In this document: in pieces, positions 1 through 64,000 of the stretch | Layout of the letters: every line of letters starts with the position of its first letter | How positions within the stretch are numbered: position 1 is the first letter of the stretch | Assembly: GCA_902527215.1 (NCBI GenBank) | Contig: CABZOF010000003.1 | Coordinates: 130,649-194,648 of the forward strand | Reading direction: 5' to 3' | Source of the DNA: an uncultured Pelagibacteraceae bacterium | GTDB lineage: Bacteria; Pseudomonadota; Alphaproteobacteria; Pelagibacterales; Pelagibacteraceae | DNA: 64,000 nt | Notes under the pieces: generated by a model | Seen by the model: the letters and a program-made list of their open reading frames with translations, nothing else | The model's database searches: none | Told to the model about the DNA's origin: nothing | Translations under genes and position numbers: made by a program

Positions 1-331
1 ATTTTTTAACTGCATTCGCTATTTTAATTGGCTCAAATTGATCTAATTTTTCTGGTTTTCCTGTTTTAACATCACAAAATGCACATGCTCTTGTACATGT
101 GTCACCCATTATCATTAGTGTTGCGTGCCTTTTGCTCCAGCATTCAGTAATATTAGGGCAGTTTGCTTCTTGGCAAACTGTTACAAGATTATCTTTATTA
201 ACGACTGTTTTAGTTAAAAAAAATTCTTTACTATTTAGTAGCTTAGATCTAATCCATTCAGGTTTCTTTTTGATAGGATTAATTGGTTTATTAACTTTTT
301 CAGGGTGTCTTGGTTTATTTTTTATTTCCAT
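1..331 (-). CDS. lipA: Lipoyl synthase (radical SAM), 5' part only; runs off the left edge
   Basis: Not in ORF track. Manual translation from ATG at 331: [16 protein letters not shown]...KPEWIRSK...[15 protein letters not shown] (auxiliary cluster CX4CX5C) and [16 protein letters not shown] (CX3CX2C). Confidence 0.95.
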
Positions 332-623
332 TATTTTTGATTATATAGGTAGTCTCACCTTCTTTTCCAAATAAAAACTTTTCTCTAATTAATATTTCTA
401 TGAAATCTAGATCAATATTTTCTGTTAAAAGTGAATTTTTGTGCTCTAAATCTTCTATTTTGCTATTTAGAGTAATTTGATCATTTTTTAGTTGCTCATA
501 TGTATCTTTCTTTTCCATGTAAGAAATGAGACCTCTATCACCATCTAATAAATTAAAGAAAAAATAAATAAATAGGAATGTGATGATGAGAATAAAATAG
601 TTCTTTTTAAATTTTACTAACAT
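315..623 (-). CDS. ftsB: Septum formation initiator FtsB/DivIC
   Basis: 102 aa, single N-terminal TM, G-D-R-G motif, coiled coil; canonical position after eno. Confidence 0.85.
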
Positions 624-1882
624 TAATCAATTTTATTCATTTTAGCCGATCTACCAAGATCTTCTTCAATACGGATTAGTTGGTTGTATTTTGCTATTCT
701 CTCTGATCTAGCTAGAGATCCTGTTTTGATTTGATTTGAATTGGTTCCTACTGCAAAATCAGCAATAAATGTATCTTCGGTATCACCAGATCTATGAGAG
801 ATGATTGTTTTAAAACCAATAAGTTGAGCAAATTTTATTACTTCTAACGTTTCGGTTACAGTTCCTATTTGGTTCAATTTTATTAAAATACTATTTGCGG
901 ATAAGTTTAGAAAGCCTATTTTTAATCTTTCAAGATTAGTTACAAAAAGATCATCACCTATTATTTGTATTTTATTTTTTGTTCCATTTACAAATTTTGA
1001 CCATGCCTTCCAATCATCTTCACCAAATGGGTCCTCAATTGATTTTATTTGATATTTTTTAATAAGTTGTAAATATTTTTTAATTGATTGCTCTACACTA
1101 ATGTAATTTTTAGAATGAATTGAATATTTGCCTTTTTTAATTAATTCATTTGCTGCAATATCTAAACAAATAGATATATCTTTACCATTTTTAAAACCTG
1201 ATTTTTTGATCGCTTGAACTATAAGCTTTAAAGCACTCTCATTATTGCTCATCATTGGTGCAAAACCACCTTCATCACCTACATTAATAGAGTGACCTGC
1301 TTTTTTTAATAATACTTTTAAATTGTTTACTACTAAAAAACACATTCTTACAGCTTCCTTAAATGATTTTGCTTTATCAGGTCTGATCATGAACTCTTGT
1401 ATTCTTAAACCATTATCAGCGTGCGCTCCTCCATTAATAATATTCATCAAAGGAAAAGGTAGTTTAAAATTATTCTTTACAATAAAATTTTTATATAAAG
1501 GTATTTTTTTAACTTTTGCTGATAATTTTTTAACAGCCATGGATACGGCTAATATTGTATTCGCACCTAGCTTTGTTTTTTGTTTTGTACCATCTAATTT
1601 TATGAGAATACTGTCTATTCTCTCTTGGTCATGAATATTTCGATTTTTTAATTTTTTTGAAATTAATTTATTAATAGTTGTGACTGGTATTAAAACACTT
1701 TTACCTAAGTATTTTTTATTACTCTTATCTCTTTTTTCATAAGCCTCAAAAGTTCCTGTTGAAGCGCCTGAAGGACAAATTGCTGACGCACTTAAATTAT
1801 TTGAAAATACTTCAGCCTCAATAGTGGGATTTCCTCTGCTATCATACACTTGTCTGGCAACGACTCTTTTGATTTTGCTCAT
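623..1882 (-). CDS. eno: Enolase
   Basis: DSRGNPT, PSGASTG, GDEGGFAP, GDDLFVTN, SHRSG, QIKTG motifs. Confidence 0.98.
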   Translation of the reverse strand: MSKIKRVVARQVYDSRGNPTIEAEVFSNNLSASAICPSGASTGTFEAYEKRDKSNKKYLGKSVLIPVTTINKLISKKLKNRNIHDQERIDSILIKLDGTKQKTKLGANTILAVSMAVKKLSAKVKKIPLYKNFIVKNNFKLPFPLMNIINGGAHADNGLRIQEFMIRPDKAKSFKEAVRMCFLVVNNLKVLLKKAGHSINVGDEGGFAPMMSNNESALKLIVQAIKKSGFKNGKDISICLDIAANELIKKGKYSIHSKNYISVEQSIKKYLQLIKKYQIKSIEDPFGEDDWKAWSKFVNGTKNKIQIIGDDLFVTNLERLKIGFLNLSANSILIKLNQIGTVTETLEVIKFAQLIGFKTIISHRSGDTEDTFIADFAVGTNSNQIKTGSLARSERIAKYNQLIRIEEDLGRSAKMNKID

Positions 1883-1885
1883 TAA

Positions 1886-2710
1886 TTACTTTTTAACTAA
1901 ATTATCAATTTCTACAATTTGATTAATTAGCTCGTCTAATTTGTCTAGAGGGACCATGTTTGGACCATCTGATGGAGCATTATCAGGATCCTGATGTGTT
2001 TCCAAAAAAATAGCCGCAACGCCTACTGCAACTGCTGCTCTCGACAAATACTCAACAAATTCTCTTTGACCATCACTTTTTTCACCTAGACCACCAGGTT
2101 GTTGAACTGAATGTGTTCCATCAAATACTACTGGATAACCATTTTTTGCCATGATGGGGATAGATCTCATATCTGAGACCAATGTATTATAACCAAAGCT
2201 AGCTCCTCTTTCGGTCACTAAAATATTTTCATTTCCACTATCTGAAATTTTTTTGGTTACATTCACCATATCCCACGGTGCTAGAAATTGACCCTTTTTC
2301 ACATTAATAATTTTATTGGTTTTAGCAGCAGCAATTAATAAATCTGTTTGCCTACAAAGGAATGCTGGTATTTGAAGAACATCTACGTGATTAGAAACTA
2401 CGGAACATTGTTCTTCATTATGTATATCGGTAAGAACGGGTACTCTAATATCTTTTTTGATTTTATCAAATACAGGCAAGGAGTTTTCTAAACCAGCTCC
2501 TCTTTTGCCTTTCAAGCTTGTTCTATTAGCCTTATCAAATGAAGTTTTATAAATAAATCCAATATTATACTTTGTCACTATTTCTTTAATTTTGCCTGCC
2601 ATGTCCAGAGCATGTTGCTCGGTTTCAAGTTGACAAGGTCCAGCTATTAAACAAATTTTATTTTTGTTTGAAATTTCTATACCGTTACAATTAACTATTT
2701 TATTTTCCAT
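1886..2710 (-). CDS. kdsA: KDO-8-phosphate synthase
   Basis: [36 protein letters not shown] motifs; pyrG-kdsA-eno order. Confidence 0.97.
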
Positions 2711-4322
2711 TAAAAGATTTTGCAGCTTTAATAAATGACGAGAATAAAGGATGAGGATTTAAAGGTCTAGATTTAAATTCTGGATGAAATTGGACTCCAA
2801 TAAACCATGGATGATTTTTAAGTTCAATAATTTCAGGTAATTGATTGTCAGGAGAAATTCCTGAAAACATCAAACCTTTTTTTTCAAATTTATGCATTAA
2901 ATTTATATTGACTTCATATCTATGTCTGTGTCTCTCCTTAATCATATTAGATTTATAGATATTTTTTATGGCAGAATTATTTCTTAGTTTTGCCTCATAT
3001 AGACCTAACCTCATTGTTCCTCCAAGGTTTTTGTCGGTTCCTTTTATAATTTTTCCATCTTTGTTCCATTCATCAATTAATCCTATTACGGGAAAACAAT
3101 TTTTATCTAGTTCACTAGAGCCAGCTTTTTTAATTTTTAATCTATTTCTTGCAAACTCAATCATTGCCATTTGCATTCCAAAACAAATACCTAGAAATGG
3201 TATTTTTTTTTCTCTGGCATACCTAATTGCCTCAATTTTTCCCTCTGTTCCTCTCTTACCAAATCCTCCGGGTATTAAAATTCCAGACACATTCTTCAAT
3301 CTAGATTTAATTTCTTTTGTTTTAAGCTTATCTGATTCTATTCTTACTAAATTAACTTTAACTTTATTTGAAATACCTCCATGCGTAAGTGCTTCATCAA
3401 GTGATTTATAAGCATCTTTTAAATTTACATATTTACCTATGATAGCAATATTTACTATTCTTTTTGTTTTTAAAACTATATTTGTAATTTTTTTCCAAGG
3501 TAGCAAGTTTGGTCTTTTTCTAGATTTTATTTTAAAGAATTTTAAAACCTGCTTATCTAATTTTTGATTAAAGAAACTTATTGGGGCTTCATAAATAGTT
3601 TTTACATCAACTGTTTCTATAACATTAGCAATGTCTACATTACAAAATAAGGATATTTTTCTTCTTTGATCTAAAGGAATAGACTGTTGAGATCTACAGA
3701 TCACAATATCGGGTTGAATCCCTATGCTTCTCAATTCTTTAACAGAATGTTGTGTTGGCTTTGTTTTAATTTCATCTGAAGATTTTAAAAATGGAACAAA
3801 TGTTAAATGAATAAATAATGATTTTGATCTGCCATTATCATTTGAAAACTGTCTTATAGCTTCTAAAAATGGTAAACTCTCAATATCACCAACTGTTCCT
3901 CCAATTTCACAAATTACAAAATCTTCATTTGTTATATCTTTTTTTATAAACTCTTTAATTCTATCTGTAACATGTGGAATTACTTGAACTGTTTTTCCGA
4001 GATAACCTCCCGTTCTCTCTTTTTTTATTATATCACTATAAATTCTACCTGTAGTAATGTTATCAGATTGTTTGGCTGAAATATTTGTGAATCTTTCATA
4101 ATGTCCTAAATCTAAATCAGTCTCAGCTCCATCGTCAGTTACAAAAACTTCACCATGTTGAAAAGGACTCATTGTTCCTGGATCTACATTTAAATATGGA
4201 TCCATTTTTCTTATTCTAACCTTATAGCCTTGTGATCTAAGCAAATATGCAAGAGATGCCGATGACAAACCTTTTCCTAGTGATGAAACCACGCCGCCAG
4301 TGACAAATATATATCGCGCCAT
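2700..4322 (-). CDS. pyrG: CTP synthase
   Basis: [47 protein letters not shown]. Confidence 0.99.
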
Positions 4323-4338
4323 GGAATTATGTTATAGC
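4323..4338 (-). promoter_or_regulatory. Putative pyrG -10 element (GCTATAAC) and start region ATAATTCC directly before the ATG
   Basis: Minus strand reads GGCTATAAC-ATAATTCC-ATG; fits the Caulobacter sigma70-type -10 consensus GCTANAWC; no SD present; -35 weak. Confidence 0.55.
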
Positions 4339-4362
4339 CAATGATTTATAAAAATAAAAGTA

Positions 4363-4665
4363 TTAATTATTATTTTCTGGTAATTTAGGAGCATCATCTG
4401 CATTTTCTTCTATTTTATCAATTACAGAAGTGTTTGAAGGAAGATCTCCTCGTGAAATAATAGTCAATCCTAGACTGCAAATTATGAATAATGTTGCAAC
4501 AATAGCTGTTGCTTTAGTCATAAAATTCCCAGCGGACCTTGAAAACATAAAGTTATCTTGCGATACTCCAATACCTAAGGCTCCACCTTCAGATTTTTGG
4601 AGCAAAACCAGCAATACTAGAATTGCGGCCAATATTATATTTATAATTAATAGTATGTTTTCCAC
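4363..4665 (-). CDS. secG: Preprotein translocase subunit SecG
   Basis: LVLLQKSEGGALG motif, two TMs, GTG start, tpiA-secG-pyrG synteny. Confidence 0.95.
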   Translation of the reverse strand: MENILLIINIILAAILVLLVLLQKSEGGALGIGVSQDNFMFSRSAGNFMTKATAIVATLFIICSLGLTIISRGDLPSNTSVIDKIEENADDAPKLPENNN

Positions 4666-4670
4666 GACGC

Positions 4671-5417
4671 CTAATTAATTGATTTTTTCATTATATCAAT
4701 AAATATTTTTTCGTTAGTTGATGCTCCACCAATCAAAAAACCGTCAATATTATCAATTCTCATTAAATTTTTTATATTTTTTGGGTTTACAGAGCCTCCA
4801 TATAAAATCTTAGATTTTGTAAATTTTTTTGAAATTTTTAAGGTGTTTCTTATAAATCGAATATTTTTTTTTAAATCATTTTCAGTAGGAATAATTCCTG
4901 TACCAATCGACCATACAGGTTCATAAGCAATTATAACTCTATTTAAATTCTTTAAATTTTTTAAACCTTCAAGTAACTGTTTTTTCAAAACATATTTTGT
5001 TTTATTTTTTCTTTTATCAATAAATTTTTCGCCTATGCATAAAATGACATTTAATTTTTCATTAAGTGCAGACTTAATCTTTAAATTAATTTTTTTATTA
5101 TCATTTTTCGCTCTTGTTTCTGAATGTCCAATTATAACAAACTTACCCCCTAAATCTTTAATCATCTTTGTGCTTATAGCCCCTGTAAAAGGTCCGTATT
5201 TTGGTTGAGTATGACAATCTTGAGCACCAATTTTAATATTTGATTTTTTTGTTTTATCTACAAAAGATTTGATCAATGTATAAGGTGGACAATAAATAAT
5301 ATTGGCTTTAAGTTTCTTTGTTTTTGAATAACTTATTACTTTATTTAATGAATTAACCGACTTAACTGACCCAAACATCTTCCAATTGGCAATGAAATAC
5401 ATATTATTATTTGTCAT
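4671..5417 (-). CDS. tpiA: Triosephosphate isomerase
   Basis: ANWKM, GHSE, AYEPVWSIGTG, LYGGSV, LIGGAS. Confidence 0.97.
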   Translation of the reverse strand: MTNNNMYFIANWKMFGSVKSVNSLNKVISYSKTKKLKANIIYCPPYTLIKSFVDKTKKSNIKIGAQDCHTQPKYGPFTGAISTKMIKDLGGKFVIIGHSETRAKNDNKKINLKIKSALNEKLNVILCIGEKFIDKRKNKTKYVLKKQLLEGLKNLKNLNRVIIAYEPVWSIGTGIIPTENDLKKNIRFIRNTLKISKKFTKSKILYGGSVNPKNIKNLMRIDNIDGFLIGGASTNEKIFIDIMKKSIN

Positions 5418-5478
5418 AAAGATTAATATAATTTATATGTTTATTTTTTTTTAGATCAATAAATAAAGACTATAGAAT

Positions 5479-6900
5479 ATGATAAGTAAATTAAGAGGTT
5501 TCTCAAATTCAAAATTAGCTGGGGTACTTGTCGGAATTATTATAATTCCATTTGTATTTTGGGGCATGGGTAGTGTTTTTAGCGGAGGTAATACTAACAA
5601 CGTTGCTAAGATTAATAACGAAGCAATCTCATCAAAAGATTTTTTAAATTTTATAAACGAGTCAAGACTTACAAATGATATTATAAAAGCAAACATAGAT
5701 AAAAATATTATTGAGCAGATACTATCAGAATTGGTATCTGAAAAATTAATTGAGATGGAAATTAAAGAATTAAATGTATCAATGTCAGAGGAAGCATTGG
5801 CAAATAAAATAAGATCTAATTCAATACTACTTGATGATAATAAGAAGTTTTCAAGAGTTAAGTATGAAAAATTTCTATTAGAAAATAACTTAAGTGCTTC
5901 AACATTTGAAAATTCATTAATGAAACAAGAGTTAAAAGAAAATTTATTTAATTATATTAGTGGAGGAATTAAGTCGCCTTATTTTTTAAAAAATAAAATA
6001 TATATCAATGAAAATAAAAAAATTGAGATCGAATTTTTAGATTTAGACTTAGTTCATGATAAAACTGCAACCAAATTAGAAGTTGAGGATTTCATTAAAA
6101 ATAATCAAGAAATTTTGAAAATTGATTTTATTGATCTTACTTATGCAAAAATTACTCCTAAAAATCTAATAGAAATAGATGAATTTAATGATGAATTTTT
6201 TAAAAAAATTGATGAAATAGAAAATAATATTTTAAATGGATCAAATATTAGAGAAATTAATGAAATTTATAATTTAAAACTAAATGAAATTGATAATTTT
6301 GTATTGAATGATGATTCAGATGAAATACTTCAGGAAATTTACTCAAAAAGAAACCAGGATAAAATACAACTAATAGATAAAAATGATTATTATCTAATTT
6401 TTGAAATATCAAATATTAACAAAAAAATTCCAAACAAAAATGATCCAAAATTTTTAGAAAACGTTAAAAATAATGTAATTTTAAAAAAGAAATTTGAATT
6501 TAATAAAAGTCTTTTTGAAAAAATTGACGAAAAGATATTTAATGATGATGAGTTTGTGAAATTATCAAAAGATAAAAATAATATTAAGACTACAACTATT
6601 AAAAACAGTAATGATTACAAAATTTTTGACACAGACTCATTAAAGCTTTTATACACATTGCCGAAAGAAAGTTTCTCATTAGTAACTGGTGAAACAAATA
6701 AAGTTTTTCTTACAAAAATTAAGAATATTTATTATTCAGATATGGAAAAAAATAATAATAATGTTGAAGAATATTCTACTAAGGCAGATAATGATATTAT
6801 TAATGATGTTTATACATCTTATGACCTATCTTTAAATTCAAAATACAAGGTAAAAATTTTCAATCAAACAATTGATAGAGTTAAAAATTATTTTAGATAA
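5479..6900 (+). CDS. ppiD: PpiD-like periplasmic chaperone (SurA N-terminal domain; no clear parvulin domain)
   Basis: N-terminal TM 'IIIPFVFWGMG', VAKIN motif, conserved position between tpiA and trpE. Confidence 0.75.
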   Translation: MISKLRGFSNSKLAGVLVGIIIIPFVFWGMGSVFSGGNTNNVAKINNEAISSKDFLNFINESRLTNDIIKANIDKNIIEQILSELVSEKLIEMEIKELNVSMSEEALANKIRSNSILLDDNKKFSRVKYEKFLLENNLSASTFENSLMKQELKENLFNYISGGIKSPYFLKNKIYINENKKIEIEFLDLDLVHDKTATKLEVEDFIKNNQEILKIDFIDLTYAKITPKNLIEIDEFNDEFFKKIDEIENNILNGSNIREINEIYNLKLNEIDNFVLNDDSDEILQEIYSKRNQDKIQLIDKNDYYLIFEISNINKKIPNKNDPKFLENVKNNVILKKKFEFNKSLFEKIDEKIFNDDEFVKLSKDKNNIKTTTIKNSNDYKIFDTDSLKLLYTLPKESFSLVTGETNKVFLTKIKNIYYSDMEKNNNNVEEYSTKADNDIINDVYTSYDLSLNSKYKVKIFNQTIDRVKNYFR

Positions 6901-8357
6901 TGTTGAATATTGATCTAAAGTTATTTAAGAAAAATCACAAAAACAGAAAAAATCAAGTTCTTTACTATGCTATAAAATCAAATGGTCTAAAAGAGATAGA
7001 AAATTTAATTAATAACTTTTTAAATGTTAGAAATAGCTTCATATTCGAGTCTGTAGAAAAAGGTTTCATAAAAGGTAGATATACAATTTTTGGCAAAAAT
7101 CCTGATAAAATTTGGGAATTTAATAATAATAACTGTGTTTTAAACTATGACAATAAAAGAAAGAAATTAAGAGGGACTCCAAAAGATAATATTGAGAAAA
7201 TAATCGAAAATTTTAATTTTAAAATACCAAGTGAATTACCACCAATTAGTTCAATTATATCTGGGTATTTCTCTTATGATACAATTAGATATGTTGAGAA
7301 AATTCCTAATAGTACGAAAAATGATCTTAAAATTCCTGATGTAAGAATTATGAGACCAAAAAATCTTGTAGTTTTTGATAATGCAGAAAAAAAATTATTT
7401 TTTATAGTTAACTGTTTTTTAGATGAAAAAATCAAAAATTATCAAGCTAAGTATGAACAAATACAAAAAGAAATAGAAGAAATGATTTTTTTAGCAAACT
7501 ATAGTTACAAAATAAATCAATCAAAGACCAAGATTTCTAAGCCAAAAGTTAAATCAAATATCTCAAAAAAAAAATTCCTTAGCAATGTTTCAAAAGCTAA
7601 AAATTACATTAAAATAGGAGATATTTTTCAAGTTGTTCTAAGTCAAAGATTTGAAACTGCTCTTAATAAAGAACCAATAGATATTTATAAAAAATTACGA
7701 GTTACTAACCCTTCCCCCTTCATGTATTTTTTTAACTTTGAAGATTTCCAAATTATAGGTGCGAGTCCTGAGATACTTGTGAGGCTTAGAAATAATAAGA
7801 TAACTATTAGACCTATAGCTGGTACAAGACCTAGAGGTAAAAATAAGAAAGAAGATAAATTTTATGAAAAGGATCTTTTAAAAGATAAAAAAGAGCTTTC
7901 TGAACATCTGATGCTTCTTGATCTTGGAAGAAATGATACTGGAAAAGTCTCTAAAATTAACTCCGTTAAGGTTACCGAAAGTTTTAAGATAGAGCGATAT
8001 TCACATGTAATGCATATAGTCTCCAATGTTGAAGGTTTATTTAATAAAAAATTTGGTAAATTTGATACATTGTTAGCTGGTTTTCCTGCTGGAACAGTAT
8101 CAGGTGCACCTAAAATAAGAGCTATGGAAATTATAGATGAATTAGAAACGACAAGAAGAAAAGTTTATGCAGGAGGTATTGGTTATTTTTCTGCAAATGG
8201 TGATTTTGATACTTGCATCGCACTTAGAACAGCAATCTCAAAAAATAAAAAGTTTTATGTGCAGTCTGGTGCAGGAATAGTTGCAGACAGTAAACCAATT
8301 AATGAATTTAATGAAACTGTAAATAAAGCAAAAGCTTTAATTAAGGCTTTGGAATAA
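6900..8357 (+). CDS. trpE: Anthranilate synthase component I
   Basis: GDIFQVVLSQRF, NPSPFMY, PIAGTRPRG, EHLMLLDLGRND, PAGTVSGAPKIRAMEII. Confidence 0.98.
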   Translation: MLNIDLKLFKKNHKNRKNQVLYYAIKSNGLKEIENLINNFLNVRNSFIFESVEKGFIKGRYTIFGKNPDKIWEFNNNNCVLNYDNKRKKLRGTPKDNIEKIIENFNFKIPSELPPISSIISGYFSYDTIRYVEKIPNSTKNDLKIPDVRIMRPKNLVVFDNAEKKLFFIVNCFLDEKIKNYQAKYEQIQKEIEEMIFLANYSYKINQSKTKISKPKVKSNISKKKFLSNVSKAKNYIKIGDIFQVVLSQRFETALNKEPIDIYKKLRVTNPSPFMYFFNFEDFQIIGASPEILVRLRNNKITIRPIAGTRPRGKNKKEDKFYEKDLLKDKKELSEHLMLLDLGRNDTGKVSKINSVKVTESFKIERYSHVMHIVSNVEGLFNKKFGKFDTLLAGFPAGTVSGAPKIRAMEIIDELETTRRKVYAGGIGYFSANGDFDTCIALRTAISKNKKFYVQSGAGIVADSKPINEFNETVNKAKALIKALE

Positions 8358-8362
8358 GGATT

Positions 8363-8926
8363 ATGAAAATAATTTTAATTGATAATTATGATAGTTTTAC
8401 ATTCAATTTATATCACTATCTTTCATCCTTTGCTAAAGTAGATGTTTGTAGAAATGATAAAGTAGATCATCATTATATTTTGAAAAAAAGGTATAATAAA
8501 ATTGTAATATCTCCAGGACCTGGAAATCCTAATCAATCTGGAAATTGTTTAAAGATTGTAAAAAATTTGTATAAACAAACACCAATTCTTGGTGTTTGTT
8601 TAGGTCATCAAATCATTGGTCAAATATTTGGTTCTAGGATAATTCAAGCTAAAGAACTTGTACATGGAAAGACAAGCAATATTATAAATAAAAAAATTGG
8701 TATTCTTAATAATTTACCAAAAAATTTCACAGCTACTCGATATCATAGTTTAGTAATTGACAGAAAATCTTTATCTAAAGATTTAAAAATTACATCTAGT
8801 ACATCCGATGGGACAATTATGGGTGTTATGCATAAGGAATACAAAATCCATGGAGTTCAATTTCACCCTGAAAGTATTAAAACAAAATATGGTTTAAAAA
8901 TTTTAGAGAACTTTGTAAAAGAGTAA
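8363..8926 (+). CDS. trpG: Anthranilate synthase component II (glutamine amidotransferase)
   Basis: IDNYDSFT, ISPGPG, LGVCLGHQ, RYHSL, GVQFHPES. Confidence 0.97.
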   Translation: MKIILIDNYDSFTFNLYHYLSSFAKVDVCRNDKVDHHYILKKRYNKIVISPGPGNPNQSGNCLKIVKNLYKQTPILGVCLGHQIIGQIFGSRIIQAKELVHGKTSNIINKKIGILNNLPKNFTATRYHSLVIDRKSLSKDLKITSSTSDGTIMGVMHKEYKIHGVQFHPESIKTKYGLKILENFVKE

Positions 8927-8928
8927 AA

Positions 8929-9921
8929 ATGGATCAATTTTTAGAAAAACTTAGAAATAAAATAAATTTAAATTTTAATGAAAGTAAAAATGCATTTAAG
9001 ATTTTAATGAATGGTGAGGCAAGTGATCAACAAATTTACGATTTTTTAACTTTATTATCAGATAAAGGTGAGGTTTCAGATGAAATAGCTGGTGGTGTAT
9101 ATATATTAAGAGATAAGTCAAAAAGAGTAAAAACTGAAGATTGCATTGATACTTGTGGTACTGGTGGCGACGGAAAAGATACTCTAAATATTTCAACAGC
9201 ATCAGCGCTGTTGTTAGCAAGTATGAGTGTTAAAGTAGCAAAGCATGGAAATAAAGCAGTTTCGTCAAAATGTGGTTCGGCTGACGTCCTTGAAGCCTTA
9301 AAAATAAATATCAACTTAGAACCAAATCAAATCGAAGAGCAAATAAAAAATAATAATTTTGGCTTTATGTTCGCTCCAAATTACCACACGGCAATGAAAT
9401 ATGTTGGTCCAACAAGAAAAAAAATAGGAAGAAGAACTATTTTTAACATGATAGGTCCATTAAGCAGCCCAGCACTTGTAGAAAGACAGGTAATTGGTGT
9501 TTTTGATAGTAAACTTCTAAAAATTTTTGCTAATGCTCTAAAAGATCTAAATTTAAAATTTGCATGGATTGTAAATAGTGAGGATGGTCTAGATGAAATA
9601 TCACCTTACGCTAAAACTAATGTTGTACAATTGAAAAATAATGAAATCTCTGAATTTATAATTGATCCAAATGAATTAAATGTAAATGCAGATAAATTTG
9701 AAAATTTAGTCGGAGATGATGCTAAATTTAATTCTGATAAAATTTTAAAAATATTTCAAGGTGAAGATAATGATTTTTCAAAAGCTGTATGTTTAAATGC
9801 TGCAGCAGGGTTAATGATATCTGAAAAATACGATGATTTTAAAATTGCTTATAATTATACTAGAGGTTTTATTAAGTCTGGTGCAGCTTTCAAATATATA
9901 AAAAGTTTACAAAATGTCTGA
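8929..9921 (+). CDS. trpD: Anthranilate phosphoribosyltransferase
   Basis: DTCGTGGDG, NIST, VAKHGNKAVSSKCGSADVLEAL, GLDEIS. Confidence 0.98.
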   Translation: MDQFLEKLRNKINLNFNESKNAFKILMNGEASDQQIYDFLTLLSDKGEVSDEIAGGVYILRDKSKRVKTEDCIDTCGTGGDGKDTLNISTASALLLASMSVKVAKHGNKAVSSKCGSADVLEALKININLEPNQIEEQIKNNNFGFMFAPNYHTAMKYVGPTRKKIGRRTIFNMIGPLSSPALVERQVIGVFDSKLLKIFANALKDLNLKFAWIVNSEDGLDEISPYAKTNVVQLKNNEISEFIIDPNELNVNADKFENLVGDDAKFNSDKILKIFQGEDNDFSKAVCLNAAAGLMISEKYDDFKIAYNYTRGFIKSGAAFKYIKSLQNV

Positions 9922-10705
9922 AAATATCCTTCAGAAAATAATTGATCAAAAGAAAACTAAAATTGAAAAATTAAAACTTAAAATTGATACCAACAGCTTA
10001 TTGCATGCAATCAGTGATGAGGACATTTTTTTTGATTTCAAAAAAAAAATACAAACGAAAAACTCAGAAAACAGAATATCTATAATTGCTGAAATTAAAA
10101 AAGCAAGTCCATCTGCAGGTATTTTGATAGATGACTATGACCCGGTGAAAATTGCCAGTATATATAATTCTAAGAATGTCACTTGTTTGTCTGTATTAAC
10201 CGAAGAAGAATTTTTTTTAGGCAATCTATCTCACATTTCTGAAATTAAAAAAAAAATTGAATTACCCATTCTTTGTAAAGATTTTTTTGTTGATAAATTT
10301 CAAGTACCTTTAGCAAAAAGTTACGGTGCTGATGCAGTCTTGATTATATTAGCCGGTATTTCTGAAAAAATTGCTGATGAAATTTACGAGGAAGCTTTAA
10401 AGCATAATATGAGTGTAATTGTTGAAGTTCATACAGTTGAAGAGGCAGAAAAATCAGTAAAATATACGGATGCTTTAATTGGTATAAATAACCGAAACCT
10501 AAAAACTCTTAAAACTGAGATAAATACAACTTATGATATATATAATGTTGTTTCAAATCACTCTTCACCTTTAATTTCTGAGAGTGGTTTCAAAACAAAA
10601 GAGGAATTGCTTGACATAAAAAACAGAACCTCAATAAGCACTTTTTTAATTGGTGAATCACTTTTAAAAGATTTAGATAATAATAATATTTTTTCCCTTT
10701 TATAA
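9914..10705 (+). CDS. trpC: Indole-3-glycerol phosphate synthase
   Basis: IAEIKKASPSAG, LSVLTE, KDF, GINNRNL, SESG. Confidence 0.97.
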   Translation: MSENILQKIIDQKKTKIEKLKLKIDTNSLLHAISDEDIFFDFKKKIQTKNSENRISIIAEIKKASPSAGILIDDYDPVKIASIYNSKNVTCLSVLTEEEFFLGNLSHISEIKKKIELPILCKDFFVDKFQVPLAKSYGADAVLIILAGISEKIADEIYEEALKHNMSVIVEVHTVEEAEKSVKYTDALIGINNRNLKTLKTEINTTYDIYNVVSNHSSPLISESGFKTKEELLDIKNRTSISTFLIGESLLKDLDNNNIFSLL

Positions 10706-10752
10706 AAATTTTCCAACATTTATAGGGCTTTTTAACTATTGTATAAATTAAG

Positions 10753-10788
10753 GAACTTTTATAGAACATCCATGTACTTAATTTGTTC
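10753..10788. promoter_or_regulatory. Two alphaproteobacterial LexA (SOS) boxes upstream of lexA
   Basis: GAAC-TTTTATA-GAAC at 10753-10767 and GTAC-TTAATTT-GTTC at 10774-10788; consensus GTTC-N7-GTTC; candidate promoter TTTATA-N17-TATAAA at 10719-10747. Confidence 0.85.
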
Positions 10789-10789
10789 T

Positions 10790-11473
10790 ATGTTAACTAA
10801 AAAACAAAAAAACCTGCTTCTCTTTATCAACAAAAGGTTGAGATCTACAGGTGTGTCCCCTTCATATGAGGAAATGAAAGAGTCATTAAGTTTAAAATCG
10901 AAATCTGGTATTCATAGATTAATCAGTGCATTAGAAGAAAGAGGCTTTATTAAAAGATTAGCCCACAAGGCAAGAGCATTAGAAGTAATTAAGTTACCTG
11001 AAACTGCCTCTGCAAACGATATTTATAATAGTTTTTCTCCAAGCGTTATTAAGGGAGGGTTAGATGAGGAAAATTTAAATAATTCCAATGATACAGAAAT
11101 CCCTGTTCTTGGAAAAATTGCTGCAGGAACTCCCGTTGAGGCTATACAGAATGAAATTTCAAGAATTCCCCTACCAGCAAACATTGAAAAAGATGGAGAA
11201 TTTTTTGGTTTAAAGGTTCAAGGGGATTCTATGATTGAGGCTGGAATTAATGATGGTGATACTGTTATTGTTAAAAAAGCCGATACTGCGGATAATGGAA
11301 AAATCGTAGTAGCTTTAATTGATGATCATGAAGCTATGTTGAAAAGAATTAGAAGAAAAGGTAAGACTGTTGCATTAGAAAGTGCAAATAGAAACTACGA
11401 AACAAAAATTTTTGGCCCAGATAGAGTGAAAGTTCAAGGAATTCTTGTATCTTTATATAGAAACTTTCAGTAA
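10790..11473 (+). CDS. lexA: SOS repressor LexA (start revised to MLTKKQ at 10790)
   Basis: MLTKKQ...SPSYEEM...KSGIHRL wHTH; IAAG cleavage site; GDSM Ser and LKR Lys catalytic dyad. Confidence 0.97.
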
Positions 11474-11492
11474 AATAGTCTAAATAAATTTC

Positions 11493-12899
11493 ATGAAAAA
11501 AGTAGCAACTAGATTTGCTCCTTCTCCTACCGGACCTCTTCATATTGGTGGGTTAAGAACAGCTCTATTTAATTGGTTATATTCAAAAAATAAATCAGGT
11601 AAATTTTACTTAAGGATAGAAGATACTGATAAAGAAAGATCTAAGGAAGAGCATAAAATTCAAATAATTAACTCCCTGAAATGGATGGGAATTGAACATG
11701 ATGGTGAAGAATATATTCAATCAGAAATGATTGGTGAACACGTAGCTATTGCCAAAAGATTATTAGAAAATGGAAATGCTTATAAATGCTATTGTAGTGC
11801 AGAGGAAATAGAAGAACAGAAGAAAAGAGCTAAACAAAAAAAAATTCCTTATGTGTATAATCGAAAATGGCGAGATATTTCTGAAGATCAAACTCCAAAG
11901 AATATAAAACCAGTTATAAGATTTAAAAGTAAAATAAATGGAACTTCTCTTCTAAAAGACTTAGTTCAAGGAAATGTAGAGATTGAAAATAATACTATTG
12001 AGGATTTTGTTATTTTAAGAAATGACGAAACACCAACATATAATTTATCTGCGTCAGTTGATGATCATAATATGGAAATGACACATATTATAAGAGGAGA
12101 TGACCATAAAATAAATACTTTTAAACAAATACAGATATATGAAGCATTAGGTTGGGATATTCCAAAGTTTGCTCATATACCTCTTATTCATACAATAGAT
12201 GGTAAGAAGTTATCAAAAAGAGACAATGCCTCAACATTAGAAGATTACTCAAAAATTGGAATTCTGCCTGAGTCACTTAGAAATTACTTACTAAGGTTAG
12301 GATGGTCTTATAAAGATAAGGAAATTTTTGACTTAGATGAAAGCATAAAACTTTTTAATCTAGAAGGAATAGGCAAATCACCTTCAAAACTTGATATGAG
12401 TAGAATTCTTTCTATGAATGAATATTACATTAAAAATAGTGAAGAAAATATATTGTACAAAAAATTAAAAGAATATTGTGAGATATATAAAGATAAAATT
12501 GAAGAAGAAAAAGAAAATACAATGAAAAATTCTTTAAAATTTTTAAAAAATAAAGCAAAAACACTTGAGGACATATTTAATAATTCTAAATACCTATTAA
12601 ATGATAAAGTTATTTTTAATGATAGTGACAAAAAACTGATAAACGATGAAGCAAAAAAAATAATTCATTTATTTAAAGAGAAGATTTCTAAAATAGATGT
12701 TTTTGATAGAGAAAATTTAGAACAAATCGTAAATGGGTTAATTAAATTAAAAAATACAAATTTTAAAGGTGTTGGACAGCCATTACGAATAATGTTGACT
12801 GGATCTAAATTTGGGCCAGGAATTTATGATATAATATTATCTCTTGGGAAAAAAGAGGTAATAAAAAGACTAGGAAATGTAGGACAAGATAATATTTGA
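11493..12899 (+). CDS. gltX: Glutamate--tRNA ligase
   Basis: RFAPSPTGPLHIG, LRIEDTD, IRGDDH, KLSKR. Confidence 0.97.
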   Translation: MKKVATRFAPSPTGPLHIGGLRTALFNWLYSKNKSGKFYLRIEDTDKERSKEEHKIQIINSLKWMGIEHDGEEYIQSEMIGEHVAIAKRLLENGNAYKCYCSAEEIEEQKKRAKQKKIPYVYNRKWRDISEDQTPKNIKPVIRFKSKINGTSLLKDLVQGNVEIENNTIEDFVILRNDETPTYNLSASVDDHNMEMTHIIRGDDHKINTFKQIQIYEALGWDIPKFAHIPLIHTIDGKKLSKRDNASTLEDYSKIGILPESLRNYLLRLGWSYKDKEIFDLDESIKLFNLEGIGKSPSKLDMSRILSMNEYYIKNSEENILYKKLKEYCEIYKDKIEEEKENTMKNSLKFLKNKAKTLEDIFNNSKYLLNDKVIFNDSDKKLINDEAKKIIHLFKEKISKIDVFDRENLEQIVNGLIKLKNTNFKGVGQPLRIMLTGSKFGPGIYDIILSLGKKEVIKRLGNVGQDNI

Positions 12900-14000
12900 T
12901 GCTTCTTCAGACGAAGAACTAGGAGATGTCAAAGTTTCAAGAGTTTTTTTTATCTCTTTTTTTTGTTTTGCTATTAAATCTGGATTTTTTAGAAAAAAGT
13001 AAACACTTTTAAATATTTCATCAGCATTACATTCTGATTGTATCAACTCTGGAATAACTTCTTTATTATTGATGATATTAATTATATTAGCAAATTTTAT
13101 ATTTAATAGAAATTTTGCTAAATAAAAATTAATAAAATTCATCTTATAAATAATTATTGACGGAACATTCATTTTACATACTTCCAATGAAACGGTTCCA
13201 GATTTTACTACTGCGAAAATTGATTTCTTTAAAACTGCGGTTTTAATTTTATCGTCATTGATAACTTCTATATTTTTTATAGATTCTTTCAAAATATAAC
13301 TAGTTATAAGTTCTTTATTTTTATCAGTTGCATGAAATATGAAATTATAATTGGGATCCTTGATATTCATTTTTTTAATGAAACTAATTAGAATTGGGAT
13401 ATGATAGTTAATTTCTGAGTCTCTGCTACCAGGAAAAATTGATATAATATTTTTTTTATCTAAAAATTGGTCTATCTGGACATTTTCGTAATTTTTTTTA
13501 TCCAATAAAGGATGACCTACAAATGTATTAGTTAACGTTTCTCTATCAAAATATTCTTTTTCAAACCTAAAAAGTAATAAAATATGGTCTAAAAATTCCT
13601 TCATTTTTTTTACTCTACCCTCTCTCCATGCCCAAACCTTAGGAGCAATAAAATGAATTATTTTTATTTTTGGATCTTTTTTTTTTACTAATTTTGCTAC
13701 TCTTAATGTAAAATCTGGACTATCTACACTAAATAAAATATCTGGTTTAAATTTCAAGACCTCATAAACAGTGTCTTTTATTTTACGTTTTATTTTTAAA
13801 AAATTTAATAATATATCGGTAAAAGCTATATAAGTTATCTCTTTTTGGTCATAGATTGTCTTTATACCTAATTTTTCTAAGTGTGTTCCACCAACACTTA
13901 AAAATTCAATATCTTCTCTTTTTGTTTTTATTTGTGATATTACCTCTGATGCCAATTTATCCCCAGAAGGTTCACCTGTAAGGACAAAAATTTTTTTCAT
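12870..14000 (-). CDS. lpxB: Lipid A disaccharide synthase
   Basis: GEPSGD, DSPDF, APKVWAWR, FVGHPL, PGSR, KSGT. Confidence 0.96.
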   Translation of the reverse strand: MKKIFVLTGEPSGDKLASEVISQIKTKREDIEFLSVGGTHLEKLGIKTIYDQKEITYIAFTDILLNFLKIKRKIKDTVYEVLKFKPDILFSVDSPDFTLRVAKLVKKKDPKIKIIHFIAPKVWAWREGRVKKMKEFLDHILLLFRFEKEYFDRETLTNTFVGHPLLDKKNYENVQIDQFLDKKNIISIFPGSRDSEINYHIPILISFIKKMNIKDPNYNFIFHATDKNKELITSYILKESIKNIEVINDDKIKTAVLKKSIFAVVKSGTVSLEVCKMNVPSIIIYKMNFINFYLAKFLLNIKFANIINIINNKEVIPELIQSECNADEIFKSVYFFLKNPDLIAKQKKEIKKTLETLTSPSSSSEEASNIILSYIS

Positions 14001-14788
14001 ATAGCAATTAGAAAGAGTTTATTTTGATTGGCATATTTTATACAGACTTCTTTATTTAATATAATATTTTGATTTGATTTAACGACAACTCCTTTGATGC
14101 CAACTTTATTACAATCTTTAAGTGTATCAATTCCAATTGTAGGTAAGTCTACCCTTAAATCTTGTTTAGCTTTAGGCAGTTTTATTAAAATACCCTTTTT
14201 TATTTTGGATTTAGGTACAGATTTTATCATTTCTTTTGTACCTTTTCTTGTTTCTCTAGATATAACCTTATTGTCTCTTATTATTACTGCTTGAGTGTGA
14301 TTATACGAATTTATTTTTTTTAATGTTTTAATTCCTTTTACTATTTCATCTTTTTCCAGCAAAGTTGGTTTAATTTTTGTATAGACACCTTTATTTAATG
14401 TTAATTCTGGGTTGTAAGTATTTAATTTAATAACTTTAATTTTATTTTCAGATAAAATTTTTATTAAAGCTTTTAATATTGCTGCGTCACCTAATTTTGA
14501 TGCTTTAACTATTCTTGGGATATAAAACAATCCTCTTAAATCTAATTTTAGTTTTGATATTTTAGGTTTAATTATATTTCCAGCAAATATAACTTTATTA
14601 CATTTTTTTGATTTAATAAGTTTTAGAATTTCGCCAAATTTTCCTATATTAATAAAAAAACTATTTTTTTTTTTTTTAAATTTATTTTTCTTTGTTAAAT
14701 CTATAATGAAATATTTTATCTTCTTGCTCTCTATTTTTTTTATAATTTCATTTGGTAAATCTTTTTCTCCTAAAAAAAGTCCTATCAT
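13997..14788 (-). CDS. lpxI: UDP-2,3-diacylglucosamine pyrophosphatase LpxI (DUF1009)
   Basis: K-x-PKxxQDLRVDLPTIG motif; position between lpxA and lpxB. Confidence 0.88.
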   Translation of the reverse strand: MIGLFLGEKDLPNEIIKKIESKKIKYFIIDLTKKNKFKKKKNSFFINIGKFGEILKLIKSKKCNKVIFAGNIIKPKISKLKLDLRGLFYIPRIVKASKLGDAAILKALIKILSENKIKVIKLNTYNPELTLNKGVYTKIKPTLLEKDEIVKGIKTLKKINSYNHTQAVIIRDNKVISRETRKGTKEMIKSVPKSKIKKGILIKLPKAKQDLRVDLPTIGIDTLKDCNKVGIKGVVVKSNQNIILNKEVCIKYANQNKLFLIAI

Positions 14789-15570
14789 TATTTGTTAGGT
14801 GGAAGTGATATTGGTCTTTTTTTATCTGAGTCTATAAAATAAAGTATTTTTTTTACAAACTCATTGTTTTTAAGTTCACTGTTAAGTTCCTTTATATTTT
14901 CTCTAAAATTTGAAGTTTTAAATATTATTTCATAAGCTAATTGTATTTTTTTTATATTTTCATTTGAAACTTTAGATCTTCTTAATCCAATAAGATTTAA
15001 ACCCATTAAGTTGTTTCTGTTCCCCATAGATAAGCCAAATGGAATAACATCACTCAGAACACCGGTCATTCCTCCTATCATTGCTGACTCACCTATCCTT
15101 GAAAACTGATGTATTGCACAGCTACCACCTATTATTGCATTTTGTTCAATAGAAACATGTCCTCCTACCTGAACATTATTAGCTAAAACAATACTATCCG
15201 ATATATTACAATCATGTGCTACATGGCAGTAAACCATAAATAAATTGTTATCTCCAATTTTAGTAATTCCTCCTCCTTGCTCTGTTCCAGGATTAATGTT
15301 TACATACTCTCTAAGTTTATTGTTATCACCTATAATTAATGAATTTTTTTCTCCTTTATATTTTAAATCTTGAGGTGGAGTTCCAATAGAGCAGAATGGA
15401 TATATTTGATTGCTATTTCCTATTTTGGTATTACCTATAATATTTACATGTGAATGTAAGACTGAGTTAGCTCCTATTTCAACTTGTGGGCCTATAAGAG
15501 AATAAGGTCCAATTGTTACATTTTCTGAAATTTTGGCCTTTGGATCAACAATAGCAGTTTTATGAATCAC
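14788..15570 (-). CDS. lpxA: UDP-N-acetylglucosamine acyltransferase
   Basis: IHKTAIVD, hexapeptide repeats, PQDLKY, HVAHDC, HQF; GTG start. Confidence 0.97.
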   Translation of the reverse strand: MIHKTAIVDPKAKISENVTIGPYSLIGPQVEIGANSVLHSHVNIIGNTKIGNSNQIYPFCSIGTPPQDLKYKGEKNSLIIGDNNKLREYVNINPGTEQGGGITKIGDNNLFMVYCHVAHDCNISDSIVLANNVQVGGHVSIEQNAIIGGSCAIHQFSRIGESAMIGGMTGVLSDVIPFGLSMGNRNNLMGLNLIGLRRSKVSNENIKKIQLAYEIIFKTSNFRENIKELNSELKNNEFVKKILYFIDSDKKRPISLPPNK

Positions 15571-15625
15571 TCATAATAAATAACAAATTTAAAATTTAAT
15601 ACTTATCAACTATTACTACTGATTA

Positions 15626-16072
15626 TTACTTTCTATCTACTATGGTTGCAGACCACTGTGCATCTGCCATTTTTTTATCACCAACAAATGCAGTACCTTT
15701 GTACTTCCATACTCTTCCATGTGATCTGATAGCCTCAATATTAAGTTCTAAAACACAATCAGGTATTACTGGATTTCTAAATCGAGCTTTTTCAATTGTC
15801 ATTAAAAAAACTAGTTTGTTATCATATGTTGATTTATCTAATCCATTTGCAGTCAATGCTGCTGCAGCTTGTCCAAATGCCTCTACAATTAAAACACCAG
15901 GCATAACGGGTTCTCCTGGGAAATGACCATCTACAAAAAAACTATTTTTTTTTACTTTAACAATAGCTGTAGCTGAAAAAAGTTTTTTTATATTTCTTAG
16001 CTCATCTATAAGAAGCATTGGCTCCCTGTGGGGTAATAATTCTTTTATTTGTTCTTTATTTAAATTAGTCAT
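15626..16072 (-). CDS. fabZ: 3-hydroxyacyl-ACP dehydratase
   Basis: LPHREPMLLID, GHFPGEPVMPGVLIVEA. Confidence 0.97.
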   Translation of the reverse strand: MTNLNKEQIKELLPHREPMLLIDELRNIKKLFSATAIVKVKKNSFFVDGHFPGEPVMPGVLIVEAFGQAAAALTANGLDKSTYDNKLVFLMTIEKARFRNPVIPDCVLELNIEAIRSHGRVWKYKGTAFVGDKKMADAQWSATIVDRK

Positions 16073-17045
16073 TTGATTTATATTCCTTTATAAAATTTCT
16101 AATATTTTTGGCAGGATATCCCATCACCTTTGTATTTGAAGGAATATTTTTTATTACTCCACTGCCACCACCAATTTGAACATTATCACCTATTTTTAAA
16201 TGACCAGAAATACCTGCTTGTCCACCTATCATTACTCTATTACCGATTGACGAACTACCAGCAAATCCAACTTGTCCTGTTATTATGCAATTTTTTCCTA
16301 TCTTTACATTATGGGCAATATGGACCTGGTTATCTAAAAAAGTACCATCGCCAATGATTGTATTAGAGAGAGATCCTCTATCAATTGTATTATTGCATCC
16401 TACTTCCACATTGTCTCCTATAATAACAGATCCAATATGAGGATACCTAGTATTTTTTATTTTTCCAGGCCAAAAACCAAAACCTTTTTTTCCAATAATT
16501 GCTCCGTCAAGTATACGTGTGTTATTTCCTATAACACAGTTTTTCAATATTACATTAGATCCAACTTGACAATTGTTACCGATTAGAACGTTAGTTTCTA
16601 TTATTGTATTATGTCCAATAAAACAATTTTTACCTATTTTTACATTTTTTCCTACTAGTATATTCTTTCCTAGGTTTATATTTTTAAATAATTTTTTTTT
16701 AATTGGCATTATTTTTTTATCAAATACATCATTCATAGCTTCAGGATAAAATAGTATCGTTATTTTGGCTACAGAGGTTAATACATTATCTACAAAAATA
16801 CTTTTCTTGTTTTTTGGAATTAACTTTTCAAATTTTTTATTTGTCAAAATTAAATTAGATTTAGTGGTTACTAAAGAATCTGAATAATTTATAGAATGGA
16901 AAAAAGAAATATCATTTTTTGTTGCTTGATCCAGTTCTTTTATATCATTTATCGAAATATTTTTCTTTATTTTTTTTAAATTTAATAAATTTAGAATATC
17001 ATTAATTTTAATATTTAATTTTTTTTTAAAAAAGAGATTTTTCAT
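16065..17045 (-). CDS. lpxD: UDP-3-O-acylglucosamine N-acyltransferase
   Basis: Hexapeptide repeats, IDRG, DNQVHIAHNV, GQVGFAGS, GQAGISGH. Confidence 0.96.
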   Translation of the reverse strand: MKNLFFKKKLNIKINDILNLLNLKKIKKNISINDIKELDQATKNDISFFHSINYSDSLVTTKSNLILTNKKFEKLIPKNKKSIFVDNVLTSVAKITILFYPEAMNDVFDKKIMPIKKKLFKNINLGKNILVGKNVKIGKNCFIGHNTIIETNVLIGNNCQVGSNVILKNCVIGNNTRILDGAIIGKKGFGFWPGKIKNTRYPHIGSVIIGDNVEVGCNNTIDRGSLSNTIIGDGTFLDNQVHIAHNVKIGKNCIITGQVGFAGSSSIGNRVMIGGQAGISGHLKIGDNVQIGGGSGVIKNIPSNTKVMGYPAKNIRNFIKEYKSND

Positions 17046-17558
17046 TTAAAAGTCTATTGATTTAACTTTATCATTTAATAAAATAATTATTTTTTCTGTA
17101 ATATCTAAATTTTTTTTTCCAACAATAATATTTTTTTTAGGTATAACAAGTGTAATTGAATTGTTCTCAACATACTCTGTAATTATTGGATTTAATATAT
17201 TAAGTATTTTTTGTGTATTTTTGATCTTTATTTGATTTATCTCCTCTAAATATTTTTTTCTATCTGATCTATATTTTTGAACTTCATTAGATAAATTATT
17301 TAATTTTTTTTTGAATTCACTCTTTTCAAGGATATTTTGTTTAGCTATTAGATTTTTTTCTTTATCAATTAAATCAATTTCCTTTTTCTTATAAATTGTC
17401 ATATTTTTGTTATTAATTTCTTGAAGATGGTTATTTAAGTATTTTCCAACTTCAGAGGTATTCAATATAAAATTAATATCTATATAAACAATTTCTGCTC
17501 TTAGACTAGTTTGAAAAAATGAATTAAGAAAAAAAATAAAAATTATAATTTTTTTCAT
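17046..17558 (-). CDS. skp: OmpH/Skp periplasmic chaperone (start revised to 17558, 1 nt after bamA stop)
   Basis: Signal peptide MKKIIIFIFF, IVYID motif, coiled coil, LDITEKII C-terminus; bamA-skp-lpxD synteny. Confidence 0.85.
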   Translation of the reverse strand: MKKIIIFIFFLNSFFQTSLRAEIVYIDINFILNTSEVGKYLNNHLQEINNKNMTIYKKKEIDLIDKEKNLIAKQNILEKSEFKKKLNNLSNEVQKYRSDRKKYLEEINQIKIKNTQKILNILNPIITEYVENNSITLVIPKKNIIVGKKNLDITEKIIILLNDKVKSIDF

Positions 17559-17559
17559 T

Positions 17560-19821
17560 TTAAAAAGATGTGCCAATTTGAAATCTGAAAGACTCTTTTG
17601 TATCACTTGTTTCGCTACTTAAAGGGATTGCATATGAAAAAGATAGTGGACCAACAGGAGTAAACCAATTGACAGCTATTCCAGTTGATGATCTTATGTT
17701 GCTTGACTCTAATGAACTGTCGTAATCAACCTCCCAAATTGATGCTGCATCAAAAAATAGATTTAAGTCAACATTTTCATATCCACTTAGAATATTTGGC
17801 AATGTTGTATTTAAATTTACAGCAGAACCAAAATTTCCTCCCACATACTCATTACCATCTTTTGGGCCTATTTTTCCTGGCTCAAAACCCCTAAGTTTAC
17901 TACTAGGTATATAGACTCTTCTAGAAACTCTGACGTCATCATCTATTGAATTTACAGATTTTAAGAAGAATTTACCTGAGATTATAAGATTATCTGTTAA
18001 CGAATGATATTTTGATGCATTCAATGTATTGGTTATAGATAAATCATCTGAATAAATTGGAAGTGTTTGCTTAAAACTAAATTTATATCCATTTGTTGGT
18101 TGAAAATTCTGGTCTAATTTATTTAATGTTAAATTATAAGATAATAAATTTTCGATATAATCACCTTCTTGTTTTTTTTTTTGTGCACTTGCTGTTGGTG
18201 ACGTTTCAAGTTTTTCATAATAAGCAGATATATCAAGATTAACATAAAAATCTTGATATTGCTCAAAACCAGTTCCGACTCCAAAACCAGTCCTTGATGT
18301 TTTAAAACCTCCTGTACTTAAAAAGTCAGATGTTGAACTTTCTAGTAAACTATTAATAGATGTATCAGTATTTTTATAGTTAGGATTAACTACAAAAAAC
18401 TTTCCTTTTATAGATTCTTCTGAAACCATAAGATTTGATGAAAGTTTTATACCTTTACCTAAATAATTTTTTTCTGTGATACCTGCAGTAACACTCGCAC
18501 CTGATGTTCCAGTACCAGCTCCTGCAAATATTTCACCTGTTGCATCCTCCTCAACTGTAATATCTATAATTTTTTGTTGATTATCCAAAGGCGAATTATT
18601 TATAACTGATTTAACAGATTTAAATATATTTCTTGATTTAATATTATCAATTGATTTATTGAATAAAACTTGATTGTAAGCATCTCCTTCATCTATTATT
18701 AATGAATTCCTAATTACTTTTTCTTCAGTAATAAAATTGCCAAATATATTGATTTGTTCTATATAAAGTTTTTCAAGATCCTCAAAAATAAATTCTATGT
18801 TGATTTTGTTTTCTTCAACAATTGTTAAATTATATTTAGCGTTTGTAAATACAAATTCTTTTAACAAAGATATTTGATCTATTTCATTTATTACATTATT
18901 TAATAATTTTGGCGAATATCTCTGTCCTTTTAAGTCATTAATTATTAATTCAATTTTTTTTACATTTTCACTGTCAAAATTATTTTTATTACTTAAAGAA
19001 ACATTATTAAAATAAAACTTTTCTCCAGCATCTATATTAAAAATTAATTCAAAATACTGATTATCTACATTTTTTGCATAAGACGATTTCACATTTACAT
19101 TAAAAAATCCTCTATTTAAGTAAAATGATTTAAGTAAATTTTGATCTTTGTTAATTTTCCTTTCATCAAGATATTTATCTGATGTTATGAACTTCCAAAA
19201 TTTACCTTCCTCAGATTTAATTACATTCCTTAATTTTGTATCTTTAAAAATTTTATTTCCTTGAAAATTAATTTTCTTGATAATTGCTCTTTCTCCTAAT
19301 GTAAAATTATAGAGAATATCGACTGAGTTATTTTTGTTATCTACAATACTTGTACTAATATCCGCAAAATAGAAACCATTTACTCTTACTATATTTAATA
19401 GAAAATTTTTTTGATTTATAATATCATTCTTAAGAAAAGGGTATTTTTCATATTTTTTCACTGACTCGTTTAAGTTTTTAAGTAGTGTCTTATTTTTTAC
19501 ACCATTAATCTCAATAGTTTGTATTATAGGATTTTCTTTAATTATTATTTCAATAATTTTTTCATTTATAATTATTTTGATGTCCTCAAAATAGTTTGTT
19601 TCATAAAGATTTTTGATTGATTTATTTAGATCATCATCATTAATATCTATTCCGGTTTTTAACCCTGAAAACATTATTATTGTTTCAATTGATAATCTCT
19701 CATTACCTTTAACTATTATTTCATTATATTTTTCAGCTTTTGCAAAAGTAAAATTGAAAAATATAAATAAAACTACAAAAATATATTTATAATCTATTAT
19801 TTTTTTAATTGTTTTTAACAT
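17560..19821 (-). CDS. bamA: Outer membrane protein assembly factor BamA
   Basis: POTRA motifs (GNERL, GNKIF, GNFITEEKVIR), LRGF, WFTPVGPLSFSYA, terminal Phe. Confidence 0.96.
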   Translation of the reverse strand: MLKTIKKIIDYKYIFVVLFIFFNFTFAKAEKYNEIIVKGNERLSIETIIMFSGLKTGIDINDDDLNKSIKNLYETNYFEDIKIIINEKIIEIIIKENPIIQTIEINGVKNKTLLKNLNESVKKYEKYPFLKNDIINQKNFLLNIVRVNGFYFADISTSIVDNKNNSVDILYNFTLGERAIIKKINFQGNKIFKDTKLRNVIKSEEGKFWKFITSDKYLDERKINKDQNLLKSFYLNRGFFNVNVKSSYAKNVDNQYFELIFNIDAGEKFYFNNVSLSNKNNFDSENVKKIELIINDLKGQRYSPKLLNNVINEIDQISLLKEFVFTNAKYNLTIVEENKINIEFIFEDLEKLYIEQINIFGNFITEEKVIRNSLIIDEGDAYNQVLFNKSIDNIKSRNIFKSVKSVINNSPLDNQQKIIDITVEEDATGEIFAGAGTGTSGASVTAGITEKNYLGKGIKLSSNLMVSEESIKGKFFVVNPNYKNTDTSINSLLESSTSDFLSTGGFKTSRTGFGVGTGFEQYQDFYVNLDISAYYEKLETSPTASAQKKKQEGDYIENLLSYNLTLNKLDQNFQPTNGYKFSFKQTLPIYSDDLSITNTLNASKYHSLTDNLIISGKFFLKSVNSIDDDVRVSRRVYIPSSKLRGFEPGKIGPKDGNEYVGGNFGSAVNLNTTLPNILSGYENVDLNLFFDAASIWEVDYDSSLESSNIRSSTGIAVNWFTPVGPLSFSYAIPLSSETSDTKESFRFQIGTSF

Positions 19822-20983
19822 TTAGCTTAAGATATTCGTTAAGAAATTTTTTACTCTTTTCTACCATAATTTTTATGTCATTAATATTCTTTGGAGAAGA
19901 TTTGTAATATTTCGTAAAATATGGATTTTTCAATAATATTAACATGATTTTAACAATAGAAATATAAGGTATATTATTTTCCAAATATTTTTTAACAAGT
20001 TCGTCATTTATCGAAACTAAAATTATTTCAAAATAGGTTTTATCAAAATTATATTTTAATAAATTAAGTAATGGAAAATTGCTAACTTTTGGTTTAATAA
20101 AATTCTCGCCATTCAATATATTATATTGAAATTTATTGTTTTTAAATACTTGATTAGCATCATCAGAATAAAGGGCAGATGCAATTGGTATTTCCATTGT
20201 GGTATCGTGTGCTAAAAATTTAATAAGACCAGATTTATAATGAACTATGGCATGAACATAGGATTTAGGATGTATTAATATATCAAATTTTTTTGTATTT
20301 AAATTAAATATATTTACAGCTTCTATAATCTCAAAGATTTTGTTCATCATAGTTGCGGAGTCTATTGAAATTTTTTTTCCCATTTTCCAGTTTGGGTGCT
20401 TCAAAGCATATTTTGGCTGAATATTTTTAACTTGACTCAATTTTTTTCTTAAAAATGGTCCCCCTGATGCTGTAAGATAGATTTTCTTAATATTGTTAAC
20501 ATTATCTCCATTAAGCAAGGACCATATTGAAAAATGTTCAGAGTCTAGAGGTATGAAATTAGATTTATTTTTTTTTAATTCTTTTTTTATAAATTTCCAA
20601 CCGCAAATAATTGACTCCTTGTTTGCTATTGCAATATTTTTTGAATATTTAATTATATTTAAAGTTGGCTCTAGTCCATCTATACCAGAAATAGCATTAA
20701 TAGTGAGGAAAACCTTATTATTTCTTTTTTTGTATACCTCTTCAATGCTAAAAAAAACTTTAATTTTTTTCTTTTTAAATCTTTTGCTAAATTTAATGTA
20801 CTTTTGTTTATTAAAAATTACTATTTCTTTTACTTTAAATTCAACTGCTTGTTTGTAAATTTTATGAATATTATTATTTGTAGTCAGTAATTTTACATTA
20901 AAATTTTTTTTATCTTTTCTGATTAAGTTTAGAGTTGAAATTCCTATTGAACCAGTTGAACCTAATATAATTAAATCTTTCAT
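19805..20983 (-). CDS. dxr: 1-deoxy-D-xylulose-5-phosphate reductoisomerase
   Basis: ILGSTGSIG, ANKES, DSEH, LTASGGPF, HPNWKMGKKISIDSATMMNK. Confidence 0.97.
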   Translation of the reverse strand: MKDLIILGSTGSIGISTLNLIRKDKKNFNVKLLTTNNNIHKIYKQAVEFKVKEIVIFNKQKYIKFSKRFKKKKIKVFFSIEEVYKKRNNKVFLTINAISGIDGLEPTLNIIKYSKNIAIANKESIICGWKFIKKELKKNKSNFIPLDSEHFSIWSLLNGDNVNNIKKIYLTASGGPFLRKKLSQVKNIQPKYALKHPNWKMGKKISIDSATMMNKIFEIIEAVNIFNLNTKKFDILIHPKSYVHAIVHYKSGLIKFLAHDTTMEIPIASALYSDDANQVFKNNKFQYNILNGENFIKPKVSNFPLLNLLKYNFDKTYFEIILVSINDELVKKYLENNIPYISIVKIMLILLKNPYFTKYYKSSPKNINDIKIMVEKSKKFLNEYLKLNVKNN

Positions 20984-20990
20984 TATTTTT

Positions 20991-21644
20991 CTATAAAGCT
21001 GTAATAAACATACCTAATGGTAAAGCTAATAAAATTCCATCAATTCTATCTAAAATTCCTCCATGACCGGGTAATATTATACCTGAGTCCTTAATTTTGG
21101 CTTGTCTTTTCAAAAGTGAAATAAATAAATCTCCTAATTGTGAAGTTAATGAAATTAATATAATTAAAATTGTTGTGTTAATATTGAAATTTAATAATTC
21201 TTTAAATATTTCATAAAAAATTAAACCAAAAATTAATGAAAATATAAATGAACCAGCTATACCTGAATAAGTTTTATTCGGACTTACTTTACTGAATTTT
21301 TTACCACCTATTATTTTACCGAATGTGAAACCTCCAATATCTGTAGAGGTACACACTATTAATAAAAAAATAATATAAAATTTATAAATTTCATTTTCAT
21401 GAGTCATATAATAGTAAATGGTTAATGAAAAAGTAGCAGCATAAGACAAAACAATTATCATTGATAAAAAATGGTTAAAAATTTTTTTTTTGAATGTCTT
21501 TTTTAATATCAAATTAAATTCCATTAAAATATTAAAACTAATGAATATTAATAAAAAGATTAAAACTAAAGTATATTTAAAAGAGGCTAATATAATAAGT
21601 AATAATATAAATGAAGTTGTAATTCTTTTAGCAAGTTCACTCAT
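20991..21644 (-). CDS. cdsA: Phosphatidate cytidylyltransferase
   Basis: DIGGF, VSPNKTYSG, GDLFISLLKRQAKIKDSG, LPGHGGILDRID. Confidence 0.96.
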   Translation of the reverse strand: MSELAKRITTSFILLLIILASFKYTLVLIFLLIFISFNILMEFNLILKKTFKKKIFNHFLSMIIVLSYAATFSLTIYYYMTHENEIYKFYIIFLLIVCTSTDIGGFTFGKIIGGKKFSKVSPNKTYSGIAGSFIFSLIFGLIFYEIFKELLNFNINTTILIILISLTSQLGDLFISLLKRQAKIKDSGIILPGHGGILDRIDGILLALPLGMFITAL

Positions 21645-22321
21645 TTTATTCCACCAAAATTTCTTCTCACATTAGAAAAGGTTGATATAATTTTACTAAA
21701 ATCTTTTTTTGTAAACTCAGGCCAAAGTTTTTTTACAAAAAAAATTTCAGTATATGAGGATTGCCACAACAAAAAATTGCTTAATCTATTTCTATTACCA
21801 GTTCTTATAAGTATTTCAGGGTCAGGTATATTGTTTGTATACAAATGATTATTTATATTTTTTTCATTAATTTTTATCTTAAGTTTATTAAGCTTTTTAA
21901 TTGTATTTATAATTTCTTCTTTAGAACCGTAATTTAATGCAATATTTACCTGAATTTTATTATTAAGTTTAGTTAGTCTCTCTGCTTTTTTAAGTTTTGT
22001 TTTCAAGGACACTGGAAATTTATTTATATTTCCAATAATTCTTAGTTTAATATTTTTTTCTATAAGTTTATCTAACTCATAATTTATATAATTTGTTAAC
22101 AAATTTAATAAAAAATTAATTTCATTTTGTGGTCTTTTCCAGTTTTCAGTAGAAAAAGTATACAATGTTAAATATTTTATTTTTTTTGATATTGCTTCGC
22201 TGATAATATGCTCTACAACTTTTACACCCTTTGAGTGGCCATAATTTCGAGACCTGTTATTTTTTATTCCCCATCTACCATTGCCATCCATAATTATGGC
22301 TACATGCTTTGGAGAATTCAT
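21641..22321 (-). CDS. uppS: Undecaprenyl diphosphate synthase
   Basis: HVAIIMDGNGRW, FSTENWKRP, RLSNFLLWQ. Confidence 0.97.
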   Translation of the reverse strand: MNSPKHVAIIMDGNGRWGIKNNRSRNYGHSKGVKVVEHIISEAISKKIKYLTLYTFSTENWKRPQNEINFLLNLLTNYINYELDKLIEKNIKLRIIGNINKFPVSLKTKLKKAERLTKLNNKIQVNIALNYGSKEEIINTIKKLNKLKIKINEKNINNHLYTNNIPDPEILIRTGNRNRLSNFLLWQSSYTEIFFVKKLWPEFTKKDFSKIISTFSNVRRNFGGIK

Positions 22322-22869
22322 ATAGTCATTATTTCTTTTTCTTTTGATGAAACTCTCTCATCTATTACTTTTATTTGACTATCTGTATAATCTTGAATAA
22401 TTTTTTCTTTTTTTTTTACTTCATCCTCTGAGATTTCTTTCTCTTTAAGCAATCTTTTTAACTCATCATTTGCTTCTCTTCTAATATTTCTTATTGAAAC
22501 TTTGCATTTTTCACCCATTGATTTTATTACTTTCTTTATCTCGGATCTTCTCTCTTCACTTAAATCAGGAACGGGTAGTCTAATTAATTGTCCATCTATC
22601 TGTGGATTTAATCCTAACTCTGACTTTTTTATTGCAGAGTCTATAAGAGCTACATTGTTTGTATCCCAAACCTGTATATTTATACTTCTAGGTTCTGGCG
22701 TTGTGATACTGCCCAATTGATTGATCGGCATTTTTTGACCATAAACATCAACTTTTACAATATCTAGCATTCCTGAATTTGCTCTTCCTGTTCTTAATGA
22801 GCTTAGTTCACTTTGAAAAACTTCATAAGTCTTAGACATTTTATTGTTATATTTTGACTCCTCAAACAT
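22318..22869 (-). CDS. frr: Ribosome recycling factor
   Basis: LRTGRAN, LGLNPQIDG, PDLSEERR, IRNIRR. Confidence 0.97.
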   Translation of the reverse strand: MFEESKYNNKMSKTYEVFQSELSSLRTGRANSGMLDIVKVDVYGQKMPINQLGSITTPEPRSINIQVWDTNNVALIDSAIKKSELGLNPQIDGQLIRLPVPDLSEERRSEIKKVIKSMGEKCKVSIRNIRREANDELKRLLKEKEISEDEVKKKEKIIQDYTDSQIKVIDERVSSKEKEIMTI

Positions 22870-23720
22870 TACTCACCTATTTTTAACCTAATAAAATTAT
22901 TAATGTGTAAATTAGAAATTTCTAAGCTTTTTATAACATCTTTAACTTTCATTTTTGGTTCCATTACCCAATCCTGTGACATCAAACTATTTTCTTCTTT
23001 AAATTTATTAATTTTACCAGAACTAATTTTCTTTGCTATAACCTCAGGTTTGCCTGAATTTTTCAATTCTTCCTCAATTAAATTGATTTCTTTATTTATT
23101 ATTTCTTGATCTATCTGATCAACATTTAACGCTATAGGATTTGATGCTGCTATATGCATTGATAATTGTTTTCCAAATAAATCTATTTTATCAGATTTCT
23201 CATTAGTGCTCAAAGATACTATTACAATTAATTTTGATACATTGTCTTTAATTACTGAGTGTTGATAGGCAAAATTTCTTGAATTTTCATCGGCTAAGGT
23301 TTTGACTCTACCAATTGTTATTTTTTCTCCAATTTTTGCTATTAATGCTACTAGATTTTCGTCAACAGTTTTATTATTTTTCATCATTGATTTTTTTAAT
23401 TCTTCTATATTTGAAGAGTGATAATTATTTAATTCACTTAATTCTTTAACAAACTCAATGAAATCCTCATTTTTTGCAACGAAATCAGTTTCACAATTCA
23501 CTTCTATTAAAGACATTTTTTTTTCATCGCCAGAAGTAACTACAACTCCCTCTGTTGCGCTTCTAGACATTTTTTTTGAAGCTTTGGCTATACCTTTTAC
23601 TCTCAAAATTTCAGCTGCCTTATCTAAATCACCATTTGATTCTTTTAATGCTGAATTGCAATCTTTAAAGCCCGCACCTGTGGATTTTCTTAATTGTTTT
23701 ACTTTTTCAATATCACTCAT
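22869..23720 (-). CDS. tsf: Elongation factor Ts
   Basis: [32 protein letters not shown]. Confidence 0.98.
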
Positions 23721-23748
23721 ATAATTTTCTGTAATAAAATTAATTTTT

Positions 23749-24537
23749 TTAATTAAGTTTTTTTTCTAATTTTTCTTCTTTAGATTTTTCTGGACTTGGA
23801 GTTTCAATTTTTAAAGCCTCAATTTCTTTTTCACTAGTCGTATTTTGTGGTGCTTCTTTTTTAGCATTTAGAATTGTTTCTTTTAAAAGAGAACAATACA
23901 AATCAATAGATCTTCTTGCATCATCATTTCCGGGAATAGGAAAATCAATTCCATCTGGATTAGAATTTGTGTCTAAAATTGCAATTATTGGAATACCTAG
24001 TTTAATAGACTCTTTTATTGCTAAAGATTCATAATTAGTGTCAATGATAAATACTAGATCAGGTATTTTTTTCATTGCTGATATTCCGCCAAGTGATCGA
24101 TGTAATTTATCTCTCTGACCACTCATTTTTAATAATTCTTTTTTAGTAAAACCTCTATTCTCTGATTTTAAATCAGATTCTATTTTATCAAGTTTTTTTA
24201 TTGAGTTAGAGATTGTTCCCCAATTTGTAAGCATACCTCCAAGCCATCTATAATTAACAAAATATTGCTCTGTCTCGTTTGCAAGGTCTGCAATTGCCTC
24301 TGATGCTTGCTTCTTTGTTGAGATAAATAAAATTTTCCCACCAGATGAGATCGTAGAATATACTTTTTCTAAAGCTACTTTAGTTAATTCGAGGGTCTGA
24401 GTTAAATCTATTATATGAATGGAATCACGCTTTCCAAAAATAAATTTTTTCATTTTTGGGTTCCATCTTAAAGTTTTATGGCCAAGATGAACGCCAGCTT
24501 CAAGTAATTGTTCTATTGTTAAGTTTGGTATTTTCAT
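23749..24537 (-). CDS. rpsB: 30S ribosomal protein S2 (start revised to MKIPNL at 24537)
   Basis: [38 protein letters not shown]. Confidence 0.98.
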
Positions 24538-24539
24538 AT

Positions 24540-24612
24540 TTTTTCCCGGTTGTGCCACCACAATTACTGCCTAAAAAGGACCGGAGGTATAAAACCAGAA
24601 ATTGTGTGCGTA
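24540..24612 (-). ncRNA. rpsB 5' leader (S2 autoregulatory element, t44-like)
   Basis: Minus strand CGCACACAATTTCTGGT...CCGGT...AATTGTGGTGGCACAACCGG: CACAATT/AATTGTG stem plus the conserved GTGGNGGCANAACC motif able to pair with CTGGT/CCGGT. Confidence 0.85.
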
Positions 24613-24661
24613 TTAATTTATGGAACTATTTACAAAAAAAAGAGAAAAAAACAAGTTTTTT

Positions 24662-27600
24662 TTAGAGAACATCAATATTTTCCTCATTTCTCATTAAATT
24701 AAGCATTTTGTGATCTATTTTTCTTTTTTCATTCAATTGAAAAGACATCTTTTTTTTATCAACTTCAACATCTATTTTCACTTTAGTTTTGCCTACTTCT
24801 AAACTTAATTTATTAATTTTTGCAATATCATCTATCTTTTTAATTTTTATTGTTACTTCTTCTAATGGTTTGTCAATAACTTCTTTCATAGAAATAATTT
24901 TTCTAATATTAATTTTTTTTTGTATTTTGTTTTCATCTTGATAATTTTTAACAAGAGTAATCATGACAGAATTACCTTCGATGAGCATTTCTCTATTAGT
25001 TTCAAAAACATCCGAAAATACAAATAATTCAAAAACACCAGATAAATCAGAAAATTTAATTATTGCATAGGAAGTTCCTTTTTGTGTTTTCTTTTCTTGA
25101 ACCTTTAGTATTGTGGATGCAATATTTGAACTTAAAATATTTTCATTTGTATCAAACTCCTCATAATTAATAATGTTATACTGGTTAAATAGTGATTTGT
25201 ATTGATTCAATGGATGATCTGATATGAAAAAACCTAGGGTTTCAAATTCTTTTGACAATTTATTATCAATACTCCAATCTTCTATATTTTCTAAGTAGCT
25301 CGTATCACCATCTTCATTAAATAGGTCAATTTGGTTTGCAGAATTATTTTCATAAATGTTTTTAGATTTTAAAATGATGTTAGGTATAGAATTGTACAAA
25401 GATTGTCTATTCTTATTAAAAGTATCAAAAGCGCCTGCTTTCACAAGGCCCTCCAACTGTAATTTGTTTATATCTTTTGGGTTAACACGATTTATAAAGT
25501 CTGTTAAATCTTTGAACTCTCCATTTTTACTTCTCTCTTCTACAATTTTTGAAATTGCATCAAATCCAACACTTTTAATTGCTCCTAATGCGTATAGAAA
25601 ATTTTTACCATCAGAAGAAAAATCAGCATAACATTTATTAATATCTGGACGGATCGTATTTATATCCAATCTTTTAAGTTCTTCATAAAATTCACTTAAT
25701 TTTTTTTGGTTTGAAAGTTCCATTGACATAGAAGCGGCAAAAAACTCATGTGGATAGTATGTTTTTAAAAACGCAGTCTGATATGCTATTATTGCGTATG
25801 CAGCTGCATGACTTTTATTGAATCCATATTCAGCAAATGGTTCAATTTTTAAAAAAATTCCAGCTGCAATATCTTTGCTAATTCCATTTCTATAAGCCCC
25901 CTCAACAAATCTTTCTTTTTGCTTTTCAAGTTCAGCTCTTTTTTTTTTACCCATAGCTCTTCTTAATATGTCTGCTTCACCTGCTGTGAATCCAGATAAG
26001 ACTTGAGCAATTTGCATAACTTGTTCTTGATAAATAATCACACCATAAGTTGGTTTTAAAATTTCCTCTAATTTAGGGTGTAAATAGTCTGGTTCTCTCA
26101 TTCCATGTTTGCAATCGTTATAAATAGGAATATTGCTCATAGGACCAGGTCTATATAATGCAACTAATGCAATAATATCTTCCAAGTGATTAGGTTTCAT
26201 GTTGATTAAAGCATCTTTCATTCCAGAACTCTCTAATTGAAATAACCCAACTGTTTTGCCACTAGATAAAAGGTCAAATACTTTTTGATCCTCGTAATTA
26301 ATAGTTTCAATTTTAAAATTTGGGTGTTTTTTTTCTATAAGTTTTTGAGACTTATTAATTACTGTTAAAGTTTTTAAGCCCAAAAAGTCAAATTTAACTA
26401 ATCCAGCATTCTCAGCTGAATACATGTCAAATTGTGTAGAAGGTAGTAATAAATCTGCAGACGAGTCCTTATACAAAGGGACGGTTTCTGTTAATTTTTT
26501 GTCTGCTATAACAACACCAGCTGCATGAGTTGCAACATTTCTATTTAACCCCTCAAGTTTTAAAGATAGCTCGATTAGACGACTAACTCTTTTATCCTCA
26601 TTAATTAATTTTTGTAATCTTGGCTCTACATTGATGCTTTCTTGTAGAGTTAATGGTCTAGATGGATCAAATGGTATCATTTTACAAATGCTATCTATAA
26701 AACCATATGGCAATCCTAACACACGTCCAACATCTCTTATAACCATTCTAGCTTTAAGTTTTCCGAATGTTATAATGTGAGCGACACTATCCTTATATTT
26801 GGTTGTCAAATATTTAAAAACCTGATCTCTTTTTTCTTCACAAAAATCTATATCAAAATCAGGCATAGAGATCCTATCAGGGTTTAAAAATCTCTCAAAG
26901 ATTAAGTTAAATTTTATTGGATCCACATCTGTTATGGATAGACACCAAGCAACTAATGATCCTGCTCCTGATCCTCTTCCAGGACCAACTGGTATATTAT
27001 TATCTTTTGCCCACTTTATATAATCTGAAACAATTAAAAAATATCCTGAATAATTCATCTCAGTTATAATTTTTATTTCATGATTTAACCTATCTTTATA
27101 TTTTTCTATAATTTCAATATTATTTGATATTTTTTTTATAAGCTCTGTATCATTTTTAAATTTTTCTTCTAAACCAACCAAGGAGTCATTTTTTAACTTA
27201 TCGTCAATGTTTGTTACATTTGAGGTAATGTTAGGAAGTATAGGTTTAGAAGTAACAGGTCTAAAATCACATCTGTAAGGTAAATTATAATTATTTTCTA
27301 ATGCCTCGGGCAGATCTTTAAAAATCTCTGACATTTCAGTTGAAGATTTAAAGTAATGATTATCTGTTAGTTTGAACCTTTTTTGATCATTTATATAAGT
27401 TTTTTGACCAATACACATCAATGCATCGTGAGCTTCATGCATCTCCTTATTCAAATAGTAAACTTCATTAGTGGCTATTATTGGTATTTGATATTTTTTT
27501 GAAAGATTAAGATTAAAGATTTCAAATTCTTTTTCATTTTTGTCACCATGTCTTTGAATTTCTAAATAAAAATTTTCTTTAAAATTGTTATTTAAAAGTT

Positions 27601-28066
27601 TTATTAATTCGTCTATTTCATCAAATAATCCTTTATTAAAAATATTACCTATCAAATTATTAACTGCTCCAGAAAGAACAATTATCCCATCACTATATTT
27701 TATTAAATCATCTATTAAACAATGTGGATCATCTGTATCGGCAATTTCTAAATAAGCTTTTGAAGAAAGTTCAATTATATTTTTATATCCAACATAATTT
27801 TTAGCGATAAGTGGAATAAGTCCATAAGTATTTTTAAATTTAAATTGAATTTGTGATCCTATGATTGGTTGAGTTCCTACGGATGAAATATTTTCAGAAA
27901 ATTCTAATGCACCTGATAAATTATAAGTATCACTTAAACCTACTGATTGAATCTTATTTTTTTTGCAATACTCTTTTAGATTTTCAATTTTTAATGCACC
28001 TTCACAAATTGAATATTGAGAGTGAATTTTAATTTGATTAAAAGATTTTTTTTTAGACTGCAGCAT
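24662..28066 (-). CDS. dnaE: DNA polymerase III alpha subunit (start likely MLQSKK at 28066)
   Basis: PHP domain HSQYS, GPGRGSGAGSLV, FERFLNPDRISMPDFDIDF, YGFNKSHAAAY; no intein-sized insertion. Confidence 0.98.
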   Translation of the reverse strand: MLQSKKKSFNQIKIHSQYSICEGALKIENLKEYCKKNKIQSVGLSDTYNLSGALEFSENISSVGTQPIIGSQIQFKFKNTYGLIPLIAKNYVGYKNIIELSSKAYLEIADTDDPHCLIDDLIKYSDGIIVLSGAVNNLIGNIFNKGLFDEIDELIKLLNNNFKENFYLEIQRHGDKNEKEFEIFNLNLSKKYQIPIIATNEVYYLNKEMHEAHDALMCIGQKTYINDQKRFKLTDNHYFKSSTEMSEIFKDLPEALENNYNLPYRCDFRPVTSKPILPNITSNVTNIDDKLKNDSLVGLEEKFKNDTELIKKISNNIEIIEKYKDRLNHEIKIITEMNYSGYFLIVSDYIKWAKDNNIPVGPGRGSGAGSLVAWCLSITDVDPIKFNLIFERFLNPDRISMPDFDIDFCEEKRDQVFKYLTTKYKDSVAHIITFGKLKARMVIRDVGRVLGLPYGFIDSICKMIPFDPSRPLTLQESINVEPRLQKLINEDKRVSRLIELSLKLEGLNRNVATHAAGVVIADKKLTETVPLYKDSSADLLLPSTQFDMYSAENAGLVKFDFLGLKTLTVINKSQKLIEKKHPNFKIETINYEDQKVFDLLSSGKTVGLFQLESSGMKDALINMKPNHLEDIIALVALYRPGPMSNIPIYNDCKHGMREPDYLHPKLEEILKPTYGVIIYQEQVMQIAQVLSGFTAGEADILRRAMGKKKRAELEKQKERFVEGAYRNGISKDIAAGIFLKIEPFAEYGFNKSHAAAYAIIAYQTAFLKTYYPHEFFAASMSMELSNQKKLSEFYEELKRLDINTIRPDINKCYADFSSDGKNFLYALGAIKSVGFDAISKIVEERSKNGEFKDLTDFINRVNPKDINKLQLEGLVKAGAFDTFNKNRQSLYNSIPNIILKSKNIYENNSANQIDLFNEDGDTSYLENIEDWSIDNKLSKEFETLGFFISDHPLNQYKSLFNQYNIINYEEFDTNENILSSNIASTILKVQEKKTQKGTSYAIIKFSDLSGVFELFVFSDVFETNREMLIEGNSVMITLVKNYQDENKIQKKINIRKIISMKEVIDKPLEEVTIKIKKIDDIAKINKLSLEVGKTKVKIDVEVDKKKMSFQLNEKRKIDHKMLNLMRNEENIDVL

Positions 28067-28736
28067 TGATGGTTTGTATATTACCATTATTCATGATAAT
28101 TTTACAATCTGCCATATTTGCAAAATATCTATTGTGAGTTGCAAAAATTATGATCCTTTTTTTATTTTTTAAATTAAATAGAATTTTAAAGATAAGTTTT
28201 GCATTTTCAAAATCTAGACTACCAGTTGGCTCATCAGCTAAAATAATATCAGGATCATTAATTAATGCCCTGGCTATGGCAATACGTTGACTTTCACCTC
28301 CAGACAATTCATTAGGAAAATAATTTATTCTAGTTGACATACCTACATTTTTTATCAATTTTTTTGCTAAATCTACGGACTTTTGTTTTTCTTTAGTAAT
28401 TAGTAAATTAGGCAAGTATACATTTTCTAAAGCTGTAAAATCTGACAATAGGTTTTTGTCTTGATAAATAATTCCAATTTTCTTAGCTCTAATTAAATCA
28501 TTTTCAACTTTATTATTTAATTTTATTTTATTACTGCTTATTTCAATTGACCCTGTCGTAGGTTTATCAATTAATGATAGTAAATTTAGTAAAGTCGATT
28601 TTCCTGATCCAGATGGTCCGACAATAGAGTAAGTTTTTCCAGATTCAAAACTAAATGAAACATCATTTAAAACTTTTATAGATTTATTTTTCTCATATTT
28701 TTTTGTTAGATTTTTTATTTTAATATAATTATTCAT
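28053..28736 (-). CDS. lolD: Lipoprotein-release ABC transporter ATPase
   Basis: GPSGSGKST, LSGGESQRIAIARAL, DEPTGSLD; follows lolC/E. Confidence 0.92.
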   Translation of the reverse strand: MNNYIKIKNLTKKYEKNKSIKVLNDVSFSFESGKTYSIVGPSGSGKSTLLNLLSLIDKPTTGSIEISSNKIKLNNKVENDLIRAKKIGIIYQDKNLLSDFTALENVYLPNLLITKEKQKSVDLAKKLIKNVGMSTRINYFPNELSGGESQRIAIARALINDPDIILADEPTGSLDFENAKLIFKILFNLKNKKRIIIFATHNRYFANMADCKIIMNNGNIQTINAAV

Positions 28737-29940
28737 ATTTTAGAGTTTTAACTGTATCTAAAGAAGATGCTTTTGAAGCTGGGTATATAGACACTAAAAT
28801 TGTAGCAATTATTGAACAAAAAGAGATTATTATTATTGAAACTATATTTATTTCGGAAGGCATAGAATTTAAAATATAAATATCTTCTGGGAAAAGAGAA
28901 ATACCAAATATATTTGAGATAAATTGTCTAATAATTTCTATATAAATAGAGAAAAGAGTGCCAACAGCTACTCCGAAAAGTGTCGCTGAAGTTCCTATAA
29001 AAAAACCCACTAAAAAAAAGATTTTTTTTATAGATTTATTTGATACCCCAATTGATTTTAGTATGCCTATATCCCTTGTTTTATTTTTAACTAAAATTGT
29101 AAGTCCAGATATTATATTAAATGCTGCAACAATAATTATCAAAGATAAAATTATAAACATAACATTTCTTTCAACTTTCAAAGCTGAAAATAATGATTTA
29201 TTCATATCTGACCAAGTATAAACTAACGAATCTGGAAATAGAGCTGTTAAATTTTTTTTATGAATTTCAATATTTTTTGGATCTTTAAAATAGAATTCTA
29301 AATACCTATCTTCTTTGTTTTTATTAAAAAAACTTTCCAGTGTTTGTAAATTAATATATGCAATATTCTCATTATAATCTGATAAACCACTATCAAAAAT
29401 TGATACTATTTTAAAGTTTTCTTGTTTAGGAAGTGTGCCGACTAAAGTTTGAATTCCTGCAGGAGACATAACTGTAATTGTATCACCAACATCAACATTT
29501 AAATTAAAGCTTAATTCTTTACCAATTGAAATATTATTATCATTTAGGTTTTGCGATCCAAAAAATTCTTTATTTTTTACTATTTGAAGGTTTCTAAAAT
29601 CACTTTCTAAATATCCTTTTAAGAAGACACCCTTCGTAATATTTTTATTCAATATTACTGCTTCTCCATCATTTGAAATTATATTTTTTGTCAAACCCAA
29701 ATCTTGAATATATTCCAGTGGTTTATTTGCTGGTTGAACTACTGCATGAGCATTAAAACCTACAATCTTACTTATTAATTCAGTTCTAAAACCATTCATC
29801 ACTGACATAACAATGATTAGAACCGCAACACCTAATGAAATACCTATAAAAGAAAAAATTGAGATGATATTTAAAAAACCATCATTTTTTCTAGTTCTTA
29901 AAAATCTAAATGTAACTTCTTTTTCTAGCTGTGAGATCAA
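28729..29940 (-). CDS. lolC: Lipoprotein-release ABC transporter permease LolC/E
   Basis: GISLGVAVLIIVMSVMNGF, ERNVMFIIL, IVAAFNII, YPA. Confidence 0.92.
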   Translation of the reverse strand: MISQLEKEVTFRFLRTRKNDGFLNIISIFSFIGISLGVAVLIIVMSVMNGFRTELISKIVGFNAHAVVQPANKPLEYIQDLGLTKNIISNDGEAVILNKNITKGVFLKGYLESDFRNLQIVKNKEFFGSQNLNDNNISIGKELSFNLNVDVGDTITVMSPAGIQTLVGTLPKQENFKIVSIFDSGLSDYNENIAYINLQTLESFFNKNKEDRYLEFYFKDPKNIEIHKKNLTALFPDSLVYTWSDMNKSLFSALKVERNVMFIILSLIIIVAAFNIISGLTILVKNKTRDIGILKSIGVSNKSIKKIFFLVGFFIGTSATLFGVAVGTLFSIYIEIIRQFISNIFGISLFPEDIYILNSMPSEINIVSIIIISFCSIIATILVSIYPASKASSLDTVKTLKYE

Positions 29941-31265
29941 TTTGATTTAGCTTTTAAAATTTGTGACGCAACTTCTTCAATATTTAATTTTTGAGTTTCT
30001 CCATTAATTTCTTTAAACTCAAATAAATCTCCATCAGTTTGATTTCCCAAAATCAACTGATAGGGAATACCAATTAAATTAAATTTCCTTATTTTTGCAG
30101 AAATATTTTCTTCAGTATCATCTATTATAGCATCTATATTTTTAGACTTTAAATATTCAAATATTTTATTCGATTTTTCTAAATTTGATGTATCATTTTT
30201 TTTAATCATTGGAATTATAGCACAATGATAAGGAGCAACTGATATTGGCCATTTCATTATTCCATCTTTATCGTTGTATTTAGCCTCAATTATGGCACCT
30301 ACTAATCTTGATACACCTATTCCATAAGATCCCATTTTAACAAATTCTTTTTTACCATTAAAATCTACTGCAGCACCCATTGGTTTTGAATATTTGTCTC
30401 CAAAATAGAATATATGACCTACCTCTATTCCTTTTGTATTTACTCTAAATTCTTCCGGAACTACTTTTTCAAATTCTTTTTGGTCAAACTTCTCATCTGT
30501 AACAGAATAAAATTTTTCATATTGCTGTCGTAAATCATTAAGTGAATTTTTTTCTAATAAAGTAGATGAGCTATTCACATCAAATATTCTTTTGTCTGTG
30601 TAAATTTTACTTTCACCAGTATCAGCAAGAATTATAAATTCATGGGAAAGATTTCCACCAATAGGCCCAGTATCCGCTGCCATAGGTATCGCAGATAAAT
30701 TTAATCTTTTAAAGGTTCTTAAATATGAAAGGAAAAATTTGTTATAAGAAAAAAGAGCCTCATCATCATTTAAGTCAAAAGAGTAAGCATCTTTCATATA
30801 AAACTCCCTACATCTCATAATTCCAAACCTTGGTCTTAATTCGTCTCTAAATTTCCATTGAATATGATATAATAGCTGTGGAAGTGATTTATAAGATTTA
30901 ATACTTGATCTAAAAATTTCTGTTATAAGCTCTTCATTGGTAGGTCCATACAACATTTCTCTATTTTGACGATCTTTAATACGCAACATCTCTTCTCCAT
31001 AATCATCATATCTTCCACTTTCTTTCCAAATTTCTGATGATTGAATTGTTGGCATTAGAATCTCCTGAACGCCAATTCTATCCTGTTCTTCTCTAACAAT
31101 TTGCTCTATTTTTTTCATAACTTTGAAACCGAGTGGTAACCATGAATAGATTCCAGCTGATGATTGTTTTATCATTCCAACTCTTAACATAAGCTGATGA
31201 GATTTAATTTTGGCTTCTGTAGGATTATTTTTTAGAATTGGTACAAATGATTTTGAAAAATACAT
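29937..31265 (-). CDS. proS: Proline--tRNA ligase (short alphaproteobacterial type without INS editing domain)
   Basis: SHQLMLRVG, GPTNEE, KFRDELRPRFG, GIEVGHIF, GSYGIGVSR. Confidence 0.97.
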   Translation of the reverse strand: MYFSKSFVPILKNNPTEAKIKSHQLMLRVGMIKQSSAGIYSWLPLGFKVMKKIEQIVREEQDRIGVQEILMPTIQSSEIWKESGRYDDYGEEMLRIKDRQNREMLYGPTNEELITEIFRSSIKSYKSLPQLLYHIQWKFRDELRPRFGIMRCREFYMKDAYSFDLNDDEALFSYNKFFLSYLRTFKRLNLSAIPMAADTGPIGGNLSHEFIILADTGESKIYTDKRIFDVNSSSTLLEKNSLNDLRQQYEKFYSVTDEKFDQKEFEKVVPEEFRVNTKGIEVGHIFYFGDKYSKPMGAAVDFNGKKEFVKMGSYGIGVSRLVGAIIEAKYNDKDGIMKWPISVAPYHCAIIPMIKKNDTSNLEKSNKIFEYLKSKNIDAIIDDTEENISAKIRKFNLIGIPYQLILGNQTDGDLFEFKEINGETQKLNIEEVASQILKAKSN

Positions 31266-31273
31266 TTTATTAT

Positions 31274-32932
31274 TTAAATTCTTACCAAGTTTATATTTGT
31301 TAGTGGTTTTTTCCCAGTTTTTTCTTTTGAAAATTTACGACAAGTTATTTTAAGAGCATCTATGAGATTGTCTTGTTGTTTCGTGTTGTTTAATGAAAAT
31401 GTTTTAATAGTTCTTTCTATTTCTTCCTCCAATCCATAAATAAACTCATCATTCTCATATACTGGTAGACCTCTAAAAGTTACCAAAGGTTTGTTGTGAA
31501 TGTTTCCTTTTGGTGTAATCATAATTGTAGCTTCTAAAAATCCATTTGATGAAATATTTCTTCTTTCTTTTATTGATCTAGAATCCTCCTCTACTGGAAC
31601 ATTTCCATCTAAATAAACTCTTCCACTTGGTGCTTTGTCATAGACCTCTGGTTTTTCTCCAGGATACAACTTAACAATATCACCGTTCTCTACTTGAACT
31701 GGGTATTTAACCTGCATCTCTTTTGCAAATTCAATGTGCTCCATCATGTGTCTGTGTTCACCGTGAACAGGGATAACTGCTTTTGGCCTAATCCAATTAT
31801 ACATGTCTCTTAAGTCCTCACGGTTAGGATGACCGGAAACATGAATATATTCATTATCTTCAGATATAACTTCGATACCCTCTTTGACCAAATTGTTATG
31901 AAGCTTATATAATTTCTTCTCATTTCCAGGGATAATTTTTGAAGAAAAAATTACAGTATCGTTTCTCTCAATAAAAACATCTGGGTGAGTATATTTAACT
32001 ATTCTATTCATAGCTCCCATTGGTTCACCCTGACTTCCAGTGCACAAATAAACAATTTTTTCTCTAGATATATTTTTTGCATCTCTTGGATCTATTGGAT
32101 CAATAACATTCTTAAGATAACCACATTGTCTTGCTGCTTTAAATATTCTGTGCATCGATCTTCCAACTAGTGAAATATGTCTTCCTGTTTGTTCTGCACA
32201 ATAAAAAACAGTTTCCATTCTGGCTACATTAGATGCAAATGAAGTAACGATTATTCTTTTTTTTAATCTTTCAAAAACCTTAAGTAAATTTTTACGCACA
32301 TCAAGTTCAGACCCTGCTCTACCTGCACTAAATACATTTGTAGAGTCACAAATCATAGCTAATACACCTTCGTTGCCTATTTCCTTTAATCTTTCAGAGT
32401 TTATATTTCCACCTATCAAAGGATCTGGATCGCATTTCCAATCTCCGGTATGTAGTATATTTCCAGCTGGTGTTTGTATTTTAAGACCATTAGGTTCTAA
32501 TATTGAATGAGTAAGTGTAACAAACTCTATTTTAAAGGGATCTAGTTTAATTGTACTATTAAGTTCTACTATTTTTAAATAACTAGTTATATCAATTTTT
32601 TTTTCTTTAAATTTTTCAGTAATTAATACTGAGGTAAAAGGTGTAGCATAAATTTTACATTTTAATTTTGGCCATACATGAGCTATAGCTCCAATATGAT
32701 CTTCATGAGCATGTGTTAGGACTATGCCTAGCAAGTCATCTTTTTTATCTATTATAAATCCTGGATCTGGATATATGATATCAACGCCAGGTACTGTATC
32801 ATCTGCAAATGTAACACCAACGTCAACAATAATCCATTTTTGATTGTCTGGCTTACCATATGCAAATAGGTTCATATTCATCCCTATTTCACCAGATCCT
32901 CCTAGAGGACAAAATAATAATTCATCTTTCAT
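31274..32932 (-). CDS. rnj: Ribonuclease J
   Basis: PLGGSGEIGMN, THAHEDHIG, HTGDWK, GSQGEP, HVSGH. Confidence 0.96.
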   Translation of the reverse strand: MKDELLFCPLGGSGEIGMNMNLFAYGKPDNQKWIIVDVGVTFADDTVPGVDIIYPDPGFIIDKKDDLLGIVLTHAHEDHIGAIAHVWPKLKCKIYATPFTSVLITEKFKEKKIDITSYLKIVELNSTIKLDPFKIEFVTLTHSILEPNGLKIQTPAGNILHTGDWKCDPDPLIGGNINSERLKEIGNEGVLAMICDSTNVFSAGRAGSELDVRKNLLKVFERLKKRIIVTSFASNVARMETVFYCAEQTGRHISLVGRSMHRIFKAARQCGYLKNVIDPIDPRDAKNISREKIVYLCTGSQGEPMGAMNRIVKYTHPDVFIERNDTVIFSSKIIPGNEKKLYKLHNNLVKEGIEVISEDNEYIHVSGHPNREDLRDMYNWIRPKAVIPVHGEHRHMMEHIEFAKEMQVKYPVQVENGDIVKLYPGEKPEVYDKAPSGRVYLDGNVPVEEDSRSIKERRNISSNGFLEATIMITPKGNIHNKPLVTFRGLPVYENDEFIYGLEEEIERTIKTFSLNNTKQQDNLIDALKITCRKFSKEKTGKKPLTNINLVRI

Positions 32933-32937
32933 TTTTT

Positions 32938-33678
32938 TTAATTTATAGCTACTCTTAAGATACCTTTAATTGTTAAATTTTTATCAACCGTTTTAATACC
33001 CTTAATTGATGATTTAAATAAGTGTGCAAATCCACCTGTAAGTATAATTTTAAACTTCTTTCTAGTTTGTTTTAAAATAAGTTTAATTATATTTTCGATT
33101 AAACCAGCATAACCATGATAAAAACCAGCTCTTACAGCAGTTTTAGTGTTTTTGCCAATGACATTTGCTGTCTTTTCTAGCTTAATTTTAGGTATTAAAG
33201 AGGCTTTATCTATTAAATTTTTCAAGGAAAGTTCTACACCCGGCGCTAAAACACCACCAATATAATCTTTTTTAATAACAATATCAAAATTGGTAGCCGT
33301 TCCAAAATCAACTATAATATAATTAAACCTACTATCAATAACTGCAATCGCATTAGCCAAACGATCAGAACCAATTTGTTTTCTATTGACTTTTATATTA
33401 ATAAATTTTTTTAAATTACATGTTTTTAATTCAACACAGTTCAATTTAGTAATTTCTTTAATGGTTTTTTTTATTATTTTATAAGAGTTAGGGACAACTG
33501 AACTAAAGAGTACTTTTCTAAGTTTAGAATTATATTTTCTTAAAAATAATAATTTTTTATTGAGAGTTTTTTTATTTAAATTTTTCTTATGAATTTTAAT
33601 ATTTTTGATCAATTTTAAGTTATTATTAAATAAACAAATTTTAATCGCAGTATTTCCAATATCGCCAATTAAATACAT
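32938..33678 (-). CDS. coaX: Type III pantothenate kinase
   Basis: GDIGNT, IGSDRLAN, VDFGTATNFD, GGVLAPG, ILTGG. Confidence 0.95.
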   Translation of the reverse strand: MYLIGDIGNTAIKICLFNNNLKLIKNIKIHKKNLNKKTLNKKLLFLRKYNSKLRKVLFSSVVPNSYKIIKKTIKEITKLNCVELKTCNLKKFINIKVNRKQIGSDRLANAIAVIDSRFNYIIVDFGTATNFDIVIKKDYIGGVLAPGVELSLKNLIDKASLIPKIKLEKTANVIGKNTKTAVRAGFYHGYAGLIENIIKLILKQTRKKFKIILTGGFAHLFKSSIKGIKTVDKNLTIKGILRVAIN

Positions 33679-33681
33679 ATA

Positions 33682-34206
33682 TTAAACTCCAAATGCGTGT
33701 AGGTTTTTTTCATACAGCAATTTAATTTCTTTAAATAATTCAAGTCTTTTTAATTTTTTATTTGTATAATTATTTAAAAATGTAGTTGGATAATTATTAA
33801 TTTTTGGACTACTAGAAACATTAATTCCAATTCCTACAATTAAGTATTTTTTATTCTGCATAAAAATTGTTTCTTGTAAAATTCCACATACCTTTTTTTT
33901 ATTTATTAATATATCATTAGGTTTTTTTATTAGCATTAGAGTGTTTATTTTTTTATATATTATTTTTTTAATTATTTTTAAATTTAAATTTATTATTTTT
34001 GATAAAGGTATTTTTTTACTAATTTCAAAGAAGACTGATAAAAACAAATTACCTTTAATAGATATCCATTTATTTTTTCTTTGTCCTTTACCTTTTGTTT
34101 GTTGATCTGTTAAAATTATTCCTCTTTGATTGCCTTGCTTAATTAATCTTAGGGCTACTTTGTTAGTGCTTTCAACTTTTTTGTATAAATATTTTTTTAA
34201 TTTCAT
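33682..34206 (-). CDS. birA: Biotin--protein ligase, minimal catalytic domain
   Basis: STN, QTKGKGQ...W, GNLFLS, KPNDI, KVCGILQE, IVGIGIN; nuoN-birA-coaX synteny. Confidence 0.85.
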   Translation of the reverse strand: MKLKKYLYKKVESTNKVALRLIKQGNQRGIILTDQQTKGKGQRKNKWISIKGNLFLSVFFEISKKIPLSKIINLNLKIIKKIIYKKINTLMLIKKPNDILINKKKVCGILQETIFMQNKKYLIVGIGINVSSSPKINNYPTTFLNNYTNKKLKRLELFKEIKLLYEKNLHAFGV

Positions 34207-35621
34207 TAGATCATGTTAATTTTAGATACTATTTCTGTTATGCCGCTCGGATATATAAAGTATGCTAAAATAAATATTGTTGAAATAGCTAAAGTAATTT
34301 TTAATCCTAGATTATGAGATGTTTCGAATTCTTCTTTTTCTGGATCAAAATATATTATTTTTATAATTCTTAGATAATAAAAAGCTGCAACCACAGTTGC
34401 TAATAATCCAACAATTGCTAAAAAATACATTGACTGTTCTATAACAGCTAAAAAAACATAAAATTTTGCAAAGAAGCCAGCTAGTGGAGGTATTCCAGCT
34501 AAAGAAAATAAAACTATTAATAATGAGAAAGATAAAATTGGATGTTTTTTAGAAAGCCCAGATAAATCCTCTATATTCTCATAATATTTATCATTTCTTT
34601 TAAGCATAAATAAGCAGCTAAAAAAGGCTAAATTCATTACCAAATAAATAGATATATAAGTAATGGAACTTTGTATTCCTTGGTTACTAACTGTTGCTAA
34701 TCCAGCCAACGAATAACCCATGTGACTGATTGAACTATAAGCAATTAATCTTTTTAAGTTTTTTTGACCTATGGCTGCTACGGCACCAAATATCATTGAA
34801 GCTATTGAAATAAATACAATAATAGTTTGCCACTGGTCATTCATACTAGCAAAAGGTGTGTACAAAAACTTAATGAATACAGAGAGCGCAGCTATTTTTG
34901 GAAGTATAGCAAAGAATAATGTTACAGATGTTGGCGAGCCTTGATAGACATCTGGGGCCCACATATGAAAAGGTACAGCTGATATTTTAAATGCAAGACC
35001 AACTAAAATAAAGACTATCCCAAACGTAGTACCATAATTAAATTCAGTAGAGTTTATAAGTATTTGATCAAAATTTGTGCTTTCAGAAAATCCATAAGTT
35101 AATGAACACCCATATAACAGCAAACCAGATGATAATGCGCTAAGAACAAAATATTTTAGTCCAGATTCTGTAGAAAGTAAATTGTCTCTATTAAAAGATG
35201 CAAGAACATACAGAGCCAATGATTGTAGTTCAAGGCCCATGTAAAAAACAATTAAATCATTTGAACTTATCATTATCATCATTCCTAAAATGCTGCTTAG
35301 AATGAGGATTGGGTATTCAATTTTATTTAAATTGATAACTTGAATATATTTGGATCCAGTTAGCATTACAAAAATTCCAGATCCAACAAGTATAATCTTC
35401 ATATAATTAGATAAATTGTCTAATAAATATGAATTATTAAATAAGAAAATTTTTTCTAATGAGCTAAGATTTATTATTAGTGCCAATAAAATAACTAGCG
35501 ATATATTAGATAAATTATAAATTAAACTTGCGCTATTTTTTTTGAAAACTCCAAATAGTAAAAACAGCATTATAGAGACCGATATGAAGATTTCAGGTAA
35601 TATATATTGAAAATTTTCCAT
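34206..35621 (-). CDS. nuoN: NADH:quinone oxidoreductase subunit N
   Basis: LELQSL, ESGLKYF, FKISAVPFHMWAPDVY, KRLIAYSSI. Confidence 0.97.
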   Translation of the reverse strand: MENFQYILPEIFISVSIMLFLLFGVFKKNSASLIYNLSNISLVILLALIINLSSLEKIFLFNNSYLLDNLSNYMKIILVGSGIFVMLTGSKYIQVINLNKIEYPILILSSILGMMIMISSNDLIVFYMGLELQSLALYVLASFNRDNLLSTESGLKYFVLSALSSGLLLYGCSLTYGFSESTNFDQILINSTEFNYGTTFGIVFILVGLAFKISAVPFHMWAPDVYQGSPTSVTLFFAILPKIAALSVFIKFLYTPFASMNDQWQTIIVFISIASMIFGAVAAIGQKNLKRLIAYSSISHMGYSLAGLATVSNQGIQSSITYISIYLVMNLAFFSCLFMLKRNDKYYENIEDLSGLSKKHPILSFSLLIVLFSLAGIPPLAGFFAKFYVFLAVIEQSMYFLAIVGLLATVVAAFYYLRIIKIIYFDPEKEEFETSHNLGLKITLAISTIFILAYFIYPSGITEIVSKINMI

Positions 35622-37117
35622 TAGTCTTTTGATGCAAGGCTGTTAATTAAATCAAAGTTGTACATGGTTAAAGTATTCTCGACTGACGATTCAATTGAAT
35701 TCATTAAAGGCTCTGGATAAAAACCAAAAAATAAAATTGGTATTACTAGAGCTGATAAGGTGATAATTTCAAAAGTTTTTAAATCTTTCATACTTTTAAG
35801 CTCTTGATTATTAATTTTGCCGAAAACAACCCTTTTAAATAGCCACAGCATATATGCTGCTCCTAAAATTACTCCCAAACTTGCAATCATCGCTACTAGG
35901 ATATTTTTCTCAAATGCACCCATTAAAATTAAAAATTCTCCTATAAAGCCTGTTGTTCCAGGTAGTCCAAGAGCACCTAGTGTAAATACCATAAAAACAA
36001 TTGCATATCTTGGCATTATAGAGACTAAACCGCCATATTTATTTATTAGTCTTGTATGATGCCTTTCATAAACAACCCCAACACTTAAGAAGAGCGCTGC
36101 AGATATAAGTCCATGACTAATCATTTGGAAAATACTTCCCTCAATACCTTGTTGAGTCATTGTGAAGATACCTAGTGTTACAAATCCCATATGAGCAACT
36201 GAGGAGTATGCTATGAGTTTTTTCATATCTTCCTGCATCAAAGCAACTAGAGATGTATAAATAATCGCAATTAAACTTAATATATAAACTAACATAGTGA
36301 AATATTCAGAAGCTATAGGAAATAATCCTATCGAAAATCTAATAAATCCATATCCAGCCATTTTAAGCAATATTGATGCTAGCAATACAGATCCAACAGT
36401 TGGAGCTTCTACATGAGCATCTGGCAGCCACGTATGTACTGGCCACATAGGAGTTTTAACTGCAAAAGAACTGAAAAATGCTAACCATAATAAATTTTGA
36501 TATTCGGCCTTTATGCCAAGTTCATAAAGTTTTTCAACATCAGTGGTTCCTGTTATCCAATAAATTGAAATAATAGCAACCAACATAAGAACTGATCCTA
36601 ATAAAGTGTACAGAAAAAATTTAAAAGCCGAATAGACTCTTCTTTCTCCACCCCAAATACCAATTATTAAAAACATTGGTATAAGACCTGCCTCAAAAAA
36701 TAAATAAAATACTACTAGATCAAGTGAACAGAAAACACCAATCATAAATGTTTCCATTATTAATATGGCAATTAAGAAATCCTTAAGTCTATTTTTAATT
36801 GTAGCATTAACTGAAATAATGCAAATTGGAGTTATGAAAGTTGTTAATATTACAAATAAAATTGAAATACCATCTATTCCAACTTTATAATTAATGAATC
36901 CTGACAGCCATTCTCTATTTTCTACAAATTGAAAGTCTATTGAATTTTTATCAAAAACATACCAAAGATATAAAGATAATAAAAAATTTGCTAAAGAAAT
37001 AAATAAAGCTACATATTTGGAACTTTGATATTTTCCACTTGATGATTTTGTGAATAATATAAATAAAGCACCTATTGTAGGTAGCAAAATTAATGATGAT
37101 AAAATTGGAAAGTTCAT
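35621..37117 (-). CDS. nuoM: NADH:quinone oxidoreductase subunit M
   Basis: VKTPMWPVHTWLPDAHVEAP, DMKKLIAYSSVAHMG. Confidence 0.97.
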   Translation of the reverse strand: MNFPILSSLILLPTIGALFILFTKSSSGKYQSSKYVALFISLANFLLSLYLWYVFDKNSIDFQFVENREWLSGFINYKVGIDGISILFVILTTFITPICIISVNATIKNRLKDFLIAILIMETFMIGVFCSLDLVVFYLFFEAGLIPMFLIIGIWGGERRVYSAFKFFLYTLLGSVLMLVAIISIYWITGTTDVEKLYELGIKAEYQNLLWLAFFSSFAVKTPMWPVHTWLPDAHVEAPTVGSVLLASILLKMAGYGFIRFSIGLFPIASEYFTMLVYILSLIAIIYTSLVALMQEDMKKLIAYSSVAHMGFVTLGIFTMTQQGIEGSIFQMISHGLISAALFLSVGVVYERHHTRLINKYGGLVSIMPRYAIVFMVFTLGALGLPGTTGFIGEFLILMGAFEKNILVAMIASLGVILGAAYMLWLFKRVVFGKINNQELKSMKDLKTFEIITLSALVIPILFFGFYPEPLMNSIESSVENTLTMYNFDLINSLASKD

Positions 37118-39030
37118 CAGTTTAATATCAGTATTGTTAGTAAAACTGAAAATCCAATCAACATAACAAATGCATATTGGTAAATAAATCCAGATTGCAA
37201 TTTGGTTGCTTTAATTGATAAATTTTTAATTACACTCGAAACCCCATCAGGACCAAATTTATCTATTATCGACCCATCAACTTTTTTCCATAAAAACTTT
37301 CCAATTCTTTTTGAAGGATTAACAAATAAGTAATCATATATTTCATCAAAGTACCATTTCTTAACTAAAAATTGATAAATTGGTTCATTCATTTCTTTCA
37401 ATCCTATAACTATGTTTTTATTTTTTAGATATAAATAATAAGAAAATGGAATAGCAGCAGTTACAAGTATAGGTGTTAAAAACAAAAACCATGTTGGTGG
37501 ATGATCTGTGCTGAGTGGTTCTAAAAATTTTATAGATTTACCCCAAAATTCATATGCTATTTCATGCCCTATAAATAAGCCTTTAAAGGCCATACCTGCA
37601 AAAATAGCTCCTATTGCCAAGATTACTAATGGGGCAATCATAACCAAAGGAGACTCGTGTATTTTATCAACACTAAGTTCTTTATTGTTAAAATTACCAT
37701 GGAACGTTTTAAAAATAAGTCTCCATGAGTAAATTGAAGTTAATAAAGCTGTAACAATACCCACAAAAGCTGCAAGTATTCCAACGCCATTTCCTCTTAG
37801 GTACGCAAATTCTATTATTGCATCTTTAGAGTAAAAACCTGATAAAAAAGGAAAACCTGTTAAAGCAAGAGTTCCTATTAGCATTAATACATATGTGTAT
37901 GGGAGTTTCTTTATAACTCCACCCATTTTATTTATATCTTGTTCTTCATGAAACGAATGAATTACAGCACCCGCTCCTAAAAATAGCAAAGCTTTAAAAA
38001 AGGCATGGGTAAATAGATGAAACATCGCAACATTGTAGGCACCTACTCCAGCAGCAAAGAACATATAGCCCAACTGACTACAAGTAGAATAAGCAATAAT
38101 TTTTTTTATATCATTTTGAACAAGTGCAACTGTTGCTGCAAAGAAAGCAGTAGTCATTCCAATTATGGTTATAACTGTGAGAGCTAGTGGAGAGTATTCA
38201 TATATAGGTGAGCATCTAACAATCAGAAACACCCCTGCTGTTACCATTGTTGCTGCATGAATTAATGCGGATACTGGTGTTGGGCCCTCCATAGCATCAG
38301 GCAACCAGGTATGTAATAAAAATTGAGCTGATTTACCCATTGCTCCAATTAACAAAAGTAAACAAATCAAATCAACAATTTCTATATTAATACCGATAAA
38401 ATAAATTTTTTTATCTAATACGTTTGGGATTTGTTCAAAAACTTCGTCATAATTGACTGTACCAAAAATGTAAAAAATCAGAAAAATTCCAAGTGCTAAA
38501 CCAAAGTCGCCAACTCTATTAACAACAAAGGCTTTTATTGCAGCCTTGTTTGCACTCTCTTTTTTAAACCAAAATCCAATTAAAAAATATGAGCATAAGC
38601 CTACACCTTCCCACCCAAAAAATAGTTGAATAAAATTGTCTGAACTTATTAAAGTTAACATTGCAAAAGTGAATAAAGACAAATATGCCATGAATCTTGT
38701 TTTATGAGGATCGTGTGACATGTAACCAATTGAATAAATATGAACTAAGGCTGAAACTAAGTTTACCACAACAAACATAACTGCTGATAAAGTGTCAATT
38801 TTTATCGACCAATTAACATTTAATGTTCCAGAGTTAATCCAAGTAGCTATAACAAGATTGTTTGAATAATCTGAACTAATAACTTTATACAAAACAAGTA
38901 AAGAGAGTATTGCTGAAATACTCACAAACGAACTTGTCAAAATTTGAGAATTTCTGTCTCCTACTTTGTTTCCAAAAAAACCACTAATCACAGCTCCTAT
39001 TAGAGGTAGAAATAAAATTAGGTATTCCAT
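37117..39030 (-). CDS. nuoL: NADH:quinone oxidoreductase subunit L
   Basis: GWEGVGLCSY, NRVGD, KSAQFLLHTWLPDAMEGPTPVSALIHAATMV. Confidence 0.98.
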   Translation of the reverse strand: MEYLILFLPLIGAVISGFFGNKVGDRNSQILTSSFVSISAILSLLVLYKVISSDYSNNLVIATWINSGTLNVNWSIKIDTLSAVMFVVVNLVSALVHIYSIGYMSHDPHKTRFMAYLSLFTFAMLTLISSDNFIQLFFGWEGVGLCSYFLIGFWFKKESANKAAIKAFVVNRVGDFGLALGIFLIFYIFGTVNYDEVFEQIPNVLDKKIYFIGINIEIVDLICLLLLIGAMGKSAQFLLHTWLPDAMEGPTPVSALIHAATMVTAGVFLIVRCSPIYEYSPLALTVITIIGMTTAFFAATVALVQNDIKKIIAYSTCSQLGYMFFAAGVGAYNVAMFHLFTHAFFKALLFLGAGAVIHSFHEEQDINKMGGVIKKLPYTYVLMLIGTLALTGFPFLSGFYSKDAIIEFAYLRGNGVGILAAFVGIVTALLTSIYSWRLIFKTFHGNFNNKELSVDKIHESPLVMIAPLVILAIGAIFAGMAFKGLFIGHEIAYEFWGKSIKFLEPLSTDHPPTWFLFLTPILVTAAIPFSYYLYLKNKNIVIGLKEMNEPIYQFLVKKWYFDEIYDYLFVNPSKRIGKFLWKKVDGSIIDKFGPDGVSSVIKNLSIKATKLQSGFIYQYAFVMLIGFSVLLTILILN

Positions 39031-39031
39031 T

Positions 39032-39343
39032 TTATCCTTTTAAATTTTTAATTTCTTCAACTCTTATTGTGTCTGAATTTCTAAAATAAACTACAATTAT
39101 GGCTAATCCGATAGCTGCCTCAGCAGCAGCAACTGTTAAAATAAATAGTGTAAATATTTGCCCACTTAAATCATTGATAAATATTGAAAAGGCAACAAGG
39201 TTTATGTTTACTGCTAGTAAAATTAGCTCAATACTCATTAAAATAACTATTACATTTTTTCTATTAAGGAAAATCCCTACAACACCAATCGTAAATATAA
39301 TTGCAGCTAATGTTAAATAATGACCTAAACCTATGCTAAGCAT
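39032..39343 (-). CDS. nuoK: NADH:quinone oxidoreductase subunit K
   Basis: [20 protein letters not shown]. Confidence 0.97.
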
Positions 39344-39971
39344 CTATTTTAACTCCTTTATTTCTCTCAGCCTCAACTAAATCAACACCTTCATCTCTTT
39401 CTCTAGAAATTTGCTTAACATAACTCTGTCTTTTAACTCCGACTCTTTCTCTATAAGTTAAAACAATTGCCCCTATCATAGCAACTAACAAAATCATTCC
39501 TGAAATTTGAAATAGAAGTATATAATCCGTATATAAAACATTTCCAATAGATCTAGTATTAGTGACCTCAGTAGATATATTTATAGAAAGGCTATTTAAT
39601 AAATCAGGTTTATATTTCCATCCTCCAATTACAATTATAAGTTCAAAAAAAATAATTAAGCTAACTAATAAACCAACTGGTATATGGGTTCCACCATCCC
39701 ACCTTGAGCTAAACCATTGGCCTTTTTGTTCAGCTACGTTTAACATCATCACAACGAATAAAAATAGAACTGCAACTGCTCCAACATAAACAATAAGCAT
39801 TATCATGCCTAAAAATTCTGCACCTATCATAATAAATAAACAGGATATACTAATAAAATCTAGGATTAAAAAAAATACAGAGTGAACTGTATTTTTTGAG
39901 ACTGTTACCATGACTGCAGAAACAATGGCTATTAAGGAGAAAATATAGAAGAATACTGAGTGTGCAATCAT
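39336..39971 (-). CDS. nuoJ: NADH:quinone oxidoreductase subunit J
   Basis: [34 protein letters not shown]. Confidence 0.96.
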
Positions 39972-39975
39972 AAGA

Positions 39976-40461
39976 TTACCTGTGAGAACTATCAGCCTTT
40001 ATATTTGCAGCTAAAATATTTTCCCACCTGTCTCCATTTTCCAAGAGTTTTTCTTTTGTATAATAAAGCTCTTCTCTAGACTCTGTTGCAAATTCAAAAT
40101 TAGGACCTTGGACAATCGCATCTACGGGACACGACTCTTCACAAAGACCACAATATATACACTTAAGCATATCAATATCATATCTTACAGTTTTTCTACT
40201 ACCATCATCTCTTTCCTTCGACTCAATTGTAATAGCTTGGGCTGGACATACAGCTTCACACAGCTTACAAGCTATGCATCTTTCTTCACCGTTAGGATAT
40301 CTTCTAAGAGCATGCTCCCCTCTAGACCTTGTTCCTAAAGATCCCTTTTCAAAAGGATAATTGATTGTCTTTTTTGCCTTAAAAGTCTCTTTTATTGCGA
40401 TTAATAAACCAGTCACAAAATCAATCATGAATATAGTTTTTAATAATCTTGAAATTTTCAT
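39976..40461 (-). CDS. nuoI: NADH:quinone oxidoreductase subunit I
   Basis: [14 protein letters not shown] and [12 protein letters not shown] ferredoxin motifs. Confidence 0.98.
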
Positions 40462-41463
40462 TTATTTCCCTGGTAGTAAATCAAAATATAGTAAAAAACT
40501 TGAAGTTAAAACAACATAAAACAGTGAAAATGGGAGAAATATCTTCCAACCAAGCTTCATTAATTGGTCATATCTGTATCTTGGAACAGTTGCTTTAACT
40601 AACGCAAATAAAATAAATAAAAATAATATTTTAAAGATTAACCAAAAAGGACCTGGAATAGCATTAAATGGGAAGATGTCTATAGGAGATAACCAGCCAC
40701 CCAAAAATAAAACTGATCCCATTGCACACATTAACAAAATATTTGCATACTCTCCCAACCAAAACATAGCATACATCATTCCTGAATATTCAGTTTGATA
40801 TCCTGCCACTAATTCTGCTTCTGCTTCTGGTAAATCAAATGGAGGACGATTTGTTTCAGCTAGTGCAGAAATAAAAAAAATTACAAACATAGGAAACAAA
40901 GGAATTACAAACCATAAATTTTGTTGTGCCATAACGATGTCACTTAAGTTTAAAGATCCAACACATAATAGAACATTGATTATAATAACTCCTATTGAAA
41001 CTTCATATGATACCATTTGTGCAGCAGATCTGATTGCACCTAAAAAAGGGTATTTAGAGTTGGAAGCCCACCCTCCCATAATTATTCCATATACACCTAA
41101 TGATGAAACTGCAAAAAGATATAAAATACCAACATTGATGTCAGCCAGAACAAAATCTTCACCAAATGGTATTACAGCCCACGATATTAATGCTAATGTC
41201 ATAGTCACGACCGGAGCTAATACAAATACAAGTTTATTTGAGCTTGCAGGTATTATTATTTCTTTAAAAATATATTTTAATGCATCAGCTAATGATTGAA
41301 ATAAACCAAATGGACCAACAACATTTGGTCCTCTCCTTTTTTGTACAAAGGCCCAAACTCTTCTATCAAGCCAAACAATCATTGCTACAGAAACTAAAAC
41401 AGGTACTAATAAAAATATAATTTTATAAACTTCAGTAAATAATATTAAAAAATAAGAGTCCAT
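40462..41463 (-). CDS. nuoH: NADH:quinone oxidoreductase subunit H
   Basis: [40 protein letters not shown]. Confidence 0.98.
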
Positions 41464-43490
41464 TAACCCTCAGTTCCGGTTTTTTTTAAATCAGCTCTTG
41501 CATGTCTACACTCTGACATTGTTTTGGATGCACGGGCAATCGTATTAGAATAGTAATAATCAATATCCTCAACTAGTATTTTTTCATCATTCAAATTATA
41601 TGTAGGAACTTCAAAATTTTTTATATTTTGATTATTTAAATAATTTTGCATAGATTTTAGTAGTTCATCTTTATTATTAAACAAAGAATTACCAAGTATA
41701 GCAGAAGATAACTCATTTATTATCTGCCAATCCTCTTTAGCTTCTCCTGGAGGATATGAGGCTTTATATGCTTTTTGAAGCTTTCCCTCTAAGTTGGTGA
41801 AATAACCATCTTGTTCAGTATATGCAGCACCAGGCAATATTATATCTGCCATATCTGCACCATTATCACCATGGCTTCCAATATAAATTATAAATTCATT
41901 ACTTTTTTTTAATTTGAGGTTGTCTTGGCCTAGTAAAAAAATTACTTCTGCGTCACCATTCTTAATTTTTTTAAGAGTTTCATTACTTCCATCATTTGAG
42001 GAAAAAATGCCTAAATCATAAGAACCAACAGCTGATGCATTAGTTGATAAAATATTTAGTGCATTCCAATTATCATCAATTTTATTAATACTAGTTAAAT
42101 ACTTTTTTAACTCTTCAAAAATATATGGGCCATTGTTGCTATTTAATATTGATTGACCTAAGATAATTAAAGGTTTTTCTGCATTGACAATTTTGTTTGA
42201 AAGATCGTGTTTATTTTCAATTATTTTATTTATTACTTTTGAATTATTTTCTAAAACTTTATAAGGATAAGTTAAATCACCTACATCTTCTAAAGAAAAT
42301 ATTTCAGTTTTATTTTTTAAATAAGTTTTTCTTATTCTTGAGTTTAATATAGTTGCCTCAAATCTTGGGTTTGTACCTATTAATAATATAAGATCACTTT
42401 CCTCAATCCCTTCTATGGTAGAATTAAATAGGTAATTATTTCTGTTTTTAAAATTTATGTAAGTATGGTTTGCTCTAGAATCTAAATAATTAGAATTTAA
42501 GGTTTTTTGAAATAAGTTTTTAACAGCAAACATAGTTTCCATATTTGTCATATCACCAGTTAAACCAACTATTTTGTCTGGTGATGTTTTTAAAATTTTT
42601 TCTTTGATTTTTTTGTATGCATCTTGCCAACTTATTTTCTCAAAATTTCCATTATTTTTTATTAATGGAGTGTCTAATCGTTGATTTTTTAATCCATCAC
42701 ATGCATATCTTGTTTTATCAGAAATCCACTCTTCGTTAATTTGCTCATTAATTCTTGGTAGAACCCTTTTTACTTCCCAATCGTAAGTATCCACTCTAAT
42801 GTTTGACCCAACAGCATCCATAACATCAATTGTTTCTGTCTTTTTTAGTTCCCAAGGTCTTGCCTCGAACACATAAGGTTTAGAAGTTAATGCACCAACT
42901 GGACATAAATCAATTACATTTGCTGACATTTCAGACTCCATGGATTTCTCTAAATATGTAGTAATTTCCATATTTTCTCCACGTCCGATAGCTCCTAATT
43001 CTGGCACTCCCGCTACTTCAGTAGCAAATCTAATACATCTAGTACAATGAATACATCTAGTCATTTGAGTTTTTATTAATGGACCCATGTATTTTTCAGG
43101 TACATATCTTTTATTCTCTTTAAATCTTGATTTATCAATTCCATAAAACATAGATTGATCCTGTAAATCACACTCACCACCTTGATCACAAACAGGACAA
43201 TCCAAAGGATGGTTGGCCAGTAAAAACTCCATCACACCTTTTCTTGCTTTTTCAACTTTTTCCGTATTTGTTTTTATAACCATCCCTTCAGCTGCGGGCA
43301 TAGCGCATGAAGCTATAGGTTTTGGTGATTTTTCCATTTCGACCAAACACATACGACAATTTCCAGCTATAGAAAGTTTTTCGTGATAACAAAATCTTGG
43401 TATTTCAGCTCCAGCCTGTTCACAAGCCTGGAGCACCGTTAGACCATCTTCAACTTCAATATCAATATCGTTTACTTTTAATTTAGGCAT
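41463..43490 (-). CDS. nuoG: NADH:quinone oxidoreductase subunit G
   Basis: [41 protein letters not shown]. Confidence 0.98.
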
Positions 43491-44814
43491 TTTCCTTTTC
43501 TAATAAATGTTGATCAACCAGGTATGGAATATTTTTTTGTTTTTTTACTACAGGATCAAATTTATTTCTTTCAAGTATTTCATCTTTAAAATGTCTAATT
43601 AATCCTTGGACTGGCCAAGACGAACCTTCACCAAAAGCACAAATTGTATGACCTTCTATTTGTTTTGTTACATCAAAAAGCATATCTACTTCATCTGGAG
43701 TTGCCTCACCTGCTGCCATTCTTTCTAACATTCTCCACATCCATCCAGATCCTTCCCTACAAGGTGTGCATTGACCACAACTCTCATGCTTATAAAATCT
43801 AGCTATTCTTGCCATACACTTAATAATATCTTGGTCATTATTGATCACAACAATCCCAGCTGTTCCTAGTCCTGTTTTATTTTCAACACATGCATCAAAA
43901 TCCATTTTCATATTGTCACATATTTCTTTAGGTAACATTGGCATTGAAGAACCACCAGGTATTACTGCTTTGAGATTATCCCATCCACCAACTACACCTC
44001 CAGCGTGGGTTTCGATTAATTCCTTAAGTGAAACTCCCATTTCTTCCTCAACGTTACAGGGATTATTTACATTTCCAGAAATACAATAAATTTTTGTTCC
44101 AGTGTTTTTAGCTCTTCCAAGTGAACTAAACCATTTTGCACCTCTTCTTAGAATTGTGGGAACAGCTGCAACAGTCTCAACATTATTTATGATAGTAGGA
44201 CATCCATATAATCCAATTAATGCAGGAAATGGTGGCTTTAATCTTGGTTGGCCCTTTTTTCCTTCTAAACTCTCAAGTAGTGCAGTTTCTTCACCACAAA
44301 TATAGGCACCTGCACCATAATGAATATAAATATCTAAATCCCACCCTGAATTTAAAGCATTTTTACCAATTAAATTATTTTTATAAGCCTCATCGATTGC
44401 CGTTTGAAGTTTTTGTCCTTCATTAAAATATTCACCTCTAATATAAATATAACATTTATGGGCATTAACTGCGTAAGAAGCAATTAAACAACCTTCTATT
44501 AATTTGTGAGGTTCAAATCTTAATATATCTCTATCTTTGCATGTTCCAGGTTCAGACTCATCAGCATTGATAACTAGGTAATGTGGTCTGGACCCTACTT
44601 CTTTAGGTGCAAATGACCATTTTAGACCAGTTGGAAAACCAGCTCCGCCACGTCCTCTAAGCTCAGAAGATTTAACCTCATTGATTATCCACTCTCTTCC
44701 TTTTTCTAAAATTTCTTTTGTTCCATTCCAATCATTTCTTAATTTAGCAGACTCGATATCAGCACCACTGTCATTGTATAAATTTTGAAATATTCTATCT
44801 TCGTCTTTAAGCAT
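43483..44814 (-). CDS. nuoF: NADH:quinone oxidoreductase subunit F
   Basis: [50 protein letters not shown]. Confidence 0.98.
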
Positions 44815-45415
44815 TTTTGTTACCTAATAAAGTTTTTCTATTGTTAACTGGTTCTGCATTTATTCTTCCAGAATAAGATCCTGGTTTTGGGATTTTGTTT
44901 TGGTATATCGTCTCAATTATTTCTTCAAGTTTTTTGCCATTCAAATCTTCATAATAATCCTCATTAACTTGCATCATTGGAGCGTTAACACATGCACCTA
45001 AACATTCAACTTCCATCCAAGAAATTTTTCCATCTTCAGATAATACATTTTCTTTTTCAGATATTTTGCTTTTACAAACTTTTACTAAATCATACGCTCC
45101 TCTAAGCATACAAGGTGTTGTAGTGCAAACTTGAAAGAAATATTTACCAACTGGTGACAGATTATACATCGAATAAAAAGTTGCTACTTCATAAACTTTT
45201 ATATAAGGCATGTCTAAAAATTTGGCTATGTATTTCATTGCTTGTAACGGTATCCAATTATCATTTTGCCTTTGAGCGATATATAACAAAGCCATTACTG
45301 CACTCTGTTGTTTTCCATTTGGATAATTAGAAACAATTTTATTTGCAGCCTCCATACTTTTATCACTAAATTTAAAGGTTTCAGGCTGTTCTTTGTGAAT
45401 TTTTTTTACACTCAT
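44807..45415 (-). CDS. nuoE: NADH:quinone oxidoreductase subunit E
   Basis: [25 protein letters not shown]. Confidence 0.97.
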
Positions 45416-46587
45416 CTATCAACCTCTCCAAAAACAATATCCATTGAACCTAAAACTGCAGGTACATCAGCGAGCATGTGTCCTTTTATTAAATAATCCA
45501 TAGCTTGAAGATGGGCAAATCCAGGCGCTCTGATCTTACATTTGTAAGGTTTATTTGAGCCATCTGAAATTAGATAGACACCGAATTCTCCTTTTGGTGC
45601 CTCAACTGCAGTGTATATTTCATCTTTTTCAACCCTATATCCTTCTGTAAATAGCTTAAAATGATGAATTAAAGCCTCCATAGATTGTTTAAGTTCCTTT
45701 TTTGGTGGAGGAGAAATCTTTCCATCTTCTGTTTTAATTGGTCCTTTTGGAATATTTTTTAAACACTGTTTAATAATTTTTACACTTTCTCTCATTTCTT
45801 CAATTCTACAAAGATATCTATCATAACAATCTCCATTTTTACCAACAGGAATTTTAAATTCTAAATCGTCATAACAATCATAAGGTTGACTTCTTCTTAA
45901 ATCCCAAGCTACACCAGAACCTCTTAACATTACTCCTGAAAAAGAATAATCTAGTGCGTCTTGTTTGGATACAATTCCTATATCTACATTTCTCTGTTTA
46001 AATATTCTATTATCAGTAAGTAAAGTTTCTAAATCATCAATAATTTTTGGGAATTTTTTACAAAATTCATCGATATCACTATCAAGTCCTGTAGGTATAT
46101 CTTTATGTACTCCCCCTGCTCTAAAATAATTTGCATGCAACCTTGAACCAGACACTCTCTCATAAAATCCCATTAATTTTTCTCGTTCCTCGAATCCCCA
46201 TAAAGTTGGTGTTAGCGCCCCGACATCCATTGCTTGAGTAGTTACATTTAATAAGTGGCTTAATATTCGTCCTATTTCACAGAAAATTACTCTTATATAT
46301 TTCGCTCTAGAAGGAACTTCGATTTTAAGAATTTTTTCTATAGCTAAAGCAAATGCATGTTCCTGGTTCATTGGTGCTACATAATCAAGACGATCAAAAT
46401 AAGGAACTGCTTGCATATAAGTTTTATTTTCTATTAACTTTTCAGTGCCTCGGTGCAATAATCCTATATGGGGATCTGCTTTTTCAACAACTTCTCCATC
46501 TAATTGAAGTATTAATCTTAAAACTCCATGTGCTGCAGGATGTTGTGGTCCAAAATTTAAATTTAGTGTTTTTTTTTCTTTTGACAT
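45412..46587 (-). CDS. nuoD: NADH:quinone oxidoreductase subunit D
   Basis: [38 protein letters not shown]. Confidence 0.98.
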
Positions 46588-47177
46588 TAGCTTTTTTTAA
46601 TCTCTTTAATGTATTTGGTTCCTTCCCAAGGACTCTCATAATCAAAATTTCTGTAATCTTGTTCTAATTTTACAGGTTCATAGATTACTTTTTTTTGTTC
46701 TTCACTATAACGAACTTCATTATGGCCAGTAAGAGGAAAATCTTTTCTTAATGGATGCCCTTCAAAACCATAATCAGTTAAAATTCTTCTTAAATCAGGA
46801 TGATTTTTAAATTTTAACCCATACATATCAAAGACTTCTCTTTCCATCCAATTTGCTGCTGGAAATATTGATGTTATTGATGAGATTAATTCATTTTCTT
46901 TGATTGAATAATCAATAATAATTCTTTGGTTATATTCATGGCTTAATAGTAAATAAATCATCTTAAATCTATTTTCATTTTCTGGATAATCTACAGCTGT
47001 AATTTCGATTAATTGCCTGAATTTAGTTTCTTTATTGGTCTTCAAAAAAGAAATAACATCAACTAATTCATCATAATCAATGTTTAAATAAATATTATCA
47101 TGCTTTATAAATGAATTATTTATTTTAGATGTTAATTCAGAATTAATAAACTTTTCCAAGTCCTCAAGATTTTTCAT
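46587..47177 (-). CDS. nuoC: NADH:quinone oxidoreductase subunit C
   Basis: [34 protein letters not shown]. Confidence 0.97.
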
Positions 47178-47179
47178 TA

Positions 47180-47701
47180 TTATCTTTCTAAAGAACCTTT
47201 ATTTCTAATTTTTTTTTGTAATTGTAAAATCCCATAAAGTAACGCTTCAGCTGAAGGGGGGCATCCAGGAACATATACATCAACGGGTACCACTCTATCA
47301 CATCCTCTTACTACAGAATATGAATAATGATAATAGCCTCCACCATTTGCACAACTTCCCATGGATATTACATACCTTGGTTCGGGCATCTGGTCGTAAA
47401 CTTTTCTTAATGCTGGAGCCATTTTATTTGTTAATGTACCTGCTACTATCATCACATCTGATTGACGTGGTGATGCTCTAGGTGCTGCACCAAATCTTTC
47501 AAGATCATATCTTGGCATAGATGTTTGCATCATTTCAACAGCACAACATGCTAATCCAAATGTCATCCAATGCAATGAACCAGTTCTTGCCCAATTAACA
47601 AGATTGTCTAGTGATGTTGTTATGAAACCGTTATCACTAAAGTCTTGAGCTAACTGTTTAAACTCTTCGGGGATATCTTTTTTTCTATCTTGCAAATTCA
47701 T
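47180..47701 (-). CDS. nuoB: NADH:quinone oxidoreductase subunit B
   Basis: [29 protein letters not shown]. Confidence 0.98.
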
Positions 47702-47702
47702 T

Positions 47703-48071
47703 CTATTCCCAATCTAAGGCTCCTTTTTTCCACTCGTAAATAAATCCAACAGTTAAAATAAATAAAAATAACATCATAGAGCAGAAACCATACAAACCAA
47801 TTTCACCAAGTGAGATCGCCCATGGGAATAAAAATGCAATTTCTAAGTCAAAAATTATAAATAATATTGCAACTAAATAGAACCTGACATCAAATTCCAT
47901 TCTAGAGTCATTGAAAGGTTCAAACCCACATTCATATGCTGAAAGTTTTTCAGGATCAGGTCTGCTTGGAGCAGCAATATAATTAATTGCTACAAAAGCA
48001 AGACTCAAGCCTAAAGATATTATCAAAAATAATATTATCGGTAGATAATCTTTTAAAAATTCCGCAAGCAT
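47703..48071 (-). CDS. nuoA: NADH:quinone oxidoreductase subunit A (start likely MLAEF at 48071, after AGGA)
   Basis: [29 protein letters not shown]. Confidence 0.97.
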
Positions 48072-48091
48072 ATGATTCCTATGTAACAACT

Positions 48092-48100
48092 ATTATATCA
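48092..48100 (-). promoter_or_regulatory. Extended -10 promoter of the nuo operon
   Basis: Minus strand TGATATAAT (TGn-TATAAT) ending 21 nt upstream of the nuoA ATG, followed by an AGGA SD. Confidence 0.6.
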
Positions 48101-48150
48101 ACTAAAAGTGAAGATATGTCACATTTTTATGCCTAGTTTTACTCAAATAA

Positions 48151-48227
48151 TGGCGGGAGTGAAGGGACTCGAACCCTCGGCCCCCTGCGTGACAGGCAGG
48201 TGCTCTAACCAACTGAGCTACACCCCC
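48151..48227 (-). tRNA. tRNA-Asp(GTC)
   Basis: GGGGGTGTAGCTCAGTTGGTTAGAGCACCTGCCTGTCACGCAGG...GGTTCGAGTCC...CACTCCCGCCA; 77 nt, encoded CCA. Confidence 0.98.
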
Positions 48228-48238
48228 ACAGGTGTAAA

Positions 48239-48314
48239 TGGTGGGTAGTAAAGGACTCGAACCTTTGACCCCCTCGGTGTAAACGAGATGCTCTACCAAC
48301 TGAGCTAACCACCC
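48239..48314 (-). tRNA. tRNA-Val(TAC)
   Basis: GGGTGGTTAGCTCAGTTGGTAGAGCATCTCGTTTACACCGAGG...GGTTCGAGTCC...ACTACCCACCA; 76 nt. Confidence 0.98.
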
Positions 48315-48362
48315 AAAATCTTGGTACTATTACATCAACGGATTAATAAAGTAAATTGTTTA

Positions 48363-50750
48363 TTACTGAATACTAGCTTGAGATTTATCGTCCTTTTTGC
48401 CCTCAGAAAGTTTTTCAACTTCAGTCCATTCTACAGGTTTAAGCTCTTTTGTAAGGGCAATTTTAAGAACTTCATCTGCTGTTTCTACTGGAATGATTTT
48501 AATGTCCTCTCTTACTTTTTTTGGAATGTCTGCTAAATCTTTTTCGTTTTCTTTAGGTATTAACACTTTTTTAACCCCTGCTCGGTGTGCAGCTAATAAT
48601 TTTTCTTTTAAACCACCAATTTGTAAAACTTGTCCTGTAATTGTTACCTCACCAGTCATAGCAATCTCTCTGTTAACTGGAATATTTGTGATCGATGAAA
48701 CTATAGATGTAACCATTGCTATACCTGCGGATGGTCCATCTTTAGGTGTAGCTCCTTCAGGAACATGGATATGAAAATCTTTTTTTTCAAAGAAAGGTGG
48801 AATTATGCCATACTCTAAACTTTTTGATCTGACATACGACTTTGCTGCCTTAACAGACTCTTGCATGACATCACCAAGTTTTCCTGTTATTAACATTCTA
48901 CCTTTACCTGGCATGTTAACAGTCTCTATTTTAAGAATTTCGCCCCCTACTTCAGTCCACGCTAGTCCTATTACTATTCCAGTTTTATTTTTATTTTCTA
49001 CTTCGCCAAATTTGAATTTTTTAATTCCTAAAAAGTCTGGAATATTTTTTTCATTTACTTGAACCTTTTCAACTTCACCACTTACTACTTTTTTAACAAC
49101 TTTTCTTGTTACTTTAGAAATTTCTCTTTCTAAGTTTCTAACTCCAGACTCCCTTGTGTAACTTCTAATTATCTCTTTAATTGTCCCATCCTCTAAATTA
49201 AGTTCACCCTCTTTGACGCCATTTTCTTTTACTTGTTTAGGTAGCAAATACTTGTTTGCAATATTTATTTTTTCATCTTCTGTATATCCAGGAATTCTTA
49301 TAACTTCCATTCTGTCAAGAAGCGGTGGTAGAATATTTAGAGTATTTGCTGTTGTTACAAACATTACATCAGACAAATCGTAATCAACTTCTAAATAGTG
49401 ATCATTAAAAGCTGTATTCTGCTCAGGGTCTAATGCTTCTAGTAAAGCTGATGATGGATCTCCTCTATAATCGTTTCCAATTTTATCAACTTCATCTAAC
49501 AAAAATAAAGGATTTTTTGTACCAGCTTTCTTCATCATTTGAATTATTTTTCCTGGTAAAGATCCAATGTATGTTCTTCTATGACCTCTTATTTCTGCTT
49601 CATCTCTAACACCTCCTAAAGACATTCTAATAAACTGTCTATTAGTAGCTTTAGCTATAGATTTTCCAAGTGATGTTTTTCCTACCCCCGGTGGTCCAAC
49701 TAAACATAAGATTGGTCCTTTAATTTTTTCCATCCTTTTTTGAACAGCTAGAAACTCAATAATTCTCTCCTTTACTTTTTCTAAGCCAAAATGATCTTCA
49801 TCTAAAATTTTAAGGCCTTTGTTTAAATCAATGTCCACATCATCTTTTTTAAACCATGGAAGATCTATCATCCAATCTAAGTAATTTCTAACAACTGTTG
49901 CTTCTGCAGACATAGGACTCATATTTTTTAACTTCTTAAGCTCTGACATGCACTTCTTCTCAACTTCTTTTGGCATTTTAGCTTTTTGAATTGATTTTTT
50001 TAAGTTAGTAGTTTCATCTTTACCGTCTTCAATTTCACCTAATTCTTTTTGTATTGCTTTTAATTGCTCGTTTAAATAATACTCTCTTTGAGTCTTTTCC
50101 ATTTGAGTTTTAACTCTTCCTCTAATTCTTTTTTCTACTCCAATTATACTAGTTTCACTTTCCATCATCTTAATAGCTGCATTTAATCTTTTCTTAACAT
50201 CCAATGTTTCAAAAATTTGTTGCTTTTCAGATATAGATGTATTCAGATTTGAAACAATATTATCTACAATTTTAGATGGATCTTTTAGTTGTTTAATATT
50301 GCTAATAGTTTCTGATGATATTTTTTTATTAACAGATGTTAATTTTTCCAGTCTTTTTACAGCTGTAAGGGCTAGCGGCAATAAATCTTCGTCTTTGTTT
50401 AGAACATCTTTTTGATGTTCATATGTACAAGTAATAAATTTTTCATCATCCCTGAAATCAATAATTTTTACTCTTTTAATTCCCTCTACTAAAACTTTAA
50501 CTGTGCCGTCGGGAAGTTTTAAAAGTTGTAATATGTTACTTTCACATCCATAAGAAAATACATCATTTTTTTTTGGATCGTCTACTTCGGAATTTTTTTG
50601 AGTAACTAATATTATTTTTTTGTCACTTTTCATTACCTCATTTAAAGCAGTAATAGATTTATCTCTTCCAACAAATAGTGGAATTACCATGCTTGGAAAA
50701 ACCACTATGTCTCTTAATGGTAATAAGGGTTGTGTTAATTTAACTTCCAT
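48363..50750 (-). CDS. lon: ATP-dependent protease La
   Basis: LPLRDIVVFP, GPPGVGKTS, FLLDEVDK, PKDGPSAG (catalytic Ser), GGLKEK (catalytic Lys). Confidence 0.99.
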   Translation of the reverse strand: MEVKLTQPLLPLRDIVVFPSMVIPLFVGRDKSITALNEVMKSDKKIILVTQKNSEVDDPKKNDVFSYGCESNILQLLKLPDGTVKVLVEGIKRVKIIDFRDDEKFITCTYEHQKDVLNKDEDLLPLALTAVKRLEKLTSVNKKISSETISNIKQLKDPSKIVDNIVSNLNTSISEKQQIFETLDVKKRLNAAIKMMESETSIIGVEKRIRGRVKTQMEKTQREYYLNEQLKAIQKELGEIEDGKDETTNLKKSIQKAKMPKEVEKKCMSELKKLKNMSPMSAEATVVRNYLDWMIDLPWFKKDDVDIDLNKGLKILDEDHFGLEKVKERIIEFLAVQKRMEKIKGPILCLVGPPGVGKTSLGKSIAKATNRQFIRMSLGGVRDEAEIRGHRRTYIGSLPGKIIQMMKKAGTKNPLFLLDEVDKIGNDYRGDPSSALLEALDPEQNTAFNDHYLEVDYDLSDVMFVTTANTLNILPPLLDRMEVIRIPGYTEDEKINIANKYLLPKQVKENGVKEGELNLEDGTIKEIIRSYTRESGVRNLEREISKVTRKVVKKVVSGEVEKVQVNEKNIPDFLGIKKFKFGEVENKNKTGIVIGLAWTEVGGEILKIETVNMPGKGRMLITGKLGDVMQESVKAAKSYVRSKSLEYGIIPPFFEKKDFHIHVPEGATPKDGPSAGIAMVTSIVSSITNIPVNREIAMTGEVTITGQVLQIGGLKEKLLAAHRAGVKKVLIPKENEKDLADIPKKVREDIKIIPVETADEVLKIALTKELKPVEWTEVEKLSEGKKDDKSQASIQ

Positions 50751-50758
50751 AATTATAA

Positions 50759-50786
50759 ATATGGATATTATATTTTATAATGCAAT
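50759..50786 (-). promoter_or_regulatory. Possible sigma32-type promoter upstream of lon
   Basis: Minus strand ATTGCAT-N14-TCCATAT resembles CTTGAAA-N13/14-CCCCATAT; imperfect match in AT-rich DNA. Confidence 0.3.
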
Positions 50787-50812
50787 AGGAAACTTTTGTT
50801 TATTAACTCTTA

Positions 50813-52072
50813 TTAAGCCGCAGAAGTCTTTTCTGTTTTTGATTTGTTCTTAGTATGAACAATAATTGGCTGAGAGGTGCCCTTAGTTGCTCCACCATCA
50901 ATAATAACTTCTTCTATGTTATCTTGACCAGGAAGGTCGAACATGGTTTTAAGTAATAAATTTTCTAAAATTGATCTCAGACCTCTAGCACCAGTTTTCT
51001 TACTTATTGCTTTGTTAGCAATATCTTTAACTGCTTGATCTTTAAATGTTAATTTTACTCCTTCTAATCTAAATAATTCTTGGTACTGTTTGATCAAAGA
51101 ATTTTTTGGCTCTTGTAAAATTTTTATTAAAGATTTTTCGTCCAAATCTTCTAGTGTAGCGGTAATTGGTAATCTGCCAATAAATTCTGGAATCAGACCG
51201 TATTTTAATAAATCCTCAGGCTCTAGATTTTTCATCCATTCTCCAGTTTTTTTATCTTCTAAAGTTTTTACTTCTGCTCCAAATCCAATAGATGACCCTT
51301 TATCTCTCTGAGATATTATTTTATCAAGACCAGCAAAAGCTCCTCCACAAATAAAAAGTATATTGGTTGTGTCTACTTGCAGAAATTCTTGTTGAGGATG
51401 TTTTCTTCCACCTTGAGGGGGAACGCTTGCCACAGTTCCTTCCATTATTTTTAATAAGGCTTGTTGAACTCCTTCTCCAGATACATCTCTTGTGATTGAT
51501 GGATTTTCAGATTTTCTACTAATTTTATCTACTTCATCTATATAAACAATACCTCTTTGAGCTTTTTCAACATTATAATCTGCAGCTTGTAATAATTTCA
51601 AAATTATATTCTCAACGTCTTCACCCACATAGCCCGCTTCAGTTAATGTTGTTGCATCAGCCATCGTAAAAGGTACATCAAGTATTCTTGCAAGAGTTTG
51701 GGCTAATAATGTTTTTCCACATCCAGTTGGACCTACCAGCATAATATTAGATTTAGATAGTTCAACCGTTTTGCTTGTTTTATTTTCGTAGTTTAATCTT
51801 TTGTAATGATTATGAACTGCAACTGATAAAACTTTTTTTGCATGAGATTGTCCGATTACATAATCGTCAAGAACTTTACATATTTCTTTTGGTAAAGGTA
51901 ATCCATCCTGATGTTTTACAAAATTATCTTTGCTTTCCTCTTTGATGATATCCATACAAAGTTCTACGCACTCATCACAAATAAATACAGTTGGACCTGC
52001 AATTAATTTTCTAACTTCGTGTTGGCTCTTGCCGCAAAAAGAACAGTAGAGAATATTTTTATTGTTACTCAT
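50813..52072 (-). CDS. clpX: ATP-dependent Clp protease ATPase subunit ClpX
   Basis: CSFCGKSQ...ICDECV zinc finger, [30 protein letters not shown]. Confidence 0.99.
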
Positions 52073-52160
52073 AATTTTTAATTCGAATCAATTTTAATAC
52101 TTTAATACATATGTTGCAAAGTAATCAAGTGGAGGTTGTGAACAAACTATATATTGTGAT

Positions 52161-52772
52161 CTATTCTCTCTTTTCTACCACTTTATCTATCAGGCCAAAA
52201 CTCTTAGCATTATCAGGGGTCATAAAATTATCTCTCTCTAATGCTGATTTAATTTCATCAACAGATTTTCCGGTATGTTTTGAATAAATTTCATTTAATC
52301 TTTTTTTTAAAGATAAAACTTCATTAGCGTGAATTTCGATATCTGTTGCTTGTCCTTGAAAACCAGCTGAAGGTTGATGGACCATTATTCTAGAATTTGG
52401 CAATGAAAATCTTTTTCCTTTAGCACCTGCTGCTAGTAAAAATGAACCCATGCTTGCTGCTTGACCTATACACAAAGTACTTATTTCTGGTTTGATGTAT
52501 TGCATTGTATCATAAATACCAAGTCCAGCTGTTACAAGTCCACCAGGACTATTTATATATAAAGAAATTTCTTTCTTAGGATCTTCAGACTCTAGAAATA
52601 ATAATTGTGCAGTAACTAATGATGCAACTGCATCATTTATTGGACCAACTACAAATACAATCCTCTCTTTAAGTAACCTTGAATAAATATCATATGCCCT
52701 TTCTCCTCTACTAGATTGCTCTACAACCATGGGGATTAGGGTGTTTAATTGTTCTGGAATTTTAATAGACAT
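52161..52772 (-). CDS. clpP: ATP-dependent Clp protease proteolytic subunit
   Basis: [35 protein letters not shown]. Confidence 0.99.
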
Positions 52773-52804
52773 AATCGATTCGATTAATCTTATACAACTT
52801 GTGA

Positions 52805-54262
52805 TTACTTTTTGCTAACCTTTTTTGCTTTTTTATTTTTTGATGCAGGAGTTTTAGTTTTTTTAATTTCTTTGGATTTTGTTTTTAGCTCTTTTTTTTT
52901 AGGATCTGTTTTTTTCTTATTTTTTTCATCTACGTCTTTTTTCGTAAGTTTAGCTTGCTCTTTGATATTATTTTCATTTTCTTGTTTTAGAATTTTCTCG
53001 GCTTCTTCTTTTGTAATTTCTTTTTTAGTAATTTTTGCTTTTTTCTTAATTTCCTCAATTATTTTTTCTTCGTAAATTTGTCCCCTTAAACTATCTATGG
53101 CAGCAGGATTTTGTTGATAATAATCTTTAACAATCTTCTCTTGACCTGGCATCATTCTAAATTGTTTTTGTATTTCAACATTTATTTCTTCATGGGACAC
53201 ATTGATTTTATTTTCTTCACCAAAAGCATTTAGTATTAATCCAGTTTTAATTCTTTTTTTAGCTTGTTCCTGTAATGATTTCTGGTTCTTTTTTACTTCA
53301 TCTTCCTTCATTCCTTGAGATAATATTTTAACCTCCTGTTCAATTAAATTACCAGGTAATTGGTCTAGTTTTTCTTTCTCTATTTGGTCAAGAATACTTT
53401 TCTTTGTAATCATGGCTAATGAATTTTTATATTCATCATTAATTTGTTTTGAAATAAGTTCTTTTAAATTCGCTAAATCTTTTGCGCCCATATTTTTAGC
53501 AAAATCATCATTAATTTTTACTTCTTCTGGAATTTTTACTGCTGTAATTTTACATTCAAACACAGCACTTTTATTAATAAGGTCTTTTTCTGGAAAATTA
53601 TCAGGCAGATTTACATCTACATTTTTTATATCACCTGATTTAACGCCTTCTAATTGTTTATCAAAACCTTTTATAAATAAATCTTTTCCGAGAACTAATT
53701 GAGTATTTTTACCTTCATTACCCTTAAATTCTTTGCCATCAATAGTTCCTTTATAATCAAAAATAACAAGATCGTTTATTTTTGAGCTATAATTTGCTTC
53801 TGCATCTTTAAAGTTATTTTGATTTTTTGCAATTTCACTAATTCTTTTATCTGTTTCTTTTGGATCAATTTTTACAACATACTCATCTACTTTAATAGAG
53901 TTTAATCCTTTGACAGATACCTCAGGTAGTTCAGTAACCGAAATAATGTATTCTAAATCTTTACCTTCACCAAAAGACTTTAAATCTATTTTAGGTTGTC
54001 CGGCCGGTTTTATTTTATTTTCTTCTAGAGCTTTTGTTGTTGTGTCTTTTAGCAATTTATCTATTACTTCACCGTAAACAGCTTTACCAAATTGTCTTTT
54101 TAATATTTCAGTAGGTACCTTTCCAGGTCTGAAACCTTTTATTACAACATCTTTTCTTATTTCTTCATATTTCTCATCCATAAAGCCTGAGATTGTTTTT
54201 TTATCTATAAATACTTTAAGATCTTTTTCTAAACCTTTTTTATTTTCTATTGTTACTTTCAT
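52805..54262 (-). CDS. tig: Trigger factor with Lys-rich C-terminal extension
   Basis: GFRPGKVP ribosome-binding motif, FKBP-like domain (FIKGFDKQL), tig-clpP-clpX-lon synteny. Confidence 0.96.
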
Positions 54263-54272
54263 AATCTATTTA

Positions 54273-54357
54273 TGGTAGGCGAGAAAGGACTCGAACCTTC
54301 ACAGCTTGCACTATTGGTTCCTAAGACCAACGCGTCTACCAATTCCGCCACTCGCCC
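54273..54357 (-). tRNA. tRNA-Leu(TAG)
   Basis: GGGCGAGTGGCGGAATTGGTAGACGCGTTGGTCTTAGGAACCAA + long variable arm + GGTTCGAGTCC...CTCGCCTACCA; 85 nt. Confidence 0.98.
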
Positions 54358-54370
54358 AAAATTAAGCTGT

Positions 54371-54399
54371 TTTATATAGTATTGATCTAATTTGTCCAA
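54371..54399 (-). promoter_or_regulatory. Putative sigma70 promoter of tRNA-Leu-tig
   Basis: Minus strand TTGGAC-N17-TATAAA ending 14 nt before the tRNA 5' end. Confidence 0.4.
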
Positions 54400-54438
54400 T
54401 CAGAATAATAGTGTAAAAGGATATAAATATATAAAAAA

Positions 54439-54696
54439 ATGATAGTTTCACCATGTATAAGCATTTGTAAAATGGATCCTGTAACAGGATATTGTTATGG
54501 CTGTGGAAGAAATAATGATGAAAAGAAGATTTGGAAAGACCAGAATACCAAAGATGATTGGAAAAAACAAAATTTAAAAGATATTCAGAATAGAATGCAA
54601 GGATGGCAACTAGAAAGTTTCAAAGAATCTTATGAACATAAAAAAAATAACGGAATGTCCTTATTTAAAAAGAAGCAACTAAATGAATCAAACTAG
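54439..54696 (+). CDS. DUF1289 family small Cys-rich protein
   Basis: SPCISIC-x7-CYGCGR...E...W signature. Confidence 0.85.
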   Translation: MIVSPCISICKMDPVTGYCYGCGRNNDEKKIWKDQNTKDDWKKQNLKDIQNRMQGWQLESFKESYEHKKNNGMSLFKKKQLNESN

Positions 54697-54853
54697 ATTA
54701 GTAGTAATAATTTATATAATTGGAATTCTTATTGGAGCATTTTTTTTTGATTTGTGGGGCGCTGAAACGAGTGCTGTAAAAAGTTTAGCAGCGATGTTTT
54801 GGACAGCATTATTGCTTATAGCTATTGTATTTGCTGATAAAAAAAAGGAATAA
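54683..54853 (+). CDS. Small 56-aa two-TM membrane protein, not in ORF track
   Basis: MNQTRLVVIIYIIGILIGAFFFDLWGAETSAVKSLAAMFWTALLLIAIVFADKKKE; overlaps DUF1289 end by 14 nt and abuts the next stop codon. Confidence 0.75.
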   Translation: MNQTRLVVIIYIIGILIGAFFFDLWGAETSAVKSLAAMFWTALLLIAIVFADKKKE

Positions 54854-55708
54854 TTAATCTTTCTGTATTAGTTCACTTATAAATAAATCTCCATGCCCAT
54901 CATCAACAGCTTTTTTATAAAAAGATTTTTTTACATCAGCTAATTTTTCTGCATTGCCTAAATCTTTTAGCATTTCATGGATATAAGTAAGATCTTTTAA
55001 AGTGTTGGAAGTTGAAAATTTAAATCCAGTATAATCATCTTTAAGCACATTATCAAAAATTCTATTTAAAGCTGTTGAGTTTCCAGATCCTAATTTTGCT
55101 ACTGCAAAAAGTTTTTCTAAATTAATGTCTAATTTTTTCGCACTCTTTATGAATTCTATAACATTTGTTGCAGTACCGAGTGACAAAAAATTATTTAATA
55201 GCTTTGACTTTGCTCCTTTGCCCACTTCTCCAAAATGAAAATAATCTTTACAAAAAGTTTTTAAATAAGCTTCAGATTTTTTAAAATTTTCCTCTGATGC
55301 TCCAACAATACCTCCACAAACACCTTCTTCTGCTTGAACGGGACCGCCCATAACAGGGCATTCAATGTAGTTAATTTTTTGTTTTGAAAAAATCTGTTCC
55401 ATTTGAATAGATCCATTTTGGTTATGTGTTGTAACATCAATAATTAATGTATTATCTTTTAGTAAAGTTGATACTTTTTCAGCAATACTTAAGGCGATAG
55501 GTGTATTAGTCACACAAAGAAATAATGCATCTAAATTCTTTTCACAAAGTTCATTGTAAGATTTTAACTCAATAGCACCATCACTCACAATCTTATCTAT
55601 CGGTGCCCTTTTTTTGTTTGCAATAACAAATAAGTTATTTCCATTTTTTAAAATATTTTTGGCTATCCCATAACCCATATAGCCAACACCAATAAAACCT
55701 ACATTCAT
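54854..55708 (-). CDS. NAD(P)-dependent beta-hydroxyacid dehydrogenase (3-hydroxyisobutyrate/tartronate semialdehyde reductase family)
   Basis: GFIGVGYMG Rossmann motif, ECPVMGGP, catalytic KLLNN. Confidence 0.85.
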   Translation of the reverse strand: MNVGFIGVGYMGYGIAKNILKNGNNLFVIANKKRAPIDKIVSDGAIELKSYNELCEKNLDALFLCVTNTPIALSIAEKVSTLLKDNTLIIDVTTHNQNGSIQMEQIFSKQKINYIECPVMGGPVQAEEGVCGGIVGASEENFKKSEAYLKTFCKDYFHFGEVGKGAKSKLLNNFLSLGTATNVIEFIKSAKKLDINLEKLFAVAKLGSGNSTALNRIFDNVLKDDYTGFKFSTSNTLKDLTYIHEMLKDLGNAEKLADVKKSFYKKAVDDGHGDLFISELIQKD

Positions 55709-55757
55709 AATTTAAAATAATTATAGTATAAGTCATATAGATTAAAAATTAATATTT

Positions 55758-56432
55758 ATGGCTAATGATTTTGAAAAACTTGAAAATTTGATTGTGGGGT
55801 GCAAAAAATGCACTAGGTTGGTCAATTTTAGAAAAAAGATAGCTAAAGAAAAACGAAAACAATACTTTAATGAAAATTATTGGGGAAAACCAATAACAGG
55901 CTTTGGTGACCCAAAAGCCAGAATTTTGTTTGTTGGTTTAGCACCAGCAGCACATGGTGGAAATAGAACGGGAAGAGTTTTTACTGGAGATAGATCGTCT
56001 GATTTTTTATACAAGTGTCTTTATAAAGCAAAGTTATCTAATCAGCCAAATTCGGACCACATAAATGACGGACTTAAATTGAGAGATATATTTATAACTA
56101 CTGCTTTAAAATGTGTCCCACCTGGAGATAAACCAACAAAAAAAGAGCTAAACACTTGCTTTAAATATTTTAATAAAGAAATTGAATACTTAGAAAATTT
56201 AAAAATTGTTGTTGCACTTGGAAAAATAGCTTTTGATGCTTGTATACAATTTTACAAAAAACATTACAGAATTGACTCAAATATTAAATTTGGTCATAGT
56301 AAATTCTTTAAACTCCCAAATAATATTTTATTGGTAGGTTCTTATCATCCAAGTCCAAGAAATGTAAATACAGGAAGAATTAACGTAAATAAAATGACTA
56401 ATTTATTTATTAAAGTAAAAAATACTATTTAG
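55758..56432 (+). CDS. Uracil-DNA glycosylase, family 5 (UdgB-like)
   Basis: GLAPAAHGGNRTGRVFTGD and HPSPRNVNTGR motifs; Fe-S cysteines CKKC, KCVPP, TCF. Confidence 0.88.
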   Translation: MANDFEKLENLIVGCKKCTRLVNFRKKIAKEKRKQYFNENYWGKPITGFGDPKARILFVGLAPAAHGGNRTGRVFTGDRSSDFLYKCLYKAKLSNQPNSDHINDGLKLRDIFITTALKCVPPGDKPTKKELNTCFKYFNKEIEYLENLKIVVALGKIAFDACIQFYKKHYRIDSNIKFGHSKFFKLPNNILLVGSYHPSPRNVNTGRINVNKMTNLFIKVKNTI

Positions 56433-56820
56433 TTAATTGTTCTTTGAGTTTTTCAGGCATTTTGGTTGGTTTGCCCTCTTTATTAATTGTAGCTAAATGA
56501 ACATCTGCAGTTAAAATTAAATTATCTTTTACAAATATATCTTGCTTCATTTTAATTGACACATTCTTTACTTCTACAATTTCAGAAAAAATATCAAGTT
56601 TATCCTCTAACCTTGAAGGTTTTATAAAATTTAAATTACAAGATTTGACAATTATATGTATTCCATAATTTTCTTTCAGGTTAGAATTTGTAAAGTTTAC
56701 AGAAGCAATGGCATCAGTTCTAGCACGCTCTATAAATTTCAAATAATTTGCATAATAAACTACTCCACCAGCATCTGTATCCTCATAATAAATATTAAAA
56801 CTTGATTTAAATTTTTTCAT
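56425..56820 (-). CDS. ybgC: YbgC-family acyl-CoA thioesterase
   Basis: IYYEDTDAGGVVYYANYLKFIERART hotdog motif. Confidence 0.88.
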   Translation of the reverse strand: MKKFKSSFNIYYEDTDAGGVVYYANYLKFIERARTDAIASVNFTNSNLKENYGIHIIVKSCNLNFIKPSRLEDKLDIFSEIVEVKNVSIKMKQDIFVKDNLILTADVHLATINKEGKPTKMPEKLKEQLTK

Positions 56821-56873
56821 AAAAATATTAATATCAAAGTGAAAATATTTTTTATACTAATGATTGATACAAT

Positions 56874-57011
56874 ATGAAAATTTATATAATTTGTTTAATT
56901 GGTGTTATATTATGTAATTTCGGATACCCAGAAGCCGCTCCAATCCTTGACGTTTTGGCTGCAATAATACTGTCTTTATTAAGTTTTGGTTTAAAAAAAT
57001 ATCTTAATTAA
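56874..57011 (+). CDS. Small 45-aa hydrophobic hairpin protein, not in ORF track
   Basis: MKIYIICLIGVILCNFGYPEAAPILDVLAAIILSLLSFGLKKYLN; fills the gap between ybgC and DUF3047, leaving 4 nt before the DUF3047 stop; TATACT -10 candidate at 56853-56858. Confidence 0.65.
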   Translation: MKIYIICLIGVILCNFGYPEAAPILDVLAAIILSLLSFGLKKYLN

Positions 57012-57015
57012 ACTT

Positions 57016-57678
57016 TTACTCAGAGGAAAAAAAAATATTTTGGTAATAACTAACTGCGGTTAGTTTTGAATTATCGGTATCTGCCATAATTGCAATTCCT
57101 GAAAGCTCCTCAACGTCTAAATCATGAAATTTTTTAAAGTCTTCTTTTACATTAGCTTTTACTGTAACCCATTCATTTAAATTTGACTTTGTTGAAGCCA
57201 GAATGCTATCGATAGATTTCTTTGTATATGGGCTTGGCCATGTCTCTCCTACATTTGAATTGCTTGAAAAAACATAGTTTATAGCTCTATTTGATAATGG
57301 CGTTACACCAGTTTTTTTTATTACAAAAACTCTAGCAGCAAAATCATGACCTTTTTTTGTATTTTCTTTTATACCTTTAAGATCTTTTTCAATCTTCCAA
57401 GTAATATTTATAAAAGGAGTTTTATCTAAATTAATTTTTATTTCTTTACCTACTCCTGATGCTGCATTAGCTGCCACTGCTTTTAAATAGTTTCCGTTCT
57501 CATTATTTCCAATAGAATAGACTGTTTTTGCATCAGCTCCTCTTACTTTTCTAACTTCTAATGAATTTAATTCCTCCTCTGTAAAATCAAAAACTATCAG
57601 TTTTTCGGCACAAACCGAGGACATGATTAAAAGATAGATTGCTATTATTTTGATAAATTTTGTAAGCACACGCTTCAT
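57016..57678 (-). CDS. DUF3047 family secreted/periplasmic protein
   Basis: Signal peptide; TPFINITWKI, KKGHDFAARVFV, AINYVFS, GIAIMADTDN motifs. Confidence 0.8.
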   Translation of the reverse strand: MKRVLTKFIKIIAIYLLIMSSVCAEKLIVFDFTEEELNSLEVRKVRGADAKTVYSIGNNENGNYLKAVAANAASGVGKEIKINLDKTPFINITWKIEKDLKGIKENTKKGHDFAARVFVIKKTGVTPLSNRAINYVFSSNSNVGETWPSPYTKKSIDSILASTKSNLNEWVTVKANVKEDFKKFHDLDVEELSGIAIMADTDNSKLTAVSYYQNIFFSSE

Positions 57679-57723
57679 ATAATTAAATATTTTTAATTAT
57701 CAACTATAATTTGAAATTTACCT

Positions 57724-58728
57724 TTAAGGTAAAAGAACAATTTTTGGTGAAGAACAGGTTCCGTCATGAATTTGTTTAAAGGCCTCTGCGCCTTTCTTTA
57801 ATTCCCTATACTCTATCCAATCTAATTTGCCAATTTTTCTGTCAGCTAAAATTTTGATTGTATTTTCAAAATCTTTATTAGTATAACAATATGTACCAAT
57901 AAAAGTTACCTCTTGAAGAGTTGCTTTTCTAAAATTAAACTGTCCTGCAGGTTGGGTTAATCCAATATGTATTATGGTGCCACCAGGTTTAATAACCGAG
58001 ATCGATTGTTGTCTTGAAACTTCTAAGCCTACTGAATCAAAGACAATATCAAAACTATCATTTTGTATTTCTTTGTCCGATGGATTAACAAATTTACCCT
58101 CAAAATATTTTGCACATTCACTTAGTCTCAGGTTATTGGGGTCAGACATAATGATATTTTTATTTCCCTTAATTTTAGATAATATTAACGAGCACAATAA
58201 TCCAATCGCTCCGGCTCCTTGAACTAAAGTTCTACATTCAGATAGAGGTTTTTTAAGAGAATTCTCTCCCATTAAGACTGCATGCAAAGCAACTGCTGTT
58301 GGTTCTGCTATAGCTGCTTCATTAAGATTTAAATGGTCGGGTACCTCATAAATATTTTGATTAGGAGAAGAAACTAACTCTGCAAAAACTCCTTGTCTTT
58401 CGTATGGTCTGTTCATTCCTAAGAGAACTCTATGTGGACACAAATGCTCTCGCCCACTTGTGCAATATTCACATTTTCCACATGTAATTAATGGATTTAA
58501 AACAGCATTTTTTCCTTGAAATTTACCATTTTGTATTACACCGCTTACTTCATGTCCAATTATTAGTGGAGCAATTCTTCGTTCATCTTTTCCGTGATAC
58601 GCGTGCATATCTGATCCACATATACCTGAGGCATGAACTTTTAATATACTTTCTCCACTAGTCTCTACAGGATCTTTTTCTTCCCTGTAAACCAATTCTT
58701 CAACACCGGTGTAAACTAAAGCTTTCAT
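57724..58728 (-). CDS. Zn-dependent medium-chain (polyol-type) dehydrogenase; candidate HpsP-like DHPS dehydrogenase
   Basis: GICGSDMH, GHE, CGKCEYC-x7-C structural Zn, EP, GAGAIG, acidic SDP (NAD preference); HpsP assignment is inference. Confidence 0.85.
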   Translation of the reverse strand: MKALVYTGVEELVYREEKDPVETSGESILKVHASGICGSDMHAYHGKDERRIAPLIIGHEVSGVIQNGKFQGKNAVLNPLITCGKCEYCTSGREHLCPHRVLLGMNRPYERQGVFAELVSSPNQNIYEVPDHLNLNEAAIAEPTAVALHAVLMGENSLKKPLSECRTLVQGAGAIGLLCSLILSKIKGNKNIIMSDPNNLRLSECAKYFEGKFVNPSDKEIQNDSFDIVFDSVGLEVSRQQSISVIKPGGTIIHIGLTQPAGQFNFRKATLQEVTFIGTYCYTNKDFENTIKILADRKIGKLDWIEYRELKKGAEAFKQIHDGTCSSPKIVLLP

Positions 58729-58730
58729 AA

Positions 58731-60182
58731 TTATTTTTCAGCTAGAAGATAATATATAAAAAACGATACGACAAATCCTAATATCCAAGAAAATGATTTT
58801 ATATCTGAGAAATTGATATTCCATAATAATGAAAATGAGAATATAAAACCTATAATAAGTGAATACACAGCTTTATAGTTCCAACCATTTGTATACATAT
58901 ATTCATTTCCATCCCTCAAAAAAAACAGATCTTTGTGATTTACTTTCCCCTTTTTCACCAGATAGTAATCAGCAATTATTATTGCAAAGGTTGGACCAAA
59001 AAATGCTGCAAGACTGTCGATAATATTTATTACACCTATTTGACTTAAAATATATGGCCACAAACCTCCAGCAATAAATCCAATTATTAAAATTAATACT
59101 CCAGAAGTTTTGAGATCTAGATTATTAGGAATAAAATTTATTATACTATTTTGCGTAGGTACATAATTAGAAATTAAATTAGTAGATAGAGACGAAAAAA
59201 TTATAAAAATTAGAACAAACACAGTTAAGCCAGTATTGTCTAATTTTCCAATAATATCCATTGGCTTAGTTAATATTTGATCAACAACAATAAGCTTTTG
59301 ATTTAAAACAACATCTACTCCAACAACTATAGATGTTGCTAAAAATGAAAACAAAATCATATTTAGAAAAAGACTAAGGTTTCCCAATTTTAGATCTTTA
59401 TCTGTTTTGACATATCTAGAAAAATCTCCAAAATTTAACAACACAATTGAGAAGTATGAGAAAATTGTACCTGTTAAAACTACAAAAGGTAAAACGTTAG
59501 ATTTTGAAAAAAAATTTCCATCTGTTGTATTTGATTTAAGAGACTGAAAAATTTGTATGTGATTTTCAGAAGTTAAAATTAAAAAAAAAACTAACAAACC
59601 TAAATAAACAAAGATGGCTGAAAACTGTAAAAATCTTTGATTAAACCTTTGTCCATTTGTAAATAAAAAAAACTGAACAACAAAAGTTAATACTAATGAA
59701 ATCCAATCAATAATATTTAATCCAAGAAAAAAAGCTAAAAATACTTGATCATCTAGAATTTGACTATCTAGGTTATAATAAATAAAAATTCTAATTAGAT
59801 ATGTAATTGATTTTGATATAAAAAATGTTTGAATACCAAACATAAATACTCCAATGACAAATCTTAAAAGACTTAAGTATTTGGCTCCACTTAAGCCCAT
59901 GGAAATTCTGAGCATAACAGGAAAAGGTAATCCATGCTTTTGTGATGGTTTGCCGATCAATGATATAAAAAAATAGATTAATATAGAGGCGACTAATGAG
60001 GAAGTTAAGACCAGTACAGTACTAAGATTATATATTAAATATAAAGAGGCTATTAACGCAAAACCTGCAATGGTTTGGATACTATTAGCCCAAAAGCAAA
60101 ATAAATCAATTGATGTCCATGTTTTGTTGCTTGGGTTAACTGTGGCTAATTCAAAATTTTTTAATTCTATATTCTGACTCAC
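58731..60182 (-). CDS. NCS1 family (nucleobase:cation symporter-1) permease
   Basis: About 12 TMs, GLPFPVMLRISMG, FGIQT, LNFGDFSRY, STNLISN, IIIADYYLVKKG, GWNYKA; GTG start. Confidence 0.88.
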   Translation of the reverse strand: MSQNIELKNFELATVNPSNKTWTSIDLFCFWANSIQTIAGFALIASLYLIYNLSTVLVLTSSLVASILIYFFISLIGKPSQKHGLPFPVMLRISMGLSGAKYLSLLRFVIGVFMFGIQTFFISKSITYLIRIFIYYNLDSQILDDQVFLAFFLGLNIIDWISLVLTFVVQFFLFTNGQRFNQRFLQFSAIFVYLGLLVFFLILTSENHIQIFQSLKSNTTDGNFFSKSNVLPFVVLTGTIFSYFSIVLLNFGDFSRYVKTDKDLKLGNLSLFLNMILFSFLATSIVVGVDVVLNQKLIVVDQILTKPMDIIGKLDNTGLTVFVLIFIIFSSLSTNLISNYVPTQNSIINFIPNNLDLKTSGVLILIIGFIAGGLWPYILSQIGVINIIDSLAAFFGPTFAIIIADYYLVKKGKVNHKDLFFLRDGNEYMYTNGWNYKAVYSLIIGFIFSFSLLWNINFSDIKSFSWILGFVVSFFIYYLLAEK

Positions 60183-60247
60183 TAATGTAACCTTAAACTA
60201 AAATTTTTATATGTCTATAATTGTGATATCCATAATTTTGTAATCCT

Positions 60248-61141
60248 ATGAATTTTCTAAAAAACAATATTGGCTACGTTTCTATGTTCGTTGCAGTGAT
60301 AGGTTTCGGGTCAGGTCCACCGTTTGTGAAATTAGCATTACAGGAATTTTACGTAATGGATTTAATGGCGGTACGATTCTCTTTAGCATTTGGTTTGATG
60401 TTAATTTTTGCTTTAATCATGAGGGCAGATTTAAAAATCAGAAAAATTGGGTTAACTCCTTTCTTAATGGGTTTATTAAATCCATTTCTAGTTACTCTAA
60501 GTTTTCATATTGGTCTACTTCTAACTTCACCAGTAAATGGAGTTGCTTTAATTAGTACTTTGCCAATATGGCAACCATTTGTTGCAAGATTTTTTTTAAA
60601 AGAAAAAATTGAAATAAAAGTAATTATTGGAGCTTTTATAACAATTATTGGAACTTTAATTTTACTTACAAGTCAAACAAAATCAGGACAAGGAAATTAT
60701 ATTGGTGATTTAATTATCTTTTTAGGAATGATTTGCGTTTCTATAAATGAGGTTTTGGGAAGAAGATTTATGCAAACTAAAGTTGATCAACTGGGAGTTA
60801 ATACTTATCAATATTTTATTGGTGCTATACTATCTTTAATAGTTCTTTTTATAATTTGGCCAAATTCAAGTTTTGAATATCAAAATTATCTAAACTTTTC
60901 ACCTCCAGTTTTAGCGGCTATAACTTTATCTTGTATAACGTTTGGAGCATATTTATTTTATAATTTTGCTCTTAGAAGGGTCCCGGTAGGTAGAATTAGT
61001 TTAATGTATCCTTTAACAGGTCCTATTGGCGCAACAATGTCTTGGTTAATTATCGACTCTCCGATTTCAACAAAAGTTTTTATATCTTTAGCAATAATTT
61101 TAGTGGGAACTATTATTCCTCAAATAAATAAGTCTAGCTAA
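60248..61141 (+). CDS. DMT/EamA family transporter
   Basis: About 10 TMs in two EamA repeats; VRF, STLPIW, LKEKI, GDLIIF, YNFALRRV. Confidence 0.85.
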   Translation: MNFLKNNIGYVSMFVAVIGFGSGPPFVKLALQEFYVMDLMAVRFSLAFGLMLIFALIMRADLKIRKIGLTPFLMGLLNPFLVTLSFHIGLLLTSPVNGVALISTLPIWQPFVARFFLKEKIEIKVIIGAFITIIGTLILLTSQTKSGQGNYIGDLIIFLGMICVSINEVLGRRFMQTKVDQLGVNTYQYFIGAILSLIVLFIIWPNSSFEYQNYLNFSPPVLAAITLSCITFGAYLFYNFALRRVPVGRISLMYPLTGPIGATMSWLIIDSPISTKVFISLAIILVGTIIPQINKSS

Positions 61142-62478
61142 GGTGACGGGTACATTACCCCAGGCAACCATAATGCTATTTTTGGAAATATTATAATTAA
61201 TATTAAACCAATTACTTGGATCACCATAAATTGCATCATGCCAAGATAAATATCTTTTAAATCCCACTCTGGAACTACTCCTTTTAAGAAATAAGCAGAT
61301 AATGCAACAGGAGGTGAGAGCCAGGCGGTTTGGAGATTAACGGCCACTAATATTGCAAACCATGTAAGATTAAATCCTAACTCAATTACTAAAGGTAGAA
61401 CAATTGGTAATACTATTAAAACTATTGGTACCCACTCTAAAGGCCATCCTAATAAAAAAATAGCAGCCATTATAATTGCTAAAATTACATATCTATTTAC
61501 TTCTAAATTTAAAAGAAAATCAGTTAAAAGAGATGGGGTTCCTAATTTTGAAAAAACTGCTCCAAAAAAGTTCGATGCAGCAACTAAAAACATTATAAGG
61601 GCTGTGATTTCTAATGTTTTTAAAAGGGCATCTTTTAAACCTGGGAGAGTTAATTTTTTATATGCTAGAGCAAGTAAGATCGCACCAAATGCTCCCATAC
61701 CAGCTCCTTCAGTTGGAGTAGCAAGACCGAATAAAATACTTCCTAGTGCAAAAAAAACTAAACCTGCTGGAGGAATTAATCCCATAATAAATTCATACCA
61801 AACCTTAGCCATGTTAGTTGGTTGTTCGTTTGCTGGTAAAACAGGGCCAAGTTTTGGATTAAGATAGCATCTTAATGTTGTGTAAGCAGCGTACAAGCAT
61901 GCTAATAAAATACCTGGCATTATGGCTGCAGCAAATAAATCTGTGACAGGAATTTCTAAAACAGGTCCCATCACGACTAACATAATACTTGGAGGAATTA
62001 AAATTCCAAGAGTTCCGCCAGCACAGATTAACCCAGCAGACAGTCTAGTATCATAACCAGTTCTAATCATAGTTTTACCTGCCATAATTCCTAAAATTGT
62101 AACTGATGCACCAACTATTCCAGTTGCAGCTGCAAAAATTGTTGAGACAAACATTACTGCATAAAATAATGCTCCTCTCGTCTTAGAAAGCATTAACTGG
62201 ACTGCATTAAATAATCTCTCCATTAAACCTGCTTGTTCCATTAAAATTCCCATAAATATAAAGAGTGGTACGGCGGCGAGTGTATTCTCCGTCATAATCA
62301 TATTGAACTGAAGGGTCATTAAGTAAAAGACTAATTTACCAAAACCCCAATATCCAAAAACAAGGCCTAAAAATATTAAAGTAAATGAAATTGGAAACCC
62401 AACAAAGATTGCAAATAGCATGCAACCAATCATTATTGCTCCAATAATTTCTGGACTAATCAAATCCATTAGGGCCAT
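61138..62478 (-). CDS. dctM: TRAP transporter large permease
   Basis: GFPISF, LAAVPLFIFMG, AATGIVGAS, GTLGILIPPSIML, ATPTEG, SPPVAL. Confidence 0.95.
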   Translation of the reverse strand: MALMDLISPEIIGAIMIGCMLFAIFVGFPISFTLIFLGLVFGYWGFGKLVFYLMTLQFNMIMTENTLAAVPLFIFMGILMEQAGLMERLFNAVQLMLSKTRGALFYAVMFVSTIFAAATGIVGASVTILGIMAGKTMIRTGYDTRLSAGLICAGGTLGILIPPSIMLVVMGPVLEIPVTDLFAAAIMPGILLACLYAAYTTLRCYLNPKLGPVLPANEQPTNMAKVWYEFIMGLIPPAGLVFFALGSILFGLATPTEGAGMGAFGAILLALAYKKLTLPGLKDALLKTLEITALIMFLVAASNFFGAVFSKLGTPSLLTDFLLNLEVNRYVILAIIMAAIFLLGWPLEWVPIVLIVLPIVLPLVIELGFNLTWFAILVAVNLQTAWLSPPVALSAYFLKGVVPEWDLKDIYLGMMQFMVIQVIGLILIIIFPKIALWLPGVMYPSP

Positions 62479-63125
62479 CTCCCTTTAACAAAAGCATAAT
62501 AAGTTTTTAAAATTTCAGATATACCTTGTACTAAAAGTAAAAATGCACCAATAGGCATACAACTTTTTAAAGGCCACATAATTGGCATCCATGTTGTATC
62601 CATGGCTCTTTGAATTCTAACTTTACCACCTAAGCATTCTTCTAAATTTGATCTTCCACAAATTGAAGTATAGGCGTAATCAAAACTTACAAGGAAAAAT
62701 ACAAGAAACCCTGGTATAAAAAATAATAAATATAAAAATAAATCTACTCTTGCCTGATTTTTTACTGACCAATTTCGATAAAGAAAATCTGCTCTTATAT
62801 GTATTCCTTTTGATAACGTATAGGCTGCACCTAACATAAATAAAGCACCAGCCAACATTCTGCTTATGTCAAATGACCATAAAGTAGGTCTGTTGAAAAA
62901 ATGCCTTCCAATAACCTCATGGATCATTGCATAAATTAGAAATACAGTTAACCAGGCAAATACTTTGCCGGTAATTAACATTTTTGAGTCTATGAATTCT
63001 ATTGTTTTTGCCATCCAAGGAGTCATATCCTCAGGCATTTTTAAACTTGTTCTTCTTTCGGCTATAAGCTCGTCAGTAATATCAAGATTTTCTTTAACTT
63101 TAGTCTCTGAGTCTTTATCAACCAT
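62469..63125 (-). CDS. dctQ: TRAP transporter small permease
   Basis: HEVIGRHFFNRPTLW, GAAYTL, HIRADFLY; four TMs. Confidence 0.93.
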   Translation of the reverse strand: MVDKDSETKVKENLDITDELIAERRTSLKMPEDMTPWMAKTIEFIDSKMLITGKVFAWLTVFLIYAMIHEVIGRHFFNRPTLWSFDISRMLAGALFMLGAAYTLSKGIHIRADFLYRNWSVKNQARVDLFLYLLFFIPGFLVFFLVSFDYAYTSICGRSNLEECLGGKVRIQRAMDTTWMPIMWPLKSCMPIGAFLLLVQGISEILKTYYAFVKGRWP

Positions 63126-63131
63126 TTAACA

Positions 63132-63160
63132 AGTATAGTAATTTAAATTAAATTTGTAAA
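63132..63160 (-). promoter_or_regulatory. Internal sigma70 promoter for dctQM (predicted leaderless)
   Basis: Minus strand TTTACA-N17-TATACT-TGTTAA-ATG; canonical spacing puts +1 on the A of the dctQ ATG. Confidence 0.6.
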
Positions 63161-63193
63161 AAAAACGGGGATTTTTTAAACAATCCCCGTTTT
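63158..63193 (-). terminator. Intrinsic terminator between dctP and dctQ
   Basis: Minus strand AAAACGGGGATT-GTTTAAAA-AATCCCCGTTTT, with a T8 tract after the GC stem. Confidence 0.88.
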
Positions 63194-63204
63194 AATATTT
63201 TTAA

Positions 63205-64000
63205 CTACTGTTGTGATGCGAATGCAGTTCCAATTGATGCATCAGATGTTTCCATTTGTGCAATAAAAGGTACTACAATTTTTGCATGTGCAGTCATGTG
63301 CTCATAAACTTCTTTAAAGAAAGCATTTGATGCAGCATTCTTTTTAAGAGTTGCTTGAGCAGCGTTCATGTACTCAGTGAAATAATCAGCTGGTGTATCC
63401 CAAAGTTTTACACCGTGATTTTCAGTAAGATCGATTAACGCTTTACCATTTTCTACAGCTCTATTAGTGATGTTTCTAGTGATCATCGCTTCAGACGCAA
63501 CTTCCATTGCATATTTTTGATGGTCAGTTAAAGAATTGTAAACATCTCCATTAATATATATATCACCATTTACTACGTTTTGGTGTAATCCTTGTAGATA
63601 GTAGTTTTTAAGAACTTTTTGAAAACCAAAAACTGAGTCTGGTTTTGGACAACACCATTCAGCAGCATCAATAGTTCCTTTTTCAAGTGCTGGTAAAATA
63701 TCACCACCTGATAAAGATACTGATGCAATTCCGATATCTTTGTATGTTTGTCCTGGAATTCCTGGAGGAGTTCTGAATCTGTATTTTCTGAAATCATCCA
63801 TGTTTTTGATTGGCTCTTTAAACCAACCTAATGCTTCAGGTCCTGATGATGCCATCACGAAACCTTTAACATTCATTCCCATTTCGCTCCATAATTGGTC
63901 ATATAATTCTTTACCACCATTATCGAAATACCAAGCTAACCAAGATTTAGTGCTTAAACCAATTCCTCCACCAGCAACTGGCGATCCAAATAACATCGCA
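63205..64000 (-). CDS. dctP: TRAP substrate-binding protein (DctP, keto-acid/lactate-binding subfamily), 3' part; reading frame continues past the right edge
   Basis: GWFKEPI, conserved Arg in FRTPPG, GGDILPALEKGTIDAAEW, YYLQGLHQ; no in-frame stop before 64000. Confidence 0.92.
   Translation of the reverse strand, partial: AMLFGSPVAGGGIGLSTKSWLAWYFDNGGKELYDQLWSEMGMNVKGFVMASSGPEALGWFKEPIKNMDDFRKYRFRTPPGIPGQTYKDIGIASVSLSGGDILPALEKGTIDAAEWCCPKPDSVFGFQKVLKNYYLQGLHQNVVNGDIYINGDVYNSLTDHQKYAMEVASEAMITRNITNRAVENGKALIDLTENHGVKLWDTPADYFTEYMNAAQATLKKNAASNAFFKEVYEHMTAHAKIVVPFIAQMETSDASIGTAFASQQ

Follow-up and report, generated by a model that had tools for sequence, protein, structure and literature searches.

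In this work, we conclude that the gap between secG and pyrG of an uncultured Pelagibacteraceae bacterium almost certainly holds a dedicated promoter for the CTP synthase gene pyrG, which should start transcription no more than 2 nt ahead of the pyrG AUG. An AUG-sequestering hairpin, closed by the two C's that precede the start codon, is the new element here. The promoter, the near-leaderless start and the hairpin are well supported, and we infer the positions of the SAR11 transcription start sites (TSSs), their dependence on CTP and their translational consequences. We hypothesize that the gap promoter, the hairpin and a start-site choice that follows CTP work together, and to this whole explanation we give a probability of about 0.45. 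Somewhat more tentatively, Alphaproteobacteria at large, SAR11 included, may exert feedback on CTP synthase without a protein or a ligand-binding RNA: the polymerase would sense CTP through C or A starts 2 nt apart, giving a hairpin-locked start or an open 5'-AUG. Such a device would consist of two intergenic bases and five synonymous codon choices, and would be older than the split between Pelagibacterales, Rhodospirillales-like lineages and Hyphomicrobiales. No description of a leaderless pyrG or of a pyrG start-site switch was found in the literature searched.

The proposed mechanism begins with an internal promoter of the sigma-70 type in the gap, which would comprise a T-rich -35 element, a 17-nt spacer, a -10 element (TATAAC/TAACAT) and an AT-rich discriminator leading into the start region T-T-C-C-A. 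Transcripts of pyrG would begin at C-2, at C-1 or at the A of the AUG, so the mRNA would lack a usable leader. In transcripts that contain the C's, either C-initiated or produced by any read-through from secG, CC would pair with G+33/G+34 and, together with the pairings AUG:CGU and CGC:GCG, make up a hairpin of 8 bp in which the start codon is hidden; these transcripts would be translationally closed. An ATP start at the A would instead give transcripts with a free 5'-AUG, to be translated as leaderless mRNA. Initiation with a pyrimidine requires a high concentration of that NTP, so the choice of start site is expected to track the CTP pool. High CTP would then yield CC-AUG transcripts and little CTP synthase, and low CTP would yield AUG transcripts and more CTP synthase. 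The logic would be that of the enterobacterial pyrC/pyrD switch, here combined with leaderless initiation and acting on pyrG.

SAR11 bacteria are among the most abundant marine bacteria and have few regulators. If the mechanism is true, it would be a minimal metabolic feedback that joins NTP-sensitive start-site selection and leaderless translation, which have hitherto been studied apart, and it would show nucleotide homeostasis in a streamlined genome with few regulators. Moreover, the hairpin offers a testable reason for frozen rare codons at the 5' end of a gene in a genome of 29% GC. Two points hold independently of CTP sensing, namely a near-leaderless pyrG promoter at a fixed distance across Alphaproteobacteria and a start-codon hairpin under selection, which is at odds with the general rule that leaderless starts lack structure.

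The secG-pyrG gap and its promoter

The analysis covered a 64,000-nt stretch of DNA (the window), and the features of the locus are listed in Table 1. The earlier note had described, on the minus strand, the sequence GCTATAAC followed by ATAATT-CC and the pyrG ATG in a 40-nt gap free of a Shine-Dalgarno (SD) sequence, and all of this was confirmed. After GCTATAAC, the bases run A1, T2, A3, A4, T5, T6, C7 (4324), C8 (4323) and A9 (4322, the A of ATG), so with TATAAC as the -10 element the C's occupy positions 7-8 and a purine position 9. The start of pyrG is secure, with an in-frame TAA at 4334-4332, a canonical N-terminus and a Pfam CTP_synth_N match that begins at residue 3 of PyrG. None of the motifs GGAG, GAGG and AGGA occurs in the gap. 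By the upstream regions of 63 ORFs, however, SD absence is frequent in this genome, so that the missing SD of pyrG is unremarkable taken alone. An Rfam cmscan of 4150-4500 (E ≤ 10) returned only chance-level snoRNA/sRNA matches, far under gathering scores, and neither a PyrR site nor a riboswitch or other known structured leader RNA of Rfam was found in that interval. Furthermore, Meyer 2009 does not name pyrG among the Pelagibacter candidate RNAs.

Table 1. Coordinates of the genes, promoter elements and hairpin arms at the pyrG start.
Feature	Positions	Strand	Remarks
secG	4665..4363	minus	stop TAA 4365-4363; Pfam SecG match
secG-pyrG gap, 40 nt	4362..4323	minus	sequence TACTTTTATTTTTATAAATCATTGGCTATAACATAATTCC
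T-rich block CTTTTAT at the -35 position (-38..-32)	4354..4360	minus	17 nt upstream of the -10 element
GCTATAAC, contains -10 register A, TATAAC (4336..4331, -14..-9)	4338..4331	minus	TATAA invariant in 80/80
-10 register B, TAACAT (-12..-7)	4329..4334	minus	overlaps register A; strict TAnnnT in SAR11
Invariant CC (-2, -1)	4323..4324	minus	candidate CTP-initiated starts; predicted hairpin closing pairs C-2:G+34 and C-1:G+33
pyrG ATG	4322..4320	minus	candidate leaderless start, initiated with ATP, at A4322
pyrG, CTP synthase, 540 aa, proposed regulated gene	2700..4322	minus	ORF and Pfam; followed by kdsA and eno
Hairpin 5' arm CCAUG-G-CGC (-2..+7), includes codons 2-3 (GCG CGA)	4316..4324	minus	predicted by folding and comparison
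Hairpin 3' arm GCG-G-CGUGG (+26..+34), codons 9-12 (GGC GGC GTG G)	4289..4297	minus	predicted by folding, comparison and recoding control

In a single sequence, the promoter pattern is not beyond chance, and it is conservation that decides. TATAA-N7-CCATG occurs once in the window, where 0.24 matches would be expected, and at least one match turned up in 20 of 100 shuffles. A generic promoter scan found no excess of promoter-like sites and left the pyrG site unflagged because it demands T at position 6 of the hexamer. On the other hand, TATAA at -14..-10, CC at -2/-1 and the spacing from the -10 element to the ATG are invariant in 80 Pelagibacteraceae genomes (PyrG identity 79-98%), in about 50 more SAR11-like metagenome contigs, and over 106-118 distinct SAR11-like sequences with other subclades included. 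Across the 80 genomes, the -35 columns are C-38 in 94%, T-37 and T-36 in 100% and T-35 in 97%, and T-7 and A-6 are conserved in 100%. The offset of the -35 block is identical across all SAR11 clades, and the spacer between the two elements is constant in length but variable in sequence, with low information in columns -28..-16. Parsimony on a tree of 118 sequences gives 0 changes at -2, -1 and +33, compared with 16-27 changes at -5, -9, +15, +24, +36, +45 and +48. The conserved -35 and -10 elements at fixed spacing make the dedicated promoter that had been proposed for the gap almost certain.

The initial PyrG homologue search returned near-identical SAR11 proteins only; distant relatives were reached via a degenerate DNA pattern and then via a GC-rich match. 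Conservation of CC and its spacing in relatives, a check set beforehand, held far beyond SAR11. Among 14 GC-rich alphaproteobacterial loci, TAnnnT lies at offset -14 in nine and at no other offset, often preceded by TGn, and YCC-ATG is present in 12, including one with a transposase as the upstream gene. The A/T-rich TAnnnT keeps this single fixed offset despite genomes of 60-70% GC. The layout in these relatives is TAnnnT-N5-Y-C-C-A, with which register A of SAR11 is homologous in position. The 3' part of the -10 element is weakly conserved in Alphaproteobacteria (PMC12641261). The pyrG of Magnetospirillum has an SD-type leader instead.

A predicted hairpin over the start codon

The earlier note had ascribed poor translation of a 5'-CCAUG mRNA to the two extra nucleotides alone. 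In addition, a conserved AUG hairpin closed by the same C's is predicted from the sequence. In Caulobacter, each additional 5' nucleotide roughly halves leaderless translation, and structure at the start codon lowers translation (PMC8459731). The predicted 8-bp helix joins -2..+7 with +26..+34 through C-2:G+34, C-1:G+33, AUG:CGU and CGC:GCG, and it ends exactly at C-2. For 5' ends at -2, -1 and +1, the minimum free energies are -13.9, -11.3 and -8.1 kcal/mol, and the cost of freeing the AUG in the window sequence is about 5.2, 2.65 and 0.6 kcal/mol, respectively (5.3, 3.0 and 1.2 kcal/mol across 94 sequences). RNAalifold independently recovered the identical 8 pairs, and 97.7% of the cells in the alignment of the helix are paired. 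By computation and comparison, the structure is predicted to be 5'-terminal, to need the extra C's and to occlude the initiation region.

Among 168 degenerate codons, none varies as little as codons 2, 9, 11, 10 and 3, and the frozen codons of the arms are rare in usage (GCG 3.5%, GGC 10%, GTG 6.5%, CGA 3.3%). Out of 3000 synonymous recodings, eight were equally stable and none sequestered the AUG as well. The comparison shows nucleotide-level selection on the hairpin arms in SAR11; in GC-rich lineages, the arms are a free by-product of codon bias. Covariation is thin, since five of the eight pairs are invariant, partly through coding constraint, and G6:C27 is unpaired in 14 of 82 sequences. 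An inner helix predicted in the window sequence (+8..+11 with +18..+21) is not conserved, being 82.9% paired and dropped by RNAalifold. A role of the hairpin as a terminator or attenuator was rejected as well, with just 2-3 U's after it and a variable +36.

Comparison with known systems

The start region T6-C7-C8-G9, given for pyrC in the earlier note, proved correct when the E. coli sequence was read: TATCCT is followed by TTGTG-T6-C7-C8-G9, and the transcript has a 5' CCGGC...GCCGG hairpin. The pyrC and pyrD genes of E. coli and Salmonella share with pyrG here a -10 element followed by N5-T6-C7-C8-purine9, a target in the pyrimidine pathway and the lack of a regulatory protein. The CC-closed AUG hairpin makes the parallel much closer, because the extra C's of pyrC/pyrD close a 5'-terminal hairpin over the initiation region, as is predicted for pyrG. 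For pyrC, two extra C's at a high CTP/GTP ratio permit the translation-blocking hairpin (PMC6524683). There are also differences. In pyrG, the A of the start codon itself takes the purine position, so the open form would be leaderless and the rival nucleotide would be ATP rather than GTP. The pyrG hairpin hides the start codon and not an SD, and its 3' arm lies inside the ORF, where synonymous-site selection maintains it. Moreover, the target is pyrG, in Alphaproteobacteria, where switching is a proposal.

In Bacillus subtilis and Lactococcus lactis, the same gene is under CTP-pool control by CTP-sensitive reiterative transcription and attenuation, in which RNA polymerase itself senses CTP as the transcript begins, with no regulatory protein taking part. 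That system depends on GGGC as the initially transcribed sequence, on the addition of poly-G and on a terminator in the leader, whereas the gap studied here has no GGG run, leader or terminator. The pyrBI, codBA and upp systems of E. coli use UTP-sensitive reiterative transcription or start switching that depends on at least three consecutive T's in the initially transcribed region, unlike pyrG here, which has only two T's, upstream of the starts. All three sense NTP pools at initiation (PMC6524683). The leaderless mRNAs of Caulobacter crescentus begin with 5'-AUG, have no SD and are hurt by extra 5' nucleotides and by structure at the start, as is proposed for pyrG. Natural ones reportedly have little structure there (PMC8459731), whereas pyrG conserves a stable start-codon hairpin and has two pyrimidines at preferred start positions.

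Transcript 5' ends and alternative readings

The dRNA-seq data for Methylorubrum extorquens DM4 place the primary TSS of pyrG 2 nt before the ATG, as a merger of 3 adjacent positions (PMC9320726); CC and a -10 element are assumed for DM4. In the text searched of the TSS supplements for agrobacteria, Methylosinus, Zymomonas and S. meliloti, pyrG has no entry. For SAR11, the RNA material consisted of assembled (Logan) metatranscriptome and metagenome contigs. Some metatranscriptome contigs cross the secG-pyrG gap, which means that read-through (or DNA) exists. Contig ends gave no TSS signal and are explained by strain polymorphism, such as ends at 4326 beside the A/C site at 4327, and strain collapse makes the depth profiles unreliable. 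One fold-back metatranscriptome contig, a single case, would agree with A+1 as a 5' end.

The first alternative, less likely than the explanation above, is a constitutive leaderless promoter that senses no nucleotide and starts essentially only at the A. It draws on the ambiguous -10 register of SAR11, in which TATAAN at -14..-9 overlaps TAnnnT at -12..-7, the latter in its strict form in 95 of 96 distinct SAR11-like upstream regions. Register B would renumber the C's to positions 5-6 and bring the A of ATG to the optimal position 7. Y-R-Y start elements are generally favoured (PMC12641261); the C-A-T around A+1 is an ideal one, and a start at the A is geometrically allowed at position 7 or 9. 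If -12..-7 were the functional -10 element, C-starts would be rarer than the earlier note assumed, and with TAAnAT the element could be mostly a plain leaderless promoter. Two other genes in the window, tpiA and RNase J, have a similar short-leader geometry without CC, so near-leaderless promoters seem ordinary in this genome. Together with the gap-spanning contigs, this would suit a constitutive promoter, whose CC and hairpin could silence the SD-less AUG on secG read-through, fix translation at a low level or protect the 5' end from decay. However, the sole -10 element of the GC-rich relatives lies at -14..-9, so that in every lineage the C's fall at 7-8 and the A at position 9, short of the optimum, which is odd for an A-only start. 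The mapped TSS of M. extorquens is at -2 and not at the A, the helix stops exactly at C-2, CTP is the product of the regulated enzyme, and pyrC has an equal start region. These points speak against a constitutive A-only promoter.

An improbable alternative does without a promoter: the conserved block would act within a tpiA/secG-pyrG cotranscript as an AU-rich ribosome standby site or S1 platform, with the start hairpin tuning or coupling translation. It would accord with a 40-nt gap that contains no terminator (and no terminator-like sites across 2600-5800 in the promoter/terminator scan), with the RNA contigs that cross it, with a Caulobacter 5'-RACE map that has a TSS for secG and none at the pyrG start, and with SD-independent initiation being common in the genome. 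Against it stand the promoter-type signature of conserved -35 and -10 elements around a spacer fixed in length only, TAnnnT at one offset in GC-rich genomes, often with the TGn extension, a layout that survives where a transposase replaces secG, and the primary (5'-PPP) nature of the M. extorquens TSS at -2.

Still less probable is a DNA operator, in which the imperfect inverted repeat CCATGGCGC-N17-GCGGCGTGG would bind a repressor over the start and the frozen codons would be protein-DNA contacts: the arms are invariant, overlap the start site and are complementary as DNA at 7 of 9 positions, but no linked candidate regulator gene was found near the locus, the variants are compatible with RNA and not symmetric as DNA (+30, opposite G+3, changes only from C to T, giving G:U; +6/+27 occurs as G:C, U:A, U:G and A:U; and every sequence has a wobble pair at U2:G31), and the architecture is common to lineages with very different regulator repertoires.

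Probable promoter in the secG-pyrG gap

The CTP synthase gene pyrG is separated from secG by a gap of 40 nt (TACTTTTATTTTTATAAATCATTGGCTATAACATAATTCC, after which comes ATGGCGCGATAT) in this window, a piece of a Pelagibacteraceae (SAR11) genome with a GC content of 28.7%. The ATG at 4322 can be taken as the true start of pyrG because an in-frame TAA lies four codons 5' of it, the N-terminus of PyrG is canonical, and the Pfam CTP_synth_N match begins at residue 3. The A of this ATG (+1; upstream bases carry negative numbers) is nine bases past the -10-like GCTATAAC, and in the same count C7 and C8 (C-2 and C-1) occupy 4324 and 4323. No SD-like sequence was present within the gap, and the SD is also absent from most genes in the window. 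Furthermore, a motif scan found no terminator-like site in the gap, and the pyrG upstream region had no Rfam match. The earlier note had described this -10, the CC, their spacing to the ATG and the SD-less gap of 40 nt, and the description is accurate. The kdsA start overlaps the pyrG end by 11 nt (2700-2710), and eno begins 3 nt past kdsA (1882-1886). The tpiA-secG-pyrG-kdsA order is kept in most of the sampled distant Alphaproteobacteria, with eno adjoining kdsA in only 5 of 12, and their secG-pyrG gap is ~77-192 nt compared with 40 nt in SAR11.

Positions of genes and promoter-like sequences in the window
Feature	Position	Strand
eno	1882..623	minus
kdsA	2710..1886	minus
pyrG	4322..2700	minus
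-10-like GCTATAAC	4338..4331	minus
secG	4665..4363	minus
tpiA	5417..4671	minus
Promoter 5' of tpiA	5430-5459	minus
CTATAGAAT and start of SurA_N/PpiD-like gene	5470-5481	plus
CTATAAATT and A-tract 5' of RNase J gene	32933-32948	minus

In one AT-rich sequence the pyrG start pattern is not above chance, as 0.24 copies of TATAA-N7-CCATG are expected per window, and 20% of shuffles have one. The decisive evidence for a putative promoter is comparative. The pyrG upstream regions of 80 Pelagibacteraceae species genomes (PyrG identity 79-98%) aligned without gaps when counted from the ATG, and this alignment, a check proposed in the earlier note, bore out the conservation of the CC and of the -10/ATG spacing. 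In the 80 distinct sequences TATAA (-14 to -10), T-7, A-6, C-2 and C-1 were invariant, T-4 and T-3 were conserved at 99%, -9 and -5 varied freely, and columns -28 to -16 were close to random. A further block of conservation, C-38 T T T ... T-31 T T, lies 17 nt 5' of the -10, at the -35 position. Thus, the gap carries a promoter signature, since two conserved blocks flank a spacer with fixed length but variable sequence. A degenerate N-terminus pattern (codon 2 not GCG) retrieved 82 metagenome contigs, of which ~50 were SAR11-like (GC < 0.335) and represented other subclades; spacing, CC and ATG were found in all of these, and TATAA in all but one (TAGAC). On a neighbour-joining tree of 118 distinct SAR11-like sequences, built on +46 to +640, parsimony gave no changes at -2, -1 and +33, two at +30, and six each at +6 and +27, and the unconstrained neighbours -9, -5, +15, +24, +36, +45 and +48 changed 16-27 times each. 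It is highly probable that a promoter starts the pyrG mRNA no more than 2 nt from the AUG.

The register of the -10 in SAR11 is ambiguous from sequence. TATAAN at -14 to -9 is the positional homologue of the -10 of relatives, and the strict TAnnnT in SAR11 is TAAnAT at -12 to -7 (95 of 96 sequences), a register that would set the A at canonical position 7 and the C's at positions 5-6. The offset between the two registers is exactly the distance from C-2 to A+1, an agreement that may be accidental or may have a meaning. In a promoter study of 49 species, the 3' end of the -10 was less conserved in Alphaproteobacteria, and Y-R-Y start triplets were favoured (PMC12641261).

Predicted start-codon hairpin and a possible start-site switch

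The conservation extends into the pyrG ORF, at synonymous sites. Among 168 codons that are four- or six-fold degenerate, encode a conserved amino acid and lie within the first 500 codons in the 80 genomes, the five least variable were codons 2 (GCG, 80/80), 9 (GGC, 80/80), 11 (GTG, 80/80), 10 (GGC 79, GGT 1) and 3 (CGA 77). Elsewhere in pyrG, GCG makes up 3.5% of Ala, GGC 10% of Gly, GTG 6.5% of Val and CGA 3.3% of Arg codons. The frozen codons lie in both arms of a hairpin that RNAfold predicts and that RNAalifold gives independently (82 distinct sequences), a feature absent from the earlier account. Its outer pairs are C-2:G34, C-1:G33, A1:U32, U2:G31 and G3:C30, followed by a G4/G29 mismatch and the inner pairs C5:G28, G6:C27 and C7:G26. 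The helix ends exactly at C-2, and 97.7% of helix cells are paired. Position +30, opposite G3, is C or T only, never A or G, though GGA is the commonest Gly codon. The +6/+27 combinations are G:C (56), U:A (8), U:G (3), A:U (1) and unpaired (14), the last mostly C/C and predicted to pair in a shifted register (C5:G29 and C6:G28). This variation fits RNA pairing, and the covariation is modest; the ATG and the Gly/Val codons leave five pairs little room to vary. The selection signal comes from the frozen rare codons and from a control in which 3000 synonymous recodings that followed SAR11 codon usage averaged -6.7 ± 2.2 kcal/mol compared with -13.9 kcal/mol for the native sequence; eight of them were as stable as the native one, and none sequestered the AUG as completely. 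We consider it likely that an AUG-sequestering hairpin is under selection.

In the folding model, the hairpin energetics depend sharply on the transcript 5' end. With the 5' end at C-2, C-1 and A+1, the predicted MFE is -13.9, -11.3 and -8.1 kcal/mol, and the ensemble cost to unpair the AUG is 5.2, 2.65 and 0.6 kcal/mol, respectively; across 94 SAR11-like sequences the latter values were 5.3 ± 1.5, 3.0 ± 1.3 and 1.2 ± 0.7 kcal/mol. We hypothesize that an internal secG-pyrG promoter initiates pyrG mRNA at C-2, C-1 or A+1. The AUG would be locked in C-containing transcripts and in any read-through from secG, and A-initiated transcripts would be open leaderless mRNAs. Initiation at a pyrimidine requires high CTP, so that the balance between the start sites would reflect the CTP pool and provide feedback on CTP synthase. 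For such a CTP-sensing switch, as read from the sequence, we estimate a probability of about 0.4-0.45, slightly below even. In Caulobacter reporters, leaderless translation was roughly halved per added 5' nucleotide, and start-codon structure also reduced it (R2 = 0.84) (PMC8459731). If these rules transfer, a 2-nt leader together with ~4.6 kcal/mol of extra AUG sequestration would be expected to give a ~tenfold or larger difference in translation.

The E. coli pyrC start, read from MG1655, is TATCCT-TTGTG-T6-C7-C8-G9, in agreement with the T6-C7-C8-G9 of the earlier note, and the C7 transcript starts with CCGGC...GCCGGAG. At a high CTP/GTP ratio pyrC transcription begins with CTP, and the two extra C's permit a 5' hairpin in which the ribosome-binding site is sequestered (review, PMC6524683). 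The SAR11 pyrG start shares this geometry, as T6-C7-C8-A9 with a hairpin from C7. The sequence-level features of the pyrC/pyrD switch are thus found at SAR11 pyrG, and the arrangement would operate in the manner of that switch. The Bacillus/Lactococcus pyrG mechanism does not apply, as GGGC, a leader and a terminator are all absent. A literature search turned up neither a leaderless nor a pyrC-like pyrG for Alphaproteobacteria.

Occurrence beyond SAR11 and transcription starts

Two GC-rich (59%) metagenome contigs have the same layout, with TGATAGGTT, the hexamer at -14 to -9, then AAxTGCCC-ATG, and the hairpin is present with A6:U27 replacing G6:C27. Their PyrG as query gave 12 further alphaproteobacterial loci (72-91% identity), including Rhodospirillales-like MAGs, Tepidamorphus, a Rhodobiaceae MAG, Futiania, Coralliovum and Magnetospirillum. 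The tpiA-secG-pyrG-kdsA(-eno) synteny is mostly retained, except for glyoxalase insertions (loci L169, L170 and L175) and a locus without kdsA (L174). Within 60 nt 5' of the ATG, TAnnnT has the single offset -14, in 9 of the 14 GC-rich sequences; the remaining ones carry TAGGTC or TATTCA at -14, or TATTCG at -15. YCC directly precedes the ATG in 12/14, and TC in one, in which U-2:G34 pairing is retained. In Magnetospirillum sp. 64-120 (L168:1100-1200), the ATG is preceded by AAGGGGCCT, with an AAGGGG SD-type leader, and there is neither a -10 at -14 nor a start-codon hairpin. This is the sole sampled alphaproteobacterium without the arrangement, a natural loss or replacement, and a possible comparison organism. 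In L167:1-1200 (ENA ERZ19489026 contig_2; 71% GC), a DDE transposase gene stands in the place of secG, and TAGGTC-N6-CC-ATG and the hairpin are intact before pyrG, which points to an element that functions irrespective of secG. Loci L172 and L173 (1199-1236) have CAA (Gln) instead of GCN as codon 2, which replaces the usual G/G mismatch by a C4:G29 pair and extends the outer helix to six contiguous pairs; the -10-like TATTCG is one base farther upstream, and three C's precede the ATG. In GC-rich genomes codon bias by itself would give the hairpin arms, and only in SAR11 does the hairpin count as independent evidence; the intergenic -10 and CC carry information in all lineages.

Transcription starts were mapped in Methylorubrum extorquens DM4 by dRNA-seq (TEX, with and without 5' polyphosphatase, TSSAR analysis), and the primary TSS of pyrG (CDS 5696771..5698399, minus strand) is at 5698401, 2 nt before the ATG; neighbouring starts are merged, the positional uncertainty is 3, and CC is assumed there. 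In the same map secG has a separate TSS of its own (PMC9320726). A Caulobacter 5'-RACE map, which counts against the generality of a pyrG start promoter, has a TSS at secG and one internal to the CTP synthase gene, and none at its start (PMC4287350). In the metatranscriptome run X24, contig record 9 (4263-4322) follows the antisense strand up to 4321/4322 and then the sense strand from 4291/4290. A fold-back of this kind would be expected from self-primed cDNA if the RNA began at A+1 and its end was closed by the predicted A1:U32 pair. A second X24 contig departs at 4324 (C-2) into unrelated sequence. Neither joint recurred in seven other runs, and each is a single, low-depth case of little weight.

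Other putative short-leader promoters in the window

A textbook promoter, conserved in ~57 distinct relatives, lies 5' of tpiA (TTGATC/TTGAAC, a 17-18 nt spacer, and (C)TATAGATT/TATAAATT). The tpiA leader would be only ~5 nt and lacks an SD, as the -10 ends 12 nt from the ATG; it exemplifies a SAR11 -35/-10 pair, and very short leaders are thus not unique to pyrG. Ahead of the RNase J gene (31274..32932), CTATAAATT is followed by AAAAAAA and the ATG, a geometry one base longer than that of pyrG, with A's in the place of TTCC, and this mRNA is a candidate for a plain leaderless one. CTATAnnnT is ~3.4-fold denser in the intergenic 2.7% of the window than in coding sequence. At the SurA_N/PpiD-like gene (5479..6900; Pfam SurA_N_3 from residue 1), CTATAGAAT directly adjoins the ATG, so either the motif is not the promoter of this gene, or its transcript or translation start is unusual.
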